Source: Candidatus Bathyarchaeota archaeon (lineage in GTDB: Archaea > Thermoproteota > Bathyarchaeia > 40CM-2-53-6). Taken from it: 64,000 bases of DNA. The stretch spans positions 1,472,001-1,536,000 of the forward strand of contig CAVTBR010000001.1 in NCBI GenBank assembly GCA_963733055.1, read 5' to 3'. The stretch's first letter is position 1. Each line of letters opens with the position of its first letter. The notes beneath the pieces are model-generated. The model was not told the origin of the DNA. It did not search any database and saw only the letters and a list, made by a program, of their open reading frames with translations. The translations under genes were made by a program, and so were the position numbers. This document shows positions 1-64,000 of this stretch, one piece after another.

Positions 1-429
1 TAAGCTACCTGTGAATGAAGGAAACCTTACCCCCTCTTCTTCCGTGAACATGACAACCTCCAGAGGACGCTCAAGCGCAATCCCTTCCTGGTTAATTGTC
101 TTCGCGACCTCGATAGCGGCAAGCACGCCGTAGGCACCGTCTAAGTGACCGCCATTTGGTACGGTATCAATGTGAGACCCGCATACAACCGCGGCCTTCT
201 TTCCCGAACGGGCTTCAAGGCGACCGATTATGTTCGCGAAAGCGTCGATCGAGATTTGCATGCCCGAATTGACCAGTAGCTTAGTAACGTAGGCTCGGGC
301 CTTTAGATCCGATTCTGAAAACGTGAACCTTGAGATTCCACCACTCGGCGTACGCCCGATCTTGGAAAGACTCTCGATTGAATGTCTTAGACGACCTCCA
401 TTGACCCGTAACGACGTGAATGGTTCCAA
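1..429 (-). CDS. Zn-dependent hydrolase, M20 family (allantoate amidohydrolase/N-carbamoyl-L-amino acid hydrolase type), 5' part; runs off window
   Basis: Manual translation gives ...GGISRFTFSESDLKARAYV...IDAFANIIGR...CGSHIDTVPNGGHLDGAYGVLA, the carbamoylase signature; TTG start preceded by GGTGA. Confidence 0.85.
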   Translation of the reverse strand, partial: MEPFTSLRVNGGRLRHSIESLSKIGRTPSGGISRFTFSESDLKARAYVTKLLVNSGMQISIDAFANIIGRLEARSGKKAAVVCGSHIDTVPNGGHLDGAYGVLAAIEVAKTINQEGIALERPLEVVMFTEEEGVRFPSFTGSL

Positions 430-526
430 CTTCACTCACCGCAAATCAAGCACGTTTCCGGCCTTTCTAGATTTTCATTGACTACCTTGAGAACCATTAA
501 ATAGAATTTCGAAACTTGGCATCTTC

Positions 527-1846
527 ATGGACCTTGATTTTTCCGGCATAGAGCTTATCGACTTTCATGCACATGCTCTTCGGGAGTTCAATGTTTCGCA
601 ATGGTTGGAATCGTTCGCACTAACAATGCTCGAGTCTGCGATTCCTCAAGAAGCCCTCAAGACACTGATGATTGCGAAGGGTGACCTCTTCGGTGTCAAG
701 ATTACTCCAGAAAGACAACGAAGCTGCATCAAGAAAGCCGCTGAGTATGAAAGGACTCTCAACATCGTCGCTCTTCTTGAGAGACAGAGACAGGAAATCA
801 CCCGACTATCGTCATTCGATGATCTTCGACTATACTTGGCCCACGTCTACGATTGTCAACCCGTTATCTCTGAATTAGATAAGAAGATAGACGAGGCTCT
901 TCATCGAGATCCCACCCAGTACGTAGATTCAGTGCTGGAACGGGAAAACATCAAATTGGCTCTTCTGGACTTGATAGGTTCCACGGAGCTAGAGCCTCCC
1001 TTTCCAAGAGAGAAGTTCGGTTTAGTGTTTTGCCCGACCAAGAACCTACTGAACCCTCTCTGGGCTGCAAGACACGGGGCGCGTACCTTAGGCGACGCAG
1101 TCGAGCTATGCGAGAAGAAGATAGAAGAGCTTCAACGGATCAGATTCAGCGGTTTCAAATTTGACATAGCATATTTCCGAACTCTGGAGATAGAAAATAT
1201 ACGAACGGCAACCGCCAACAAGGCCTTCAGGGCGCTCCGTAGAAGAAAACCGAGCGGTATGGACCTATGGGAGACGGTTCCTACCTACGCAAGAGGTTCT
1301 GACAGACGCAATCTAGCTGCCTTCCAGGATTACATGATTAGATACCTAATGTCAAGAGCGGGAGAGCTTAAGGTTCATGCCCAATTTCACACGGGATGTG
1401 GTGGACCTGGGCCGCATCCTGACCTACTGAACGCAAATCCTGCGCTACTCTATGATTTCTTGACGGATGAGCAGATTAAAGGTACGAACGTCGTCCTACT
1501 TCACACCGGTTATCCGTACGTCGAGGAAACTGCGCTCATGGCAGCGCAATTCGTAAACGTGTACGTGGATATTTCGATCGGGCTACTATTTCACGGAGCC
1601 TACGAAAGATCTCTTAGAACCATTCTGGAATTTGCTCCCCCTCAGAAAGTGATATTCGGAACTGATGCGGTGGAATTTGCAGAACTATTCGGTTACCATA
1701 GCTGGTTCATCAAGGAGACATTGAGAAGACTGCTAGAGGAGTTTACCCAAACCCATGGGTGGAGTTCAGACAAGTGCATGGAAGTCGCTGGGATGATTCT
1801 GAACAAGAACGCGAAAGCGCTGGGAGCCAGAAAGACCGCCGGTTAG
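527..1846 (+). CDS. Amidohydrolase family protein (TIM-barrel metallohydrolase)
   Basis: DFHAH, QFHTG, LLHTGYP and IFGTDA motifs. Confidence 0.85.
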   Translation: MDLDFSGIELIDFHAHALREFNVSQWLESFALTMLESAIPQEALKTLMIAKGDLFGVKITPERQRSCIKKAAEYERTLNIVALLERQRQEITRLSSFDDLRLYLAHVYDCQPVISELDKKIDEALHRDPTQYVDSVLERENIKLALLDLIGSTELEPPFPREKFGLVFCPTKNLLNPLWAARHGARTLGDAVELCEKKIEELQRIRFSGFKFDIAYFRTLEIENIRTATANKAFRALRRRKPSGMDLWETVPTYARGSDRRNLAAFQDYMIRYLMSRAGELKVHAQFHTGCGGPGPHPDLLNANPALLYDFLTDEQIKGTNVVLLHTGYPYVEETALMAAQFVNVYVDISIGLLFHGAYERSLRTILEFAPPQKVIFGTDAVEFAELFGYHSWFIKETLRRLLEEFTQTHGWSSDKCMEVAGMILNKNAKALGARKTAG

Positions 1847-1871
1847 ATGTCTCTGAGAAGTTGGCCGGCGC

Positions 1872-3245
1872 ATGAACACGACTGAGGAATTGGCACGTTA
1901 CGTTAGGGACACAGACTACCAAGACCTCCCGAAGGAAGCAGTCACGAAGGCGAAAACTCTCATTCTTGATTCTCTAGGCTGCGCTTTGGGCGGATGCAAG
2001 ACCGAGATTGCTACTTCAATTCTGGGTGCAATCGCGGACTCGCATGGAGGAGAAGCCACGCTAATTGGAGGTGATAGGAAGTATCCATGCAGAGACGCCG
2101 CTTTTGCGAACGCGACGCTGATCAATGCGTTGGATTTTGACGATGACAATTGGGTAGGTCATCCGTCAGCAACCATACTTCCGGCGGCGATGGCTGTCGC
2201 GGAACGTGTGGGTGCCTCTGGGCGAGACCTCCTAACCTCCTTCGTCCTCGCCTTCGAGGTTGTAACTCGTATCGGTTGGGCCATCTGGCCTTCTAAGGCT
2301 AGATATGACAAGGTTTGGGGTGTTGGGACTCACCAAGTGTTCGGGGCGGTCTCGGCGGCGGCTAAGATTCTAGCCTTGAATGAGTTTGAGAGCTTGAATG
2401 CCTTTGGAATTGCCGGAGCGGTTGCGCCTCTCCCTTCGGCCATGAAATGGGGTTTTGGAAATCGACCTCTAACTTGGGTGAAGGATAGCGTTGCGTATGC
2501 AACAGTTGCGGGCCTTAATGGCGCACTCCTGGCAAAGCAGGGGTTTCTAGGGTGCAGAGACATTCTAGATGGGGAAACAGGTTTCTGGATAATGGCTGGT
2601 TCGGACAGATGCGACTTCGGCCGAATGGTTCGAGGATTGAGAAGTGAGTATCTCATTATGAAGGACTCGATAAAACCTTGGCCGGCGTGCAGATTCATTC
2701 ACGCAACTCTTGATGCGGTCAGTGAAATCGTAAAACAACATAGCTTGAAGCCTGAAGAGATCGAAGAGGTTCGAGTGCGATCCATCTGGGACCTAGCCCA
2801 GTTCTTCGTAGACTACCAACCTTTCGCGATCGTTGACGCGCAGTTCAGTGTCCCATACACAATAGCTATGGTCATCATGGGCGAGAAAGCAGGCGCGAAT
2901 TGGTTCGACAAATCTAGCCTACGGAGTGCAAAATTGTTAGCACTTGCTAAAAGAGTGGTAGTCGAAACCGACCAAAAGGCGGATGACCTCTATCACAGCG
3001 ACGTACCAAAAATAACGTCGAACGTTACGATAACCACCAAGAACGGAAACGAATTTGGCGCATCGATTGAGTTCGCGAAGGGAGAGCCAGAGAACCCACT
3101 TAGCCCCGACGAAGTGGAGGAGAAATTCATGAGGCTCGCCACAGTCACGGTTGATCACCACCGTGCTAAGGATATTTTCGATATTGTAGACGACCTGGAT
3201 CGACTCAAGAAAATAACCGACCTCACAGAGCTCTTGCGTAAGTAG
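1872..3245 (+). CDS. MmgE/PrpD family protein
   Basis: ILDSLGCALGG, NALDFDD..GHPS, KPWPACRFIH, AQFSVPY and KGEPENPLS motifs. Confidence 0.9.
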   Translation: MNTTEELARYVRDTDYQDLPKEAVTKAKTLILDSLGCALGGCKTEIATSILGAIADSHGGEATLIGGDRKYPCRDAAFANATLINALDFDDDNWVGHPSATILPAAMAVAERVGASGRDLLTSFVLAFEVVTRIGWAIWPSKARYDKVWGVGTHQVFGAVSAAAKILALNEFESLNAFGIAGAVAPLPSAMKWGFGNRPLTWVKDSVAYATVAGLNGALLAKQGFLGCRDILDGETGFWIMAGSDRCDFGRMVRGLRSEYLIMKDSIKPWPACRFIHATLDAVSEIVKQHSLKPEEIEEVRVRSIWDLAQFFVDYQPFAIVDAQFSVPYTIAMVIMGEKAGANWFDKSSLRSAKLLALAKRVVVETDQKADDLYHSDVPKITSNVTITTKNGNEFGASIEFAKGEPENPLSPDEVEEKFMRLATVTVDHHRAKDIFDIVDDLDRLKKITDLTELLRK

Positions 3246-3297
3246 AAACGAAATTCTTAGACAGGTGGAAAATTGGGCGGATTCCATCAAACACTGG

Positions 3298-4485
3298 CTA
3301 GCTCTCGCGAACTGATTCAGTTACTTTGATTCCTCTTTCATCGAGAGCCCTCAGAAACTCTCGGTGAGGTACGACATTTTCAGGTGCATGTACGCCCGGT
3401 TCCGAGATTTTGCCGCGGCCAATCATCTGAGCTACAATGCTGCACGGAAAACCAGTGGTCCGTTCCATTGCGGTCAATGCAGCTCGATTATCGTACATGT
3501 CGACGAGATCGAATGTGACATCCATCTGCTTCCCGGACTTCAGACCTTTCAAGAAGACTCGCATCACAACGACATCTCCTTCTCCCGGTCGATACCGCAT
3601 TGTCCGTGACATTTGCTCGATCAGGAAAGCCCTTGGCGTGGTGCGCACTCCGTTAACTGTAATGGGTTGTGTGCTTGTTAAACCGAGTTCAATCAATGTC
3701 TTGAACTGCTCGAAGTGGCCCGGCCAGCGGACGGTCTTGGACCAACACTCCCGCACACCTTTCAACCCTAGGTTTTCCACAACGTCTAACGGAGAATGAG
3801 TGAACACGCATTCGCACTCGCCAATGGGCTCCTGAAATCTGGCTTTTTCTAAGCCCGATAGCTTTTCGACCTGAATTTTCTTTCCGTCTTTAAGTATCGT
3901 GACTCGCCGCGGATGTTTAGGCGTCTCGAAGAGCTCATCCCAATCGACATAGCTCGCAATCACTCCTTCAATCGACCAAGTGATTTTGTAGGAGAGAGGG
4001 CAGGGTAGCACGCTCTTTTGGGGAAAGCCGCCACATAACACTGTCACCCGCTCAACGGAATCGAGCTTGGAAGCTCCATAGGAGATTAGCACGCGGTCGA
4101 TGCCTGGGTCGAGGCCGCAGTTTACCACCACAGAGACACCAGCGGCTTTGGCGGTTTTGTCAAGTTTGTAGATTGCCGACGGCGAGCCGATGTCCACTAT
4201 ACTCGCTCCAGCACTCACTGCGGTTCTGGTTACCTTCTCGTTCCAGTACCAAGGTAACGCGTTTGTGACGATGTCGACCGCTCTAATTCGCCGTGCGAGA
4301 GCGTTGCGATCGGTTGCGTCAAGCCGAACGGTGCGCAGTTTCTCGTTAACGAGCTTAGTACTGATGTGGTTGAGGCGATGCCTATCCACATCTGCGATGG
4401 AGACTTCTTCGATGTCCGGAGCACGTAGCAGGTCCCACGCCATTGCGTATCCTTGGTTCCCGCCGCCCAAGACTAGAGCTTTCAT
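3298..4485 (-). CDS. Saccharopine dehydrogenase / lysine 6-dehydrogenase family protein
   Basis: N-terminal VLGGGNQG Rossmann motif; CGLDPG, CGGFPQ, KTVRWPGH, AMERTTGFP. Confidence 0.85.
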   Translation of the reverse strand: MKALVLGGGNQGYAMAWDLLRAPDIEEVSIADVDRHRLNHISTKLVNEKLRTVRLDATDRNALARRIRAVDIVTNALPWYWNEKVTRTAVSAGASIVDIGSPSAIYKLDKTAKAAGVSVVVNCGLDPGIDRVLISYGASKLDSVERVTVLCGGFPQKSVLPCPLSYKITWSIEGVIASYVDWDELFETPKHPRRVTILKDGKKIQVEKLSGLEKARFQEPIGECECVFTHSPLDVVENLGLKGVRECWSKTVRWPGHFEQFKTLIELGLTSTQPITVNGVRTTPRAFLIEQMSRTMRYRPGEGDVVVMRVFLKGLKSGKQMDVTFDLVDMYDNRAALTAMERTTGFPCSIVAQMIGRGKISEPGVHAPENVVPHREFLRALDERGIKVTESVRES

Positions 4486-4570
4486 TCGAAACTCATCCTC
4501 GTATTCCCACGTGGGAAACTCCCAATAGACATCTCAGCTCAGCGAAATTCGTTCAAATCTCTTGGAGAGG

Positions 4571-5614
4571 TCAACCGAGTTTGGGGCCGGGTTGTCTGAT
4601 TAGCGGTCCGGTTGCGCAGTGTGCACCGCCCCCAGCATCTGTTACGTTGGCCCATTCGAAATTAACCACGTCAACTCCTTCCCTGGTCAACTGGCGTTGG
4701 GTTTCCGGGAAACCATTGGCCATCATGATTTTGCCCGGTTCAAGAGCGACAGTATTGCATGCGAGATACCTAGCCTCTTCGGGAAGGACCTCTATGAGGT
4801 TGATGCCCTTTCCTTGGAGGTATTCGATGAAATCATAGGGCACGGCGGGTGGATATATGATGCCGAGTCCATCGTCGACGTACCCAAAGACGCAATCCAG
4901 ATGAGCAAAACCACCCGCAGGCCACTGGAGGTTGTTAAGCCATCCCGGAATTGGTACGACTTTGATCTCTTCAACGCCGTTCGCTCTCAGGACAGTGGAG
5001 ACCTGATCGATGCCGTCCTGGTTCGTGCGTGCACTGCGGCCAATGCAAACATGTTCTGGGTCGAGCCAGACAACATTTCCACCTTCAAAGGTTCCAGTAC
5101 CGCGCACAGTGTAGAGGATCGGACAACCCATGTCCACCACTTTTCTGGTCCACCAATACTCCTCACCCTTTCTGTACGGCAGGGACATTCTACCGATTAT
5201 GGCGCCACCATTGACTACGAAACCCGGATCCCTCGAACCCCCACCATACCTTGCATGCATCACACCAAAGGGTTCTTTCATCAACCACTCCATAGGGGGC
5301 GTAATATCATGCACTTTGACGCCTTCATTTCTCAGTAACTCGACAAAGCCATCATGTTCCTTTCTCGCCTTGGCTACGTCGACTCTCTTGACGAACTGAT
5401 AATAGGCAAGATCGCTCTCAGGGACCGCAGCCTCGTCACCGATACTTACTACGGTCACCTCTTCCAGTTTGCCTATTTCTGACTGTGCGCCCCATTTCTT
5501 TCCCCATATGATTTCAAGCTCATCCATGTATGACAGAGGAAGCGGAACGGATGGAATGCTTCTATTCTCAAGATACCGGTCCAGTTTCTTCAGAAGTTCC
5601 TGTTTGCTATTCAA
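4571..5614 (-). CDS. Amidinotransferase / arginine deiminase / dimethylargininase superfamily protein
   Basis: QSEIGKL, RDP, FEGGN, RTN, HLD and C-terminal GGGAHCAT catalytic Cys motif. Confidence 0.85.
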   Translation of the reverse strand: MNSKQELLKKLDRYLENRSIPSVPLPLSYMDELEIIWGKKWGAQSEIGKLEEVTVVSIGDEAAVPESDLAYYQFVKRVDVAKARKEHDGFVELLRNEGVKVHDITPPMEWLMKEPFGVMHARYGGGSRDPGFVVNGGAIIGRMSLPYRKGEEYWWTRKVVDMGCPILYTVRGTGTFEGGNVVWLDPEHVCIGRSARTNQDGIDQVSTVLRANGVEEIKVVPIPGWLNNLQWPAGGFAHLDCVFGYVDDGLGIIYPPAVPYDFIEYLQGKGINLIEVLPEEARYLACNTVALEPGKIMMANGFPETQRQLTREGVDVVNFEWANVTDAGGGAHCATGPLIRQPGPKLG

Positions 5615-5771
5615 CGCTAGTCAGCCAATGAAATTAACTGGGGCTTATAATTCGCCATAAGAGGCTTCTCATATGGCCCGAAATTCTTGTCTTCTCAATT
5701 CAGCTAGGAATACCGGTAAGTTTTCTTTACATTAGTCATACTAAGAACATAAACTGAAAAGCGTAACGGCA

Positions 5772-6563
5772 ATGTCTGAAGATAGTATCTCCGATCTGGT
5801 TGAGCTCGGACTGACATCCCTCCAAGCCAGGGTCTACGTTGCCCTGCTTGCCTCAGGGAGAAGACCAGTACGCCAGCTTGTCGAACATGTGGGAATCGTA
5901 CGTCCAGAGGTGTACCGGGTCCTAAGGGAATTGGCGTCAAAGGGATTGGTTCAGCGAGTACCCAGTTCACCTTCGTCATACGTGGCCACGCCGCCCTCTC
6001 AAGCAGTGTCGTTGCTGGTGACGAATTTTAGGCAGCGGTTAGCTTCGTTGGAAAGGAAAAACGAGAGGTTGGTGAAGTCACTGTCGTCCGTGACCTCGAA
6101 CCCTGAAAACGGCCTCGAATACCACTTCTCAGTTATCAGAGGCGGTGCAAATGCCTTGCAACAGGCGCGACGACTGATCGCTGAAGCGAAATTAGATTAT
6201 TCGGGGATCCTCAGCAAAATTGGGCTCAAACGCATTCGCGAAGACGGATTAGCGACCTCCCTGATTCATGCAAAGAAACGCGGGGTCAAGGTTCGGTTGA
6301 TCACCGAGATCGACAGCTCCAACATCGACTGCGCCCGCTATATTTCGAGACACGTCGAGGTTAGAAGAGCGAGTAAACTTCCATTCTACCTAGACATCAT
6401 GGACAAGAAAAAATTGCAGATGGGCCCCGCGATAACTATTGAAGAAGAAGTCGACAAATCATCTAGAGAAATGGACCTCTGGACAGATAACCCGAGATTT
6501 GTAGATGGAATGTATATGCTGTTCGACCAATTATGGCACAGATGCAAACGGTTCAGATCGTAA
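5772..6563 (+). CDS. TrmB family transcriptional regulator
   Basis: LGLT..QARVY wHTH, VYRVLRELASKGLV, KRGVKVRLIT effector domain; divergent from the catabolic genes. Confidence 0.85.
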   Translation: MSEDSISDLVELGLTSLQARVYVALLASGRRPVRQLVEHVGIVRPEVYRVLRELASKGLVQRVPSSPSSYVATPPSQAVSLLVTNFRQRLASLERKNERLVKSLSSVTSNPENGLEYHFSVIRGGANALQQARRLIAEAKLDYSGILSKIGLKRIREDGLATSLIHAKKRGVKVRLITEIDSSNIDCARYISRHVEVRRASKLPFYLDIMDKKKLQMGPAITIEEEVDKSSREMDLWTDNPRFVDGMYMLFDQLWHRCKRFRS

Positions 6564-6701
6564 CGGCCTTGCTCCTCGCTGAGTGCTTTCTCACGCGGGA
6601 CCTCAAGTTCAAGATCGGACATCATACTTGAATATGAGTAGATGCGGTTGTAAGTCTTCCTACCTACACCTCCTTTTATCGAAACTTCGCGTCTGTATGA
6701 A

Positions 6702-7534
6702 GTGAAAGTTTCAACCTTGTCAGCTACTCAAGCGTCATTGGTTGGGACAGGCGTTACCCCCTACCACTCAAATGAATCAATTGTGAGACTCCCACTAGAC
6801 ATGTTGTCGACGGCATCCTGGATGCTCCGCCCCATAAGTAATGAGTTAGTAGAGGAACTTGAAAGATCGATAAAGAACATCGGCCTTCTTCAACCAATTG
6901 TTGTTCGCGAAATCGGCGAAGGATATGAAATTGTTTTCGGAAATCACAGGCTCCGGCATGCCGACGTCTTGGGATGGAGTACATTAGCGCTATAATCAAA
7001 CCCTTTGCCGAGGAAGACAGCTTCCTAGCCCGGGTTTCAGAGAATCTGTTGCGGAACTCCTACATTGATACCATCGAGGAAGCGGAAGGGTACAAGATGC
7101 TTGTGGAAAAAGGGTGGACTCTGAACGCAATCGCGCAGAAGGTTGGCAAGTCAGACAGCTACGTATGCGAACGGTTAGGTTTACTTACCAATCTCTCCCC
7201 GCACGTTCGCTCGTTGGTCCCCCGCGGCAAATTGACCGCAAGCCATGCAGAAATAATCTCCCGAATACGTGACCCCGTAATGCAAAAAGAGATTGCAGAA
7301 CTAGTCAGAAGGAAGAGACTTAGCGTAAGAAGCTTAGAGGCCATGCTGAAACACATGCCCACACCAGTATGGCTCGAAATTCAAAGCAACGTTGGAGAGG
7401 CTTCCGTCCGTATCCCTCATGGGTTCATGAAGGCAATGGGTTTCAAGACAGGGCAACGCATATTCATGTACGCCCGAGGGCGTAAACTGATACTAGAAGA
7501 CGTAGCGAAGTCTACATCTCCCAGCAAGGCGTAG
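6702..7534 (+). pseudogene. ParB/RepB/Spo0J family protein with C-terminal AbrB-like domain, frameshifted near 6955
   Basis: SIKNIGLLQPIVV...FGNHRL continues in another frame as ACRRLGMEYISA...SENLLR...EEAEGY..HTH; one inserted base restores it. C-terminus VRIPHGFMKAMGFKTGQRIFMY is AbrB-like. Confidence 0.75.
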
Positions 7535-7635
7535 GCGTCATTCGTTCCGATCTATAGGTGTGCTCGCACCCTCAGAATTGAACCGTCGCACGGCGCAAAA
7601 GTGCGTGGTGCGTCTAGTAGTGCGGGCAACGGAAT

Positions 7636-7797
7636 TTCGAATGCAGCTCATATGGAAACGGATCCGAGGCCCCGCAGAGCCAATTCGTGTGTGGAGCACT
7701 GATGGGTACTGGTCCGCCTTCTTCGGGAAGAGAATCAATGTGGAGGAAACGCGATGCGTTGCGAAAGGTGATGCGGCCCGTGAGTTCCTGCTCACCC
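7636..7797 (+). pseudogene. Degenerate copy of the V4R-domain C-terminus of the gene at 28278-29084
   Basis: Aligns by eye with 28914-29076, including an identical core GCCTTCTTCGGGAAGAGAATCAATGTGGAGGAAACGCGATGCGTTGCGAAAGGTGA; one indel. Confidence 0.85.
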
Positions 7798-8058
7798 AGA
7801 TAGGTTCAAATCCGTGAGCTCGCGCCACATGTATGTGCAAATAATCGTAGAAATTCTTAACGACAGTAGAATTGATTGGTAATTAACCGTCGAGATTGTT
7901 GTCTACTCAACATCCTGACTGTTCTATAGGTTACCACAATGGTGAGTCAGTCTGTATCAAATTTATGTGGAAACTTCACGAGCCAATGACGGCCTTTTGC
8001 GCGGTAGTGTCATGAAAAGTTCGCATGGTAGACTCGACATATACTTGCTGACGCTCAC

Positions 8059-8664
8059 TTGTCGGAATCTTTTCTCTCAAGAATGGAGGATAAACTCGGT
8101 ATCCACCAGCAGCCGCTCAAAGAACGGCTAGCCTTGGCATCCTACAGGCTCAGAACGCTTCGAAATAGGATGGAATCCAAACACCTGATGCTTCAAGCGC
8201 GTGACAAGGAACTATTCGACAAATGCCTGGCAGCGAAGACCTCAGGCGACTCCGCACGCGCCAGCCTGTACGCTGAGGAATGCGCGGAGACCAGGAAGAT
8301 TGCGAAAGTTATCCTTCAATGCGAATTAGCTGTTGAGCAGGTTACCTTCAAGCTTGAAACTGCTGAAATGGTTGGAGACTTGGCGTTCATGATGCACCCC
8401 ATCAAGAATGTGGTTAGCATGGTGGGGCAACAGATTCAACACATAATGCCAGAAGTATCTTTCGAACTCAACCAGATCAACGAAAGCCTCGATGGCGTAG
8501 TAACCAGCGCAGGCGAAGTAACCGAAACAGTATCCCCTGCAGGGTCATTCTCAGGTGAAGCCGAGAGCATACTAAGGGAAGCAGATGCGCTAGCCGAGCA
8601 GAAGATCAAATCTAGATTCCCTGAACTTCATCCGATTCCAACCGCCGAATCCACAAAAAACTGA
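8059..8664 (+). CDS. ESCRT-III / Snf7 family (CdvB-like) protein
   Basis: RDKELFDKC...D..RASLYAEECAETRK...ELAVEQV..KLET, MPEVS.EL, EAESILREA...AEQKIKSRFPEL match the TACK CdvB pattern. Confidence 0.85.
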   Translation: MSESFLSRMEDKLGIHQQPLKERLALASYRLRTLRNRMESKHLMLQARDKELFDKCLAAKTSGDSARASLYAEECAETRKIAKVILQCELAVEQVTFKLETAEMVGDLAFMMHPIKNVVSMVGQQIQHIMPEVSFELNQINESLDGVVTSAGEVTETVSPAGSFSGEAESILREADALAEQKIKSRFPELHPIPTAESTKN

Positions 8665-8739
8665 CGCGAAAGCGTTTTGCTAGGTCTAGGCTTAACAGAC
8701 CTTTTGCTGATCGGACAAGAACTTACGGGAGTAGCGGAT

Positions 8740-9195
8740 TCATGTTCCTGTTGCTTTCTTGATGTTAGTTGGAGCCGGTATTTGCAATCGATTCAGGATA
8801 GGGCAGTCTACGTATAGGTCACACTGCGAACAAATCTTCGGGTCCGGCCCTTGTCCAGTGAATTCATTGGTGAGAGGCCAAGGCACGACTCCGGGACATT
8901 TTCCTGTCGTTTCGATGTACTGTAGAGCTTCTGCTCGTTGCTTCAGCCTAGTAAGGTATCGATCCTCTCTCAGCCGCTTGGTCGCTTCAAACCTAGATTG
9001 CATAGGAACCTGGACATTCTCGAAGCCTACCCTTAGTCCTATGAGACAAATTCAGCGAAATCCACGACCACTTCCGCTTCAAACCTCACGCAAACCTCTG
9101 TGTTCACACGCCTTGCATTCCACTGGAAGATCGAGAAAGAATGGGAGGCGCCCAGACGGACCCCCACCTAGAATCTGAATCCCTAGGGTTCCCAT
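8740..9195 (-). pseudogene. Cys-rich hypothetical protein interrupted by two in-frame TGA codons
   Basis: ATG at 9195 with GAGGT SD is in frame with ORF 8740-9003; TGA at 9079-9081 and 9052-9054; CKAC and CSQC..C motifs. Confidence 0.45.
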
Positions 9196-9414
9196 TGCTT
9201 AAATGACCTCAAACGGTCGCGATCTCTCAGTTTTCCGAACTCAAAACTTTAACCTCAAATTTCGAACGCTCCAATACCAAAGAAATTGCCATGGCTTACA
9301 CTCAAGTGAACCATCTCTGTTGCTTTCGCACATTGAGCAGACCAAGTTTCCTGACAATTACGATCGCCAGGAAAAATAGGGGAGTTTGCGGAAACTTTCG
9401 AAGATAGGCTCTTT

Positions 9415-9638
9415 TCAACCGCCTGAACCGACCCCACCGTCCACGAATGCCTTTACGAACTGGACTACTGGGTTGAAATCCCAAAGCGCCATCTTTGCGA
9501 CTGTTGCAACTTCATCAACCATTACGATCACCCCCATCCATTTTGTGTCAAAGAGGTCAGGAAGCATGTCAGGCACTGTCTTAACTCGAGGATGGATAAC
9601 AGGACTGAGAGACCCACGATGAGCTCGATCACTTGCAT
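9415..9638 (-). CDS. Putative ubiquitin-like (beta-grasp, ThiS/MoaD/SAMP-like) protein, frameshifted near 9605-9612
   Basis: Reconstructed MQVIELIVGL/SPVIHPRVKTVPDMLPDLFDTKWMGVIVMVDEVATVAKMALWDFNPVVQFVKAFVDGGVGSGG*; GGTGA SD; C-terminal GG; shared upstream motif. Confidence 0.45.
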
Positions 9639-9684
9639 GCTTCTCTCACCAACACCGAATAATGCAGAGATCGAATTAGCTCAG

Positions 9685-9705
9685 TAGTCGCAGTATAGTT
9701 GCAAC
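9685..9705. promoter_or_regulatory. Putative operator TAGTCGCAG-N4-GTTGCAA (GTYGCA at 11-bp spacing)
   Basis: Near-identical to 11380-11399; both lie 47 bp from a minus-strand ATG. Confidence 0.55.
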
Positions 9706-9872
9706 TTATGCATCAGACCTGTCGATTTGGGAAGTCACGAATTACTCTAGAACTAGAAAGCGAGCAAGTCTTTGGGAAGCCTTTACTGATCTTGCAACAG
9801 GATTGCAACGTCCACTGTAGATGTCTGGTGACATTAATCTCTGACAAGAATGGTTGGAGGTGAAAGGGAGCT

Positions 9873-10001
9873 ATGACTTATGATGAGTACCGAAATCCTC
9901 TCAGACTTCGAACGCCGCTAGTGAGCCAAGATTACATCGATCTGCATCACGGTCAGTACAAAGGACCGTTCTATGTAAAGACCGATCCCAGACGCATCTA
10001 G
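9873..10001 (+). CDS. Small hypothetical peptide (42 aa)
   Basis: MTYDEYRNPLRLRTPLVSQDYIDLHHGQYKGPFYVKTDPRRI*, preceded by GGAGGTGA and a TTGCAAC tandem (9792, 9803). Confidence 0.45.
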   Translation: MTYDEYRNPLRLRTPLVSQDYIDLHHGQYKGPFYVKTDPRRI

Positions 10002-10126
10002 AACACGAGCCTAAACCTTTCTAGAATCTCCACATTTTTCTTAACGAATCCTATGTCAGTTTGTGTCGGATCAATGCTAATCGAATTAGGTGCATTTGAT
10101 GGCGCTGCATTCTACCAGGTTTGGAG

Positions 10127-10744
10127 CTAACCTTTCTTATTGCAGAGCATGCATTCATATTTGCCTAAAGAATCCCTGGCGTGGGGAATGTTCCCTCTAT
10201 GTTGCTTGCAGGTCATATACTTGATTGACTTATTGATTATCTTCTCAAGCCAATCCTTAATTTCTGCTGATTTGGGGCTCAAGCGCGATACAATTCTATG
10301 AAGGTCTCTAGCTCCTAGATCGGTAATCGTATACTGCGTATAGAATTTGGTTTCTTCATTTCGGATAGATGCAATGAACTTTTTCTTCACAAGGCGGTTG
10401 TAGTACGTTTTAGATGTCTTCGTGCGATCAAAGGAGTAACTTAACCGAGGTTCTGATGCGATTCTCCATAATTGATATCTGTTGAAAGTAACTCCGAATG
10501 TCGGATCGGTCTGAACGGATTTGGGTAGAGTTCCCATGTTCGAGTAGGGTCCGTGCTGGGCATAGAACAGAACAGCGAGATAACGCACTTCCTCAAGTTT
10601 AGGATCCTTGTTAAGCACGTAGATGAAATCAGCTCTCTCCAAGACGTTCAGCACAAACTCTATTTCTTCAGTGGAAAGAGGTTGCGCATCGTCGTCATTG
10701 CCCTGCCCGGTGTCTGCAGGCATGTCAGGCATTTCTCCTGTCAA
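10127..10744 (-). CDS. Winged-helix DNA-binding protein with C-terminal Cys/His motif
   Basis: YYNRLVKKKFI...YTITDLG wing motif; CKQH..H..CMLC tail. Confidence 0.55.
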   Translation of the reverse strand: MTGEMPDMPADTGQGNDDDAQPLSTEEIEFVLNVLERADFIYVLNKDPKLEEVRYLAVLFYAQHGPYSNMGTLPKSVQTDPTFGVTFNRYQLWRIASEPRLSYSFDRTKTSKTYYNRLVKKKFIASIRNEETKFYTQYTITDLGARDLHRIVSRLSPKSAEIKDWLEKIINKSIKYMTCKQHRGNIPHARDSLGKYECMLCNKKG

Positions 10745-10746
10745 GC

Positions 10747-11130
10747 TTACCTTCGCAAATACTTCTTGCTCAGTTTTCTAATAGCCGCCTTTAGTGACCG
10801 TTGTCTTGAGTCAGTTACTATCATTTCTACAAGACCTTCGACTTCCTTCCAGGTGGCTTTTTTTCCCAAGCCGAGTCGAGACGAGAGCTTGGGTATCTCC
10901 TCTCTATCCACATTGAACAGTTGATCGATCAGGCTGAAAATCAAGATGGCTCTGGCTTGGAGAGTAATTCCTTTTGGTACGTACTGATCCATAGAATCCA
11001 GGTGCGTCTCAACGCTGCGTATATCTTGCACCATGATACTTGATTGACTTAGGTCGGTTCCTCCTCGCAACATTCGATCATGCAACCTCCAAACCCGTAA
11101 AATGCTGGAGGCCTCATCAAGCATGCTCAC
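10747..11130 (-). CDS. Hypothetical protein
   Basis: 127-aa ORF tightly coupled to both neighbours (overlap and 2-bp gap). Confidence 0.55.
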   Translation of the reverse strand: MSMLDEASSILRVWRLHDRMLRGGTDLSQSSIMVQDIRSVETHLDSMDQYVPKGITLQARAILIFSLIDQLFNVDREEIPKLSSRLGLGKKATWKEVEGLVEMIVTDSRQRSLKAAIRKLSKKYLRR

Positions 11131-11333
11131 GACTCAGAAACCTCAAGGCAATAGGGGAGATGGACGCCAATTAAGACATTCGGTGTCAGGAATCTCTCTA
11201 CCTGCAACGTTGCGACCATCATTGGGGGGCAATTATGCGAAATGTGTTCTAGACAGAACACGCAACCGCACCCTAGGCAGTCCACTTTGCCCTTTCTGCC
11301 GCACATTACACAAGCAGATTCCTTGAGCACCAT
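11127..11333 (-). CDS. AN1/B-box-like zinc-finger protein
   Basis: CVMC-x7-CLGC-x4-CLEHISHNC pattern. Confidence 0.5.
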   Translation of the reverse strand: MVLKESACVMCGRKGKVDCLGCGCVFCLEHISHNCPPMMVATLQVERFLTPNVLIGVHLPYCLEVSES

Positions 11334-11379
11334 CTTGTATCACCAAAAAATCAATTAGACTTCAGAAAATCTATACCCA

Positions 11380-11410
11380 TAGTCGCAGAAACGTTGCAAG
11401 GGCGTTGCAC
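11380..11410. promoter_or_regulatory. Putative operator, three GTYGCA units at 11-bp spacing
   Basis: GTCGCA 11382, GTTGCA 11393, GTTGCA 11404. Confidence 0.55.
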
Positions 11411-11574
11411 CACGAAAGAACACGCGCTATGGTCGATCCTTTCAAATGATGAGTTCCTACGAACTGAACACAGCTAAATGGGAGAAGATGAGCTCATCTA
11501 CGCGATTCTGAGTAATCACTAGAGTTGTGATAGTTTTCGTCCTGCACTAACTAATCCTTGTACTGGTAACAGCG

Positions 11575-12273
11575 CTATTCCGGAGGTATGTTCAGCAGTT
11601 TAATTCTCTTCCATAGGGGAAGCAGGCACTTCACGCACTCGTTGCTCCAGTTAAGTGCAAGGTTATTTCGCTTTCCTTCAACACGCCAGATGATTAATTC
11701 AGATTGGTTGAGTTGCTCAAGAAGTCTCTTGAATTTGGGTCTGCGTATGGTCGTAAGTGGAATACCCGCTAAGTAAGCTAGTTCTGTGAGGTTTGTATAT
11801 TGTGTAGGATCTCTCCTTAGCTGGGCCAGAGCCATGCCCAGCCTATGCATTTGAGCATGGCCATACCATTGTGAGATAGCCATTGCAAGCTTTCTTGTTT
11901 CGACCTCATACTTCTTACGAGAGGCTACTTCGAGTAGAAGTGCATTCAATTCTTCTTTTACGATTTTTCGCAGAAGTCCCTTGACTATGATTGCGGACCG
12001 GAATTGCTTGTCAATTATCAAAGTTGAGCTGGATTTGGAATTATTGGAATCATTTTGCCCTGCATCTTGTTTGTCAATGGGATCCGATGGTCGATTTCTG
12101 TATCTGTCCCGGGTCGCAGCTTGCAATTTAGCCACCTTTACAATTATGTGGCTATTGGCGAGTTTACCATGAATGTTGCAGATTGGTTGCACAGCGCCCT
12201 TCGGCACACTTAGTTTTTGGCAAGACGACTTTGCGTCATACATCCATACATCTTTGCAACTAAACAGCAACAT
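11575..12273 (-). CDS. Protein with C-terminal winged-helix (ArsR-like) domain; start uncertain
   Basis: NLTELAYLAGIPLTTI...LLEQLNQSELI..RVEGKRNNLALN. Confidence 0.55.
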   Translation of the reverse strand: MLLFSCKDVWMYDAKSSCQKLSVPKGAVQPICNIHGKLANSHIIVKVAKLQAATRDRYRNRPSDPIDKQDAGQNDSNNSKSSSTLIIDKQFRSAIIVKGLLRKIVKEELNALLLEVASRKKYEVETRKLAMAISQWYGHAQMHRLGMALAQLRRDPTQYTNLTELAYLAGIPLTTIRRPKFKRLLEQLNQSELIIWRVEGKRNNLALNWSNECVKCLLPLWKRIKLLNIPPE

Positions 12274-12525
12274 CCCTTCTAGATACTAGAATCAACTTAG
12301 CTTGCTCACGAGCGGAGGTGAAATTTGTCATGCTCTATTGCCCCGTTGACCCATTGTGCGTAGGTCTCATCTACCGGAAACGTCATTTCGTCCGGCAGTC
12401 CTACATGGATAATCGTGCACCGTACTCAGGCGAGACCGACTAGGTTCTCAGGTCATCTCGCAAGACACAAATCGCATAGTGGACTAGGCTGAGTATATGT
12501 GAAATAGCTGATAGCAGAATGCTTG

Positions 12526-14223
12526 CTAACTGAATGAAATGGTTGAATCCGGTTGCCCAAAGAGAACGTAGGCCGCCCAAGTCACGAGGTCAGTGGTCTT
12601 TGTCCCTTCTAGACGAGCAAGTTGAAGCGCTGTTCCAACAGACGTTCCCGAACATAGTCTTCTGTAAAAAGCGATAGCTATCTTTCTTGCCAAATCGTCA
12701 AAGACTGGCCATAGTGTTCCAACATAGGCTCTAGCCCCTGCCGACGTGAATGCCGAGGCTAAGCCTTCAATACGTGGCGTTACCATGAATTCGCTCACAT
12801 GGATCTCTTGATCTTCGATCCCCGTTTCGCACGCGTTCACGAAGACGACGGGAGAACCACCCAGAAGATTGTATATCTCATTGGCGCTCATGGGAATTGT
12901 TCCTCCAGAGCCATTATTTAGAAGTAGAAAAGCCTCCTTATGCTCCTTCAGATATCCAGCATGTCCAGAGTAGTGCACTATATCGTAGGCCTGAGCTAAT
13001 AACCGAGCCACAGTTTCCGGGGTGACCTTTTTCCCAGTGACAATATCGACCTCGATCTTGTCCGCCATCTCAGAAGTTTCGACATTGCGAGCTATTTCCT
13101 CTGCTTCTTCGCGAGCCTCGGGCAACGCTTTTCCAGTCACATTTTCGAGAGGATCCGCAAGGATTAGCATTTTCAGCTTCGCAGGCATCGTGGCTGGTAC
13201 TAAGTGCCTTTGTGGGAAAAACGGTCTGATGATAGTTCTACCCATGGAATACTGTCGGCACAGGAAATCCCGTCCGTCATGCAACAACTCCCAAGGAATC
13301 TTAGAATCATCGGTCGAGATGACCAGGTAGCCATCATGGGATCGCAAGTCAGCCCCTATATCCTTCGGAATCAAAGAAGCAAACAGCCCTTTCCCAAGTT
13401 CTTCTAGATTGGGAGGAGGGCCTTCGGATTCAAGCATCAGTTCACGATGGATACTTCGGTTTGCGAGTGAATCATGTAACGAAAGATCATATGTGATCCT
13501 GCCTTGTAGATTTTTAGCGAAGTGAGAGAGAAGTCTTCTGTTCAAACGCTTATGGAATGGTCCAACTGGGTTGGGAAGATCGCTTCTCTCATAAACGATA
13601 GCGAATCCATCTCGCGAGCTTTGCATTAGCAATTTTGTCATGAAAGCTCTCTCATGGACTCGATTCTGAATTCGTCGAGGTTTCCATTTTTCGCGATATG
13701 TCACGACGGTTTGAAACTGTTCTTTCGAAAGTCGCGAAAGTTCAGGGGCGCCTTTGGTAATCATCTGGCAAGCGCGGTCTCCGCGGTCTATTAGCTCGTC
13801 AGCCTCCCTCGCAGCTTTCCTCTCGACGTCGAGTAGAAGTGCAGTTAGGCCAACTAGCCCGGTAGCCTCGACGTCAAGAGTGCCCTGGACCGAAGTCTGG
13901 TTATCGCCAGTTCGACAATAAGTGAGTGTTGCAAGAGCCTGCTGAGACAATCCGAACTTATGCGCTGAGACGAGATACTTGGCTACGCCTTTTTCAGAGT
14001 CGCCCTCGATAATAATCAGTTGAACGGAGCCACGCCCTTTGAATCTCTTTTTTCCAACAAGCGGATTGACTATACTCCAGAATCCGTCCCGCTCCTTTAC
14101 CACATTCCACCTGTGATCCATCATTGTGTCAAGGATATCCCAGTTCTCACAAAAACAGCGAACAACATCGGGAGTCGTCTGGATGATTCTGCCACGTTCG
14201 ATATGGAGATGCAATCTCAACAC
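12526..14223 (-). CDS. CHAT-domain (caspase/HetF-like) protease with putative N-terminal SRPBCC/START-like domain
   Basis: IPWELL, ILADP...LPEAREE, catalytic VHYSGH and FVNACETG, GLASAF..AGA..YVGTLWPVFD, WAAYVLFG. Confidence 0.85.
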   Translation of the reverse strand: MLRLHLHIERGRIIQTTPDVVRCFCENWDILDTMMDHRWNVVKERDGFWSIVNPLVGKKRFKGRGSVQLIIIEGDSEKGVAKYLVSAHKFGLSQQALATLTYCRTGDNQTSVQGTLDVEATGLVGLTALLLDVERKAAREADELIDRGDRACQMITKGAPELSRLSKEQFQTVVTYREKWKPRRIQNRVHERAFMTKLLMQSSRDGFAIVYERSDLPNPVGPFHKRLNRRLLSHFAKNLQGRITYDLSLHDSLANRSIHRELMLESEGPPPNLEELGKGLFASLIPKDIGADLRSHDGYLVISTDDSKIPWELLHDGRDFLCRQYSMGRTIIRPFFPQRHLVPATMPAKLKMLILADPLENVTGKALPEAREEAEEIARNVETSEMADKIEVDIVTGKKVTPETVARLLAQAYDIVHYSGHAGYLKEHKEAFLLLNNGSGGTIPMSANEIYNLLGGSPVVFVNACETGIEDQEIHVSEFMVTPRIEGLASAFTSAGARAYVGTLWPVFDDLARKIAIAFYRRLCSGTSVGTALQLARLEGTKTTDLVTWAAYVLFGQPDSTISFS

Positions 14224-14340
14224 TAGAGTTAACTCAATTACCGAGTAGGAATCCTATAAGTAAAGCGCCGCGGAGCCTCCACGACCGTTTCAAGAGTTAC
14301 CTAGTTGTTGGACGGAAAGTGGACCGCTTTCCATAGCTCA

Positions 14341-14375
14341 TCTGAAAGGAAAGAAAGGGGAAGGGATGGAAGAGG
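14341..14375 (-). terminator. Pyrimidine-rich terminator-like tract
   Basis: Minus strand reads CCTCTTCCATCCCTTCCCCTTTCTTTCCTTTC just after the 14388 stop. Confidence 0.35.
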
Positions 14376-14387
14376 GCAGTTATCAGG

Positions 14388-14543
14388 TCAGTAACGAATG
14401 GTCCTTGGGACGTAGTGGTTAGAAATATCTGGCACAGAAATCGTAGCGGTGTGGGTAGCTAGATCTATGTCCGCAAGTTGTCCTCCGATCATCCCTATTG
14501 TTCTAGACGGTAAGGGTCTGAACCGGTCCAACGGGTCGTACAA
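14388..14543 (-). CDS. Small hypothetical peptide (51 aa)
   Basis: TTG start with GTGA SD: MYDPLDRFRPLPSRTIGMIGGQLADIDLATHTATISVPDISNHYVPRTIRY*; upstream GTCGCA/GATGCA/GTTGCT triplet at 14596/14607/14618. Confidence 0.4.
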   Translation of the reverse strand: MYDPLDRFRPLPSRTIGMIGGQLADIDLATHTATISVPDISNHYVPRTIRY

Positions 14544-14734
14544 GTCATTTTCACTTCGCTTGGCAGTAACGGCGTATCCAAAGGACTAACCTTCTGTCGC
14601 AATCTAGATGCAAAGCAGTTGCTGAGCCGTTAGTTACCCTCCACTCAGCCATCATTCATAATTATGGTGCAACTTGAGCAACTAGATTCCTCAAAACGGA
14701 CTCTTGTATCTAAGAGAATGTCACTTCCATACAG

Positions 14735-15460
14735 ATGTCAATGGGAGATGTTCACATGTTTGAACACAATTTGTTGACACTTGGAGCAGCATCATTTGGA
14801 GTCATTCAGTTTCTAGGTCAAACTCTCTTAGCCATCATTGTCTGCGCGGCTGTTATCGCGTTCGCGATTCTCTTTGCTGGGAAATTGGGGATCTTTGCGC
14901 GGAAAAGAGTTGAGGATTGGACAAGGGAGTTCACACCAAGGATTTCAAGAAGCCGTTCCACTGTTGGGAAAGCTACGAGAACTCATGCACAAACTTTCAC
15001 ATATGATCCTGATGCCAAAGAGGCAAATGCTTACAGTTCTGATAGAAATTTCAAAGTTTGGTCAAAGGCATTCCCTATAGAGAAACGAGTGTACGAAGAG
15101 TTCGATGGACTGTTAAGGTCAAATTCGCCAACACGATTTCTTCTTTTGAGTACTGATCCACCAACCCTCAAGATGACTCAATGGGGGCCGATGCCGATCG
15201 TAACCGCACTGTATCAAGTTGAAGATCTCGATAAGTTTCCAGAATACTATACAACGCTGCCCAAGAACGTTGTCGCTACAGCTCACAACCATCTGAAAGA
15301 CGCGAGTATTGCTGAGCATGATATCGAGATTTTCGAAAGCATTGATCGGCTCATAGGAATGAAGGTACATGTGATCGGCACGAAGATTGAACGCCGGATG
15401 TATTGCACGGGTGATGGTCCTGTTTTCACAGGACATGCGGCGGTTGGAGGTGAAAAGTGA
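14735..15460 (+). CDS. Membrane-anchored JAB/MPN-like protein
   Basis: Hydrophobic N-terminal helix (LLAIIVCAAVIAFAILFAG); VATAHNH-x9-D resembles the JAMM HxH-x10-D motif. Confidence 0.55.
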   Translation: MSMGDVHMFEHNLLTLGAASFGVIQFLGQTLLAIIVCAAVIAFAILFAGKLGIFARKRVEDWTREFTPRISRSRSTVGKATRTHAQTFTYDPDAKEANAYSSDRNFKVWSKAFPIEKRVYEEFDGLLRSNSPTRFLLLSTDPPTLKMTQWGPMPIVTALYQVEDLDKFPEYYTTLPKNVVATAHNHLKDASIAEHDIEIFESIDRLIGMKVHVIGTKIERRMYCTGDGPVFTGHAAVGGEK

Positions 15461-15558
15461 ACCTTGGGAAATTGGCATGATGGAGAAGTCCCTCAACCTA
15501 GAGCGGAAACAAGTGGAATGAAATCAAGTGAACCACCAGATCTGGAGTATGCGTAACA

Positions 15559-15888
15559 ATGCGATACCAGTATCGGTATATTGCCGGACGTCGTTTCATC
15601 TACCTAGAAGACTATCACCTGCCATCTACATGTCAGTGCGACTTCACCCACTCCACCATTTCGCTTCTGGTTGATGTTGATGGTGACAAGCCGCTCTTGT
15701 ACGTTCCAACCATGTTGCAGTGCTTTCGTGGCACTTCATTCCATCTCAATCAACCTGCTCCAAGCTATCTCGGCCGTGGTTGGAAGTGGGCGTGCTGGGA
15801 GATTGAGGATTGGAGCTACAATAGGTACGGGGGAGAGGCGCTGGTCAACCTCATAGACAACTACTTCACAAACTATTGGAGAACATGA
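15559..15888 (+). CDS. Prokaryotic E2/UBC-like protein (Prok-E2 family E-like); true start possibly TTG 15464 with a frameshift
   Basis: GRRFIYLEDYHLP...GRGWKWACWEIEDW matches the E2_E pattern; sits directly upstream of an E1. Confidence 0.55.
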   Translation: MRYQYRYIAGRRFIYLEDYHLPSTCQCDFTHSTISLLVDVDGDKPLLYVPTMLQCFRGTSFHLNQPAPSYLGRGWKWACWEIEDWSYNRYGGEALVNLIDNYFTNYWRT

Positions 15889-17144
15889 ATTTGGAATCGA
15901 GAGTAAGTTATGAGTCATGGGCATTGCCTGTATACTTAGAGATAGTAGACCATTTCGAGAGAAACAAACCAAACGAATCATTTGGCGTAGGCTTAGCGGA
16001 GGAATACCCAGACCCATACAGACCTGGCTGGGTTTGGCACAAAGTAAGGAAAGTCGTAATTCCCGCAGATGAGGACTATCAGGCTCAGAACGGAGTATAC
16101 ATCAAACTGAAACGCAGCTTCATCGACAGGCTGATCGAAACTGCCGAAGAGACTAAGCTTCAACCGAAAGTATTTGATCACTGCCAACCCATCGATGTTC
16201 TAAGTCAGACAGATTTTGATACAATGAGGAAAGTCGAAGCTTATTACAAGAACACGGTGACAGGATCTTACAACAGATACCACCGATTCTTTAGACTCAC
16301 CGAAACTGGAACAGAAATTGTGCCATGGAGCGTTGATGACGGAACTAACAATAGGCAGATTCTTGCGTACGGGGAGGAAACCCAACACCGAATTAGAACC
16401 TCATCAGTTCTTATCGCCGGCGTAGGGGGAATCGGCTGGAAGTGCGGCACCGATTCGCTACTCAAGGGAATCAGCAAGTTTGGCTTAGTTGATCCGGACA
16501 CGATTGAGAGATCAAACCTCTCAAGAATCCCATTACCTGAAACGCAGACTGGACAATACAAGGTAACACAATTGAAGAGAATAATGGAAGACCTACGGCC
16601 AAATGTAATATGCGACACGTGGTCCTCGAAGGTTCAGGACATCCCCAAAGATCAGCTGTCAAATTACGATGTCTGGATTGTCACTACTGACAACGTCAAA
16701 TCACGCGAGTATCTCAATCGAACGTCATTTGAGCTAGGAATTCCGACAATACAGGTCGGAGCCAGCCTCGAGAATGGCAACAGGGCTGTAAGTTGTCGAA
16801 CAGTAGTCCCTGGACGTACGCCTCAATGCTACTCGTGTTGGAAGGACTACACGCTCGAACAAATGCAGCGTGACTACTATACCCCGGAACAACTGGCCAG
16901 GATAAAGCAATCAAACCATCCGTACAATCTTCCAAGCCCAGTTCCCAGCATCGTAGACGTCAACTCGCTCGCTGCTGGACTCACTGGCGAAGCATTATTC
17001 AGAGTGCTGACAAACCAGAAGATAATCCCGAAAATATACGTGGACCTCAAGACAATGGAAACAAACATTTACGAGGGTAAGCAAGATCCCAATTGCAAAG
17101 TTTGCTCTGATTCCAATTTTTTCCTATCGAATGAACCCAACTGA
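15876..17144 (+). CDS. ThiF/E1 adenylyltransferase with N-terminal degenerate JAB domain
   Basis: RQ..YGEETQ..I..SSVLIAGVGGIG, VDPDTIERSNLSR, TDN..SR..LN, CYSC and CKVC zinc motifs; N-terminus PNES...FDHCQP...SQTD. Confidence 0.85.
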   Translation: MENMNLESRVSYESWALPVYLEIVDHFERNKPNESFGVGLAEEYPDPYRPGWVWHKVRKVVIPADEDYQAQNGVYIKLKRSFIDRLIETAEETKLQPKVFDHCQPIDVLSQTDFDTMRKVEAYYKNTVTGSYNRYHRFFRLTETGTEIVPWSVDDGTNNRQILAYGEETQHRIRTSSVLIAGVGGIGWKCGTDSLLKGISKFGLVDPDTIERSNLSRIPLPETQTGQYKVTQLKRIMEDLRPNVICDTWSSKVQDIPKDQLSNYDVWIVTTDNVKSREYLNRTSFELGIPTIQVGASLENGNRAVSCRTVVPGRTPQCYSCWKDYTLEQMQRDYYTPEQLARIKQSNHPYNLPSPVPSIVDVNSLAAGLTGEALFRVLTNQKIIPKIYVDLKTMETNIYEGKQDPNCKVCSDSNFFLSNEPN

Positions 17145-17319
17145 TCGACTAAGTGCTTCTTGGCCGAGATACTAGATTGTGGTGTCTCCTCTTTCAGTAA
17201 CTTCATTCTCTTTACGTTATCGGTACTACTATCCTCTGATGATTCGACTGCCTGCAGAGGTGACCAGTAACTTCAGTGGCTCTGATAAGCGCCCGCCTGT
17301 TTCTCGATTCGAATCCATG

Positions 17320-17598
17320 TCACCTGAATCTCCTGCTGAGAGTGAATATGCGAGTCAAAACGGGGATAGTTATCAGCTCGGTGTGTACGAAGGGGATTAG
17401 TAGCGGGAATAGGTTGCTGTAGCCTAGGGTCCTAGCTAAGGCATATGATGTTAGAGGATCAATAACTATCTCGTTTGCAACCCAGACCGCTAATGCCACC
17501 AAGCCTAATTTCTTGTGTGTTTTGAGTTCGTTCAGCAGTTTTCGTGGATCTAATCTTGAGGTCACGCAATCCAAAATGACGTCTTTTCTCGAGTTCAT
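17320..17598 (-). CDS. Small membrane protein (start uncertain)
   Basis: Hydrophobic segments LGLVALAVWVANEIV and LFPLLIPFV. Confidence 0.4.
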   Translation of the reverse strand: MNSRKDVILDCVTSRLDPRKLLNELKTHKKLGLVALAVWVANEIVIDPLTSYALARTLGYSNLFPLLIPFVHTELITIPVLTRIFTLSRRFR

Positions 17599-17932
17599 GA
17601 ATGCGTGATTGGGTGAAAGACGAATTGGGTCAAACGTCGCAGTCGTGGAGCACGCGTGTTGCATTCACGTTGCGTTAGAGCAATTTGGTTAACGAAACTT
17701 GCCATATTGAACTCTTGAAACTAAGAGAATGTGGCGTCCATAGCACTCTACGGAGAAGTTTGCATGTCCGGATTCGGACCTTTTGGAGAACGTGAGAATG
17801 AACCGCTCGATAGCAACTGCTACACTCTTTGTCGGTGGGGCATAGGTTGGACGGAATCCATCAGGTCACGAAGCGTTCTGGAAGAACCCGTCTATCCCCT
17901 CTCGCGTAAAAACGAAGATGGAGGGAATCATA

Positions 17933-18208
17933 ATGTTTGAAGATGTGATTCCTTACAACTTGATTGGAATTGCGATTATCGTCACTTTCTGTTACTTGGG
18001 AATGAAGACAAGGAACGCACTCATGCAGCTTCTCAGTTTCATTATTGTCATCTTGGTTGGAGCCTCACTTGCAGGTTTCTTTGATCTCGTTCAGTCCGTT
18101 GTTGCTATAGGATTCGCAGGTGTTGCACTGGTGATACTGTTGGCGTTAGTCCTCGTCTACATGCTCGTGTCCAAGATTGGTAGTTGGATGAGAAGTGCAC
18201 CACCTTGA
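17933..18208 (+). CDS. Small 3-TM membrane protein
   Basis: Three hydrophobic helices; GGAGG SD before ATG 17933. Confidence 0.6.
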   Translation: MFEDVIPYNLIGIAIIVTFCYLGMKTRNALMQLLSFIIVILVGASLAGFFDLVQSVVAIGFAGVALVILLALVLVYMLVSKIGSWMRSAPP

Positions 18209-18330
18209 ACGAAGAAGAGAGAAAACGCAGATTGCTCTGGATCATGATTGGCTTCTTAGTGCTAGTTGCAGGTGTTCTCATCTACGTCGCTAGGAGACTT
18301 CGTAGGCAGTCTGCTCAAAGATATGATTAA
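18205..18330 (+). CDS. Single-TM peptide (41 aa)
   Basis: MNEEERKRRLLWIMIGFLVLVAGVLIYVARRLRRQSAQRYD*; TTGA overlap with the previous stop. Confidence 0.55.
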   Translation: MNEEERKRRLLWIMIGFLVLVAGVLIYVARRLRRQSAQRYD

Positions 18331-18436
18331 CTTAAACGGTAACCGTTGAACGTCCTCACAGATCGCAGAATTCTAGATTCCCTCCTTGGAAGATGTGAGT
18401 CGTTTTCAGGCGGTCATCGATGCGGGGGGTGAGAGA

Positions 18437-20123
18437 TTATGGTAAAGTCACTGGTGAGAAAGACAAGGCGGGGTCCCCATAGAGGATCATTGCGGCCCAC
18501 GAAACGTCTCCCTCTCTTTTGCTTTCATTGAAAACCTTCTCTCTCGCAGCGCGCATTGCCTCCCCGACTGATACTCCTTCAATGATGTTCTCATAGAAGG
18601 TTGATGCTAACATGGCGGCCCGCGAATCCCGGACCTCCCACAGAGAACCGACGAAGCACATCACTCCTCCATCAATCAGAGTCTTGGCGAAATCCGCTTC
18701 GGATTTCTCAGATTTCTTGGATTTCTTAAGTTCTTGGCTTCCTTCACGTGCAGAGGAGCACGCGTTTCGCGAAAAATATCACTGGTGGATTCTCGCCGAG
18801 AGATTGCGCGATTTCGCTCCGGTAGCATGGAATCCAGCCCTCTCCGAACTCTTTGGGAAACATCAAGTAGCTATTCTCTGGCTTGTGAGCGTCAAAGTGG
18901 CCGTGACCTGCAAAGTGAACGACGTCAAAAACCCCAGTATCCAATGCTGAGAGGAATCTCATCTTCGTCGCTTCAGACTGTTCCCAGACTGTGATATCTA
19001 TCTTCGACCTCGTTCGACCACTCTTCAATGCACTTTCTATCAACTTGACCTCCGTGAGCGCCTCTGGGAGATTACTGGTAGGGTCGGCGATGAATAGGAG
19101 TTTGACTCTGTCTCTTTGAACTCTGGGTTTGGTCTTCTTAGCACCCTTGCCTAAAATTAGTCGGCCAATAGCATATCTAGTCCCAAGAAAATGTTCACCG
19201 TCGTTAAGCAGTTCCCAGGGCAAATGGAACAACTCTGGTGTCGCTGTTACGCGCAAGTGACCACTGCCTTGCTTGAGCTCTTCTCTGACTGTCTTCGGAA
19301 GAAGGAGGAACATGTCTTTGCCTACCTTTTCTAATCGCGAGAGCGCGTGGGGGTGAATTTGAGCATCGTGAAGACTTCGCACACCAGGATCAGAATAAGT
19401 GTGCAAGTGCAAATCTTGGAGTAGGACCTGCCATGTCTGTGGTTCAAGTCTGACATCTGCGGTGAATTGGTTGACCACGACATCAATTGTAGCAGTGGCT
19501 TCTGATCTCTGCAGCACTAGTGCGAAATTGTAGAGGGGCGCTTTTGCGGCAGGAGTGAGTGTGATATTTGTGACACTCAACGGTTGATGATCTGCTCCTA
19601 GCACGGTTATATCGGGGCGCGTTACCATGCTGCCAAGGTAATTCTGCGGGTTCTTTGAGACCTCTTCTAGCGCTTTGCAGAACCAATCCATTGTAGTTTG
19701 AACTGCTCGATCAATTCTGGCACGAAGTTTCTTGATCACCGTCTCAATGACAGGATTGGCATCCACTCTGGCGATTCCTCTGAGGATCATGTCACCACTC
19801 GCCATTTTCATCACGATATGGTCGACCTCCACCGCCCGAACGCTCCAAAGTCCGAGTTTTGCGTTTACAAGCCACTTAACAGTAAACTCACTCTCGGATT
19901 CCTCCGTAGCCAAATATCGAAAATCTACATGTATTCCTTCGAGTTCACACTCGAATCGTTTATCCTCAGGAGAGCCAATCGGCTTGAATCCTTTCGCTTC
20001 GCCGCAAGCGACGCCCGCCTTGTCCAAAATATCTAAACGACCGCGTCCCAGCACTTGCTTTGTAATGTCAAAATCTGCCTTCAGTTTGCGTGGTGTGTCA
20101 ACTAACGGGTACTTAGATCCCAA
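18437..20123 (-). pseudogene. Second SRPBCC-like/CHAT protease, frameshifted at ~18766
   Basis: LPWELL, IADPTSNLPEA, VHFAGHG; removing one A gives IFFANACSS...FVGSLWEV...WAAMILYGDP. Confidence 0.8.
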
Positions 20124-20384
20124 GAGTGTGAGCCTGAACTATCCTAGCGATAGTTTGTATCCGGTTAGAAAGCTTTCTTTCCGTCATCCGCTTTCGGTTG
20201 TTTCAAGCTAGTCTCGTCTCTGAAAGAGAATAGATGCGACATTGAGGAGACAACGGCGAACACTATCAAAAACACTGCATCCCCAATACCAACTAAGGGA
20301 TTTCGAGTGGGAACTCTCGGAGGTAAACGAATCGGAGTGAGTGGTCGGTTGGTCTTGGATTATGGCTATGGACTCTGGCCTGGC

Positions 20385-20588
20385 TCTTCAACGTCAGAGA
20401 GGGTTTCTCCAAGAAAAGACGACATAATCCCACCACGAATGCACCTAGACCCTCTGCCCGACGGCAACTCGAAAGGGAAGGTAGTCACCACGGCAGACTT
20501 TGAGCAGATGCTCACAGAATACTACAACGTCTGGGGATGGGACGACCAAGGAAGCCCAAGGCGTCGACAATTCACGAACTCGGGCTAA
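20385..20588 (+). pseudogene. Aldehyde:ferredoxin oxidoreductase C-terminal fragment
   Basis: FNVREG/..KDDIIPPRM..PLPDGNSKG...FEQMLTEYYNVWGWDDQG.P. Confidence 0.7.
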
Positions 20589-20673
20589 CCGGATTGGTAA
20601 CATAACACTAGGTACGCTAATAACTGCAAGTCACTATCGCTAACTCCGCCTAGACGTCGATTCTTCATCCGCA

Positions 20674-22092
20674 TTAGTAGTTCTTGGGCACTCCGTACAA
20701 CTTACCCAGGAAGCTGGTGTCGATTGTTCGACTGGCGTACACGGCGAGGGCGAGGGACCAGAGTCGGTCGTCGTGGGTTCCGTCCGGGTGGCTGAATTGT
20801 AACTGGCCGGTTTTTGTTGTTTGGAAGGTTTCTACGTTGATTTCTGCGATTAGATCTGCGTCATAATATAGAGCGAGGCCTTTGGTCTGCATGAGTTGTT
20901 TCATGTGGCTGAGCATCTCCTGCTTGGACGGCAGGGTCAAGGTAATCCCTTCGATGGTAGATCGTATTCGGGCTTCTTTCATATCTTCGACTATATATTC
21001 TCCGACGCCAGTTTGATCGCAAAACGTCTTCTCGACTCTATTCAGTTTGTCGCAGATGATCTTCACATATCCGATTACGCTAGCGTAGGGTGTCTCGAGA
21101 TCAAAGCGGACTATTCCCGCTACCTTGACAAGGTCTTGGTCTAGCTGAACGACTGCGACCACCGAGTGGTCGTTGTGTTTGCCGAAATCGAGGCCGACGA
21201 AGTATCGGCCCATCTTTGCCCTAATAGTCTTGGTCCAGTCGTCGGTTAAGGGGCTCAGGTCGCTGTCGATGCATTGGGTGATTAGTTTCATGGGGAAGTA
21301 GGATGTTTGGTCGTCGACGAATTCGGCTAAGTATTCGCGTCGGTAGCGTTCAGCTGGCGTTCGTTTCTCCATCTCTTGAATGAACTCGCGCGTGGTCAGC
21401 CCAGCCTTGATTACGTCATCAATCGTCACCCTGTGCACTCTGAAGGTGGAATCTCGCGTGAACTTGTAGAAGACCGAGTCTTTGCTCCAGGGGGTTGAGC
21501 TTGCGATCAGCGTCCCATTGGTTGTTTGGAGCATAGGGAAGAGGACGTTGTAGAAGACGGTTTGGTCGTCGGCGAAGAATGAGGCTTCATCGGCGACGAG
21601 TAAGTTTGCCGCGTACCCCCGAAGCAAATTTACTGAGCAGGGTAGCGCGACGAGCTTCGAACCGTTCTTCAGGCTAATGGTGGTGCGTTTGATTTGTTGA
21701 AATCGTTCGCGGCGTCGTCGGGTGGGTATGAGTGAGATTTGTTCTTGGATGCGGTCCATTACGATCATTGATTGTCGGAGGCCGGGGGCGACTATGAGGC
21801 TGGTTGTGTTTGGGTTCGTGAGGGCGTAGTGGATCATGCGTATGGCGAGGGTGGTTGTCTTGCCGGATTGGCGGGGGAAGACGACGACGATTCGTTTGCT
21901 GGGGTCGGTTAGTAGTTTGGCTTGGTAGGGGGTCGGCTGGAAGCTTAGCCATTCGGTCGCGAATTTGACAGGGTCGGAGGGAACGGTTTCGGGTTTTGCG
22001 GCCGGTAGGTGACGGCTACGTTTCTCTGCTTCCTGAAGCGTTTTCTTGCCCTTTCTGATCAGTTTGTTTAAGCTGTTCTTTGAGCTGCTCAA
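20674..22092 (-). CDS. Terminase large subunit-like protein (ATPase plus RNase H-like nuclease)
   Basis: PTPYQ, PRQSGKT Walker A, LVADEA Walker B, SSTP, REYLAEF, GLDFGKHND, HDDRLWSLALA. Confidence 0.9.
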   Translation of the reverse strand: MSSSKNSLNKLIRKGKKTLQEAEKRSRHLPAAKPETVPSDPVKFATEWLSFQPTPYQAKLLTDPSKRIVVVFPRQSGKTTTLAIRMIHYALTNPNTTSLIVAPGLRQSMIVMDRIQEQISLIPTRRRRERFQQIKRTTISLKNGSKLVALPCSVNLLRGYAANLLVADEASFFADDQTVFYNVLFPMLQTTNGTLIASSTPWSKDSVFYKFTRDSTFRVHRVTIDDVIKAGLTTREFIQEMEKRTPAERYRREYLAEFVDDQTSYFPMKLITQCIDSDLSPLTDDWTKTIRAKMGRYFVGLDFGKHNDHSVVAVVQLDQDLVKVAGIVRFDLETPYASVIGYVKIICDKLNRVEKTFCDQTGVGEYIVEDMKEARIRSTIEGITLTLPSKQEMLSHMKQLMQTKGLALYYDADLIAEINVETFQTTKTGQLQFSHPDGTHDDRLWSLALAVYASRTIDTSFLGKLYGVPKNY

Positions 22093-22273
22093 TTAGTTGA
22101 TTCAACTCGTCCACGTGGGGTTGGATGTAGGCTCGTTCGTAACCCGCTAAGATCGCTTCCCCTGCTCGCGATAGGGCGCTGGCGGCTTTCATGGCGTCTA
22201 TTCGGGACCCAGCCTTCTCCGCCAACGCCTCGTTCTCACTCAACTCCTGAGCCTCCTTCAACATGCCAACCAC
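22016..22273 (-). CDS. Small helical protein upstream of terminase (possible small subunit)
   Basis: 85-aa helical ORF overlapping the TerL start; positional inference. Confidence 0.4.
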   Translation of the reverse strand: MVGMLKEAQELSENEALAEKAGSRIDAMKAASALSRAGEAILAGYERAYIQPHVDELNQLIEQLKEQLKQTDQKGQENASGSRET

Positions 22274-22703
22274 AATCCAGTACAGCCCCTCGCAGTTCCT
22301 TCACCGAGTCAACCCGTCGCGGCCGCGGGGGCTCCTTTTCCTCCTCTTCACGCCTCTCCTCCCGTTCCCCCGGGATTCGCACGGACCCCGCAATCCGCAC
22401 CCCACCCTCCGACCCTGGCATGGTCCCTTCCGCCGGAAGCACCGCTACCCTGAGCTGAAGCTGCTTCGACAACAAATCCAGCCGCCCAAGGGTGTGGCTC
22501 ACCCTTTGAGAGGGGGTGTGGCTCACCCTCTCAAACATCCACTCAGCCAAAACCTCACGCACAAGCTTCGCGACCGTGGTTCGGCGGGCCACAGCATACG
22601 CCTCAAGAAACCGTTTCAGCACCGGATCCATACGGGTTCTAACAAGCGGGTTACCCTTACCCGGCAGAGCAAGCCACCTCCAAACCTTCCGAAAGCACAT
22701 CAA
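22236..22703 (-). CDS. Ribbon-helix-helix-containing protein
   Basis: LVRTRMDPVLKRFLEAYA...TTVAKLVREVLAEW; internal 16-bp direct repeat GGGTGTGGCTCACCCT. Confidence 0.5.
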   Translation of the reverse strand: MMCFRKVWRWLALPGKGNPLVRTRMDPVLKRFLEAYAVARRTTVAKLVREVLAEWMFERVSHTPSQRVSHTLGRLDLLSKQLQLRVAVLPAEGTMPGSEGGVRIAGSVRIPGEREERREEEEKEPPRPRRVDSVKELRGAVLDCGWHVEGGSGVE

Positions 22704-22854
22704 TCAGCATAAGACTGGAGGAATCGAGGGATTAGATGGTGACGAGTTCCTCCCTGTTAGAGAGTGGTGAGGAAAACTATGCGACTAGAATGTGGGGGTT
22801 CTAGGGGTGGGGAATAATTATGGGATAGTACGCAGGTGCTGTTTCGTGTAGGGG

Positions 22855-24010
22855 ATGCTGCGTAAGCATTTTGTTTTGATGGTTGCTACATTATCTTTTG
22901 TCATGCTTGGTCTGGGGCTGTTTGGTTATCCGCCAATATCCAGGTACGTCATCCTGGATCTCAATCTCTCGCATACTGAGTCTGGGTATATCACTTCGGT
23001 CTTCGCGCTCACGTTCGCTTTGATGCAGGTGCCTGGCGGGTACTTGGCTGATAGGTTTGGGGGAGCCAAGACTCTCATGGTCTTCGCGGCGGTGGTGGGT
23101 GTGTCTCCCTTCATCTTCATCGTAGGGGATAGTTTTGTGATGGCCCTGGTCTTTCGTGCTCTGGCTGGCGGTGCGTGTGGTGTAACGTTTCCTTCCGCAG
23201 TTCGTGTCCTCTCATCCTGGTTCTCGGAGAGGGAGGTGGGTTCGGCTATGAGCGTTTTTGGGTTGGGTTATGGGATGTCCCAGATCGTTTCTTCCGCGTT
23301 CTTACCCTTACTGATTCTGGGCGCAGGATTGGAGGCCTCCCCTCATCTTTACCGCGCTGTTTTCTCTTCTCGTGATGGCGTTAGCCGTCTTTCCTGCTCG
23401 GTGGTCTTCTCCGATTGAGTCTTCGGTAAGTGTGAAGGTTGATGTTAGGGGGTTATTTACGCGTAATATGGTCGCTCTGGTTCTTCCTAATTTTGCCTCG
23501 CTCGCAGTAGTGGTGGGTATCTTTGCGTGGACGCCAGCATTTCTTACTTCGATTTTACATCTGTCGGATGAGTATGCTGGAATCATTCTGGGGTCGATCG
23601 GTGTGGCTAACATGTTGGGCGCCTATGCGGGCGGCTTGGCGAATAAGTGGTTGGGAAAGCGTCGGACCATTGCCCTGTCCATGATCCTAATGACGGGTTT
23701 CGCTGTGTTGTTGGGTACGGCAAATTCAGGTTTGGTTGCCGCGGTGTGGATTTCAGGCATTGGTTTCACGAGCATGTTGTATTTCGCAGCGGTCTTTGGC
23801 TTGATTCCTTACGCAGCGAAGCAGGGTCGTTCAGTAGCCGGCATAAGTTTTGGTGTCTTCAACATGTTGAGCAACATCGGGACCTTTGTCTCGCCAATTA
23901 TCGGGGGGTATATCTTAGACTCGACCGGGAATTTCTTCTTAGGATTTGCCTCAATAGGAAGCATCGGGGTTCTCGGAGTGCTCGGAGCAATAGTTCTCCG
24001 CACAGACTAG
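22855..24010 (+). pseudogene. MFS transporter split by a frameshift at ~23325
   Basis: GGYLADRFGG motif, WFSEREVG; continues as WRPPLIFTALFSLLV into ORF 23372-24010. Confidence 0.8.
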
Positions 24011-24036
24011 ATTTCTCGCTGTTGGAAGCCTTGCCT

Positions 24037-24621
24037 CTACGTAGTCTTGTCTGATTCGTATGTTATCAGGGTCTTTTCTTCAAGTGTGTCTTGCAGTTTT
24101 GAGATAGCTCTGTGAACCTCCGCCTCTTTCTTGGCGCCGGTACAAACGAGTTTTCCGCTTGAGAAGATTAGTATGACTGTTTTGGGGTCGTCCATTCGGT
24201 AGATAAGGCCGGGGAATTGTTCGGGTTCATACATGGTGCGTTTCAGTGAGTAGGTTGCCTTTTCCAAATCAATATGGCCGCCTAAACCTACCGACGCTAC
24301 CATATTCTGAATCTGAATCTCAGGCTTACCCAGAATGACGATCCCGTTACGGTTGAGCTCGTCCACAACCTTCATGACGGCCTTGCGAGCCTGCCGCTCC
24401 GACTTCGCCCCCGTGCAGACCATTTTACCCGAGCTGAAGATCAAGGTGGTGGCCTTCGGCTTCTTCAATCGATATACTAAACCAGGAAATTGTTCAGGCC
24501 GATACTCAACGCCAGGGAACACGCGCACAATAGAGTTCAGGTCAATATTCTGATGGAGCGTACCTGTCGCGACCACATTCTCGATGTTGATGAACGTTCT
24601 CCTTCCGACGCGAGATGCCAC
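24037..24621 (-). CDS. tbp: TATA-box-binding protein
   Basis: Two repeats of NVVA...YxPEQFPGLxYR...LIFSSGKxVCTGAK. Confidence 0.97.
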   Translation of the reverse strand: MASRVGRRTFINIENVVATGTLHQNIDLNSIVRVFPGVEYRPEQFPGLVYRLKKPKATTLIFSSGKMVCTGAKSERQARKAVMKVVDELNRNGIVILGKPEIQIQNMVASVGLGGHIDLEKATYSLKRTMYEPEQFPGLIYRMDDPKTVILIFSSGKLVCTGAKKEAEVHRAISKLQDTLEEKTLITYESDKTT

Positions 24622-24651
24622 TCCAAAAACCCTTGATAAATGCCTGAAGGC

Positions 24652-24837
24652 TTACCACATATAAGCCCTAAGCCTAGAGAAGCCGAAGTCTTTGAATTCA
24701 GAATCCTCAACTAGACCGTCCATTAGATAATCGGTCTTTGTCTCCTCCTCGAGCAGTCGCATGGCGGTTCTGATGTCCAGCGGACAGCCGCACCGCGAGC
24801 AGAAAACACTAGCAAATGAATTTGACTCTTGACGAGG
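24652..24837 (-). pseudogene. C-terminal remnant of an archaeal tyrosine integrase (zinc-ribbon tail)
   Basis: PRQESNSFASVFCSRCGCPLDIRTAMRLLEEE..DYLMDGLVEDSEFK resembles integrase C-termini; no start or catalytic domain. Confidence 0.55.
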
Positions 24838-24948
24838 TTCCCGTCGTCGTGGTCTAATGGCGCGGGGACCTGAAACCGAACCATCCTCTTTGAGGCGTTT
24901 TAATGCTGACTTCCGGTTAGCCCATATTGGCGGAGTGGTATACGACCG

Positions 24949-25320
24949 GTGCTGATTTTCTTGGAGATTCCAGTTACAATCTACACGCTAAATCATCGAT
25001 TGATTTACGATTTACTTGGAGAGAGTAGGGGGAGGCTGGGGACGAGGAAGCAATTGACAGGTGACTTGGCTGTTAGGTACGACGGCGCCAAAATTAGAAC
25101 AGCTTTCGGACTCGCTGAAATGGTTCAGATAACGTTGATCGTTGCCGAGGATATCACTGATAGAGTTGGGGCGAGTCTTATCGTCGATTGGTTGCTCAAG
25201 AATCTTAACACGAAGGAAGCTCAAGTAACCAAATTAGAAATCGACAAGGTTGCCGTGGAACTTGACGAAGACGAGATCAAGAAAGTCGTGTTGGAGAAAA
25301 TCACAAAGACAAGCCAGTAA
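24949..25320 (+). CDS. Hypothetical protein
   Basis: 123-aa ORF with natural composition. Confidence 0.55.
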   Translation: MLIFLEIPVTIYTLNHRLIYDLLGESRGRLGTRKQLTGDLAVRYDGAKIRTAFGLAEMVQITLIVAEDITDRVGASLIVDWLLKNLNTKEAQVTKLEIDKVAVELDEDEIKKVVLEKITKTSQ

Positions 25321-25370
25321 ACTTTCTGCCTCTGACAACCGAGCAAAAGTAGATTAGTTTCTTCAGGAAA

Positions 25371-25556
25371 TTGGGTTTGGTTCTCAGCTTGTTTGTTGCT
25401 GTCTTCCTCATATCGATTGGCATCTACCCGTCCGCTGAAGGATTTTTGAACATCCTGTATTGGCGTCCTTCCCATCCGCCCTGGCTGTTCCAGGCCGGGA
25501 GAGTCCTGCGCGGGTTAATCGGCGTTAGCATGATGATTGTAGGTCTTATGCACTAA
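25371..25556 (+). CDS. Small 2-TM membrane protein
   Basis: Two hydrophobic segments; 11 bp upstream of the UbiA-family gene. Confidence 0.5.
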   Translation: MGLVLSLFVAVFLISIGIYPSAEGFLNILYWRPSHPPWLFQAGRVLRGLIGVSMMIVGLMH

Positions 25557-25567
25557 GGCGTCATCTA

Positions 25568-26470
25568 GTGGACAACGTCAAGGTTGGACTCGAGCGGTTC
25601 TATGAAGCAAATTATTTCGTGCGAAACGCGTTTGTGCGAATCGTAAGATTCCATGAGTACGGACCGTGCTACTTGGTTTCTGCCTTGGCTTGTGCATTCG
25701 TGGCCAGATTTCCTGTCGATAGCAAAATTCTGCCCGTGCTTTTCTTCGTTGCAGCCTCTTCCATTTTTGGTTTTGTGATTAACGACATTGCCGATGCAGG
25801 ACTTGACAAAAGAGCTGGCAAACCAAGGAACCCTGTAGCCTCGGGTGAATTGTCGGCGGCTGCGGCTTGGGCCTTCGTAGTAGTTCTCTTGGGCGTGGCG
25901 ACTCTATCCATCTATCTGCTTAATTTTCTGAATAGGTTGCTTGGGATCCTGGTGATTTTGCTGTTTGGTGGCTATTCTTTCGGTCTAAGGATAAAGGCTA
26001 GGCCTGGTCTTGATGTTGTCTCCCACGCTTCCTGGAATGCAACATATGGAGTAATGGCTTACTCCGTTTATCGTCCGCTTGATTTCGTGGGAGCGGGGCT
26101 GACGGGTATCCTCTTCCTATTGTCCATGTTGGCAGAGCTTGTCAATCAGATTAGAGATCATGATTCGGACAGAGACATGATAAGGACAACCGTGACGTTG
26201 ATTGGCAAGAAGAGAGCGCTGAAGGGATGTGTTGTACTCCTTTTCTTGGTCCTCGCGTTATTTGTCAGCGTTGTGTTAATTAGCGGACTTCCTTGGATTC
26301 TCCTCGCTTTCTCGCCCTCCATCATATTCCTTCTCGTGCCCATATTCGACGCACTGCGGTGTGAGCAAAAGGAGCAGGCACTAATGCCCTCGTTCGTGAT
26401 GAGGGGCACTGTAATCGGACTGCTCTTGTTCGTCACCTATGTCGCTGTAAAGATCGCCGGTGCCGGCTGA
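25568..26470 (+). CDS. UbiA prenyltransferase family protein
   Basis: INDIADAGLDK...RNPVASG and NQIRDHDSD Asp-rich motifs; multiple TM helices. Confidence 0.85.
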   Translation: MDNVKVGLERFYEANYFVRNAFVRIVRFHEYGPCYLVSALACAFVARFPVDSKILPVLFFVAASSIFGFVINDIADAGLDKRAGKPRNPVASGELSAAAAWAFVVVLLGVATLSIYLLNFLNRLLGILVILLFGGYSFGLRIKARPGLDVVSHASWNATYGVMAYSVYRPLDFVGAGLTGILFLLSMLAELVNQIRDHDSDRDMIRTTVTLIGKKRALKGCVVLLFLVLALFVSVVLISGLPWILLAFSPSIIFLLVPIFDALRCEQKEQALMPSFVMRGTVIGLLLFVTYVAVKIAGAG

Positions 26471-26631
26471 TTAGGTCAAATCGTCAAAATTGTGTGTGTG
26501 GTATAGTTGGTGCGCGTACACACACTTCGCCGCGCCCCTTCGTGGCGAAATGGTAGGATGTGTTTGCTCATTTTATGGTAGTATAGAAGTATAGGATACT
26601 GGTCGCTACAGTATTTCATGAATGCGCGGCG

Positions 26632-27942
26632 TCAGCGGCGCGAATGTCGATAGTTTGAAGGGCGGTGGTGCCTTGGGTATCGTGATCTTCCCGCAAATTC
26701 GCGACGAGTTTCACCAACAGATATCCATGGTTCCTCTCTCCCACCAGTGAATACGCCTGGGCCAGAGGTGAAGCTAAGTTGCTCAATGCGGTCGTCTGCC
26801 ATTGATTGTATTGCTCGAAAGTCGCTATTTTGCTCGGCGGATACTATCGTCACTGCGGTTCCCGTCTTGCCCGCTCGTCCAGTTCGGCCAATCCTGTGGA
26901 AGTAGGTATACGGGTTCTCAGGAACATCATAGTTGATAATGTGTGTAACTCCGTCAATATCCAAGCCTCTTCCAGCTAGGTCGGTGGCAACTAGGATACG
27001 GCTTTGACCGCTTCGAAACGCCTTCATTGCTCCATCGCGTTGATGTTGCGAGAGGTCACCGTTCAGCGCTGTTGCATCCTGATTTCTTCTCCGGAGTGAA
27101 TGGTTCAACCAAAATGTGTTCCGTTTGGTTCGACAGAAAACTATGGCACGATGCACTTCTTTGTCCTGCAGAATTCTCAGCAGCGCATCAAGTTTTCTTT
27201 CCCGGTCCACATGGTAATAGTATTGGCTGATCTCCCTGACGTTGAGATCCTCCGGTTCGATCAGAACTTCGCGAGGATTCTTCATATGTCTACGGGCAAG
27301 TTTCAGTACATCCTTGGGCATCGTTGCGGAGAAGAACGCGATTTGACGTTTACTTCTAGTCTTAGTTAGAATATGCTCAACGTCACGAATGAAACCCATG
27401 TCCAGCAACCTGTCAGCCTCATCCAAAACAACGTACTGGACTTTGTCAAGGTGAATGGATCCGCGTTCCATATGATCGATGACTCGCCCGGGAGTTCCAA
27501 CTATAATCTGTGGGCAATCCTCCAACGCGCGGATTTGAACATTAATTGATTGGCCACCATAGATCGCGAGGGCACGCTTGCGGGTGAATCTGCCATACGA
27601 GTTAATGTCGCGTGCTACTTGTACCGCAAGCTCGCGGGTTGGAACTAGCACCAGCGCCTGAATATTCAGATTCTTTTCGTCAACGATCTCTAGGAGCGGT
27701 AGCCCGAAGGCTGCGGTCTTTCCAGTTCCGGTATGGGCTTGACCAATCACATCGATTCCGTGCTGCAGAAGCGGAATCGTTGCTTCTTGGATCGGAAACT
27801 GTCGCTCGAACCCAAGTGCCTTGATAGCATCCAATATTTCTGGGCTTAAACCCAGTTTCTCGAAAGTACTCGTAGGTTTTTTCTCCTCATCTTCCACGTC
27901 GCGGGTCCAAGATCTAGACCGAAGACTGGTTCCGTCATTCAC
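26632..27942 (-). CDS. DEAD-box RNA helicase (DeaD/CshA-like)
   Basis: Q motif, AHTGTGKT, PTRELA, TPGR, DEAD, SAT, RGLD, HRIGRTGR. Confidence 0.95.
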   Translation of the reverse strand: MNDGTSLRSRSWTRDVEDEEKKPTSTFEKLGLSPEILDAIKALGFERQFPIQEATIPLLQHGIDVIGQAHTGTGKTAAFGLPLLEIVDEKNLNIQALVLVPTRELAVQVARDINSYGRFTRKRALAIYGGQSINVQIRALEDCPQIIVGTPGRVIDHMERGSIHLDKVQYVVLDEADRLLDMGFIRDVEHILTKTRSKRQIAFFSATMPKDVLKLARRHMKNPREVLIEPEDLNVREISQYYYHVDRERKLDALLRILQDKEVHRAIVFCRTKRNTFWLNHSLRRRNQDATALNGDLSQHQRDGAMKAFRSGQSRILVATDLAGRGLDIDGVTHIINYDVPENPYTYFHRIGRTGRAGKTGTAVTIVSAEQNSDFRAIQSMADDRIEQLSFTSGPGVFTGGREEPWISVGETRREFAGRSRYPRHHRPSNYRHSRR

Positions 27943-28277
27943 TTATCGTCGGAACGAGATTTCGGTTGTTTCCTCAGACTTCGGCGACTTCGATCAGTTG
28001 CAGCAAGAAGAAGAACATGCGGTCAATCGTTGCAAATGACTCGTACCTCTCGTTCTCGACAACCAACTTTGTGCATTCTCGCCTTGGTTCAATATAAGGA
28101 TGGATTGGGATAGAAAGTAATGCCTTCTCTATGTCTCAGCCAGTACCACGGTAACATGTTCAAACGCTGGTGACGCTCGAATAAATTGAGTCCTCCTTGT
28201 TCACGGCCCCGCTATTCCAACGCATAGGTTAATCCATCTTAGCAGGGTTCGAATCGACGAGTAGGATCGGATCAGAA

Positions 28278-29084
28278 TTGCAAAACGGAACCACCGACTT
28301 GGCCCCGGGTCGTTTTAATTCTTCTGAATTCGGTCCCGGCAAGAACCTCGCGCAATTCGTACTCAAACTTAGGAATGAACCTGGAATTCTAGAATCGCTA
28401 TCGGCGATCGCTACAAGAAACAGGGTCAACGTCCTCTCCGGCTCCCACACCGCACCCCCAAATTCAGACCACGCTTCCTGGAGCTTCTTCGCCGACATGA
28501 CCAATTCGAAACAGTCAGCTGAAGGGCTTGCGAAGGAATTCTCTTCGCTCCCAGGTACGTTGGATGTGAGATTCAAAACTGCAACGACGCTTATCGTCGA
28601 CACGTTTCATTTCCCCCTCTATGCTGGCGGCCAACAGGTCATGGTATTGGCGACTCGTTCACTCGCGGCCATATTCCAACGAGTAAAGGACTTGCTGGGA
28701 GCAGGGCCGGCTACGAGCGTATTATTGCATCAGATTGGCCAAGCAACCGGAAAGACAAATTACGAAATAATGCTGTCCAAGCTCGGTCGAGAGAATTTGT
28801 TGGGTTCCACTTCAGAGGTCGCGGGCCTATGGTCCGCGGCAGGCTGGGGAAGGCAACGAATACTAGACCTGGACTTAGAGGGGATGACGGCAAGAATCGA
28901 GATTCAAGGTAACTTCGAATGCAGCTCATACGGAAACGGATCCGAAACCCCACAAAGCCAATTCGTACGTGGATGCCTCGACGGGTATTGGTCAGCCTTC
29001 TTCGGGAAGAGAATCAATGTGGAGGAAACGCGATGCGTTGCGAAAGGTGACGCAGCCTGTGAGTTCCTCCTCACCCCCACATGA
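28278..29084 (+). CDS. ACT plus V4R domain protein
   Basis: LRNEPGIL ACT motif; AAGWG...FEC...FVRG.LDG...VEETRCVAKGDAACEF V4R motif. Confidence 0.8.
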   Translation: MQNGTTDLAPGRFNSSEFGPGKNLAQFVLKLRNEPGILESLSAIATRNRVNVLSGSHTAPPNSDHASWSFFADMTNSKQSAEGLAKEFSSLPGTLDVRFKTATTLIVDTFHFPLYAGGQQVMVLATRSLAAIFQRVKDLLGAGPATSVLLHQIGQATGKTNYEIMLSKLGRENLLGSTSEVAGLWSAAGWGRQRILDLDLEGMTARIEIQGNFECSSYGNGSETPQSQFVRGCLDGYWSAFFGKRINVEETRCVAKGDAACEFLLTPT

Positions 29085-29110
29085 CCCGGGCATCTGCATC
29101 GGGGTGTGCG

Positions 29111-29497
29111 CTAGAACCAGCGTGTCTTCAATCCGGTGATCGATTTCATGTGGTCGTCGTCGGTGAAGCAAACCAATTTCTTGAGTTTGGCGCTTGCAGT
29201 GATTATCGCGTCTGCGATGGGAAAGTCTCTGCCTTGAGAGACTTTGATCTCCGCTGATTCTGCGGCTATGTCAGAGTCAACGTTGATTAGTTCGAAGTCT
29301 CTCTCGATAGCGGATTTTCTTATCTTCGCCACGTCTCGGCCTTCGCCGTCGAGGCTTATTCGATATATTTCGTGAATGGTGATCGCTGATACGTATCTGC
29401 GTGTTCGGGTCTGTAATTCGGACCTGATTTTCGATTTTGGGCCGCGCTCTGCGGAGTAGGTTGCTAGGAACCTTGTGTCGTAGAGTGTGTCAGGCAT
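29111..29497 (-). CDS. PIN-domain (VapC) toxin
   Basis: YDTRF, SAITIHE, ADAII, TDDDH. Confidence 0.85.
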   Translation of the reverse strand: MPDTLYDTRFLATYSAERGPKSKIRSELQTRTRRYVSAITIHEIYRISLDGEGRDVAKIRKSAIERDFELINVDSDIAAESAEIKVSQGRDFPIADAIITASAKLKKLVCFTDDDHMKSITGLKTRWF

Positions 29498-30083
29498 CTT
29501 CTCGCCTAATCTCTTCTAGCCTTCGCTTCATTTCATCGAAGCTTCTTTTGCTGGTGCCAGTCAAGGACCCTATCGCAGACTCTAGGAGAACTACTTGTGG
29601 CAGTCTTGCTTCTCGGTATGGAAGGGGTTGGCGTCTCTTCAGTCTGTGTAGCCTGGCTTCAAGGTTTTCTTTCTTGAGTTCGAATTCGTTGGCCAATCCC
29701 TTATCGAGGGTCACCATCTTCTCACAGCCGACGAAAGTCCCTGACAGGTTTGTTCCGAAGGTTGCATATGCGAGCACTTTCGCGTCCTCACCAGTCAGTG
29801 CGGTGGCTTTCCTTAAGATTCTGAGCCACTCGTTGAATGGATTTGAACGATACAGCGTGTCACTGTTGGCGATGATTGCCTTCGAGATTTGCGGATTTCT
29901 CAGAATTCTCGTGAGTATGTTGTAGGTTTCGAGGGTAACGTAGACTTCAACGTTCTGGGACTTTGCGGTTGCGAGAATCGATACAACTAACTCTTGCTCA
30001 TTTGTAAGTGGGTGGCCTAAATTTGATCTGATGATGGATTCAAACCATCGACGCACGATGTTCTTATCGACGAGAACCCGCAA
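29490..30083 (-). CDS. PIN-like domain protein
   Basis: VLVDKN, EDAKVLA, VTLDK acidic motifs. Confidence 0.6.
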   Translation of the reverse strand: MRVLVDKNIVRRWFESIIRSNLGHPLTNEQELVVSILATAKSQNVEVYVTLETYNILTRILRNPQISKAIIANSDTLYRSNPFNEWLRILRKATALTGEDAKVLAYATFGTNLSGTFVGCEKMVTLDKGLANEFELKKENLEARLHRLKRRQPLPYREARLPQVVLLESAIGSLTGTSKRSFDEMKRRLEEIRREDA

Positions 30084-30375
30084 TCGTTTTCACGACGACT
30101 TCGGATTTCTTAGAGTAGGCTTCTGCCTCTCGGTACCAGTTCTCCCACAACTCTGTTCGGTCTCTTTCAGACATGGCCATGTACCTCGATACGGTGAGGT
30201 CTCTTGTCAAGGGTTCCTCTCCCGTAAGGACGCGATGTGTCATTTCTAGCCGGGTGAAAGCAAGCATCAGGCTCCTCAAAGTCTCGCTGGGTTTCAACCC
30301 CAGGGTCTCACACTGCTTCTCGAAAGCCTTCTTCAACTTCGGTGCTACTCGTACGACGACCTGACTCTGCGTCAA
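30064..30375 (-). CDS. RHH antitoxin-like protein
   Basis: VVVRVAPKLKKAF...GLKPSETLR; upstream GCAATGCAA repeat is a likely autoregulatory site. Confidence 0.65.
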   Translation of the reverse strand: MTQSQVVVRVAPKLKKAFEKQCETLGLKPSETLRSLMLAFTRLEMTHRVLTGEEPLTRDLTVSRYMAMSERDRTELWENWYREAEAYSKKSEVVVKTIAGSRR

Positions 30376-30469
30376 CTCCCAGATTCACGATTGCAATGCA
30401 AAGGCAATGCAACCTTAAAAATCTGACCCACGGTGAGACGCCGTCGCATTATCGAAGTTCGTACTACGG

Positions 30470-31018
30470 TTAGGCGTGGTTCTTGAGTTTCTGCATGTAG
30501 TGTTCTCGGAATTTTCTGACTTTCGGCGCGATAACCATTTGGCAGTAAGGTTGGCGGGGGTTGTTCTCGAAGTAATCATGATGATAGGTTTCGGCTCGGT
30601 AGAAGGCCTGGAGCGGTTGAATTTGTGTCACTATGGGCGCGTTCCATAGTTTTGCCGCCGTCACCTCCGCCACGACTCTTTGTGCTGTGGACTTCTGTTG
30701 GTCGCTGTGGTAGAAGATTGCTGACCGGTACTGGGTCCCCGCATCTGCTCCCTGTCTGTTCAGGGTGGTTGGGTCGTGGACTGTGAAGAAGATTTTCAGA
30801 AGTTCTTCGTAGGAGATTATTGCCGGATCGAAGGTTACCTGAACCGCTTCCGCGTGCCCCGTTCTACCAGTGCAGACATGCTCATAGGTGGGGTTTGGCA
30901 CGGTACCTCCCGCGTACCCCGGCTCAACCTTCTCTACACCCTTCAACTCCTTGAATACCGCTTCCGTGCACCAGAAACATCCCCCAGCGAACGTAGCAAC
31001 CTCCATGACCCAAATCAC
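30470..31018 (-). CDS. msrA: Peptide-methionine (S)-S-oxide reductase
   Basis: GGCFWC, GHAEAV, HDPTTLNRQGAD.GTQYRS, AE.YHHDY. Confidence 0.95.
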   Translation of the reverse strand: MIWVMEVATFAGGCFWCTEAVFKELKGVEKVEPGYAGGTVPNPTYEHVCTGRTGHAEAVQVTFDPAIISYEELLKIFFTVHDPTTLNRQGADAGTQYRSAIFYHSDQQKSTAQRVVAEVTAAKLWNAPIVTQIQPLQAFYRAETYHHDYFENNPRQPYCQMVIAPKVRKFREHYMQKLKNHA

Positions 31019-31255
31019 ACGCCCCTATTGCTCAAGCCGCCAAATAAGCGAAGGATTGAACAGATCAAGCGAAACGTAGAATCCAATTCAGCAAGTTTGG
31101 CTGTTCTAACGAATCTCTCTGTCTGGGTGGCGGAATCGTGCTCCCTCTCGCCTGCCGAATATTGTGTGAATATTGTGTGGCCGGGGGATTTGGACCCACC
31201 AAACATCGTGGGGATAAGTTACCTCGGTTGCGATTCTCTTCGCATTCTTTTGGAC

Positions 31256-31660
31256 TTAATCGAACCTGCTTGGGTCCATTCTCGGAATTTCACGATCGTC
31301 GAAGTCTTTATCGAGTGAGATCACGGCCCTGACGCCAAGTCTCCTCGCACTTGCATACTGAACTGCGTCGTCCACGTCGAACTCACCGTTGGCGGCGAGC
31401 TCGACGGCGTCTACCTTGTCCTCAAGAGATGTTGCGTAGACCGTGAGACCCTTGTAAGCAGATAGGCTGCGAAGAAATCGATCGAGCTCTCGAAGCTTCC
31501 CGCGGCCGTCCAGAATGATCATAATCGAGTAGATTGTGAAGTCTGTAACCGCGGCCCTTTGTCTCCCTGCCCTCACGGCATTAAGAACCTCCATGCATGC
31601 CTTACGCTTGGTTTGCGCCAGCATAACCTCTAGGAAAATGTTCGTGTCAATCAGCAGCAT
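31256..31660 (-). CDS. PIN-domain (VapC) toxin
   Basis: IDTNIFLE, DDAVQY, SLDKDFD. Confidence 0.9.
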   Translation of the reverse strand: MLLIDTNIFLEVMLAQTKRKACMEVLNAVRAGRQRAAVTDFTIYSIMIILDGRGKLRELDRFLRSLSAYKGLTVYATSLEDKVDAVELAANGEFDVDDAVQYASARRLGVRAVISLDKDFDDREIPRMDPSRFD

Positions 31661-31925
31661 TCGGAGAGACCTTCTCCCGCCAACCTCTCCTGACGGAATG
31701 CTGCAGCTCGACCGAACTCAACTTCATTCCGACAAGGATTCCGTCTATGACCTTGACAGGGTCACCCTCAAACCGAACATTCTCCTTTGCCGTGCTGAGC
31801 CACCTTTCGAATGCCTGCTCCGCAGCTCGTGTAAGGGAACCCTTACCAAACCCGAAACGCTTCATAGCGGTCTCCCGAAACCGCCTCTCAAGATCTCCTC
31901 TGACCTGCAGCCTTAACCCTGCCAT
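31647..31925 (-). CDS. RHH antitoxin
   Basis: LERRFRETAMKRFGFGKGSLTRAAEQA, SSVELQH; overlaps the PIN gene. Confidence 0.75.
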   Translation of the reverse strand: MAGLRLQVRGDLERRFRETAMKRFGFGKGSLTRAAEQAFERWLSTAKENVRFEGDPVKVIDGILVGMKLSSVELQHSVRRGWREKVSPNAAD

Positions 31926-32007
31926 ACGGATTCAAGTGACAAATGTACATATGGGCTTATAGCAGTATCCTTAGACAAGAGGTTAATCAATCGTACTCAA
32001 AGCCCGT

Positions 32008-32137
32008 ACTGTCCCGAATACGCGACCGTATAGTGCAGAAACAAGTTGCAGAATTAGTAAAGAGAAAGAGGCTCGGCGCTCGTAGCTTGGAAGACAAGGC
32101 GAAACATGCGCCAACGCCCGCTTTGATAGACATCTAA
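32008..32137 (+). pseudogene. Fragment of a ParB paralog
   Basis: SRIRDRIVQKQVAELVKRKRLGARSLE..KHAPTP matches SRIRDPVMQKEIAELVRRKRLSVRSLE..KHMPTP at ~7258-7380. Confidence 0.75.
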
Positions 32138-32167
32138 AACACGGATGGGGGCGGATCGATCCCGATC

Positions 32168-32425
32168 TCTTCTCCTTTACTTCGGAGAAGACCCGCGCGT
32201 CAAGAAACTACTAGACGAAGTGAAACTTGGCAAAGCTGCTGGATCTACTTGTGAACTAAATCTTACGGAATTGTATTACAGGCCTGCGAGAAGCTTGGGC
32301 GCGAAACTGCTCGAATAGGGAACCTGGCTCTTAGGCGCTATGAACTTTCAATTGCTTCGCCGAATGAATCTTCATCTCGTCTTGCGGGGGATCTCAAATG
32401 TCAGCATAGAGGTAAGCTCTCTGAC
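32168..32425 (+). pseudogene. Degraded PIN toxin
   Basis: LLLYFGEDPRVKKLLDEV...ELNLTELYY/ACEKLGRETAR...LAGDLKCQHRGKLS with a frameshift. Confidence 0.65.
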
Positions 32426-32543
32426 GTGTCATGATCGCCACATACTCTAGCCCTGATCTTCGAAGAGTGGAGACGGCATCTTCTGGCGAATCACAGTCTC
32501 AATATGGTCAAGTTGTCGCTCATCGAGTATTGCCGCTGCAGGG

Positions 32544-32800
32544 CTAAGATGCCCGGTTCACTGGACGCCGTGCGAATAGATAGTTCCCTCTCTCCCGACT
32601 CAGACGTTCGCTCACAACGAACCCATTATCCGCGAGAAACTCGACCAGTTCGTGTGGGTGATGATCATTGATCTCATGAGTCTCCATCGCTAACCGATCG
32701 ATTTTAGCAAGCAAGTCTTTGGGCAAATTAACTAATCCGTATTCGCACCCTTCGCAGTCCATTTTGAGGAAATCGATAGTTCGCTCTTTGCGACAGATCG
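32544..32800 (-). pseudogene. FkbM methyltransferase C-terminal fragment
   Basis: IDFLKMDCEGCEY...IDRLAMETH...LADNGF. Confidence 0.7.
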
Positions 32801-33048
32801 AAGTCAATAAGGCCTTACCGAATGGTTGATTGTAGCAAACGACCATTTTCAGTCCATTAGCTGCTACGTTGTGGAGCAGCCAACTGTAACTCACGTAATC
32901 AGGTTCAACTCCACGTACGGTACGGTAACGAAACCGCCACAGTCAAGATATGAGGGTAATGCATGAAATACGTGGCTTCCGCAGCGAAGCCTGATGCGAT
33001 GAGGAAATGATACCGCACTGGTCCATCTATACCACGAACGAATCCGAT

Positions 33049-33890
33049 CACAGTCCACCCAGTGTCCACTCACAGTCCAGTCAACGCGCAGTGGAAGTCC
33101 AATGGAAGCCCAATGAAGGCTCGATGGAAGTCCAATGGTGGTCCAATAACGTCTCAAAACGATGCGATGAGGTTTTGACGGCGTAACCATACGCTTTGAT
33201 AACGTTTTGACAACGTTTCGAAACGAAACACAACGCACGGACACGTGTTTGATGTGTTTGGAAGCGTACTGAAGACCTATCGAACGCATCTGGGAGCAAT
33301 TGGCAGGCATTGAGCGCATTGGAAGCCAAAATGCAATGAAGCCAGCAGCGGAACCATGGAAAAATAGTTTCAGCAATGAAGAATCACGTACCTAGACACA
33401 GATCGCACAGATTAGTCCGCTTTTGGTCAACGTGGAACGGCGTGCCCCAGCACAATTCAACAGTGGAGCGGAATTTTAACAACCCGTCACGGAACGGTAA
33501 CGAACTGCCACGTAGGTGCTACAAAACCGCCCGAGAATGCGACGTAACGCAGAAAGGAGCGGACAAACGCGAAGACACGCAGAACTCTACGACAAAACAC
33601 GACGAAACAAGCCTAGAAATGTCGAGAGCGCAGGCTCAATGAGGTCAAATCGAGTACAGTGACAACAGACAAGGACGTAGTGAGGGTGCGATGGGGTCTG
33701 AGGAGTATCCGATCGGGCTGTAAGGTCACTGTGAGGGCATCTTCACTCATTATGAGACCATCTGTAGGACATTCCGAGATCCGAGAATATCCGGAAACAT
33801 TCCGGAAGAATCCGAGAACATTGCGAGAGAATCCGGAAAGAATCCGAGAGAATCCGGAAAGAGCCTAGAATATCCGGAAAAATCCGAGAA
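33049..33890. repeat. Degenerate tandem array with 10/11-bp period
   Basis: Five consecutive 11-mers related to TGGAAGTCCAA (33092-33146); alternating AATCCGGAAAG/AATCCGAGAG units (33780-33890). Confidence 0.75.
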
Positions 33891-34141
33891 GAGGCAGGAA
33901 TGAGGCAGATCGACGAAGCCCAAAGGTCGAGTTGCCCGGTAAATGAGCTCTCGGTACGGTCCCTTGAGGCCTCACGATCCAGATATCAGTAGATATCGGG
34001 AAGCGAGCGTGTTCCGGAAGGAACCCTGCGACGTTTCAAAATCGCTATTGCAAAGTTCCCGAAACCTAAAGCCAGACTAGTCTGGTCAACCTCACCCAAC
34101 AGCTTAGATGGAACTCCGAACAAGAGTCTAGTCGACAGACC

Positions 34142-34390
34142 ATGCCGCGGAAGAGAAGATCAACCTACACCGAAGGAGAAGTGAACAAGCTAATAGACGG
34201 TTTCCTCCACCCAATCGCCCGCCAAGACCCATACTATTGGGTGGTTGACACGGTGTTGCACGGACTGGTTGAACAGGACCCAGCAGTAACGCTGGACAAA
34301 TTCATCCGCTACAACCTACCCAAAATCCTAGACCAAGCGATGAAAAACCAACGCCGAAAAACAGGAAGAAAAACCTCATACAGCTACTAG
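34142..34390 (+). CDS. Small basic hypothetical protein
   Basis: 82-aa ATG ORF with natural composition. Confidence 0.55.
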   Translation: MPRKRRSTYTEGEVNKLIDGFLHPIARQDPYYWVVDTVLHGLVEQDPAVTLDKFIRYNLPKILDQAMKNQRRKTGRKTSYSY

Positions 34391-34510
34391 CCCAAGAGCC
34401 ATCCAGTCTTGGTTTCGACACAATACTAAACGAGAATCATGATGGTTCAAATCTGCTTGCCCGCACCATTTGACCCCGCCCCCGCCGCTTTTGACTAGAT
34501 TAACTTTACT

Positions 34511-34588
34511 ACGCTAACACGCTAATACGTTGGTACGAACGACGATAGGAACGACGGTGGGAACGCCGATAGGAACGACGACGAACCA
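34511..34588. repeat. Short 8-mer and 12-mer tandem repeats
   Basis: ACGCTAAC ACGCTAAT ACGTTGGT; ACGATAGGAACG ACGGTGGGAACG CCGATAGGAACG. Confidence 0.6.
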
Positions 34589-34801
34589 CGGATGAATCAT
34601 AAAATTATAAGACTTGAAGAACGAAAAGCATGTTCTATGAAATTATAAAAGATGAAGGCGCGGAAGAAATAGAACGGCGAACCGATGGGTAGAATAGAAA
34701 AAATCTACCCACTAATCCCGTCCAACCCACTATCATAGATTCTATGAACGCCTATTCCTCCGTCACTCACTGCACGAATTGTATACCGTAAAGGTCGCAT
34801 G

Positions 34802-35455
34802 TCATAAATTAGGTAGGAAGTCCACGTTTACGATGAACAAACTTTGACGATTGTTCCAAGGCGCCTGAAAAGCTGAAAACCAAAGCATGGCTAGCAACTT
34901 TGACTCTCCATGAAAGTTGAGATTCCCAATCAAATCCGCAGGTGCTTCAAGCTTGAAGCCTGAGACCTCAATTTGTGCGATCTCGCTAAACGGCTGGCTC
35001 GAAGATATGGGGACTCCTCCTTGAACAGGTGAACTAACCTGAGGTAATGGTGACATGGAAATCGTTATGTTTCCTATCGTCACTGTTCCTCCGTCGAAAT
35101 AGTGGACTGGATGCGGAGAAAAGGGCCCCGTTCCGATGACGCCAAGGACTGTTACGTTGAAAGTGCCAGCTTGAGGGGCAATAATCGTGAAGCTAACATT
35201 GAATGTGCCCCCGAAACTACACGATACATTCGAGGAGGAACCAATCGGTACGCAGTCTTGCGGTCGAAGTTCAAGCGGGGTGACGCTGGTGACCTGCACG
35301 TATGAATAGTTGTTCGCGATTTCAAAGCTGCGCTTTTGCAACCCCAACGCGTCGTTCGCTGTACTCTGGGCTTGAGTACTCTCGTATACTCCGATTAAAC
35401 TAACAATCAAAGCCAGAATTGCTATCCCAAGCGTTATTTTTTCGAATCGGTTCAT
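34802..35455 (-). CDS. Membrane-anchored/secreted beta-rich hypothetical protein
   Basis: N-terminal TM (ITLGIAILALIVSLIGVY) followed by an S/T/V-rich body. Confidence 0.6.
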   Translation of the reverse strand: MNRFEKITLGIAILALIVSLIGVYESTQAQSTANDALGLQKRSFEIANNYSYVQVTSVTPLELRPQDCVPIGSSSNVSCSFGGTFNVSFTIIAPQAGTFNVTVLGVIGTGPFSPHPVHYFDGGTVTIGNITISMSPLPQVSSPVQGGVPISSSQPFSEIAQIEVSGFKLEAPADLIGNLNFHGESKLLAMLWFSAFQAPWNNRQSLFIVNVDFLPNL

Positions 35456-35598
35456 CCTAGAATCCCCTTGCGCATGTGGAATTTCCGGCTATAACATTTA
35501 TGATTATGAGGCCGAATTTTGGTTAATGCACAATTTCAACCTGAAATGGAAAGTCATAAAGCGAGCTACACAAGTAGTCTTCTGAGGACGTCTGAGTA

Positions 35599-35853
35599 AT
35601 GTCAAATCCAATAGGGATGGACCAAGCGAAAGCGATTGCTTTGGAAAGAGTGAAGAAAGACCATCCTGAGGCTCCGAATCCAGAGGTCAGTTCTACAGAA
35701 CTCAAACCTCCTAACTGGGTAGTTAAGGGAAGTTGGACACAGAGCACAACAAATTCAGTAAGTTCGACAAATTTCGACATATGGGTCGATGCCGCAAGCG
35801 GTGAAGTAATCAAAGCCGATTACAGCGGGGGCATGTTTGTTGGTGTGGGTTGA
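35599..35853 (+). CDS. PepSY-like small protein
   Basis: IGMDQAKAIA...W.V...FDIWVDAASGEVI. Confidence 0.55.
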   Translation: MSNPIGMDQAKAIALERVKKDHPEAPNPEVSSTELKPPNWVVKGSWTQSTTNSVSSTNFDIWVDAASGEVIKADYSGGMFVGVG

Positions 35854-35948
35854 AACCTAACCATTCCCAGCGCCGCGAATGATAGGATGAACCGTGAAAC
35901 CCAGCTTCTTGATATGCGTTAAATACTTACGACGCGATTCTAAGTAGC

Positions 35949-36640
35949 ATGAAACTTCGAACCGCGGCAGCTCTAATTTTAACCGGAGTCGCCGTCATTT
36001 TTCTTACGATATTCTTCGCTACGATAGGCTTTGTTACATTCGTAAGTCAGCAAATCTCCATGCGGATAGACGCGGTAGCTCTCTCTCAGATAATTGTAGG
36101 TATTGCAGAGGTCATCATAGCTTGCGCTATAGGTGCGGAGGTCGCCATAGAGGGCTCTGATTTTTTATTAAGCGTCAGGACCAGCATTACCGTTACTTGA
36201 ATGCCGAAGTGTTCAGACCCCTTTCTGAAACGACTGTGGCGAATCAGGGCTACCAACTTTACGTATCTTTCCCTAAGGACGCTTACCTGTGGTCCTCTGC
36301 TATCAAGCACATGCTTAGAGGTGATGAGGTTCGACGTAGTGTACCTGACCTGCTTGATGAAATTGAGCGAAAGGTCACCGTGCATAACAGGTGGGTGAAT
36401 GAAGCAGTAGCGCTCGGTGCACTTATCGGGGTTCCCGAGCTGGACTTGGATGAAGTCCCCGAGGCTCTTCGAGCAGTTGACGAATCTGCAGAAAGCATTG
36501 GCACTGATGTTGAGAAGGTTCGGTCGGCATTTCGCAGTTGGTCGAAAGCTATCGAAGTTGGTCAGTATTATGGAATCGTTCCTAAGGCGGATTGTTGTCC
36601 AACGGTATTGTCTATTATGAAACAGTATTGGCTAGGCTAA
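35949..36640 (+). pseudogene. 2-TM hypothetical protein split by a frameshift in a T run (~36161)
   Basis: Adding one T joins the ORFs: SDFFIKRQDQHYRYLNAEVFRPL. Confidence 0.55.
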
Positions 36641-37010
36641 TGTCCGGTTTGACTTTGAAGCAGGTCCCTGTTAAGCGGGCTTCGACATGTTCTTTGCAAA
36701 TCCCATTGCAGTTTTGCTTTTAATTGGTTCACCGCTCAGGGTTCTTGCTGTTCATAGACGACTTCGGGCATAGGCGGTAATGGGCGGTAGGTTACTTTCA
36801 CAACCATTTCGTAGACATCGCCGCGCTGCTGCATCTCAATCTCGATTGGGCAGATTCCTACCTTAGCCCTCAACCATGCGGCTGCTCCGTTGAGGCCTTT
36901 GGTGATGCGGCGTTCCGCGAGTTCCCTGAACTGTATCTTCGAAATCTACGCATCTCTTCGTCGTGATTCCCCCTGAAGAAAGTAATTTCATGGTTTCCTG
37001 CATGCCTGCT

Positions 37011-37724
37011 CTAAGAAGTGAAGATGCCGTCGATTTGTATTGTCATGGTCCACGAGTTGTCCAGTGCGTAGAGTGTTAGCGTTATGATCGTCAGGCCAGA
37101 GCCGGGGAAGTGAGGGAGGTTATTTCCATAAACCCAGGCTTGGGTGGTTAAATTGTCTGGTACGAGGTGAATTTCGTGGTAAGAGTTGAGGCTAGAATTT
37201 GAGTGCAGACTATTGGGAATGTACCGTATGTTTACGTTGCAGCACCAGAAATCTAGTTCGAAGTCAGCATTGTTCTTGAAATGGATTTGGAATGTTACCG
37301 ACTGGTTGTCCGGAATAATTGCGAGCCGGCCATTCGTGGATGGAAGCCATCCGTAGTCCGCGTCGACTTCAATTGCTAAACTTGGTTTTTGGTATATTGT
37401 GGTGAGGCTTGTCGTAGTTGAGGTTACGCTTGTTGAGTACTCCGTGGTTGAATATGTCGTCGAGGCGGAATATGTTGTTGAGGTTGACAGGGTTGTTGTC
37501 TGCTCGAAAGTGAGCGTTGTGGATTGAGTCACGAGAGCCACGAACGCCGCATTATATCCGGTGAGATGCGCTATCCATGGAGCAAAGAAAGGCGAGCTGA
37601 GAATCAGAACCAAACTAAGCACCGTGGTAAGCAACACGCCTAGCCGTGTAAGTTTACCCCAGAATCCATTCTCTCGCTTTTCAGGCATAGTCAAGCATTC
37701 CCAAAGATCGCTTGGTTGCATCAA
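37011..37724 (-). CDS. Membrane-anchored protein with Thr/Ser-rich linker
   Basis: TM helix followed by TTTLSTSTTYSASTTYSTT and a beta-rich domain. Confidence 0.6.
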   Translation of the reverse strand: MMQPSDLWECLTMPEKRENGFWGKLTRLGVLLTTVLSLVLILSSPFFAPWIAHLTGYNAAFVALVTQSTTLTFEQTTTLSTSTTYSASTTYSTTEYSTSVTSTTTSLTTIYQKPSLAIEVDADYGWLPSTNGRLAIIPDNQSVTFQIHFKNNADFELDFWCCNVNIRYIPNSLHSNSSLNSYHEIHLVPDNLTTQAWVYGNNLPHFPGSGLTIITLTLYALDNSWTMTIQIDGIFTS

Positions 37725-37952
37725 GCCTTTAGAATTTACGTCATTCTATCAATTGCTGCACAATCGGTGATTTCCTCCTAGTTCAACACGGCTTCCCATT
37801 GAATGTCCTGTCAGGGGGCTGGTGGTGCGCACGCACAGGAAAATCCCTGAACGATCTCTCCGAAGGCGCTGAGAACGCACCAACTAGTTTGCGTTAGGAA
37901 ACTCCTAGTGAACGATGGAGCTGACCTTTCGCGTGTGGACGGGTTCGAACAT

Positions 37953-39221
37953 TTACTTTTTGGGCGCGTGATCTTTACAATAGTGCTTCTTGGATATGAT
38001 CCCCTTGGTTACGACGCAGCTAGAACACATGATCCTGCCGCATGTCGAGCAGTTCTTTGAATGTTCTGTCGCGCAAACTGCCTTTCCGCATTCTGAGCAG
38101 ATCCATGAAGGAGTGTTACTGCACATGGAACACTTGGCCAGATCGTCGTGAATGAAGGCTCCAGTCGACGCCAGAAGTGTTCTGATGTAATTGAAGCTTT
38201 TCACCTGATACAGGCCGATCAGCGTCGGAATCTTAAGGTGTTTGAAGTCAAGGATTTCGATATCCCGTTTCTTGGGTTGAATGACCTTTACTCTTCTGCT
38301 GTAGGTTGAGGGCGTCGTATATCGATAGTTAATTGAAAGCCGGTTAACCAGTTCCTCTTTTGCAGACTCCTTTGCAAGGCTAGAATCTAGTTTCGGAGGA
38401 ATCACCGAAGTCCGCATCTTGTCCGGTGGTTGCATAGAATCCATCGGTTGCAGACTTAACAATTCGGCGAATGCCGCGTTGCTCGACGCTGGCTGAACAC
38501 CCTCTCTTGCCCTGCTAGCAACAACATGACCATTAACGGCATCAAGCAAGAGAATTCCTTTGCTCTCGATAACTACCGCATTGCCTACGACTGAATGTTG
38601 CGAGAAACATCCATATTCCATGAGATAGAAAGGCCTCAGAGAGAGGTTAACGGACTCCTTTAGGGCCTGCCAATTCTTCAAGTGGCCGGGCCTAATTTCA
38701 GAGAAACCCGCTCTTACCGGGAGAACGTCATGAATCGCTCCGGTGTCCGGAATCCTTACTTTTGCTATCTTCTGTTCGAGTATTCTTTCGTCCCACAACT
38801 CCATGCCCAGCGCGGCTGCGTGCGATTGTGCATCAGATGTGAAACCACCCGTTGAGACGAAAATCCCCTTTGTAAAACCCAGCGCGGTAAGCTTGTCATG
38901 GAAATTCCTAATCTCCTTGATATCCATAGGACCGCTAACAAACTTGCACTCTACTGCGATTACTATCTTTCCAAACTCCTCTTGCTTCGACGCCACGACG
39001 TCAATCTCGTGATGTACATCGGAACGGTCCTTCATCTTGACTCTAACTTCTGTGTCAAACCCAATCTCACGAAAGTATTTTGCGACGGTGTCCTCTAGTT
39101 CGCTGCCCTTCTCTCTCATTGAAACTGTTTGCACTTGAACCGTGCCTACTCTCGTCCCACAACTCGGGCAGAAGGAGAGAGTGGATTCTAATTGAGTACC
39201 ACAAGCCGGGCAATAGGGCAT
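37953..39221 (-). CDS. Zinc-ribbon plus Mrr-like restriction endonuclease with C-terminal Zn fingers
   Basis: CPACG..FCPSCG; EIDVVA...AVECK PD-(D/E)xK; FVSTGGFTSDA; Cys-rich tail. Confidence 0.8.
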   Translation of the reverse strand: MPYCPACGTQLESTLSFCPSCGTRVGTVQVQTVSMREKGSELEDTVAKYFREIGFDTEVRVKMKDRSDVHHEIDVVASKQEEFGKIVIAVECKFVSGPMDIKEIRNFHDKLTALGFTKGIFVSTGGFTSDAQSHAAALGMELWDERILEQKIAKVRIPDTGAIHDVLPVRAGFSEIRPGHLKNWQALKESVNLSLRPFYLMEYGCFSQHSVVGNAVVIESKGILLLDAVNGHVVASRAREGVQPASSNAAFAELLSLQPMDSMQPPDKMRTSVIPPKLDSSLAKESAKEELVNRLSINYRYTTPSTYSRRVKVIQPKKRDIEILDFKHLKIPTLIGLYQVKSFNYIRTLLASTGAFIHDDLAKCSMCSNTPSWICSECGKAVCATEHSKNCSTCGRIMCSSCVVTKGIISKKHYCKDHAPKK

Positions 39222-39342
39222 ACGAATTCAGCTTCAGATCACTAATGGGCTGATGAAATTATGCCTTTGCAGCCGAGAACCTGCGACGTGGATTTCAAGG
39301 TGGTGTATTCGATCACTCCGTCCGATAAATCGCCACAGGTCT

Positions 39343-40914
39343 TCACCTTTTCCGCCCTTCTATTGCTAATTGTCCGGCAAGTGAGTCTAGGAAACCTTTG
39401 ACCAAGCTAGTCGCTTCGCAATCTTCTTTGTTATACTGTTCTATCTTTAGCTTCTCATTTTGGTCTTGGTTCTTAAGGTAACTCAAATAGTGTGCGATCG
39501 AAAGGAATCCGTCCATGCCCTGCTCACTCCAACTAAACCCCAATCTTTTCGCCACGTCCTTTAGTCCGAAGCTATAGGTAGGGAAAACTGCCGAATGTTT
39601 CAAGACTTGATTGAGGTCAAGCATCTTGCCAGTGATATCATCTTTAATCCCGTACTTCACTAGCATCTGGTTGACGTGAGTCTTCTCATAATTGCCGTAG
39701 TGGTAGATTACGAAATTGTGCTTGGATCTTAGTAAGGAAATGAATCGTAGGAGTATTGACTTTTCGTCCTCGATGGTTTCTGCAAAATATGGAACGTATT
39801 CGCTTTTCCCATTTTCGACTACTAGAGTCCCTATCAAATAGATAGTGTTGACCCATCGCTCGCTTGAATCAACTCCAAGTTGTTCAAGAAATAGGTTTGA
39901 AAGATCATAAGTGCCCTCAAAATCTAGAAAGATTTCAGTTTCACAGCGTGGGATGGGCGCAGTACCGATTGTGATTATCCTGTCTTGTAAAATTGCTTCA
40001 GCATGGGTTCGCCATTTGGCCAAGCTCTCGGGGCCAATTCCCTTTGTCTTGACTATGCTTAGGTTCGCGTTCTTCAAATCAGAAATTGTTCTTATCCTCA
40101 CCCTTGCCAAAAGTTCTTTCTTTTGTGGGCCTATTCCTGAGATCAGTGATATGTCGCCAATCTCCTTGGCTCTTCTTAGACCGTAGGACTTCCACGGATC
40201 CTGAAGTGCGCCTTTGGTTGGTGTAACGATTTGACCCCCAACTATGTTTCTTACCCCCGCGATCGAATCCTGCAATTGGCTTGCAAAATCGTCGAAAGGA
40301 AAGCTGAACTCTTCGTTGTCTCTGTTCAGGATGATGAATGCTGGTGGGGTGTAGTCTTGTATTTTGCCTAATATGTAATTGTTCAGTGCTGTTTGTAGAA
40401 CATGTTTCCTTTGAGGCTGTTTTGTGGTCTTCTTTTCCTTCACGATATAATGATAGTTTCCAAAAATACTCTTGTGACCACTCGTTCTTTCCAATACATC
40501 TGGAATTCCCATCAGGCCTTCAGGCAAGTAGATTAACGAAGCCGAATGGAACGCCGATATTCCTTCAAAACAACCTTTCAATACTTCGAAGAACGCTTCC
40601 TCACGCGTTTCGACTTCGATAGTCTGCATTTGAGGATAGGTTTCCTGTATGTACTTCGCTTCTTCTATGTTTCCAATCTTCGCTAGAATCTTCATGGATT
40701 CTGGTATCGGATCTTTCTCAGTTTCAGGAGCAAAAAGATCACACCAAAGATTGAACGGTGACACCGTGTAAAGCAGAACCATCGACGGATTTACGACAGA
40801 CTTGGAATCTAGTGATTCGCGAGACAAGCACTTCTCGAAAAGGAGATTTAGTTTGGTGCTATCCTTCGAAGTAGGACGCGCCTTCTCTACATCAAGCAAA
40901 CTCTGACTGACCAA
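39343..40914 (-). CDS. TM0106 family RecB-like nuclease (PD-(D/E)xK, HhH, RNase H-like)
   Basis: GIPDVLER...YIVKEKK, ISGIGP HhH, FLDFEG, YHYGNYE, YSFGLKDVA, YNKEDCEAT. Confidence 0.85.
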   Translation of the reverse strand: MVSQSLLDVEKARPTSKDSTKLNLLFEKCLSRESLDSKSVVNPSMVLLYTVSPFNLWCDLFAPETEKDPIPESMKILAKIGNIEEAKYIQETYPQMQTIEVETREEAFFEVLKGCFEGISAFHSASLIYLPEGLMGIPDVLERTSGHKSIFGNYHYIVKEKKTTKQPQRKHVLQTALNNYILGKIQDYTPPAFIILNRDNEEFSFPFDDFASQLQDSIAGVRNIVGGQIVTPTKGALQDPWKSYGLRRAKEIGDISLISGIGPQKKELLARVRIRTISDLKNANLSIVKTKGIGPESLAKWRTHAEAILQDRIITIGTAPIPRCETEIFLDFEGTYDLSNLFLEQLGVDSSERWVNTIYLIGTLVVENGKSEYVPYFAETIEDEKSILLRFISLLRSKHNFVIYHYGNYEKTHVNQMLVKYGIKDDITGKMLDLNQVLKHSAVFPTYSFGLKDVAKRLGFSWSEQGMDGFLSIAHYLSYLKNQDQNEKLKIEQYNKEDCEATSLVKGFLDSLAGQLAIEGRKR

Positions 40915-41221
40915 TAGGTAGAGTTGCTTTCCCTTTCGATAGGTCCAGTGTCACGTAGATTGGAAAAGGTTGGTTACATGAGCAGTCAAGAAGACTGTGA
41001 ACTACCCATAATAGCGCGTATTACCTAGGAACATTGAGGTTTTCAGTACTGCAAACTGCACCAGGGTCTGTAAACTCTAAAGTGACATGTGTGTGGGGCT
41101 CGTAGTGCGCACACAATCTATAGCAATTTCTTCACTGCGGATCTAACATCTTTCACCAAGAATCTCAAATTCTAAGTGCTTGCTTGTTCTAACGGCCTGT
41201 CATTAAGTTGAATCCGGAGTT

Positions 41222-41422
41222 CTATCTTTGTTCTTCTCCGCAGTAAGGACAGTACACGTCGCGTGTCGTAATCCCCTCACGACATCTATTGCATCTCTTT
41301 GCCGTTCGATACGGCTCTAAACCTCGATAGGATTCTTCTCGGTGTCCGCAAACCGGACAAACGTAGTACGAAACGTGTCGATCCAATATGGAACCGCATT
41401 TGGAGCAAAACCTGTCAGCCAT
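41222..41422 (-). CDS. Small double zinc-ribbon protein
   Basis: CSKC, CPVC, CNRC, CPYC. Confidence 0.65.
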   Translation of the reverse strand: MADRFCSKCGSILDRHVSYYVCPVCGHREESYRGLEPYRTAKRCNRCREGITTRDVYCPYCGEEQR

Positions 41423-41551
41423 ATTCTTCTCCCCCAACGATTCTGGGGAATGCACCTAAATGAATTGTGTTACCAAATTGGTGTTGCAAATTGTGTTCCG
41501 GAAACCGGCTTTAGCGTTACTCGGATTGTGGCACCAATACGGGACACCACA

Positions 41552-41740
41552 ATGCTACAGGGCAAAGGCCGATTCCTGAACCGTCCGACCAAAACTGGCA
41601 AGCATGAATATGACAAATTCTTCGTATACATACCCACGGAGATCGCGAGAGACGGACTCTTTCCCTTCCACGAAGGTGATGCAGTAACTGTAACGGTTGA
41701 TGCTAAGAGCAAGCGAGTTATTCTGGCGAAATCATCTTAG
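41552..41740 (+). CDS. AbrB/MazE-like small DNA-binding protein
   Basis: FFVYIPTEIARD..FPFHEGDAVTVTV. Confidence 0.6.
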   Translation: MLQGKGRFLNRPTKTGKHEYDKFFVYIPTEIARDGLFPFHEGDAVTVTVDAKSKRVILAKSS

Positions 41741-42170
41741 AGAAGTGTTAGTGTTAACTTTGCGCTCCTCTATATTGTGGGTTGAGACTTATTCGCTTAG
41801 GATTGCCCGTATAGTTTCCGGAATCGTCCGTAGGCACCGGCGCTGTCGCTCCGCCTCTAATCGCTTCTCCATCTCACCGGTTAACATCAAAGTATGTTTG
41901 TAGGCGAAAAATGTCAGAGCGCTCACCCTACTCGCTGCCTATAGCCGCATTCTTGTAGACGTCTTCAGAAGGCCGGTTAGGTGCAGCCAGAACCTTTCCG
42001 CCCAAGAGTCCTTTTCCAGACTTGTCACACATGTGACATACTCGCTTCTCATTATTGTCAGGTTGAAGGTTATAGCCACCGATCCCCCCTCGTTGTCACA
42101 CGTGCGACATGTCAAGTGGGCCGACGTGGGGTTCAGGAAGGGTCTGCTAGGCCGGGTGTTTGCATCCTGA

Positions 42171-42314
42171 CTACTTCTTGCTTTTGATCCAAAGTTCGAT
42201 TGCTTCTTCAATTGCAAGTTGTAGGTTGCCCTTTTTCATACCTAACCGCTTGAATACTTCGTCCCTGAATCGTTTCTCCAGTTCGTCGCTAAGTGTGAGA
42301 GTTAATTTGCCCAT
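42171..42314 (-). CDS. RHH (CopG-like) protein, 47 aa; not in ORF track
   Basis: MGKLTLTLSDELEKRFRDEVFKRLGMKKGNLQLAIEEAIELWIKSKK*. Confidence 0.75.
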   Translation of the reverse strand: MGKLTLTLSDELEKRFRDEVFKRLGMKKGNLQLAIEEAIELWIKSKK

Positions 42315-42411
42315 TTGCTGAGCCTCAACTTAGTTGGGCCATCTAGCTGGTTATATGGTTTACCATCTATCAGGTAGCTTTAACTGGACGGATAACATGA
42401 TAGCCTGTTAG

Positions 42412-42693
42412 ATGGCTATGATGGTTGACCAACAACCTCAACCAGTGTCACAGTTGCGACCGATGGCCGGTTTGCTTTGGGTTGTAGACTACGACATACC
42501 TGTGGACAGTGTATCGGAGAGACGAGCTTTCTATCGTGCTCTGCACGAAGTATTGAGGTCTCATGATATTGTTGCTGATCGGAGTACGCAGAGTGTCTGG
42601 ATTCTCGACAATGAAGCGATCGCTAACGAAATTCACGTCTTAGCTTGCAAATTTGGGAAAAGCCACTTGTATTCGGCGTCTAGGCTCGACTGA
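42412..42693 (+). CDS. Cas2/VapD/PaaX-middle-domain-like small protein
   Basis: WVVDYDIP....RRAFYRAL...RSTQSVW pattern. Confidence 0.5.
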   Translation: MAMMVDQQPQPVSQLRPMAGLLWVVDYDIPVDSVSERRAFYRALHEVLRSHDIVADRSTQSVWILDNEAIANEIHVLACKFGKSHLYSASRLD

Positions 42694-43000
42694 GCTTCCG
42701 AGCGCACGAGACACAGATCAACCGACCCCTAACGCGCTTGGCGTTCTCTTGCTTGGTGATGATCGCTTTGCAGTCGGGACATTGGAACGGTTTCAATTCC
42801 TTATCCGCTCTCTCGATTGCCTCTCTCAAGCCTAATATCATGTATGGCCGCCGAATCTCACCTTCCATACCGACAACCTGGTGTTTTTCGCATATATGCA
42901 ACTCACGATCAGACTGTAATCTTCCGACCTCCCTCGTTAATGATTGGCTGATGTTTGGGAAACGCCTAATGTTCCCAAGGTTCCCGAAGCGTAGTAACAC
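42680..43000 (-). CDS. Small zinc-finger protein (start uncertain)
   Basis: CEKH, CPDC, CVSC. Confidence 0.45.
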   Translation of the reverse strand: MLLRFGNLGNIRRFPNISQSLTREVGRLQSDRELHICEKHQVVGMEGEIRRPYMILGLREAIERADKELKPFQCPDCKAIITKQENAKRVRGRLICVSCARKLSRA

Positions 43001-43034
43001 GTGGCTTCTAGGGAGCCTCGTGTATCTGTAAAGC

Positions 43035-43730
43035 TTGATTCAATTGAAGCTTCCAGCTCGTCACTTAGGATTGACTACGTTACTAATTGCTATGGTTCTA
43101 GTAGCCGCTTGCATCACAATCAAACAGGTCGCTGCTGCGCCTAGGGCCGTGATCCAGCATGATGCTGGTTACGTAGACATTTCCGGATTCTATCATGTCG
43201 CGGGCGAAGTGAAGAATACTGGTAATGTCTGGTTGCAATTCATTGAAGTCTCAGCAAGCTTCAAAGACGAGAACGGAGTCGTCGTGGACATCAAACCTGC
43301 GCCTCCTTGGCTGCTTCACTTACCACCCAACGCGTCTGCGGGTTTCGACGCAATAGAATTGAACACCACTCTGGCAGCCACTATTCGCAGTTATACGCTA
43401 ACCCTCACTTATCAGATGTCGCAACCGATGTCTGCAAAGCTCGTCATTACCGGTCTTACTTCCTCGAAGAATAGCTTCGGTATGTTTCAAGTTCAAGGAC
43501 AAGTAACAAACACCGGAGACTCGGTAAGCGAAAATACCTTCGTCACGGGAACTTTCTATGGCACGGATGGAAAAGTTGTCTATGTTGCCATTACGTCGCC
43601 TACCCAATCGACAATTCAACCGGGTACTAGCCAACCGTTCACGCTCACGGTTTTCGACTCAACAAGGGTCAGCTTAATTGGCAATTATTCCATTGCTGCC
43701 GAGAGTCTACAATATACTAGTGTAAGCTAA
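43035..43730 (+). CDS. Secreted FxLYD-type domain protein (two repeats)
   Basis: Signal peptide; VAGEVKNTG...FKDENG.VV and VQGQVTNTG...FYGTDGKVV. Confidence 0.75.
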   Translation: MIQLKLPARHLGLTTLLIAMVLVAACITIKQVAAAPRAVIQHDAGYVDISGFYHVAGEVKNTGNVWLQFIEVSASFKDENGVVVDIKPAPPWLLHLPPNASAGFDAIELNTTLAATIRSYTLTLTYQMSQPMSAKLVITGLTSSKNSFGMFQVQGQVTNTGDSVSENTFVTGTFYGTDGKVVYVAITSPTQSTIQPGTSQPFTLTVFDSTRVSLIGNYSIAAESLQYTSVS

Positions 43731-43906
43731 TCAGTCAAAGGGATAGCTCTAATCAAATCCTTGCCGTCCTTAATCCAGACTTGATGACAGTAGGCGCACG
43801 AGTAGCTTGATCTGGTTATCATTTGTTCTCCGTGCCAGCGATATTCGAGGGAATCGAGTTCAAGCATGCAACTACAGTTGGGGCAGTTCATAGTACGTGT
43901 ACTCAT
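43727..43906 (-). CDS. Small zinc-ribbon protein (59 aa); not in ORF track
   Basis: MSTRTMNCPNCSCMLE...YSCAYCHQVWIKDG. Confidence 0.5.
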   Translation of the reverse strand: MSTRTMNCPNCSCMLELDSLEYRWHGEQMITRSSYSCAYCHQVWIKDGKDLIRAIPLTD

Positions 43907-44040
43907 GGCAGAACGCCAACGGCAACTGAATGGTCAACGACCCGACCGTAGACGTGTACACTCTAATCGCAAGCGGTTAACTGCGATTCCACTCGACCCT
44001 GGCGACTTAACAGAAGCGGGGATTGAATGAGGCGAGTCGG

Positions 44041-44313
44041 TCAGGTTTCGGTTATTCGAGAGGCAGCCGCCGCCAGTTTCTTCATGGCGTCACTTAAGAT
44101 GCCGCGTATGTCGGGGGGCAGATTGCTGAGTTCTTCTCGCTTCGTTCTTGTAGCGCTTATGAGTTCAATTCCAATGATCTTTCCTTGCTCATCCAGCTTT
44201 GCGATTACGCCGTCTCCAACCTCCTCACTTTCCGCTTCCTTCTCCTGATCCCCAAACCAGACATCTAGAGTGTCATATTCCGAAACATAGTACGTGCGCA
44301 CTAGCTTTTCCAT
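44041..44313 (-). CDS. DUF2283-like protein
   Basis: YDTLDVWF....ESEEVGDGVIAKLDEQGKIIGIEL. Confidence 0.75.
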   Translation of the reverse strand: MEKLVRTYYVSEYDTLDVWFGDQEKEAESEEVGDGVIAKLDEQGKIIGIELISATRTKREELSNLPPDIRGILSDAMKKLAAAASRITET

Positions 44314-44572
44314 ATGGTTTCGCCCTTGCCCTTCTTGCGCGTTAGATACGGGGCTTATGTCTTTCGAAAAATCAATCGGCTTCTTCCAGCGAGCGAACTT
44401 CCTCTACTTGAAGATTTAGCGTCGTACTTCTCGAATTGCTCCGCTGCCGTTTCCTTGAGAACGGGTATTGGTTCTGGCAGCATTGCCCTTCCACCACACA
44501 TGAGACAGGCTTGTTGCGCACTTATGTTTTAACTGTGCAACCGATACGATATCTATTGTAAACGGGGATAAA

Positions 44573-44763
44573 ATGACGCTACCCAAACGTCCCCTAGAGG
44601 CTTCGGGTAATTGGCTGCGAACCAAGCTGAGCAGGAAGGAGCTGAAGGCCATGGCTGAGAAGGCGGCGCGCAAGGATGCGGTCAAGAGGGCGAAGAGAAG
44701 AAGGCAGCTATGATGATCGAGACAGACGTGCTTTTCAATCAACGTTCCTTACAATTTCGCTGA
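44573..44763 (+). pseudogene. Remnant antitoxin tail followed by truncated PIN start
   Basis: ..LSRKELKAMAEKAARKDAVKRAKRRRQL* overlapping MMIETDVL. Confidence 0.45.
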
Positions 44764-44862
44764 TTAAATCGACAGGGACCGTGGGGTATTGTTCGTGGAT
44801 CTTTTGTGCGTCATACCCCATTTTCCATAACTCTAAGATGTAATGAACGGGCGCGCGTAAGC

Positions 44863-45170
44863 GGGTCGGCGTTTTGGTGGTAACCCACCTTCTGTTTTAG
44901 GCGACATTTATCTGATCGGGATACCCGCGCCTCGGGCGGGGGTTCATTGGCGCCTATTATCCCTTTCACGGCGTGGGCGGGCATTTCACCCTTACCCCCA
45001 GCCTCATCAACGCAAGCGCATCATATTCCACGACTGGGGGAGGTTTCTTTCTGCGCCCTAACCCGGCCTCTCAGCCGACACCTCACGATGCCACGCGTCC
45101 GCCACGTGGGTGGAGTTTCCTCAGGCTCATCACATACCGAGCCCGGAGTCGCTCGCCAACTCGCCAACCC
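44863..45170 (-). ncRNA. rnpB: RNase P RNA
   Basis: Minus strand has GAGGAAACUCCACCCAC and AACAGAAGGUGGGUUA (P4 halves); P1 GGGUUGGCG/CGCCGACCC; ~308 nt. Confidence 0.9.
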
Positions 45171-45260
45171 AAGAGATAGCGGTCGCCCGCCATAAACAAG
45201 GATTATGGAACTCGGCACCAAGCAGAATGTTGAGGAGAGAAGAAAAGGGAGGGCGGGGAT

Positions 45261-45803
45261 TTACTTCGATCGCATCGCGAGAATATACCCGACACCGCCG
45301 AGCGTAAATCCGATTAGAGCTAGAAGGATAAGGTAAGCTATTGGTGTCGAGTAGTACTGGAGTACGTGTATGTGCACTTGATATGTTGTCCATCCTTGTC
45401 CGCCACTGCTGACTGGTTGCATGCCTGCACCGCCAAGGTAGCCTCCTATCATAGTCAGGATAGCAGCGCCAGCTACACCGATGTTTCCGAGGACTAGGTG
45501 TGCCCATGCAAATGCCTTCGCTGTTCCTGTGTATGTCTTGCCGAGTACGGTTTCAATGTAGAAGTAGAATAGTGAAGTGACAGCCATGGCGACAACGCCT
45601 ACAATAAGGTACGTCAGATACCCCATGATGAACCATGTTCCAGCTTCACCCCCAGCGATCACGTGTCCCACGCCGACTGGATATAGGCCCAACTGATCGC
45701 CGAAAGCGCCAAGGAAAGTAACGAACGCTGCGATAGCACCTTGAATTATTGCCGCGTAAAGGAAGAACCCCGCCATTTTGCTTGTTTTACCTTTGAGTTC
45801 CAT
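45261..45803 (-). CDS. 4-TM membrane protein
   Basis: Four hydrophobic helices; AWAHLVLGNIG motif. Confidence 0.7.
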   Translation of the reverse strand: MELKGKTSKMAGFFLYAAIIQGAIAAFVTFLGAFGDQLGLYPVGVGHVIAGGEAGTWFIMGYLTYLIVGVVAMAVTSLFYFYIETVLGKTYTGTAKAFAWAHLVLGNIGVAGAAILTMIGGYLGGAGMQPVSSGGQGWTTYQVHIHVLQYYSTPIAYLILLALIGFTLGGVGYILAMRSK

Positions 45804-46120
45804 TTTTCATCTACTGAAGTTATGTAAGTACCATGAATTTGATTTAAGCCCCTTGTATATGCTTTTCATAGATTATGGCTGGAAAATGGATTGCGTTGAA
45901 AACGTTCCCTTAGAATCGAACTTCAACGCTGATTCGAAGAGCAAGAAGTAGTTATTATGGTTCCAGTGAAGGAAACTCCCTGTCGACAAACGGTTCTACA
46001 CAGAGGAAAAACGAAAGCTTTGGGCCGTCGCCGACGGGATACCCGCTGAAATCTACTTTTCACTGCGTTGCCCTCGTGAAGTTTTCACTTAATAATATCC
46101 CTGTTCAAAACGGTTTAGCC

Positions 46121-46741
46121 ATGGGTTTCATGCCAATACGTTACGGGCAACAGCGCAGCCCCCTATCCTCGCCCACAACGTTACTGATCCTCGCCAACGT
46201 GATAGTCTTCTTGGTAATGTTGGTGAGTGGGGATTTTGGCGATTGCAGCTCCTTGACATGCCACGTGCTTGCGCAGGAGAACGATCTGGTCTGGGCAGGG
46301 GCGTATTGGCAGTTGTTCACCTCAATGTTCGTACACTTCGGCCCCGTCCATTTGCTGTTCAACATGTTCGGGCTCTACTTCTTCGGCCGCATCAATGAAT
46401 CCACGTTCTCGCCCCCGAAATTTCTAACAATCTACTTGGGATCCGGGTTGCTGGGCAGCGTCATGTCTCTTGTTCTCTTGGCGCCGTCTACGGTCTCTGG
46501 GGGGGCGTCTGGCGCGATCTTCGGCTTGGTGGGTTCGTATGTGGCTATTGAGCGAAGTACGCAACGTATGGGTTTCGCACTGATCTACGCCGTCATCATA
46601 TTTGTCGAAAGCAGCTTCTTGCCCGGCGTGAACATTTTCGCGCATCTGTTCGGGTTGGTGGGTGGTTTTGCTCTGGGTCTAATTTTCATTTCTAGGCGAA
46701 AGCCGATCGGCTACTCCGAAGGGTACACGTACTCAACATAG
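46121..46741 (+). CDS. Rhomboid intramembrane serine protease
   Basis: WQLFTSMFVH...HLLFNM, GASGAIFG, AHLFG. Confidence 0.92.
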   Translation: MGFMPIRYGQQRSPLSSPTTLLILANVIVFLVMLVSGDFGDCSSLTCHVLAQENDLVWAGAYWQLFTSMFVHFGPVHLLFNMFGLYFFGRINESTFSPPKFLTIYLGSGLLGSVMSLVLLAPSTVSGGASGAIFGLVGSYVAIERSTQRMGFALIYAVIIFVESSFLPGVNIFAHLFGLVGGFALGLIFISRRKPIGYSEGYTYST

Positions 46742-46813
46742 TTGCAAACCAACGGTTACGTTCGTTATGGTGGGAGCGGGTTGTCTCCTCGCAGGGCGGA
46801 GATTGGTTTCTGA

Positions 46814-47284
46814 TTAGATAGCGAGTGTGATGATGCCGCTAGGACCGTTGTAAACGAGAATGACGCTGCTCAATGCGTCACGACCAATCAGGGCGATGAT
46901 TCCTTGGGCCTGAAGCACGCTGCCAATCGCTTGTTGAACGGTGAGTTCCGGAAGACTCGAACCAGGAAAACCGAACCTAACCGGGTACTGATTTTGAAGA
47001 GCTGAACCGGATGGCGTGTGAACCTCGATGAGGCCTACCGGCTGAACTTCCAACGAAGTGATTATGGAATTATCAACGGCTGAGATTGAAGCACCTGTAT
47101 CGATAAGAGCCCGCCCACTAACCGGTTTGGGAATAGGTTTCCGTTGCTTAACCAGCAGGTCCTCGAATGCTTTGGGAACCCGGACTTCGACATCTAGCCA
47201 TGGCCCCTCTAGCATGAGTGGGTCCGAATCGATTATTTGGCCTGTAGGTTGTTGCAGAAGATAGAAGCGGTTACAGACTGGCAT
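46814..47284 (-). CDS. Retropepsin-like aspartic protease
   Basis: ALIDTGAS and LIGRD motifs. Confidence 0.8.
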   Translation of the reverse strand: MPVCNRFYLLQQPTGQIIDSDPLMLEGPWLDVEVRVPKAFEDLLVKQRKPIPKPVSGRALIDTGASISAVDNSIITSLEVQPVGLIEVHTPSGSALQNQYPVRFGFPGSSLPELTVQQAIGSVLQAQGIIALIGRDALSSVILVYNGPSGIITLAI

Positions 47285-47522
47285 GCAAGATACCCAAGCT
47301 CAGCGCAGGAATCTGATGAACCTGCTCCTCTCTGAGGACTTGCTTTATGAGAAACGGCGTGTTTCCGAAACGTTGCAGGCCTGCCTCATACGCCGCTTCA
47401 GCGTTCTCGAAGCTTCCGATGAGTTCGGAGCCTTTGATGAGGACGAACTTGCCTTCATACTTTGAAAGCAGCTCCGATCGATGCTGATTGTAATACGACA
47501 GTTCATCTTCCAGGAGCGGCAT
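47271..47522 (-). CDS. DUF5678-like small protein paired with the aspartic protease
   Basis: ELLSKYEGKFVLIKG..LIG...AY..G...FG..PFLIKQV. Confidence 0.65.
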   Translation of the reverse strand: MPLLEDELSYYNQHRSELLSKYEGKFVLIKGSELIGSFENAEAAYEAGLQRFGNTPFLIKQVLREEQVHQIPALSLGILHASL

Positions 47523-47705
47523 TGCGATCGCATTAAAGTAGCCACATAGTTCAGTTAAGGATTCCGTTCAACACATGACAAAGAGGGCCGCGAGCCATGA
47601 GCCTCCATAATACGGTATCAACGATTCTGACGTTGATGAGGCCAGAGAGTCTAGCTCAAGATTCCGTTATGGAAGTTTGATTGATTGTACAATTGATGTT
47701 TGGCC

Positions 47706-49361
47706 TCAGCGTAGCATGGGCATCTTGATTCCTTTCTCTCGTGCAACCTTAATCGCGGAATCGTAGCCGGCGTCGGCGTGCCTGACGACCCCTAGGCCTG
47801 GGTCGGTGGTGAGAACATGTTCCGCCCGCTTCTCGATCTCCTTACTCCCATCCAAGACGAGGCACATGCCCGCGTGAATACTATACCCTATCCCTACCCC
47901 TCCGCCGTGGTGGACTGATACCCACGTCGCACCCGCGACTGCGTTCAGTAATGCGTTTAGGATCGGCCAGTCGGCGATGGCATCTGAGCCATCCTTCATG
48001 TTCTCAGTCTCCCTCCTCGGTGAAGCCACGCTTCCAGTATCCAGATGATCTCTGCCGACCCAGATCGGGCCGGAAAGTTCCCCAGAAGCAACCATGTCGT
48101 TCACAATTTTCCCGAACCTCGCCCTCTCACCATAACCCAACCAGCAAACCCTAGCCGGCAACCCTTGAAACTTCACCTTCTCGCGCGCCTTCTCAATCCA
48201 GCGTACGAGTTCCTTGTTGTAGCCAAACTCCTTAATGATCATCTGATCGATCTTGAAGATGTCGTCTGGTTCGCCTACGAGCGAAGTCCAGCGGAAAGGC
48301 CCACGCCCTTCGCAGAACATTGGCCGAATGTATTCCGGAACGAAACCTGAGAACGCGAACGCGTCCTTCAGTCCCGTATCGAAAGCCTGCTGCCGAATAT
48401 TATTCCCATACTCGAAGGTAATCGCGCCCTTCTTCATCATTTGCACCATCGCCTTCACATGCACGACCAGGCTTTCCTTCGCCCTACGAACGTACTCCTT
48501 AGGGTTGGATTCGCGGAGCTTGTCCGCCTCCTCCTTACTCAGGCCGGCGGGGTAGTATCGCAAAGGGTCGTGGGCTGAGGTCTGATCCGTGACGACGTCG
48601 GGTACTAGGGCGCGTTCTACGAGGGCGGGATAAACATCGGCGGCGTTACCGAAGAGACCGACGCTGAGGCTTCGCTTCGACTTGCGCGCCTCCTCCACCA
48701 TCCGCAAGGCCTCGTCCAGGTCGTCGGTCGACTGCATCAGGTAGCCGTGCTTAAGCCGACGATCAATCGCGGCCCTGCTCACCTCCACAACCAAAGCGAC
48801 GCCGTCGTTCATTGTTACCGCGAGTGGTTGGGCTCCGCCCATCTCACCCAACCCAGCAGTAAGAACAAGTCTGCCTTTGAGTGAGCCATCGAAATGCTTC
48901 TTGGATACGGAGGCCAAGGTCTCGTAGGTGCCCTGGAGTATTCCCTGCGTACCGATGAAAGCCCACGAGCCCGCGGTCATTTGGCCGTACATGATGAGCC
49001 CTTTCTGTTCTAGTTCGTAGAAGTAATCCCACGTGGCCCATTTCGGGACGAGCATCGCGTTGGAGATTAGAACGCGCGGCGCCCACTCGAAGGTTTCGAA
49101 AACAGCGACAGGTTTTCCGCTTTGTATGAGCAGCGTTTCGTTCGGATTCAGTTCAAGCAGAGACTTGGTAATTTGTTCAAAGCACTCCCAGTTACGAGCG
49201 GCTTTTCCGGTTCCCCCATAGATGATCAGGTTATCAGGATCCTTCGCCACCTCCGGATCCAAGACGCTGTGAAGCATCCTGTAAGGCCCCTCAATCTGCC
49301 AATTCTTGCAGTGTAACCTCTTACCCATCACAGCTGCGGCGGAAGGTTTGAACTTTAACAA
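47706..49361 (-). CDS. hutU: Urocanate hydratase
   Basis: [43 protein letters not shown]. Confidence 0.97.
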
Positions 49362-49413
49362 AATCAGTCACTCATTCATCGTCGGTTTGTGATTTTAAGT
49401 TTCGGAACAAAAG

Positions 49414-50685
49414 TCAAGCGAGGTGCCCATCATCCACGACAACCCTTCCATTCTTGATGACCGTCTCAACCATGTTCCCTCCCAAACGATACCCCAAGAA
49501 TCGATAATCCTTGGCATCGAGAATCGTGAGGTCTGCCCTCTTACCCGCCTCGATACTTCCGATCTCTTTCGCTTCTTGGATTGAATGCGCTGCGTTGATT
49601 GTTGCCGCGATAATTGCCTCGGCGGGTGTCATCTTCAACTTGTAGCAAGCCAACGCTATAACCAACTGCTCATCCTCAACCCAACAGCTTGGGCTCAGGT
49701 CGCTCCCAAGCGCGACGGGCACACCGTGCGCTATGAATTTCCGCGCATCCGCATACCTATCAAGCATTAGCGTTAACGGCGCGGCCGGTAGCAGTGTCGC
49801 TATGACGCCCGCTTGCTTCATCCGGTCAACCCCCAAATCCGAGGCGAACAGAAGATGATCCGCTGAAACCGCTCCCACCTCCGCGGCCAGCTCAGCGCCC
49901 CCCAACGAGTACAATTCGTCCGCGTGAACCCTCGGCATCAGCCCTAGTCGCTTACCGGCAAGAAGAAGTCGCCGTGACTCGTCAATCTCGAACACGCCTT
50001 TTTCGCAGAACACGTCACAGAAACGTGCCAAGTGCCGTTCAGATATTTTCGGCAACCAATCGGCAATGATCAGGTCGATGTAGTCATCAGCCCTCCGATC
50101 AAATTCTGGGGGTATCGCGTGTGCTCCTAGAAATGTCGGGATTAGCGTGAGAGGTCCTTCGTCGTTTAGGGAGTTTATGACTTCAAGCGATTTGATTTCG
50201 TCTTGGAGTGATAAGCCGTAGCCGCTTTTCGCTTCAATCGTCGTTGTCCCATGTACGAGCAAACTCTTGGCTCGCTCCCTGCATGTTTGAAGCAGCCCTT
50301 CCTTGCTCGCTGCGCGTGTATCGCGAACCGTTCTGAGAATTCCGCCACCCTTCGCCAGGATTTCGAGGTAGCTCGCCCCTTTGATCTTCTGCTCCAATTC
50401 TGACTCGCGAGAGCCTGCGAAAACGAAGTGAGTGTGCGCGTCTATGAAACCTGGAGTTACAACCTTGCCGGCGGCATCTATCCTCTCACTTGCCACATAT
50501 TTGCTGAGCATTTCATCGGTTTTTGAGGCTGCTACGATTCTTCCATCTTGAATGGCGACGGCGCCATCACTTATGATTCCCAGCTCCTCCATCTCGGGGC
50601 CCTTGGCCGGTTGTTGGGTGAATCCTTTGGCGGTGATCAGTTGGTGAGCGTGTTCAACGATGAGGTCTACGTTGGTTTTTGACAA
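49414..50685 (-). CDS. hutI: Imidazolonepropionase
   Basis: DAHTH, EAKSGYGL, FLGAHA, DVFCE, HADEL, SADHL; adjacent to hutU. Confidence 0.95.
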   Translation of the reverse strand: MSKTNVDLIVEHAHQLITAKGFTQQPAKGPEMEELGIISDGAVAIQDGRIVAASKTDEMLSKYVASERIDAAGKVVTPGFIDAHTHFVFAGSRESELEQKIKGASYLEILAKGGGILRTVRDTRAASKEGLLQTCRERAKSLLVHGTTTIEAKSGYGLSLQDEIKSLEVINSLNDEGPLTLIPTFLGAHAIPPEFDRRADDYIDLIIADWLPKISERHLARFCDVFCEKGVFEIDESRRLLLAGKRLGLMPRVHADELYSLGGAELAAEVGAVSADHLLFASDLGVDRMKQAGVIATLLPAAPLTLMLDRYADARKFIAHGVPVALGSDLSPSCWVEDEQLVIALACYKLKMTPAEAIIAATINAAHSIQEAKEIGSIEAGKRADLTILDAKDYRFLGYRLGGNMVETVIKNGRVVVDDGHLA

Positions 50686-50991
50686 AGGGGACCGGTTTTC
50701 TTTTTGCGGCTTCCGCAGCTATAATATGCGCCTTCGGATGAACGGGTTGGAACGTATTCTCAATTCTTTACCGTCGGCATGCTTATATTAACGCCGAAGC
50801 CTAAGCAATAATTTGTCAACTCGTCCGTCCGACGCGTTGGCTTCCCGCGATTACCCGGCGGCGGCGTCAACTTGACTTGTAGGGCTTTGGCCCTTGGATG
50901 ACATGTTGACCTCCAATTGCGGGAACAATGATGAAGGCCTGAACAAACTTGGGGCTGTCCTCACGGCACCCATGAAAATTTAGGTCCAAGA

Positions 50992-51034
50992 TAGGCTTAC
51001 AGTCAAAACACTCTGCAAAATTCCAGTCCGTTCA
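50992..51034 (+). other. 16S pre-rRNA processing stem, 5' arm (BHB with 52658-52698)
   Basis: ACTC-TGCA-AAA-TTCCAGTCCG pairs with CGGACTGGAA-TGCA-AAT-GAGT. Confidence 0.8.
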
Positions 51035-51095
51035 ATTTCCTTAAACGGTCGTAAATCCGAAACGAATCGTCCTAACTGCAAGGTTTAGCTTGCTA

Positions 51096-52647
<1,552 letters not shown>

Positions 52648-52796
52648 TAGAAAACTATGAGCGGACTGGAATGCAAATGAGTAACGACTGTAAGCCTAAC
52701 CGAACGATAATGCGGCTGCTGAGCTTCGCTCAGTGGCTAAGGGTGTAGTGGTCATTCGCTAGAGTGATCATGATGAACACCGTGCATAGGCCTCTA

Positions 52797-52820
52797 ACGT
52801 TAGACGAATGTGGGTTCCAT
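52797..52820 (+). other. 23S pre-rRNA processing stem, 5' arm (BHB with ~56187-56210)
   Basis: CGTTA-GACG-AAT-GTGGGTTCCAT pairs with ATGGAATCCAC-CGTC-TGA-TAACG. Confidence 0.75.
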
Positions 52821-52824
52821 AGTA

Positions 52825-55800
52825 AGTTCGACATGATAAGCCACCTGAAGAATGGCTTGGCTTGGGCACTGAAGAAGGGCGTGGCAAGCTGCGATATGCT
52901 CCGGGTAGCCGCATGCAGGCTTCGATCCGGAGATACCCGAATAGGACTTCCTGCCGCGGGCGATACCTGCGGCGCTCCGACAAGGAGCGGGAACCTCCCG
53001 AACGGAAGCATCCAAGTAGGGAGAGGAAGAGATACCAATTGGTATTCCCTTAGTAGCAGCGAGCGAAGAGGGAAGAGCTCAAACTGAACCTGCATAGGAA
53101 ACTATGCGGGGTTGTGGGGTTATAGGGCCCGACCGCGCCCTAACCAGAGAAGTTGAAGTGGCCTGGAACGGCCCACCGAAGAGGGTGAAAGTCCCGTAGA
53201 CGCAATCTGGAAGGGTTTGGGTTGGGATCCCTGAGTACTACGCCCCGGATTGGGCGTAGGAAGTTGGGAGGAAACAACTTCCAAAGCTAAACATGTCCCA
53301 AGACCGATAGCGCACTAGTACCGCGAGGGAAAGCTGAAAAGTACCCCGGAAGGGGGGCGAAAAGAGCCTGAAATCAGGTGGTCACAGTCAGTGCACGGCC
53401 CGAAAGGGTAGATCCCCTCCGAAGGAAACTGCGGCAACGCGGCTGTACGAGGAGGGGGGACCAGGGTCGTGCGTTCCGTTTTGTACCACGGGCCGGGGAG
53501 TTCATTCTTGTGGTGAGGCTAAGAGTTTGAAGCTCGAAGCCGCAGGGAAACCAACAAGTTCGCAACGTCGCAAGACGCGAGGAACGAGATCTGAAAGGGT
53601 CTGAAATCACAGGGATGAAACTCGAAACCGAGTGATCTAGCCTTGGGCAGGGCGAAGCCGGGCGAAAGCCCGGTGGAGGTCCGAATGGGTGATGACGTGC
53701 AACTCTCTCCAATGACCTGGGGCTAGGAGTAAAAGGCCAATCTAACTCGGTGATAGCTAGTTCCCGCCGAAATATCTCTCAGGATAGCCTGGCTGGAGGT
53801 GGCTAACGGGGTAGAGTACTGATTGAAAAACAAGGACTCGAAAGGGTCCACTTTTCATTCAAACTCCGAATCCGTTAGCGCCGTAGAAGGCTGGAGACGG
53901 ATGTAGGGCGTAAGGTCCTATGTCGCGAGGGGAACAACCCAGACTAGGGTTAAGGTCCCAAAATCCTGGCTAAGTGTAGAAATAGAAAGCGGTCCTCAAC
54001 CACAGACAGCTGGAAGGTAGGCTTAGAAGCAGCCATCCTCCAAGCAGTGCGTAACAGCTGACCAGCCGAGGTTGGGGGCGCTGAAAACGAACGGGGCTAA
54101 GCCAGGTACCGTTACCCTAGAACACGGTGCATAATCGTGTTGGTAGGCGGGCGTTGTGTCTGGGCGGAAGCTGGGTTTTGAGATCCAGTGGACCGGTCAC
54201 AAGTGTAGATCCCGGTGGTAGTAACAGCCATAGAGGGGTGAGAATCCCCTCCGTCGAAGGGGCAAGGGTTCCCCGGCAATGCGTCGTCAGCCGGGGGTAA
54301 GTCGGTCCTAAGGCTACCCTTAGCCGGATAAGCCGAAAGGGAAACCGGTTAAAATTCCGGTACCACGGAGATACGTGCGGCAACGCAAGTTCATGATCTG
54401 ACGTTCAGGGATAGGTCGAGTGGGGCCGTCGCCCCATTTAACCCGTTAAGACCGGGGAGTACCGTAATGGTGAGAACCGGTCGAAGCGGGGAATAGCCGC
54501 CCGTCTTAGGGTGGTTCAGCTGATTCCTCGAGCCACTGAAAAGGAGCATGAAATGGATTCTCCGTGCCCGTACCTAGATCCGACACAGGTGCCCCTAGGT
54601 GAGAAGCCTTAGACGTATCGGGTTGAACTTAGGCGAGGGAACTCGGCAAATTAGCCCCGTAACTTCGGAAAAAGGGGTGCCTGAAGTTTTGGCGCAAGCT
54701 GGAACATCAGGTCGCAGTGACTCGGGTGAAGCGACTGTTTAATAAAAACATAGGGAACCGCCAGCGCGAAAGCGTGTGAACGGTTCCTGAGTCCTGGCCA
54801 GTGGCGGTATCTGAAATTTGGGTTCAACCAAACCAAGGACCGCTAAACGCCGGGAGTAACTCTGACTCTCTTAAGGTGAACATGGTTTGCCTTAACCCAA
54901 TCCGGCCAAATGCTGGAACACCTGAGAATGTCACGCTACCCCAACAAAACCTTCAAGGAAAATAAGGAAACTTGGAGGAAGAGTTGGAGTGACAAAGCGT
55001 TGACTGCAGGCAATCAGCAGGAAAGACTGGAATGAAATATTCCAGAATCCTCAGAGACTTTACGCCGGAAATCGCAGATCAGCGATTAAGATAAAGTCCG
55101 ACCCCTTCAGCGATGTAGGGAGGCTTGCAATTTGCAGGTCCGCCTCGAATTTTCTTGCGAGGTCAAATCAAAGTAACAGATGTGAGCCAAATGCCTTGTC
55201 GGGTAAGTTCCGACGTGCATGAATGGATTAACGACTTCACCGCTGTCCCCGCCTAGGGCCCGGTGAACCCACAACCTGGACGAACAGTCCAAGGTCTTCC
55301 AGCGGGGCGAGAAGTCCCCGTGGAGTTTTACTGCAACCTGTCGCTGGGATGTGATTGCGGGTACAGAGCGTAGGTGGGAGCCTTCGAAGTCAACTCTTTG
55401 GGGTTGATGGAGGCGCCAATGTAACACCACCTATCTGCGGTCGCATCTCTAACTGTACCTTGACGTACAGAACAACGGCTGGCGGGCAGTTCGGCTGGGG
55501 CGGCACCCCCTTGAAAAAATATCAAGGGGGCCCAAAGCTTGGCTCATCCCGGACAGAAACCGGGAGTAGAGGGCAAGACCAAAAGCCAGGCTGACTGGAT
55601 GCTCATCAGCAAGGCATCCAGACGCGAAAGCGGGGTCTAGCGATCATTCATGTCCCCATTGTTGGGGGCTGGATGTGACAGAAAAATTACCCCGGGAGTA
55701 ATTGGCTCGTCTCCTCTGAGAGTCCCCATCGACGAGGAGGATTGGTTCTCCGCCGTCGTCCCTTCCCATCCTGGGCCCGCAGCAGGGTCCAAGGGCGCGG

Positions 55801-56182
55801 CTGTTCGCCGATTAAAGGGGAATGCGAGATGGGTTTAGACCGTCGCGAGACAGGTCGGCCTCTACCTGCTGGAAGTGCTGGTTGCCTGAGGGGAAGGCGC
55901 CCCTAGTACGAGAGGAACGGGGTATCGCAGCCTCTAGTTTACCGGTTGTCCGACAGGGCACTGCCGGGCAGCCACGCTGTCGAGGATAAGGGCTGAAAGC
56001 ATCTAAGCCCGAAGCCTCTCCCGAAAAAAGGCAGCCATTCTAACCCACGACACTCGGTAACGGGCGTCAGGGTTGGACGAGGGCTCCCAAAGAAGATGGG
56101 TTTGATGGAGCAGGCGTGTACGCACGAAGACTTCGGTCGACGTGTTTAGCGCGCTGCCCCCAATCGCTCAAGGTGTTGAATT
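52825..56182 (+). rRNA. rrl: 23S rRNA (contains a group I intron); ends approximate
   Basis: Conserved LSU motifs including sarcin-ricin loop AGTACGAGAGGAAC; terminal helix AGTTCGACAT/GTGTTGAATT. Confidence 0.97.
54878..55184 (+). ncRNA. Group I intron at L1931 with no homing endonuclease
   Basis: Inserted in CTTAAGGT^AGCCAAATG; ends in G; P AAATGCTGGAA, Q AATCAGCAGG, R TCAGAGACTTTAC, S AAGATAAAGTCC. Confidence 0.92.
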
Positions 56183-56370
56183 GAAAATGGAATCCACCGT
56201 CTGATAACGCAAAACGGAGGCCTATGCACGGTGCGAACCTAACACCACACCACCACCGTGCCACAGTTACATTGACTCAGCGGAGCGTCCGCGGCTACTC
56301 CGAATCAAGATTGAGGTTGTACGCGTGGCTTAAGTACTACTATTTACCTGAGTTGTACCTGGTCACCCCA

Positions 56371-56607
56371 TTGGCAGAGGAGACGGTTCTGGTCACAAGG
56401 AAGGGCCAAGTCACGATTCCAGTTGAGCATAGAAAGAAATTCGGAATCAGGGAAGGCATGCGTGTCGCAGTCAAGGATACGGGCGATGGGATACTGATCA
56501 GACCAATTACCCCACTCGAAGACTTGGCTGGAATTGACGCGGGGAAAATGGCCATAACCGAAATGCGCAAGAAACTTGACGCGATGAGGGCTCACGACCG
56601 GTACTGA
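56371..56607 (+). CDS. AbrB/MazE family antitoxin
   Basis: VTRKGQVTIPVEHRKKFGIREG. Confidence 0.85.
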   Translation: MAEETVLVTRKGQVTIPVEHRKKFGIREGMRVAVKDTGDGILIRPITPLEDLAGIDAGKMAITEMRKKLDAMRAHDRY

Positions 56608-56609
56608 AT

Positions 56610-57008
56610 ATGACACGAACAATCGACACACGCTTCTTTCTTACACATTACATTGCTGATACAGTTGAACTGAAAGCCAAGACCTCTCGCCGACTTGTAG
56701 AACTCCAACGGGAAGCCGCGATAGTACCCACTATCGTCCTTCACGAGATTTACAAATTCATGCACGACAACGTCGGCAGAGACGTTGCACAGCTTCGCGT
56801 CGACTCCGTACTGAACTCAAATTTCGAAATTGTCGACCTTACTCCGAAAATTGCTATTACCTCGGCAGCGTTGAGGTGCAGGTACAGACATCTCCCAACG
56901 GCCGATTCAATAGTTGCAGCAACCAGCATAGAAACCAAATCCCGTACGGTGCTTTCCGACGACCCACATTTCGAACAAATTCACGAAGTAAGACGTGAAT
57001 GGCTCTAA
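56610..57008 (+). CDS. PIN-domain (VapC) toxin
   Basis: IDTRF, IVLHE, ADSIV, SDDPHF. Confidence 0.88.
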   Translation: MTRTIDTRFFLTHYIADTVELKAKTSRRLVELQREAAIVPTIVLHEIYKFMHDNVGRDVAQLRVDSVLNSNFEIVDLTPKIAITSAALRCRYRHLPTADSIVAATSIETKSRTVLSDDPHFEQIHEVRREWL

Positions 57009-57091
57009 CGCCGACCATGCGAGATAGCCTCGCGAAACAGAAGAGAGAAGAATAAAGAGTAAGACGGGCCTTTGCGGCTTGCTGTTGTGAC

Positions 57092-58351
57092 ATGCCCATA
57101 GTCACGTCTCCAATGTCTCTCATGTTGTTTGTGATTGTGCTCTCTTTCGTGGCGGCCATCATCAGTTCCAAGTTGGGGGCATCCTACACGACGGTAATAA
57201 TTGCTATCGGCCTTGTCCTCTCGCTCCTCAGGCTGGAAGTCGGGTTCGGTAGCATATCCATTGACAGTAATTTGATACTGGGAATTGTTGTTCCCCCATT
57301 GATATTTGAAGCGGCTATGCGAACCCGCTTTGAAATTTTCAGAACTGTTCAGAAGACGGTCATAGGGTTAGCGATATTTGGGGTTGTGATTTCCGCCTTC
57401 GTGAGCGCGTTTGTACTCAACATCACACTAGGACTGCCTCTGGCAGTTGCACTCCTGTTCGGCGTAATAGTTTCGCCCACTGACCCAGTGACCGTGGTGA
57501 GCGTTTTGAGGAGGGTTCACGCACCAGAGAGGCTGACGGCAATTCTGGAATCGGAAGCCTACCTTAACAACGCGACACCCGTCATCTTGTTTCCGATTGC
57601 TCTTTCCTTGTCCTTCAATGCTATGCGGAGCCTAACCCAGTTCGGCTTAATCTTGCTGGGAGGAATTGCCGTCGGTCTCCTTGTCTCAGGCATCGCCGAA
57701 TTGCTGCACAGATTAGTCACAGAGCCCTTGGCTGAAACTTCCTTCACGATAGCCGTCATGTATGGGTCCTACGCTCTTGCAGAGAGTTTGGGTGTGTCGG
57801 GGTTGATGGCAGTACCAATTGCCGGCTTGTACATGGGTAATCGTACGATGCGAACCGCCATGTCTGAAGAAACCCGTTTGACTATGACAAAGTTCTGGGA
57901 GGTGGTGACTTTTCTCGCTACGTCGTTCGCGTTTTTACTTATCGGGCTGAAGACAGACTTCAAACTGCTGGTCGCTTTCGCTCCGTTCATAATCGTGGCT
58001 TTTGTCGCTATACTCGTTGCCAGGATCGTTAGCGTCTATCCGATCCTTTGGTTGGCGCAGCTGCTCGGAGAGAAGATCCCGAATTCATGGAGGAAGCTAG
58101 TGGCCTTTGCCGGTCTGCGAGGGGCAGTCTCAGTTGCTCTGGTACTGTCGTTGCCCCTAAGCAGTTCAGGAGGCATCATAACGGCTATGGTATTCGGAGT
58201 CGCCCTCATCTCGCTGATTATCCAGGCAGAAATCTTACAAACCTACATCAAGAATGAATCTCTAAAGTTGAGCCTAGACACCACAGTAGACGGAGCGGCA
58301 CGAGAAACCGCCCTCCCCAAGGGGAACCTGATGTCGAAATCTTCAGCTTGA
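57092..58351 (+). CDS. Na+/H+ antiporter, CPA1 (NhaP-like)
   Basis: PPLIFEAA, SPTDPV, ESEAYLNN, GLRGAVS. Confidence 0.9.
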   Translation: MPIVTSPMSLMLFVIVLSFVAAIISSKLGASYTTVIIAIGLVLSLLRLEVGFGSISIDSNLILGIVVPPLIFEAAMRTRFEIFRTVQKTVIGLAIFGVVISAFVSAFVLNITLGLPLAVALLFGVIVSPTDPVTVVSVLRRVHAPERLTAILESEAYLNNATPVILFPIALSLSFNAMRSLTQFGLILLGGIAVGLLVSGIAELLHRLVTEPLAETSFTIAVMYGSYALAESLGVSGLMAVPIAGLYMGNRTMRTAMSEETRLTMTKFWEVVTFLATSFAFLLIGLKTDFKLLVAFAPFIIVAFVAILVARIVSVYPILWLAQLLGEKIPNSWRKLVAFAGLRGAVSVALVLSLPLSSSGGIITAMVFGVALISLIIQAEILQTYIKNESLKLSLDTTVDGAARETALPKGNLMSKSSA

Positions 58352-58606
58352 AACTTGCTCTCTTTCGCTATCCACTTGCTTGACCATGCCCTTCGCTGTC
58401 AAGCTGTACGTGTGAGGCGCTATGAAGTCCCTATCAAGGAGGTAGCGAATCGCGTCTTGAATCATATTGTGCGAACACTGGGCTTCGAACGTTTTGTACA
58501 GAGATGTTGCGGAAATCTCTGCCGCACCCTTGCTCTTGGCTGTTTCCCGAAATACATCTAAGATTCGTGCCGCTATCTCCTTCACAGTTGCCAAATTACT
58601 ACCCAT
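58343..58606 (-). CDS. Small winged-helix-like protein
   Basis: IQDAIRYLLDRDFI..YSLTAKG. Confidence 0.5.
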   Translation of the reverse strand: MGSNLATVKEIAARILDVFRETAKSKGAAEISATSLYKTFEAQCSHNMIQDAIRYLLDRDFIAPHTYSLTAKGMVKQVDSEREQVSS

Positions 58607-58640
58607 CCGAACGTTCTTTCAATAAGGAACGATCGGGTAT

Positions 58641-59208
58641 TTACGAAATTGGCTTGCCGCAGTGCGAGCAGAATTCTTCGCTCGCCTGGGCGGGAGCTCC
58701 ACAATTTGAGCAGAATCGAGTTGCTGTAGCCGGGATGGTTGTTCCGGTTGCGGGAATGCTCTCTGGCGGGGTCTTCTGCTCGCCGAAGAAAGCCCGAACG
58801 TTGGGTCTGAAGAGGTAGTAAATGATTATCGCGTCAAGAGCCAATACCACGATCGCACCAACGTCGGCCTCTTGCAAGCGAGATCAGAGAAATAATGAGA
58901 CCCAACGCGGCCACTACCAGCGACAGAATCCAGGCCCATCCCTTACCCGTCCACAACCCCCACGCCAATACCAACGAAACCAACCCGATGACCACAACGA
59001 CGACACCAATCAGAGATACGACTCCATTCAGGAATCGAGGAAGACCGAACAGGCCTCTACCGATGAACGCGCCGAGGACAACCAGTACAATGCCACCGAG
59101 GAAAAAGACGACTGCCTGAAGGATGTGAAGCACAGCAAGGAGTGTAACCCCGAGAGGGCGTGTACGAGTGTTCATTTCAGAATCGGATTCGGCAGTGACT
59201 CGCGGCAT
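58641..59208 (-). pseudogene. Membrane protein with C-terminal zinc ribbon, frameshifted at ~58867
   Basis: RPLGVTLLA...WGLWTGKGWAW...ARG/DVGAIV...YYLFRPNVRAFF...CSNCG..CSHCG. Confidence 0.75.
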
Positions 59209-59281
59209 AAATAAACATTGAACACAATCATCATGGATCAGGAAAATCGATCGGCGGTTTTATCCTCTTGCTCGATCAAAC

Positions 59282-60427
59282 ATGTCGCCAGATGTGACTC
59301 ACTTGTCGGACGATGTAATCTCGCTTCTTGCAGACCTAGTGAGGATTCCAAGCGTATGTGGAGAAGAAGGTAAAATCGCGGAATTCATTGCGAATTGGCT
59401 TACGGAAAATGGACTACCTTCCGAGATTCTTCAAGTAAAGCCAGGTAGACCCAACGTGCTTAGCAGAGTAAAGGCCGAGCGGGAAGGGCCTTGCCTGATG
59501 CTCAACGGCCACATGGACACAGTTGCACCCGGCATCGGATGGGAACATGATCCGTTCGGTGCAGAAATCGAGAGTGGCCGAATGTATGGTCGCGGCACAG
59601 TTGACATGAAGTCGGGCTTGGCCTCCATGCTCTCCGCAGTGGCAGAGTGCAATCGTGAAGGCTTACCGAAGAAGGGGGAAGTAATCTTGGCTGCCGTCGT
59701 GGATGAAGAGGCGTTCGATTTGGGGTCCTATGCGCTGGTTCAGAGGGGTATAACGAAAGGCGTAGATTTGGCGATGGTCTCCGAAGCAAGCGACCTCAAT
59801 GTTGTTACCGCACATCGCGGTAGAACTGTAATGCAAGTGGTAATTCATGGCAAACCCGCCCACTCAATGTGGCCCAGACATGGCGTCAGCGCAATAGCCG
59901 GCGGAGCAACCATCGTCAACGCCATATCAGAACTCAGTAGCCCTACTCATCCAAAGATGGGACATTCAACCGTCAACGTCTTGAAGATTGAGGGAGGGCA
60001 GGAGGAAGTGATGCTCGTGCCAGACCGCTGCAGAATTGTAATTGATCGATGCCTAGTCCCAGGTCACAATTCAAAAGACGCCCTTGAAGATCTCAACACG
60101 ATGATCAAAAAACTCGGAATAGATGCTGAAGCGACTTTCATTGACCGCGAGACTCCATTCTGCGAACCCTTCGAGATACCGAACGACAACAAGTATGTAC
60201 AGTTGGTCGTTGGCGCCGCAGCCAGAGTTCTTGGAAAAACGCCGGAAATAGATTTCCACGAAGGTCCCTGCGACTCATGCATTCTGGTAAACCAAGGAAA
60301 AGTGCCGACTTTGGAGTTCGGGCCATCAGGCGGACGGCTGCATGAATCCGACGAATTCGTTAACCTTGAATCTGTAAGAAAAACCACCAAGGTCTACAAG
60401 GAAGTCATCAGGACACTGCTCTCTTGA
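59282..60427 (+). CDS. M20 family metallopeptidase (ArgE/DapE-like)
   Basis: NGHMDTV, GRGTVDMKSG, DEE, HESDEFV. Confidence 0.9.
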   Translation: MSPDVTHLSDDVISLLADLVRIPSVCGEEGKIAEFIANWLTENGLPSEILQVKPGRPNVLSRVKAEREGPCLMLNGHMDTVAPGIGWEHDPFGAEIESGRMYGRGTVDMKSGLASMLSAVAECNREGLPKKGEVILAAVVDEEAFDLGSYALVQRGITKGVDLAMVSEASDLNVVTAHRGRTVMQVVIHGKPAHSMWPRHGVSAIAGGATIVNAISELSSPTHPKMGHSTVNVLKIEGGQEEVMLVPDRCRIVIDRCLVPGHNSKDALEDLNTMIKKLGIDAEATFIDRETPFCEPFEIPNDNKYVQLVVGAAARVLGKTPEIDFHEGPCDSCILVNQGKVPTLEFGPSGGRLHESDEFVNLESVRKTTKVYKEVIRTLLS

Positions 60428-60464
60428 ACCGGCATAACTCGACCACCGTTAACGGGTAGAACCC

Positions 60465-61463
60465 TTAGGAGTCGAGGTCGAATCGAGTTCCGACACCTAA
60501 CCTGCAGGCTTTCTTGAACACAACCGCCGCGACGGCGGCGTCCTGGATTCCTAAGCCCACTGCCTTGAAAAGTGTCTTTTCCTCCTGTGATGTTCGGCCT
60601 GCTTTCTTTCCCGATACTATCTCTCCGAGTTGTGCCCAAATGTTCTCGCGCTGAATTACCCCTTCTTTCATGGGGATGATTATGTCCCCCGCTTCCGCTA
60701 GGGCTGCGTCCAGGGAATCAACCACGATCTTGGAGCTGGCAATTGTCTCGCTGTCGACTTCTCGTGATGAAGGCGTGAAAGCTCCAATCGCGTTGACATG
60801 CGTCCCAGGCCCTATGCTGTGGCCATTGAAGACAGGTGTTGCAGAGGTTGTGGCCGTGACGATGATATCGGATCCTTGAACAACTTCTTCCGGAGTGTTT
60901 GCGGCAGAGGCGCTAATGTCGCCTTGGGCAGTTGCTTCTGTGATGAATTCTCTCATCACCTCATTTCTCGTATCGAACACCAACACGGATTGGATCTCTC
61001 TAACTTCCTTGATGGCTTGAAATTGTTTCCTGGCTTGAACTCCCGCTCCAAAAATGCCCAGTCTATGTGCGTTACTGCGGGCAAGGTATTTCGTTGCGAC
61101 TCCTGAGACTGCTCCAGTTCTCATCGCTGTAATCTGTGAACCTTCCATTACTGCCTCTACCCGACCGGTCTCTACATCGTTTAGAACTACTGCGGCCAGC
61201 ACGTTTGGGATTCCGTATCTTGTGGCGTTGTTTTGATAGACGGTAACTATTTTCGATGTCAACGATCCGGCTTTTGCGAGGTATGCGGGCATAACTCCTA
61301 GCCAACCTTGCTTTTCTGATATCGACATGCTGAGTCTTGTCGGCACCGTGGCGGTTCCCAGAGCAAGTTCCCTGAACGCTTTTTCAACCGCCTCAATGCT
61401 CTCGGCCATCGATAGCAGCGAGCTTACTTGGCTCTTGGAGAGGAGAAGAACCATCGCTTGCAT
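60465..61463 (-). CDS. Ornithine cyclodeaminase/mu-crystallin family (alanine dehydrogenase-like)
   Basis: TAMRTGA, FGAGVQA, GTHVNAIGA, GLGIQDAA. Confidence 0.9.
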   Translation of the reverse strand: MQAMVLLLSKSQVSSLLSMAESIEAVEKAFRELALGTATVPTRLSMSISEKQGWLGVMPAYLAKAGSLTSKIVTVYQNNATRYGIPNVLAAVVLNDVETGRVEAVMEGSQITAMRTGAVSGVATKYLARSNAHRLGIFGAGVQARKQFQAIKEVREIQSVLVFDTRNEVMREFITEATAQGDISASAANTPEEVVQGSDIIVTATTSATPVFNGHSIGPGTHVNAIGAFTPSSREVDSETIASSKIVVDSLDAALAEAGDIIIPMKEGVIQRENIWAQLGEIVSGKKAGRTSQEEKTLFKAVGLGIQDAAVAAVVFKKACRLGVGTRFDLDS

Positions 61464-61507
61464 CTCTCAAGTGAGTAGACAGATTCGATTGGAGTGTTTT
61501 TAGTGGT

Positions 61508-62377
61508 TTACTCCATGAACTTTGACGGGCGTGGTTTCTTTTTCTTGCGTGAAAGGAGAACAACGGTAACGAGGGCGACGACTGCCGCGGCTAAAGTGAA
61601 TGTGAATGACGGTTGATTCCAGAAGTGATTTTGTGATAGACAATTATTGTTCGGTACCACGTTTTGAGGCGCTATCCCTGTTGCCTGTTTAATGGCAGGG
61701 TACCATTCAAGGTATGGAATCTGCGAGGGCAACGTTGCGGGTTCGTCGACCGAGAATTTGCATCCTTCTCCTAGAAGGTAGACGCCGTAAAGGTTGAGTG
61801 TTGACGGGTGCGAGAGTTCTCCGCCCGTGTAGGCGTCCTGCGACGGGGACATAAGGTCCGTAAGAATTTGTGTGTGATCCAAACCCAGTACATGTCCGAG
61901 CTCATGTTCCAACACCTGAACCAGATCATTAGGAGTTTGAAGCCTGCTTATGACTAACAATATTGTCTCATTCGAGATCGATCCAGATGTCGGTGTCTCA
62001 GTAATCCCCGACCAAATTTGGCCCGAGTCCGCGACGTAAACGATCGTAACTTGGGGGTTGGCGTTGTTCTTGCTATCTACAAGTGAGAATTCCGCATTGG
62101 TTTGATTTGGGAAGTATGTGTGAATAAACCAATCCTGTGCATTGTTCCAGTCAGCCATGGCTGTGTCGATTGCAGCTGGCGCCCAGGCGGGTGAAGAGGG
62201 AATACTAACGAGTATTTCATGTGTGCTCCAACTCACACCCAGCATCGGCTGAGAGTATGTTTGCGCTTGGACGACCGGTAACGTTGCGAAAATGAACACG
62301 AGTGCTAGAGCTTGGGCCTTCAACCGCTTCACTTCTGAGGCACAAGTGAAAGCGACCATGAAATAATGTCCAATCAC
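61508..62377 (-). CDS. Matrixin (M10)-like membrane-anchored metalloprotease
   Basis: HELGHVLGLDH plus Met-turn DLM; signal peptide and C-terminal TM. Confidence 0.85.
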   Translation of the reverse strand: MIGHYFMVAFTCASEVKRLKAQALALVFIFATLPVVQAQTYSQPMLGVSWSTHEILVSIPSSPAWAPAAIDTAMADWNNAQDWFIHTYFPNQTNAEFSLVDSKNNANPQVTIVYVADSGQIWSGITETPTSGSISNETILLVISRLQTPNDLVQVLEHELGHVLGLDHTQILTDLMSPSQDAYTGGELSHPSTLNLYGVYLLGEGCKFSVDEPATLPSQIPYLEWYPAIKQATGIAPQNVVPNNNCLSQNHFWNQPSFTFTLAAAVVALVTVVLLSRKKKKPRPSKFME

Positions 62378-62409
62378 TTGACCAACGGTTTGGCGGGAGC
62401 GACCTACTT

Positions 62410-63126
62410 TTATTCTGACATCAAACCAAGATAAAGACGTGCGATTTCTTTGTGAGCAAGTAAGTCCTTAGCAGGTCCTTCAAAGTTTCTCTTGCCACTC
62501 ACTAGCAGGTATGCTTGGTCTCCTATCTCTAGAGCTCTCTTTGCGTTTTGCTCGACCAGCAGTACCGTCATGTTCATTGTGTCAGCTAACGATGAGATTG
62601 TCGTCAGAACCTGTGTTGCGATTCTTGGGGCGAGGTTGGCCGTGGGCTCATCGAACATCATGATGGTGGGTTTTCGCAGGAGTGCCATCGCCATCGCGAG
62701 CATCTGCCGTTCCCCTCCGCTCAGGTTTGTAGCTTTCGTGGAAAGATACTTCCTAAGCTGAGGGAAGACCTCCAGCACCTCATTCTCGCGGCCTTCGGCT
62801 TGCTCGCGGTTGAGCGTGTAGGCGGCCAAAGTGATGTTCTCTTGGGTCGTTAGATTTGTGAAAACGTTTTCAGTTTGAGGGAGATACGCGACACCCATTC
62901 GTGCAATAACATGTGGAGGAAGATTAGTTAGCTCCTTTTCCCCATCCATTTTGATGGCGCCGCCGAAGATCGTGGTAAGTCCAGAGATACTTTTCAGGAG
63001 GGTGCTCTTTCCGGATCCGTTAGGCCCTACGATCACTGTCACTTCACTGGGTTTAGCTTCCATTGAAATGCCATTTAGCACCTGTAGTTTTCCGTAGCCG
63101 GCGAGTAGGTCCTTGACTTGCAGCAT
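62410..63126 (-). CDS. livF: Branched-chain amino acid ABC transporter ATP-binding protein
   Basis: GPNGSGKS, LSGGERQMLAMA, DEPTANLAP, LLVEQNA. Confidence 0.9.
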   Translation of the reverse strand: MLQVKDLLAGYGKLQVLNGISMEAKPSEVTVIVGPNGSGKSTLLKSISGLTTIFGGAIKMDGEKELTNLPPHVIARMGVAYLPQTENVFTNLTTQENITLAAYTLNREQAEGRENEVLEVFPQLRKYLSTKATNLSGGERQMLAMAMALLRKPTIMMFDEPTANLAPRIATQVLTTISSLADTMNMTVLLVEQNAKRALEIGDQAYLLVSGKRNFEGPAKDLLAHKEIARLYLGLMSE

Positions 63127-63130
63127 TTTT

Positions 63131-63889
63131 CTAAACTCCCAGATATGATTCCACAACCTTCTTGTCGCTAACGACTTCGTTAGGCGGTCCGGCGGCGATG
63201 ACTCTGCCCAGTGCCATTGCTGTCATGTGGTCGACATACCTCATCGCAATGTCTAGTCTATGCTCTACTATGAAGAATGATAATCCAGATTCGTCCCTTA
63301 ATTTCAGGATCTTGGAAAAGATATCATGGGCTAAAGTTGGGTTGACCCCAGAGACAGGCTCATCGAGGAGAATGAGCTTCGAATCGCTCATAAGTGCTCG
63401 GCCCATCTCAAGGAGTTTCATCTGCCCTCCGCTGAGGAGATAGGACGGCGTGTCAGCTTGCCCCATCAAGCCTAAGGTTTGTAGAATTCGCCCTGCCTTC
63501 TCAACCGCTGCCTCCTCATTTCGCACCCAGAACTTCTTGAACAGAGCTTTGTTGAAAGAGTCGCCCGGGTTTCCCTTCTCCGCCACGAGGAGATTCTCAA
63601 GGACCGTTAGCTTCGAAAACAATGCAGGTATCTGGAAGGTTCTCGCGATCCCCATTCTATACAGGGAGTGGGGAGTCATGCCCGTAATGTCCATCGAATT
63701 GTACTTGACGTTGCCCGAATCGGGTTTGTAGAATCCTGTTATTACATTGATTAGGGTCGTCTTTCCCGATCCGTTCGGCCCGATTAGAATACTTACGGTT
63801 TTCTCGCCCACATTTAACGTTACGCCATCGAGCGCGGCGAGTCGGCCAAATGATTTCCGTAGATCAGTTACTTGAAGTATAGTTGACAG
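63131..63889 (-). CDS. livG: Branched-chain amino acid ABC transporter ATP-binding protein (CTG start inferred)
   Basis: LQVTDLRKSFG..AALDGV, GPNGSGKTT, IARTFQ, LLDEP, VEH. Confidence 0.88.
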   Translation of the reverse strand: MSTILQVTDLRKSFGRLAALDGVTLNVGEKTVSILIGPNGSGKTTLINVITGFYKPDSGNVKYNSMDITGMTPHSLYRMGIARTFQIPALFSKLTVLENLLVAEKGNPGDSFNKALFKKFWVRNEEAAVEKAGRILQTLGLMGQADTPSYLLSGGQMKLLEMGRALMSDSKLILLDEPVSGVNPTLAHDIFSKILKLRDESGLSFFIVEHRLDIAMRYVDHMTAMALGRVIAAGPPNEVVSDKKVVESYLGV

Positions 63890-63897
63890 ATTACATC

Positions 63898-63932
63898 ACA
63901 AAAAAGGGAGGTTAGCTGGAGTTAATCCAGCT
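63898..63932 (-). terminator. Hairpin followed by a T run
   Basis: Minus strand AGCTGGA-ttaac-TCCAGCT then CCCTTTTTT. Confidence 0.5.
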
Positions 63933-63935
63933 CGT

Positions 63936-64000
63936 TTAAGTGCTCATTGTGTAGGCTGCTGCGTCGGCGGATGAACTCCAGGTGCCAACATTCACCCATG
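63936..64000 (-). CDS. 3' end of a probable ABC substrate-binding protein
   Basis: WVNVGTWSS...ST* upstream of livG; positional inference. Confidence 0.45.
   Translation of the reverse strand, partial: WVNVGTWSSSADAAAYTMST

Follow-up and report, generated by a model that had tools for sequence, protein, structure and literature searches.

How do group I introns occur in archaeal ribosomal RNA, and where does the locus described here stand among them? The survey of Nawrocki, Jones and Eddy (2018, NAR 46:7970, PMC6125680) counted 39 archaeal group I introns, 27 of them IB4, so the first-pass annotation of this DNA was right that such introns had been reported earlier. Fourteen archaeal IB4 introns lie at LSU/1931, some of them in Thaumarchaeota; about half carry LAGLIDADG genes in this survey, and the intron designated IB4.1, from Thaumarchaeota archaeon N4, is 281 nt long (PMC6125680). 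Group I and BHB introns have been reported together even within one host gene (PMC6125680), and the annotation's remark that two splicing mechanisms in one pre-rRNA are notable was thus overstated. Two further groups of insertions are close to the present one. In CPR bacteria, rRNA insertion sequences occur at 23S position 1931 and LAGLIDADG_1 is common among them (J Bacteriol 2024, PMC11270868), and BHB introns occur in the 16S rRNA genes of Thermoproteales (Jay and Inskeep 2015, PMC4496867).

The stretch of DNA analyzed here, called the window throughout, comprises 64,000 nt of a Candidatus Bathyarchaeota archaeon genome and contains a 16S and a 23S rRNA gene, each with an insert (Table 1). 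The insert in 23S resembles the archaeal IB4 introns at LSU/1931 in its archaeal host, its location in 23S, its site, the existence of small ORF-less and of LAGLIDADG-bearing forms and its co-occurrence with a BHB intron (PMC6125680), a likeness established by description. It differs in its Bathyarchaeota-type host, a phylum absent from the hosts in Table 1 of that survey, and in that the BHB intron of the window lies in 16S and not in the gene that hosts the group I intron. By homology to the L1931 introns of Nitrososphaerota it would belong to subtype IB4, the published IB4 introns being matched by description. LAGLIDADG_1 at position 1931 is common to the CPR insertions (PMC11270868) and to introns in two relatives of the window genome (G018 and G065, see below), whereas the window intron differs from the CPR insertions in lacking an endonuclease and in having an archaeal host.

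Because archaeal IB4 introns at LSU/1931 were catalogued in 2018 (PMC6125680), the kind itself is already known. What is new is the host; the intron itself is ordinary, a clean ORF-less representative of an established family. Our literature search for Bathyarchaeota and group I introns found no report of such an intron, and a search at the level of titles found no self-splicing test of an archaeal group I intron. With this locus, a Bathyarchaeota-type archaeon joins the archaeal hosts of group I introns, and the range of intron kinds known in archaea stays unchanged. At 307 nt and with no P2, the intron would be a compact choice for a first biochemical test of such an intron from an archaeon.

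Table 1. Features of the rRNA genes and their two inserts, in window coordinates
Feature	Position	Strand	Basis or detail
16S rRNA gene (archaeal)	51096..52647	+	RF01959, 1452.5 bits
BHB mini-intron in 16S, 50 nt	51974..52023	+	Insert after RF01959 model position 854
16S BHB outer helix	51965-51967/52025-52027	+	AAG/CUU
16S BHB central helix, 4 bp	51968-51971/52018-52021	+	GCUG/CAGU
16S BHB bulge AA/U	51972-51974	+	Cut between A and U; read from sequence
16S BHB inner helix	51975-51981/52011-52017	+	UCUCAUG/CGUGAGA
16S BHB bulge UC/A	52022-52024	+	Cut between C and A; read from sequence
23S rRNA gene (archaeal), sole copy in assembly	52824..56183	+	RF02540, 2756.9 bits
Group I intron, 307 nt, ORF-less, L1931	54878..55184	+	RF00028; borders from exon sequence
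P1 hairpin	54871..54895	+	54871-54880 (UUAAGGUGAA) with 54886-54895 (UUUGCCUUAA)
P10 guide strand UGGUU	54883-54887	+	Pairs with AGCCA 55185-55189
P3 5′ strand UCCGGC	54901..54906	+	Pairs with GCCGGA 55064-55069
P4 and P5	within 54911..55019	+	P4 54911-54916/55014-55019; P5 54921-54924/55007-55010
Long P5 extension	54925-55006	+	Fold prediction only
P6 and P6a	within 55020..55050	+	P6 55020-55021/55049-55050; P6a 55027-55033/55039-55045
P7	55054..55099	+	G55054 and 55056-55061 (G(A)GACUUU) with 55093-55099 (AAAGUCC); A55055 bulged
P8	55071-55075/55082-55086	+	Enclosed by P7, together with P3 3′ strand 55064-55069
P9 hairpin	55103..55120	+	GNRA loop GCGA at 55110-55113
P9.1	55124-55129/55133-55138	+	Fold and covariation alignment
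P9.2	55143-55147/55158-55162	+	Fold prediction only
Conserved tail and terminal G55184	within 55124..55184	+	GUAACAGAUGUG
3′ exon first bases, paired in P10	55185..55189	+	AGCCA

Where exactly does the 23S insert begin and end? The host gene had been named as archaeal 23S, which the model match bears out (RF02540, 2757 bits), and it is the only one: a 516-nt probe from the 23S exon has one location in the genome, whose assembly is 96%-complete and consists of three contigs. Alignment to the LSU_rRNA_archaea model places the insert after position 2030, where the model shows a gap of 308 positions, and a single cut is compatible with the exon sequence, namely CUCUUAAGGU (..54877) / intron 54878-55184 / (55185..) AGCCAAAUGCC. 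The U preceding the cut is base 1929 in a 2902-nt copy of E. coli 23S; provided that the two bases by which this copy is short lie upstream, it corresponds to U1931 of the standard 2904-nt numbering, in which m5U1939 would be the first U of GAAAUUCC. The empty L1931 site has the sequence CTCTTAAGGT/AGCCAAATGCC and lies within conserved domain IV of 23S. Inspection for further introns revealed none in the first half of 16S or in 23S 52824-53560, and none other than 54878-55184 in 23S 54700-56183, while the part between them, 53561-54699, exceeds the span of the model by only 14 nt, as calculated from the alignments. The 40-odd additional bases that follow 23S model position 2882 form a simple hairpin.

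The insert has the sequence and the predicted fold of a group I intron. A covariance-model search, proposed as a check by the first-pass annotation, produced a match of RF00028 to 54868-55120 that scores 56.2 bits, the gathering score being 50, with an E value of 1.4e-11 for a search of the whole window; it covers the full model 1-253, with a score just 6 bits over the threshold, and is the only RF00028 match in the genome. The intron folds with -101.5 kcal/mol (MFE z-score -4.16), a stability equalled by 0 of 100 shuffles. P1, P3-P6a, P8, P9, P9.1 and P9.2 appear in the MFE fold and P7 in the centroid, which is as expected of a pseudoknot in which P3 is found in the one and P7 in the other; P2 is absent. 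The annotation had read from the letters a group I intron with these very borders, a P1 with U.G at the 5′ splice site, a P10 TGGTT/AGCCA, a P3 TCCGGC/GCCGGA, a co-varied P7 GACTTT/AAAGTC and a terminal G, and this anatomy stood up at exact coordinates (Table 1). The cut falls after U54877, which pairs as U54877.G54889 in P1, and this splice-site U.G (columns 10/29) is present in 18/18 homologues among the matches listed, as is the terminal G55184, invariant in the 18 introns aligned. P10 amounts to 5 bp, a length that 46/1000 loop shuffles also reach, and among the matches listed it has at least 5 bp in 6/18 introns (the window included), tracking the exon change AGCC/AGCG; P10 is thus supported for the window intron and weak as a family feature. 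The annotation had also called the intron free of an endonuclease ORF, and indeed we found none in 54878-55184, whose two longest frames between stop codons measure 60 and 51 aa and match no Pfam family at E up to 1. L6a (55034-55038), the location of the LAGLIDADG gene in relatives, is only 5 nt long.

Do homologous introns preserve this structure? A degenerate core pattern, scanned over one genome per prokaryote species, matched at least 120 stretches in archaea and bacteria; RF00028 searched over relatives gave matches in 8/151, above threshold in 3. Simple exon-flank rules parsed 35 loci among the matches listed as L1931 introns, and the covariation set comprised 18 ORF-less introns including the window's, out of 36 L1931 introns parsed (among the matches listed). 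Excluded from it were 14 introns of more than 350 nt, because they carry ORFs or large inserts, and the P2-bearing introns L021, L041, L081 and L121, because MAFFT misplaced their P1; L005 and its duplicates L109 and L119 had been removed before parsing. The structure tested was read off the window itself, and a fifth P8 pair was left uncounted because MAFFT split it.

Across the 18 introns 95.6% of 1039 cells pair; the corresponding figure is 81.4% for shuffles and 35-44% when the partner is slid. Both-sided changes occur at 31/59 pairs, and 0/500 shuffles reach any of the five measures. The most variable helices are P6a, P8, P9 and P9.1, with both-sided change in 6/7 pairs of P9. In P3, 99.1% of cells pair, with both-sided change in 2 pairs, and in P7 the pair at columns 313/357 is AU in 8 introns, UA in 6 and GC in 3, in line with the co-variation claimed for that helix; four of the P7 pairs, and P3 in part, were prescribed by the search pattern itself. 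Of the columns at which at least 15 of the 17 homologues have a common base, 5 differ in the window intron, compared with 0-23 across the set, which indicates that its core is not decayed. Three of these five departures are the CCC at 54896-54898, where the first base is U in 15 of the 17 homologues and the next two are A in all 17.

We conclude that 54878-55184 is very probably a complete, ORF-less group I intron of the widespread L1931 family, at an endonuclease-less stage of homing and spliced by the mechanism of its family. By analogy with that family, the 23S precursor would fold into the P3-P9 core, and the internal guide UUUGCCUUAA would form P1 with the 5′ exon, so that the cut lies at U54877.G54889. 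P7 would bind a free guanosine for the attack after U54877, while the 3′ exon would be held by the neighboring guide bases UGGUU (P10). G55184 would then replace the guanosine in its site, and the released end of the 5′ exon would attack after G55184, joining CUUAAGGU to AGCCAA.

How is the intron distributed among related genomes? Of 61 related genomes searched by blastn with the intron, two gave matches: the one that carries it and G018, which belongs to the same genus. The intron of G018 is 702 nt long, occupies the same L1931 site and encodes a LAGLIDADG_1 protein (PF00961, E 1.1e-26); the additional DNA is inserted between intron bases 154 and 164, within L6a. The L1931 region of 23S is present in 20/59 genomes of the family. 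Within the genus, eight genomes have the region, and two of them (the window genome and G018) carry the intron and six an empty site, including G013, whose exons are 99% identical to those of the window. Elsewhere in the family, G065 has one intron-bearing contig (a 640-nt L1931 intron with LAGLIDADG_1; PF00961, E 4.5e-23) and one empty contig, G063 carries a different intron that ends 8 bases upstream of L1931, and the remaining 10 genomes with the region have an empty L1931 site.

In a quick maximum-likelihood tree built from the 36 L1931 introns among the matches listed, the window and G018 introns are sisters (SH-aLRT 93), nested in a clade (SH-aLRT 97) with six introns from Nitrososphaerota. 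The branch leading to the window intron is long, at 0.34 compared with 0.067 for G018. Bacterial introns (rows L032, L039, L049, L050 and L103) fall apart from the window clade, with weak support (86). The nearest named relatives among the matches listed are likewise L1931 introns of Nitrososphaerota, with 79% identity to Ca. Nitrosotenuis sp. over 197 nt, and the pattern scan found the same R/S core, among the matches listed, in Gaiellales, Chloroflexi, Nitrospirales, Thiomargarita and other bacteria. Given a LAGLIDADG gene in the closest relative, G018, and six empty sites in the same genus, the distribution looks like a homing cycle, and the window intron would be the endonuclease-less stage of a homing intron. 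One genus would then capture that cycle at several points: the site is empty in six genomes, occupied by an endonuclease-bearing intron in one and by an ORF-less intron in another.

Is the intron spliced in nature? We mapped Logan contigs from the metatranscriptome runs X1, X2, X4 and X10 (peat/wetland communities) to 51000-56300 at 97% likeness. These contigs are 60-110 bases long with sides of less than 30 bases, and their depths are summed over all organisms. Depth within the intron was 4.29, 2.23, 13.8 and 0 in the four runs, compared with 2.2e5-4.6e5 in flanking bins, and exon-exon joints clustered at 55185 and at 51973-to-52024. The exact joint 54877-to-55185 was absent among the matches listed (15 joints), and in four X4 contigs the 18 exon bases that immediately precede 55185 are those of the window, with flanks common to intron-less relatives. 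Over 30 bases upstream and 14 downstream of L1931, intron-less relatives including G013 have flanks identical to those of the window; neither the joined contigs nor the drop in depth can therefore be assigned to this 23S gene. Many joined contigs carry CUAAGGU instead of the window's CUUAAGGU and thus come from other organisms. The RNA contigs neither show nor refute splicing of 54878-55184.

The best argument for splicing, an indirect one, is the combination of an intact co-varying core, a sole 23S gene and a conserved site, from which we infer that 54878-55184 probably self-splices. Introns with the same site and the same core as the window's occur in the bacterial hosts Thermotoga and Simkania. 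Self-splicing of the Thermotoga L1931 intron was reportedly shown by Nesbo and Doolittle in 2003, and Everett is said to have described in 1999, as "An unspliced group I intron in 23S rRNA", the intron at an L1931-type site in Simkania. That case would be a precedent for a window intron that is group I by descent and has lost splicing, so that it is kept in the mature 23S or the 23S is fragmented. Such a loss would agree with the loss of the endonuclease, with the long branch, with the CCC that replaces conserved bases of the homologues and with RNA contigs that give no direct splicing signal for this gene. However, the core helices, the U.G, the terminal G and P10 are all intact, and five departures from conserved columns are ordinary within a range of 0-23. 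An unspliced insert would, moreover, sit in conserved domain IV of the sole 23S gene, and RNA depth in the intron is ~1e-5 of that in its flanks, a ratio confounded by relatives. On balance, we regard lost splicing as improbable.

The 16S insert belongs to another class. The first-pass annotation had placed a BHB intron in the same operon, and the insert at 51974-52023 agrees with that placement: mature 16S requires GCUGAA / 51974-52023 / ACUUAAAGG, and the insert forms a canonical hBHBh′ motif with each cut after bulge base 2 (Table 1). The MFE fold of the 16S stretch lacks the motif because of a competing exon hairpin. An insert of 25-53 nt is found at the same place in 22/22 family genomes parsed, with conserved ends and a co-varying inner helix, and the hBHBh′ motif is kept in 21/22 relatives, the 3′ bulge of G070 being ambiguous. 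The genome encodes two splicing endonucleases (EndA; PF01974, 83.9 and 54.7 bits) and one RtcB (PF01139, 576.8 bits). The insert is like the archaeal 16S BHB introns (PMC4496867) in its canonical hBHBh′ and in the cut after the second base of each bulge, and unlike them in being 25-53 nt long, in being fixed in 22/22 family genomes and not sporadic, and in its host outside Thermoproteales. The 16S joint 51973-to-52024 is present in 7, 6, 8 and 2 contigs of the four runs, counts to be read with the sides of less than 30 bases and with other archaea without the insert in mind. By eye, in the register of the 16S intron, a candidate BHB motif at the 23S junctions has 2/4 central-helix pairs (UAAG vs GAUG) and was rejected.

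Two EndA genes, an RtcB gene and BHB cuts elsewhere in the same transcript would supply the means to remove the 23S insert as a BHB intron that resembles group I, by the archaeal splicing endonuclease, but with a full ribozyme core that co-varies we consider this extremely unlikely. Equally unlikely is an assembly chimera, in which an intron from another organism's rRNA was merged into the contig: rRNA genes are prone to mis-assembly and this is a metagenome-type assembly with 5.28% contamination, yet the contig spans 1,572,808 bases with unbroken exons, and a homologous intron, sister to it in the tree, occupies the same site on a 2,363,725-base contig in G018 of the same genus.

With the 23S insert read as a group I intron, one primary transcript would carry, besides the ribozyme, the 50-nt 16S intron and the 16S/23S processing stems, all of them presumably cut by EndA, and RtcB would seal the EndA-cut ends. 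The two chemistries might even be coupled, the endonuclease and ligase releasing and circularizing pre-23S and group I splicing following inside the circle, an order of events that we put forward tentatively and think rather unlikely. If it held, a ribozyme step would be obligatory and ordered in the ribosome assembly of an archaeon with a single rRNA operon. Back-joints from 56200/56202 to 52809 are seen in the RNA contigs.

How widespread is the 16S BHB mini-intron of the window (51974-52023) among related genomes? An insert of 25-53 nt occupies the matching position in 22/22 family genomes parsed (loci L162-L183); the mini-intron is not sporadic. Its ends are conserved across these genomes (UUCUC...GAGACAGUU), and the inner hairpin co-varies.

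Short RNA contigs from four metatranscriptome runs of peat and wetland communities, whose source organism is not certain, contained back-joints at both rRNA genes. The 23S 3' flank was joined back to the 5' flank (56200/56202 to 52809), as was that of the 16S (52650/52654 to 51015/51016), in each case at complementary processing stems. Circular pre-rRNA intermediates produced by the splicing endonuclease and ligase would be expected to yield such back-joints, with the same uncertainty about the source organism.

The ORF-less group I intron at the 23S site L1931 carries CCC between P1 and P3 (54896-54898), where the 17 other ORF-less L1931 introns aligned with it have U, A, and A in 15/17, 17/17, and 17/17, respectively. 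The LAGLIDADG-bearing intron of a genome from the same genus (G018) reads CCA at this position.

Among relatives, one bin from a sister genus (G065) contained both an intron-bearing L1931 allele and an empty one, on separate contigs, which could mean that two strains are present, that there are two copies, or that the bin is mixed. Another genome classified in the same class, G133, carries divergent, AT-rich pieces of 23S on three small contigs, where three matches to group I introns were obtained (L005, L012, and L013). In a quick maximum-likelihood tree, its L1931 intron clusters with one from Aenigmatarchaeota (SH-aLRT 96). This grouping suggests either that the bin includes contigs of foreign origin or that the intron belongs to a distinct lineage. 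In four genomes (L150 in G063, L008 in G086, L009 in G047, and L010 in G043), a different intron, probably at the L1923 site, ends ahead of CUUAAGGU, 8 bases upstream of L1931. G047 and G086 also carry an additional insert, about 530 and 700 nt, respectively, near the equivalent of window position 54746.

Extra bases near the 3' end of the window's 23S gene have a simple fold and look like an expanded variable helix rather than a further intron.

Additional features of the window and the two L1931 alleles of G065
Feature	Location	Strand	Details
Extra bases (about 40) after LSU model position 2882	window 56038-56085		folds as simple hairpin
Archaeal RNase P RNA	window 44869-45164	-	176.3 bits
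G065 intron-bearing L1931 allele with LAGLIDADG gene (L006/L161)	contig 25		
G065 empty L1931 allele (L149)	contig 48
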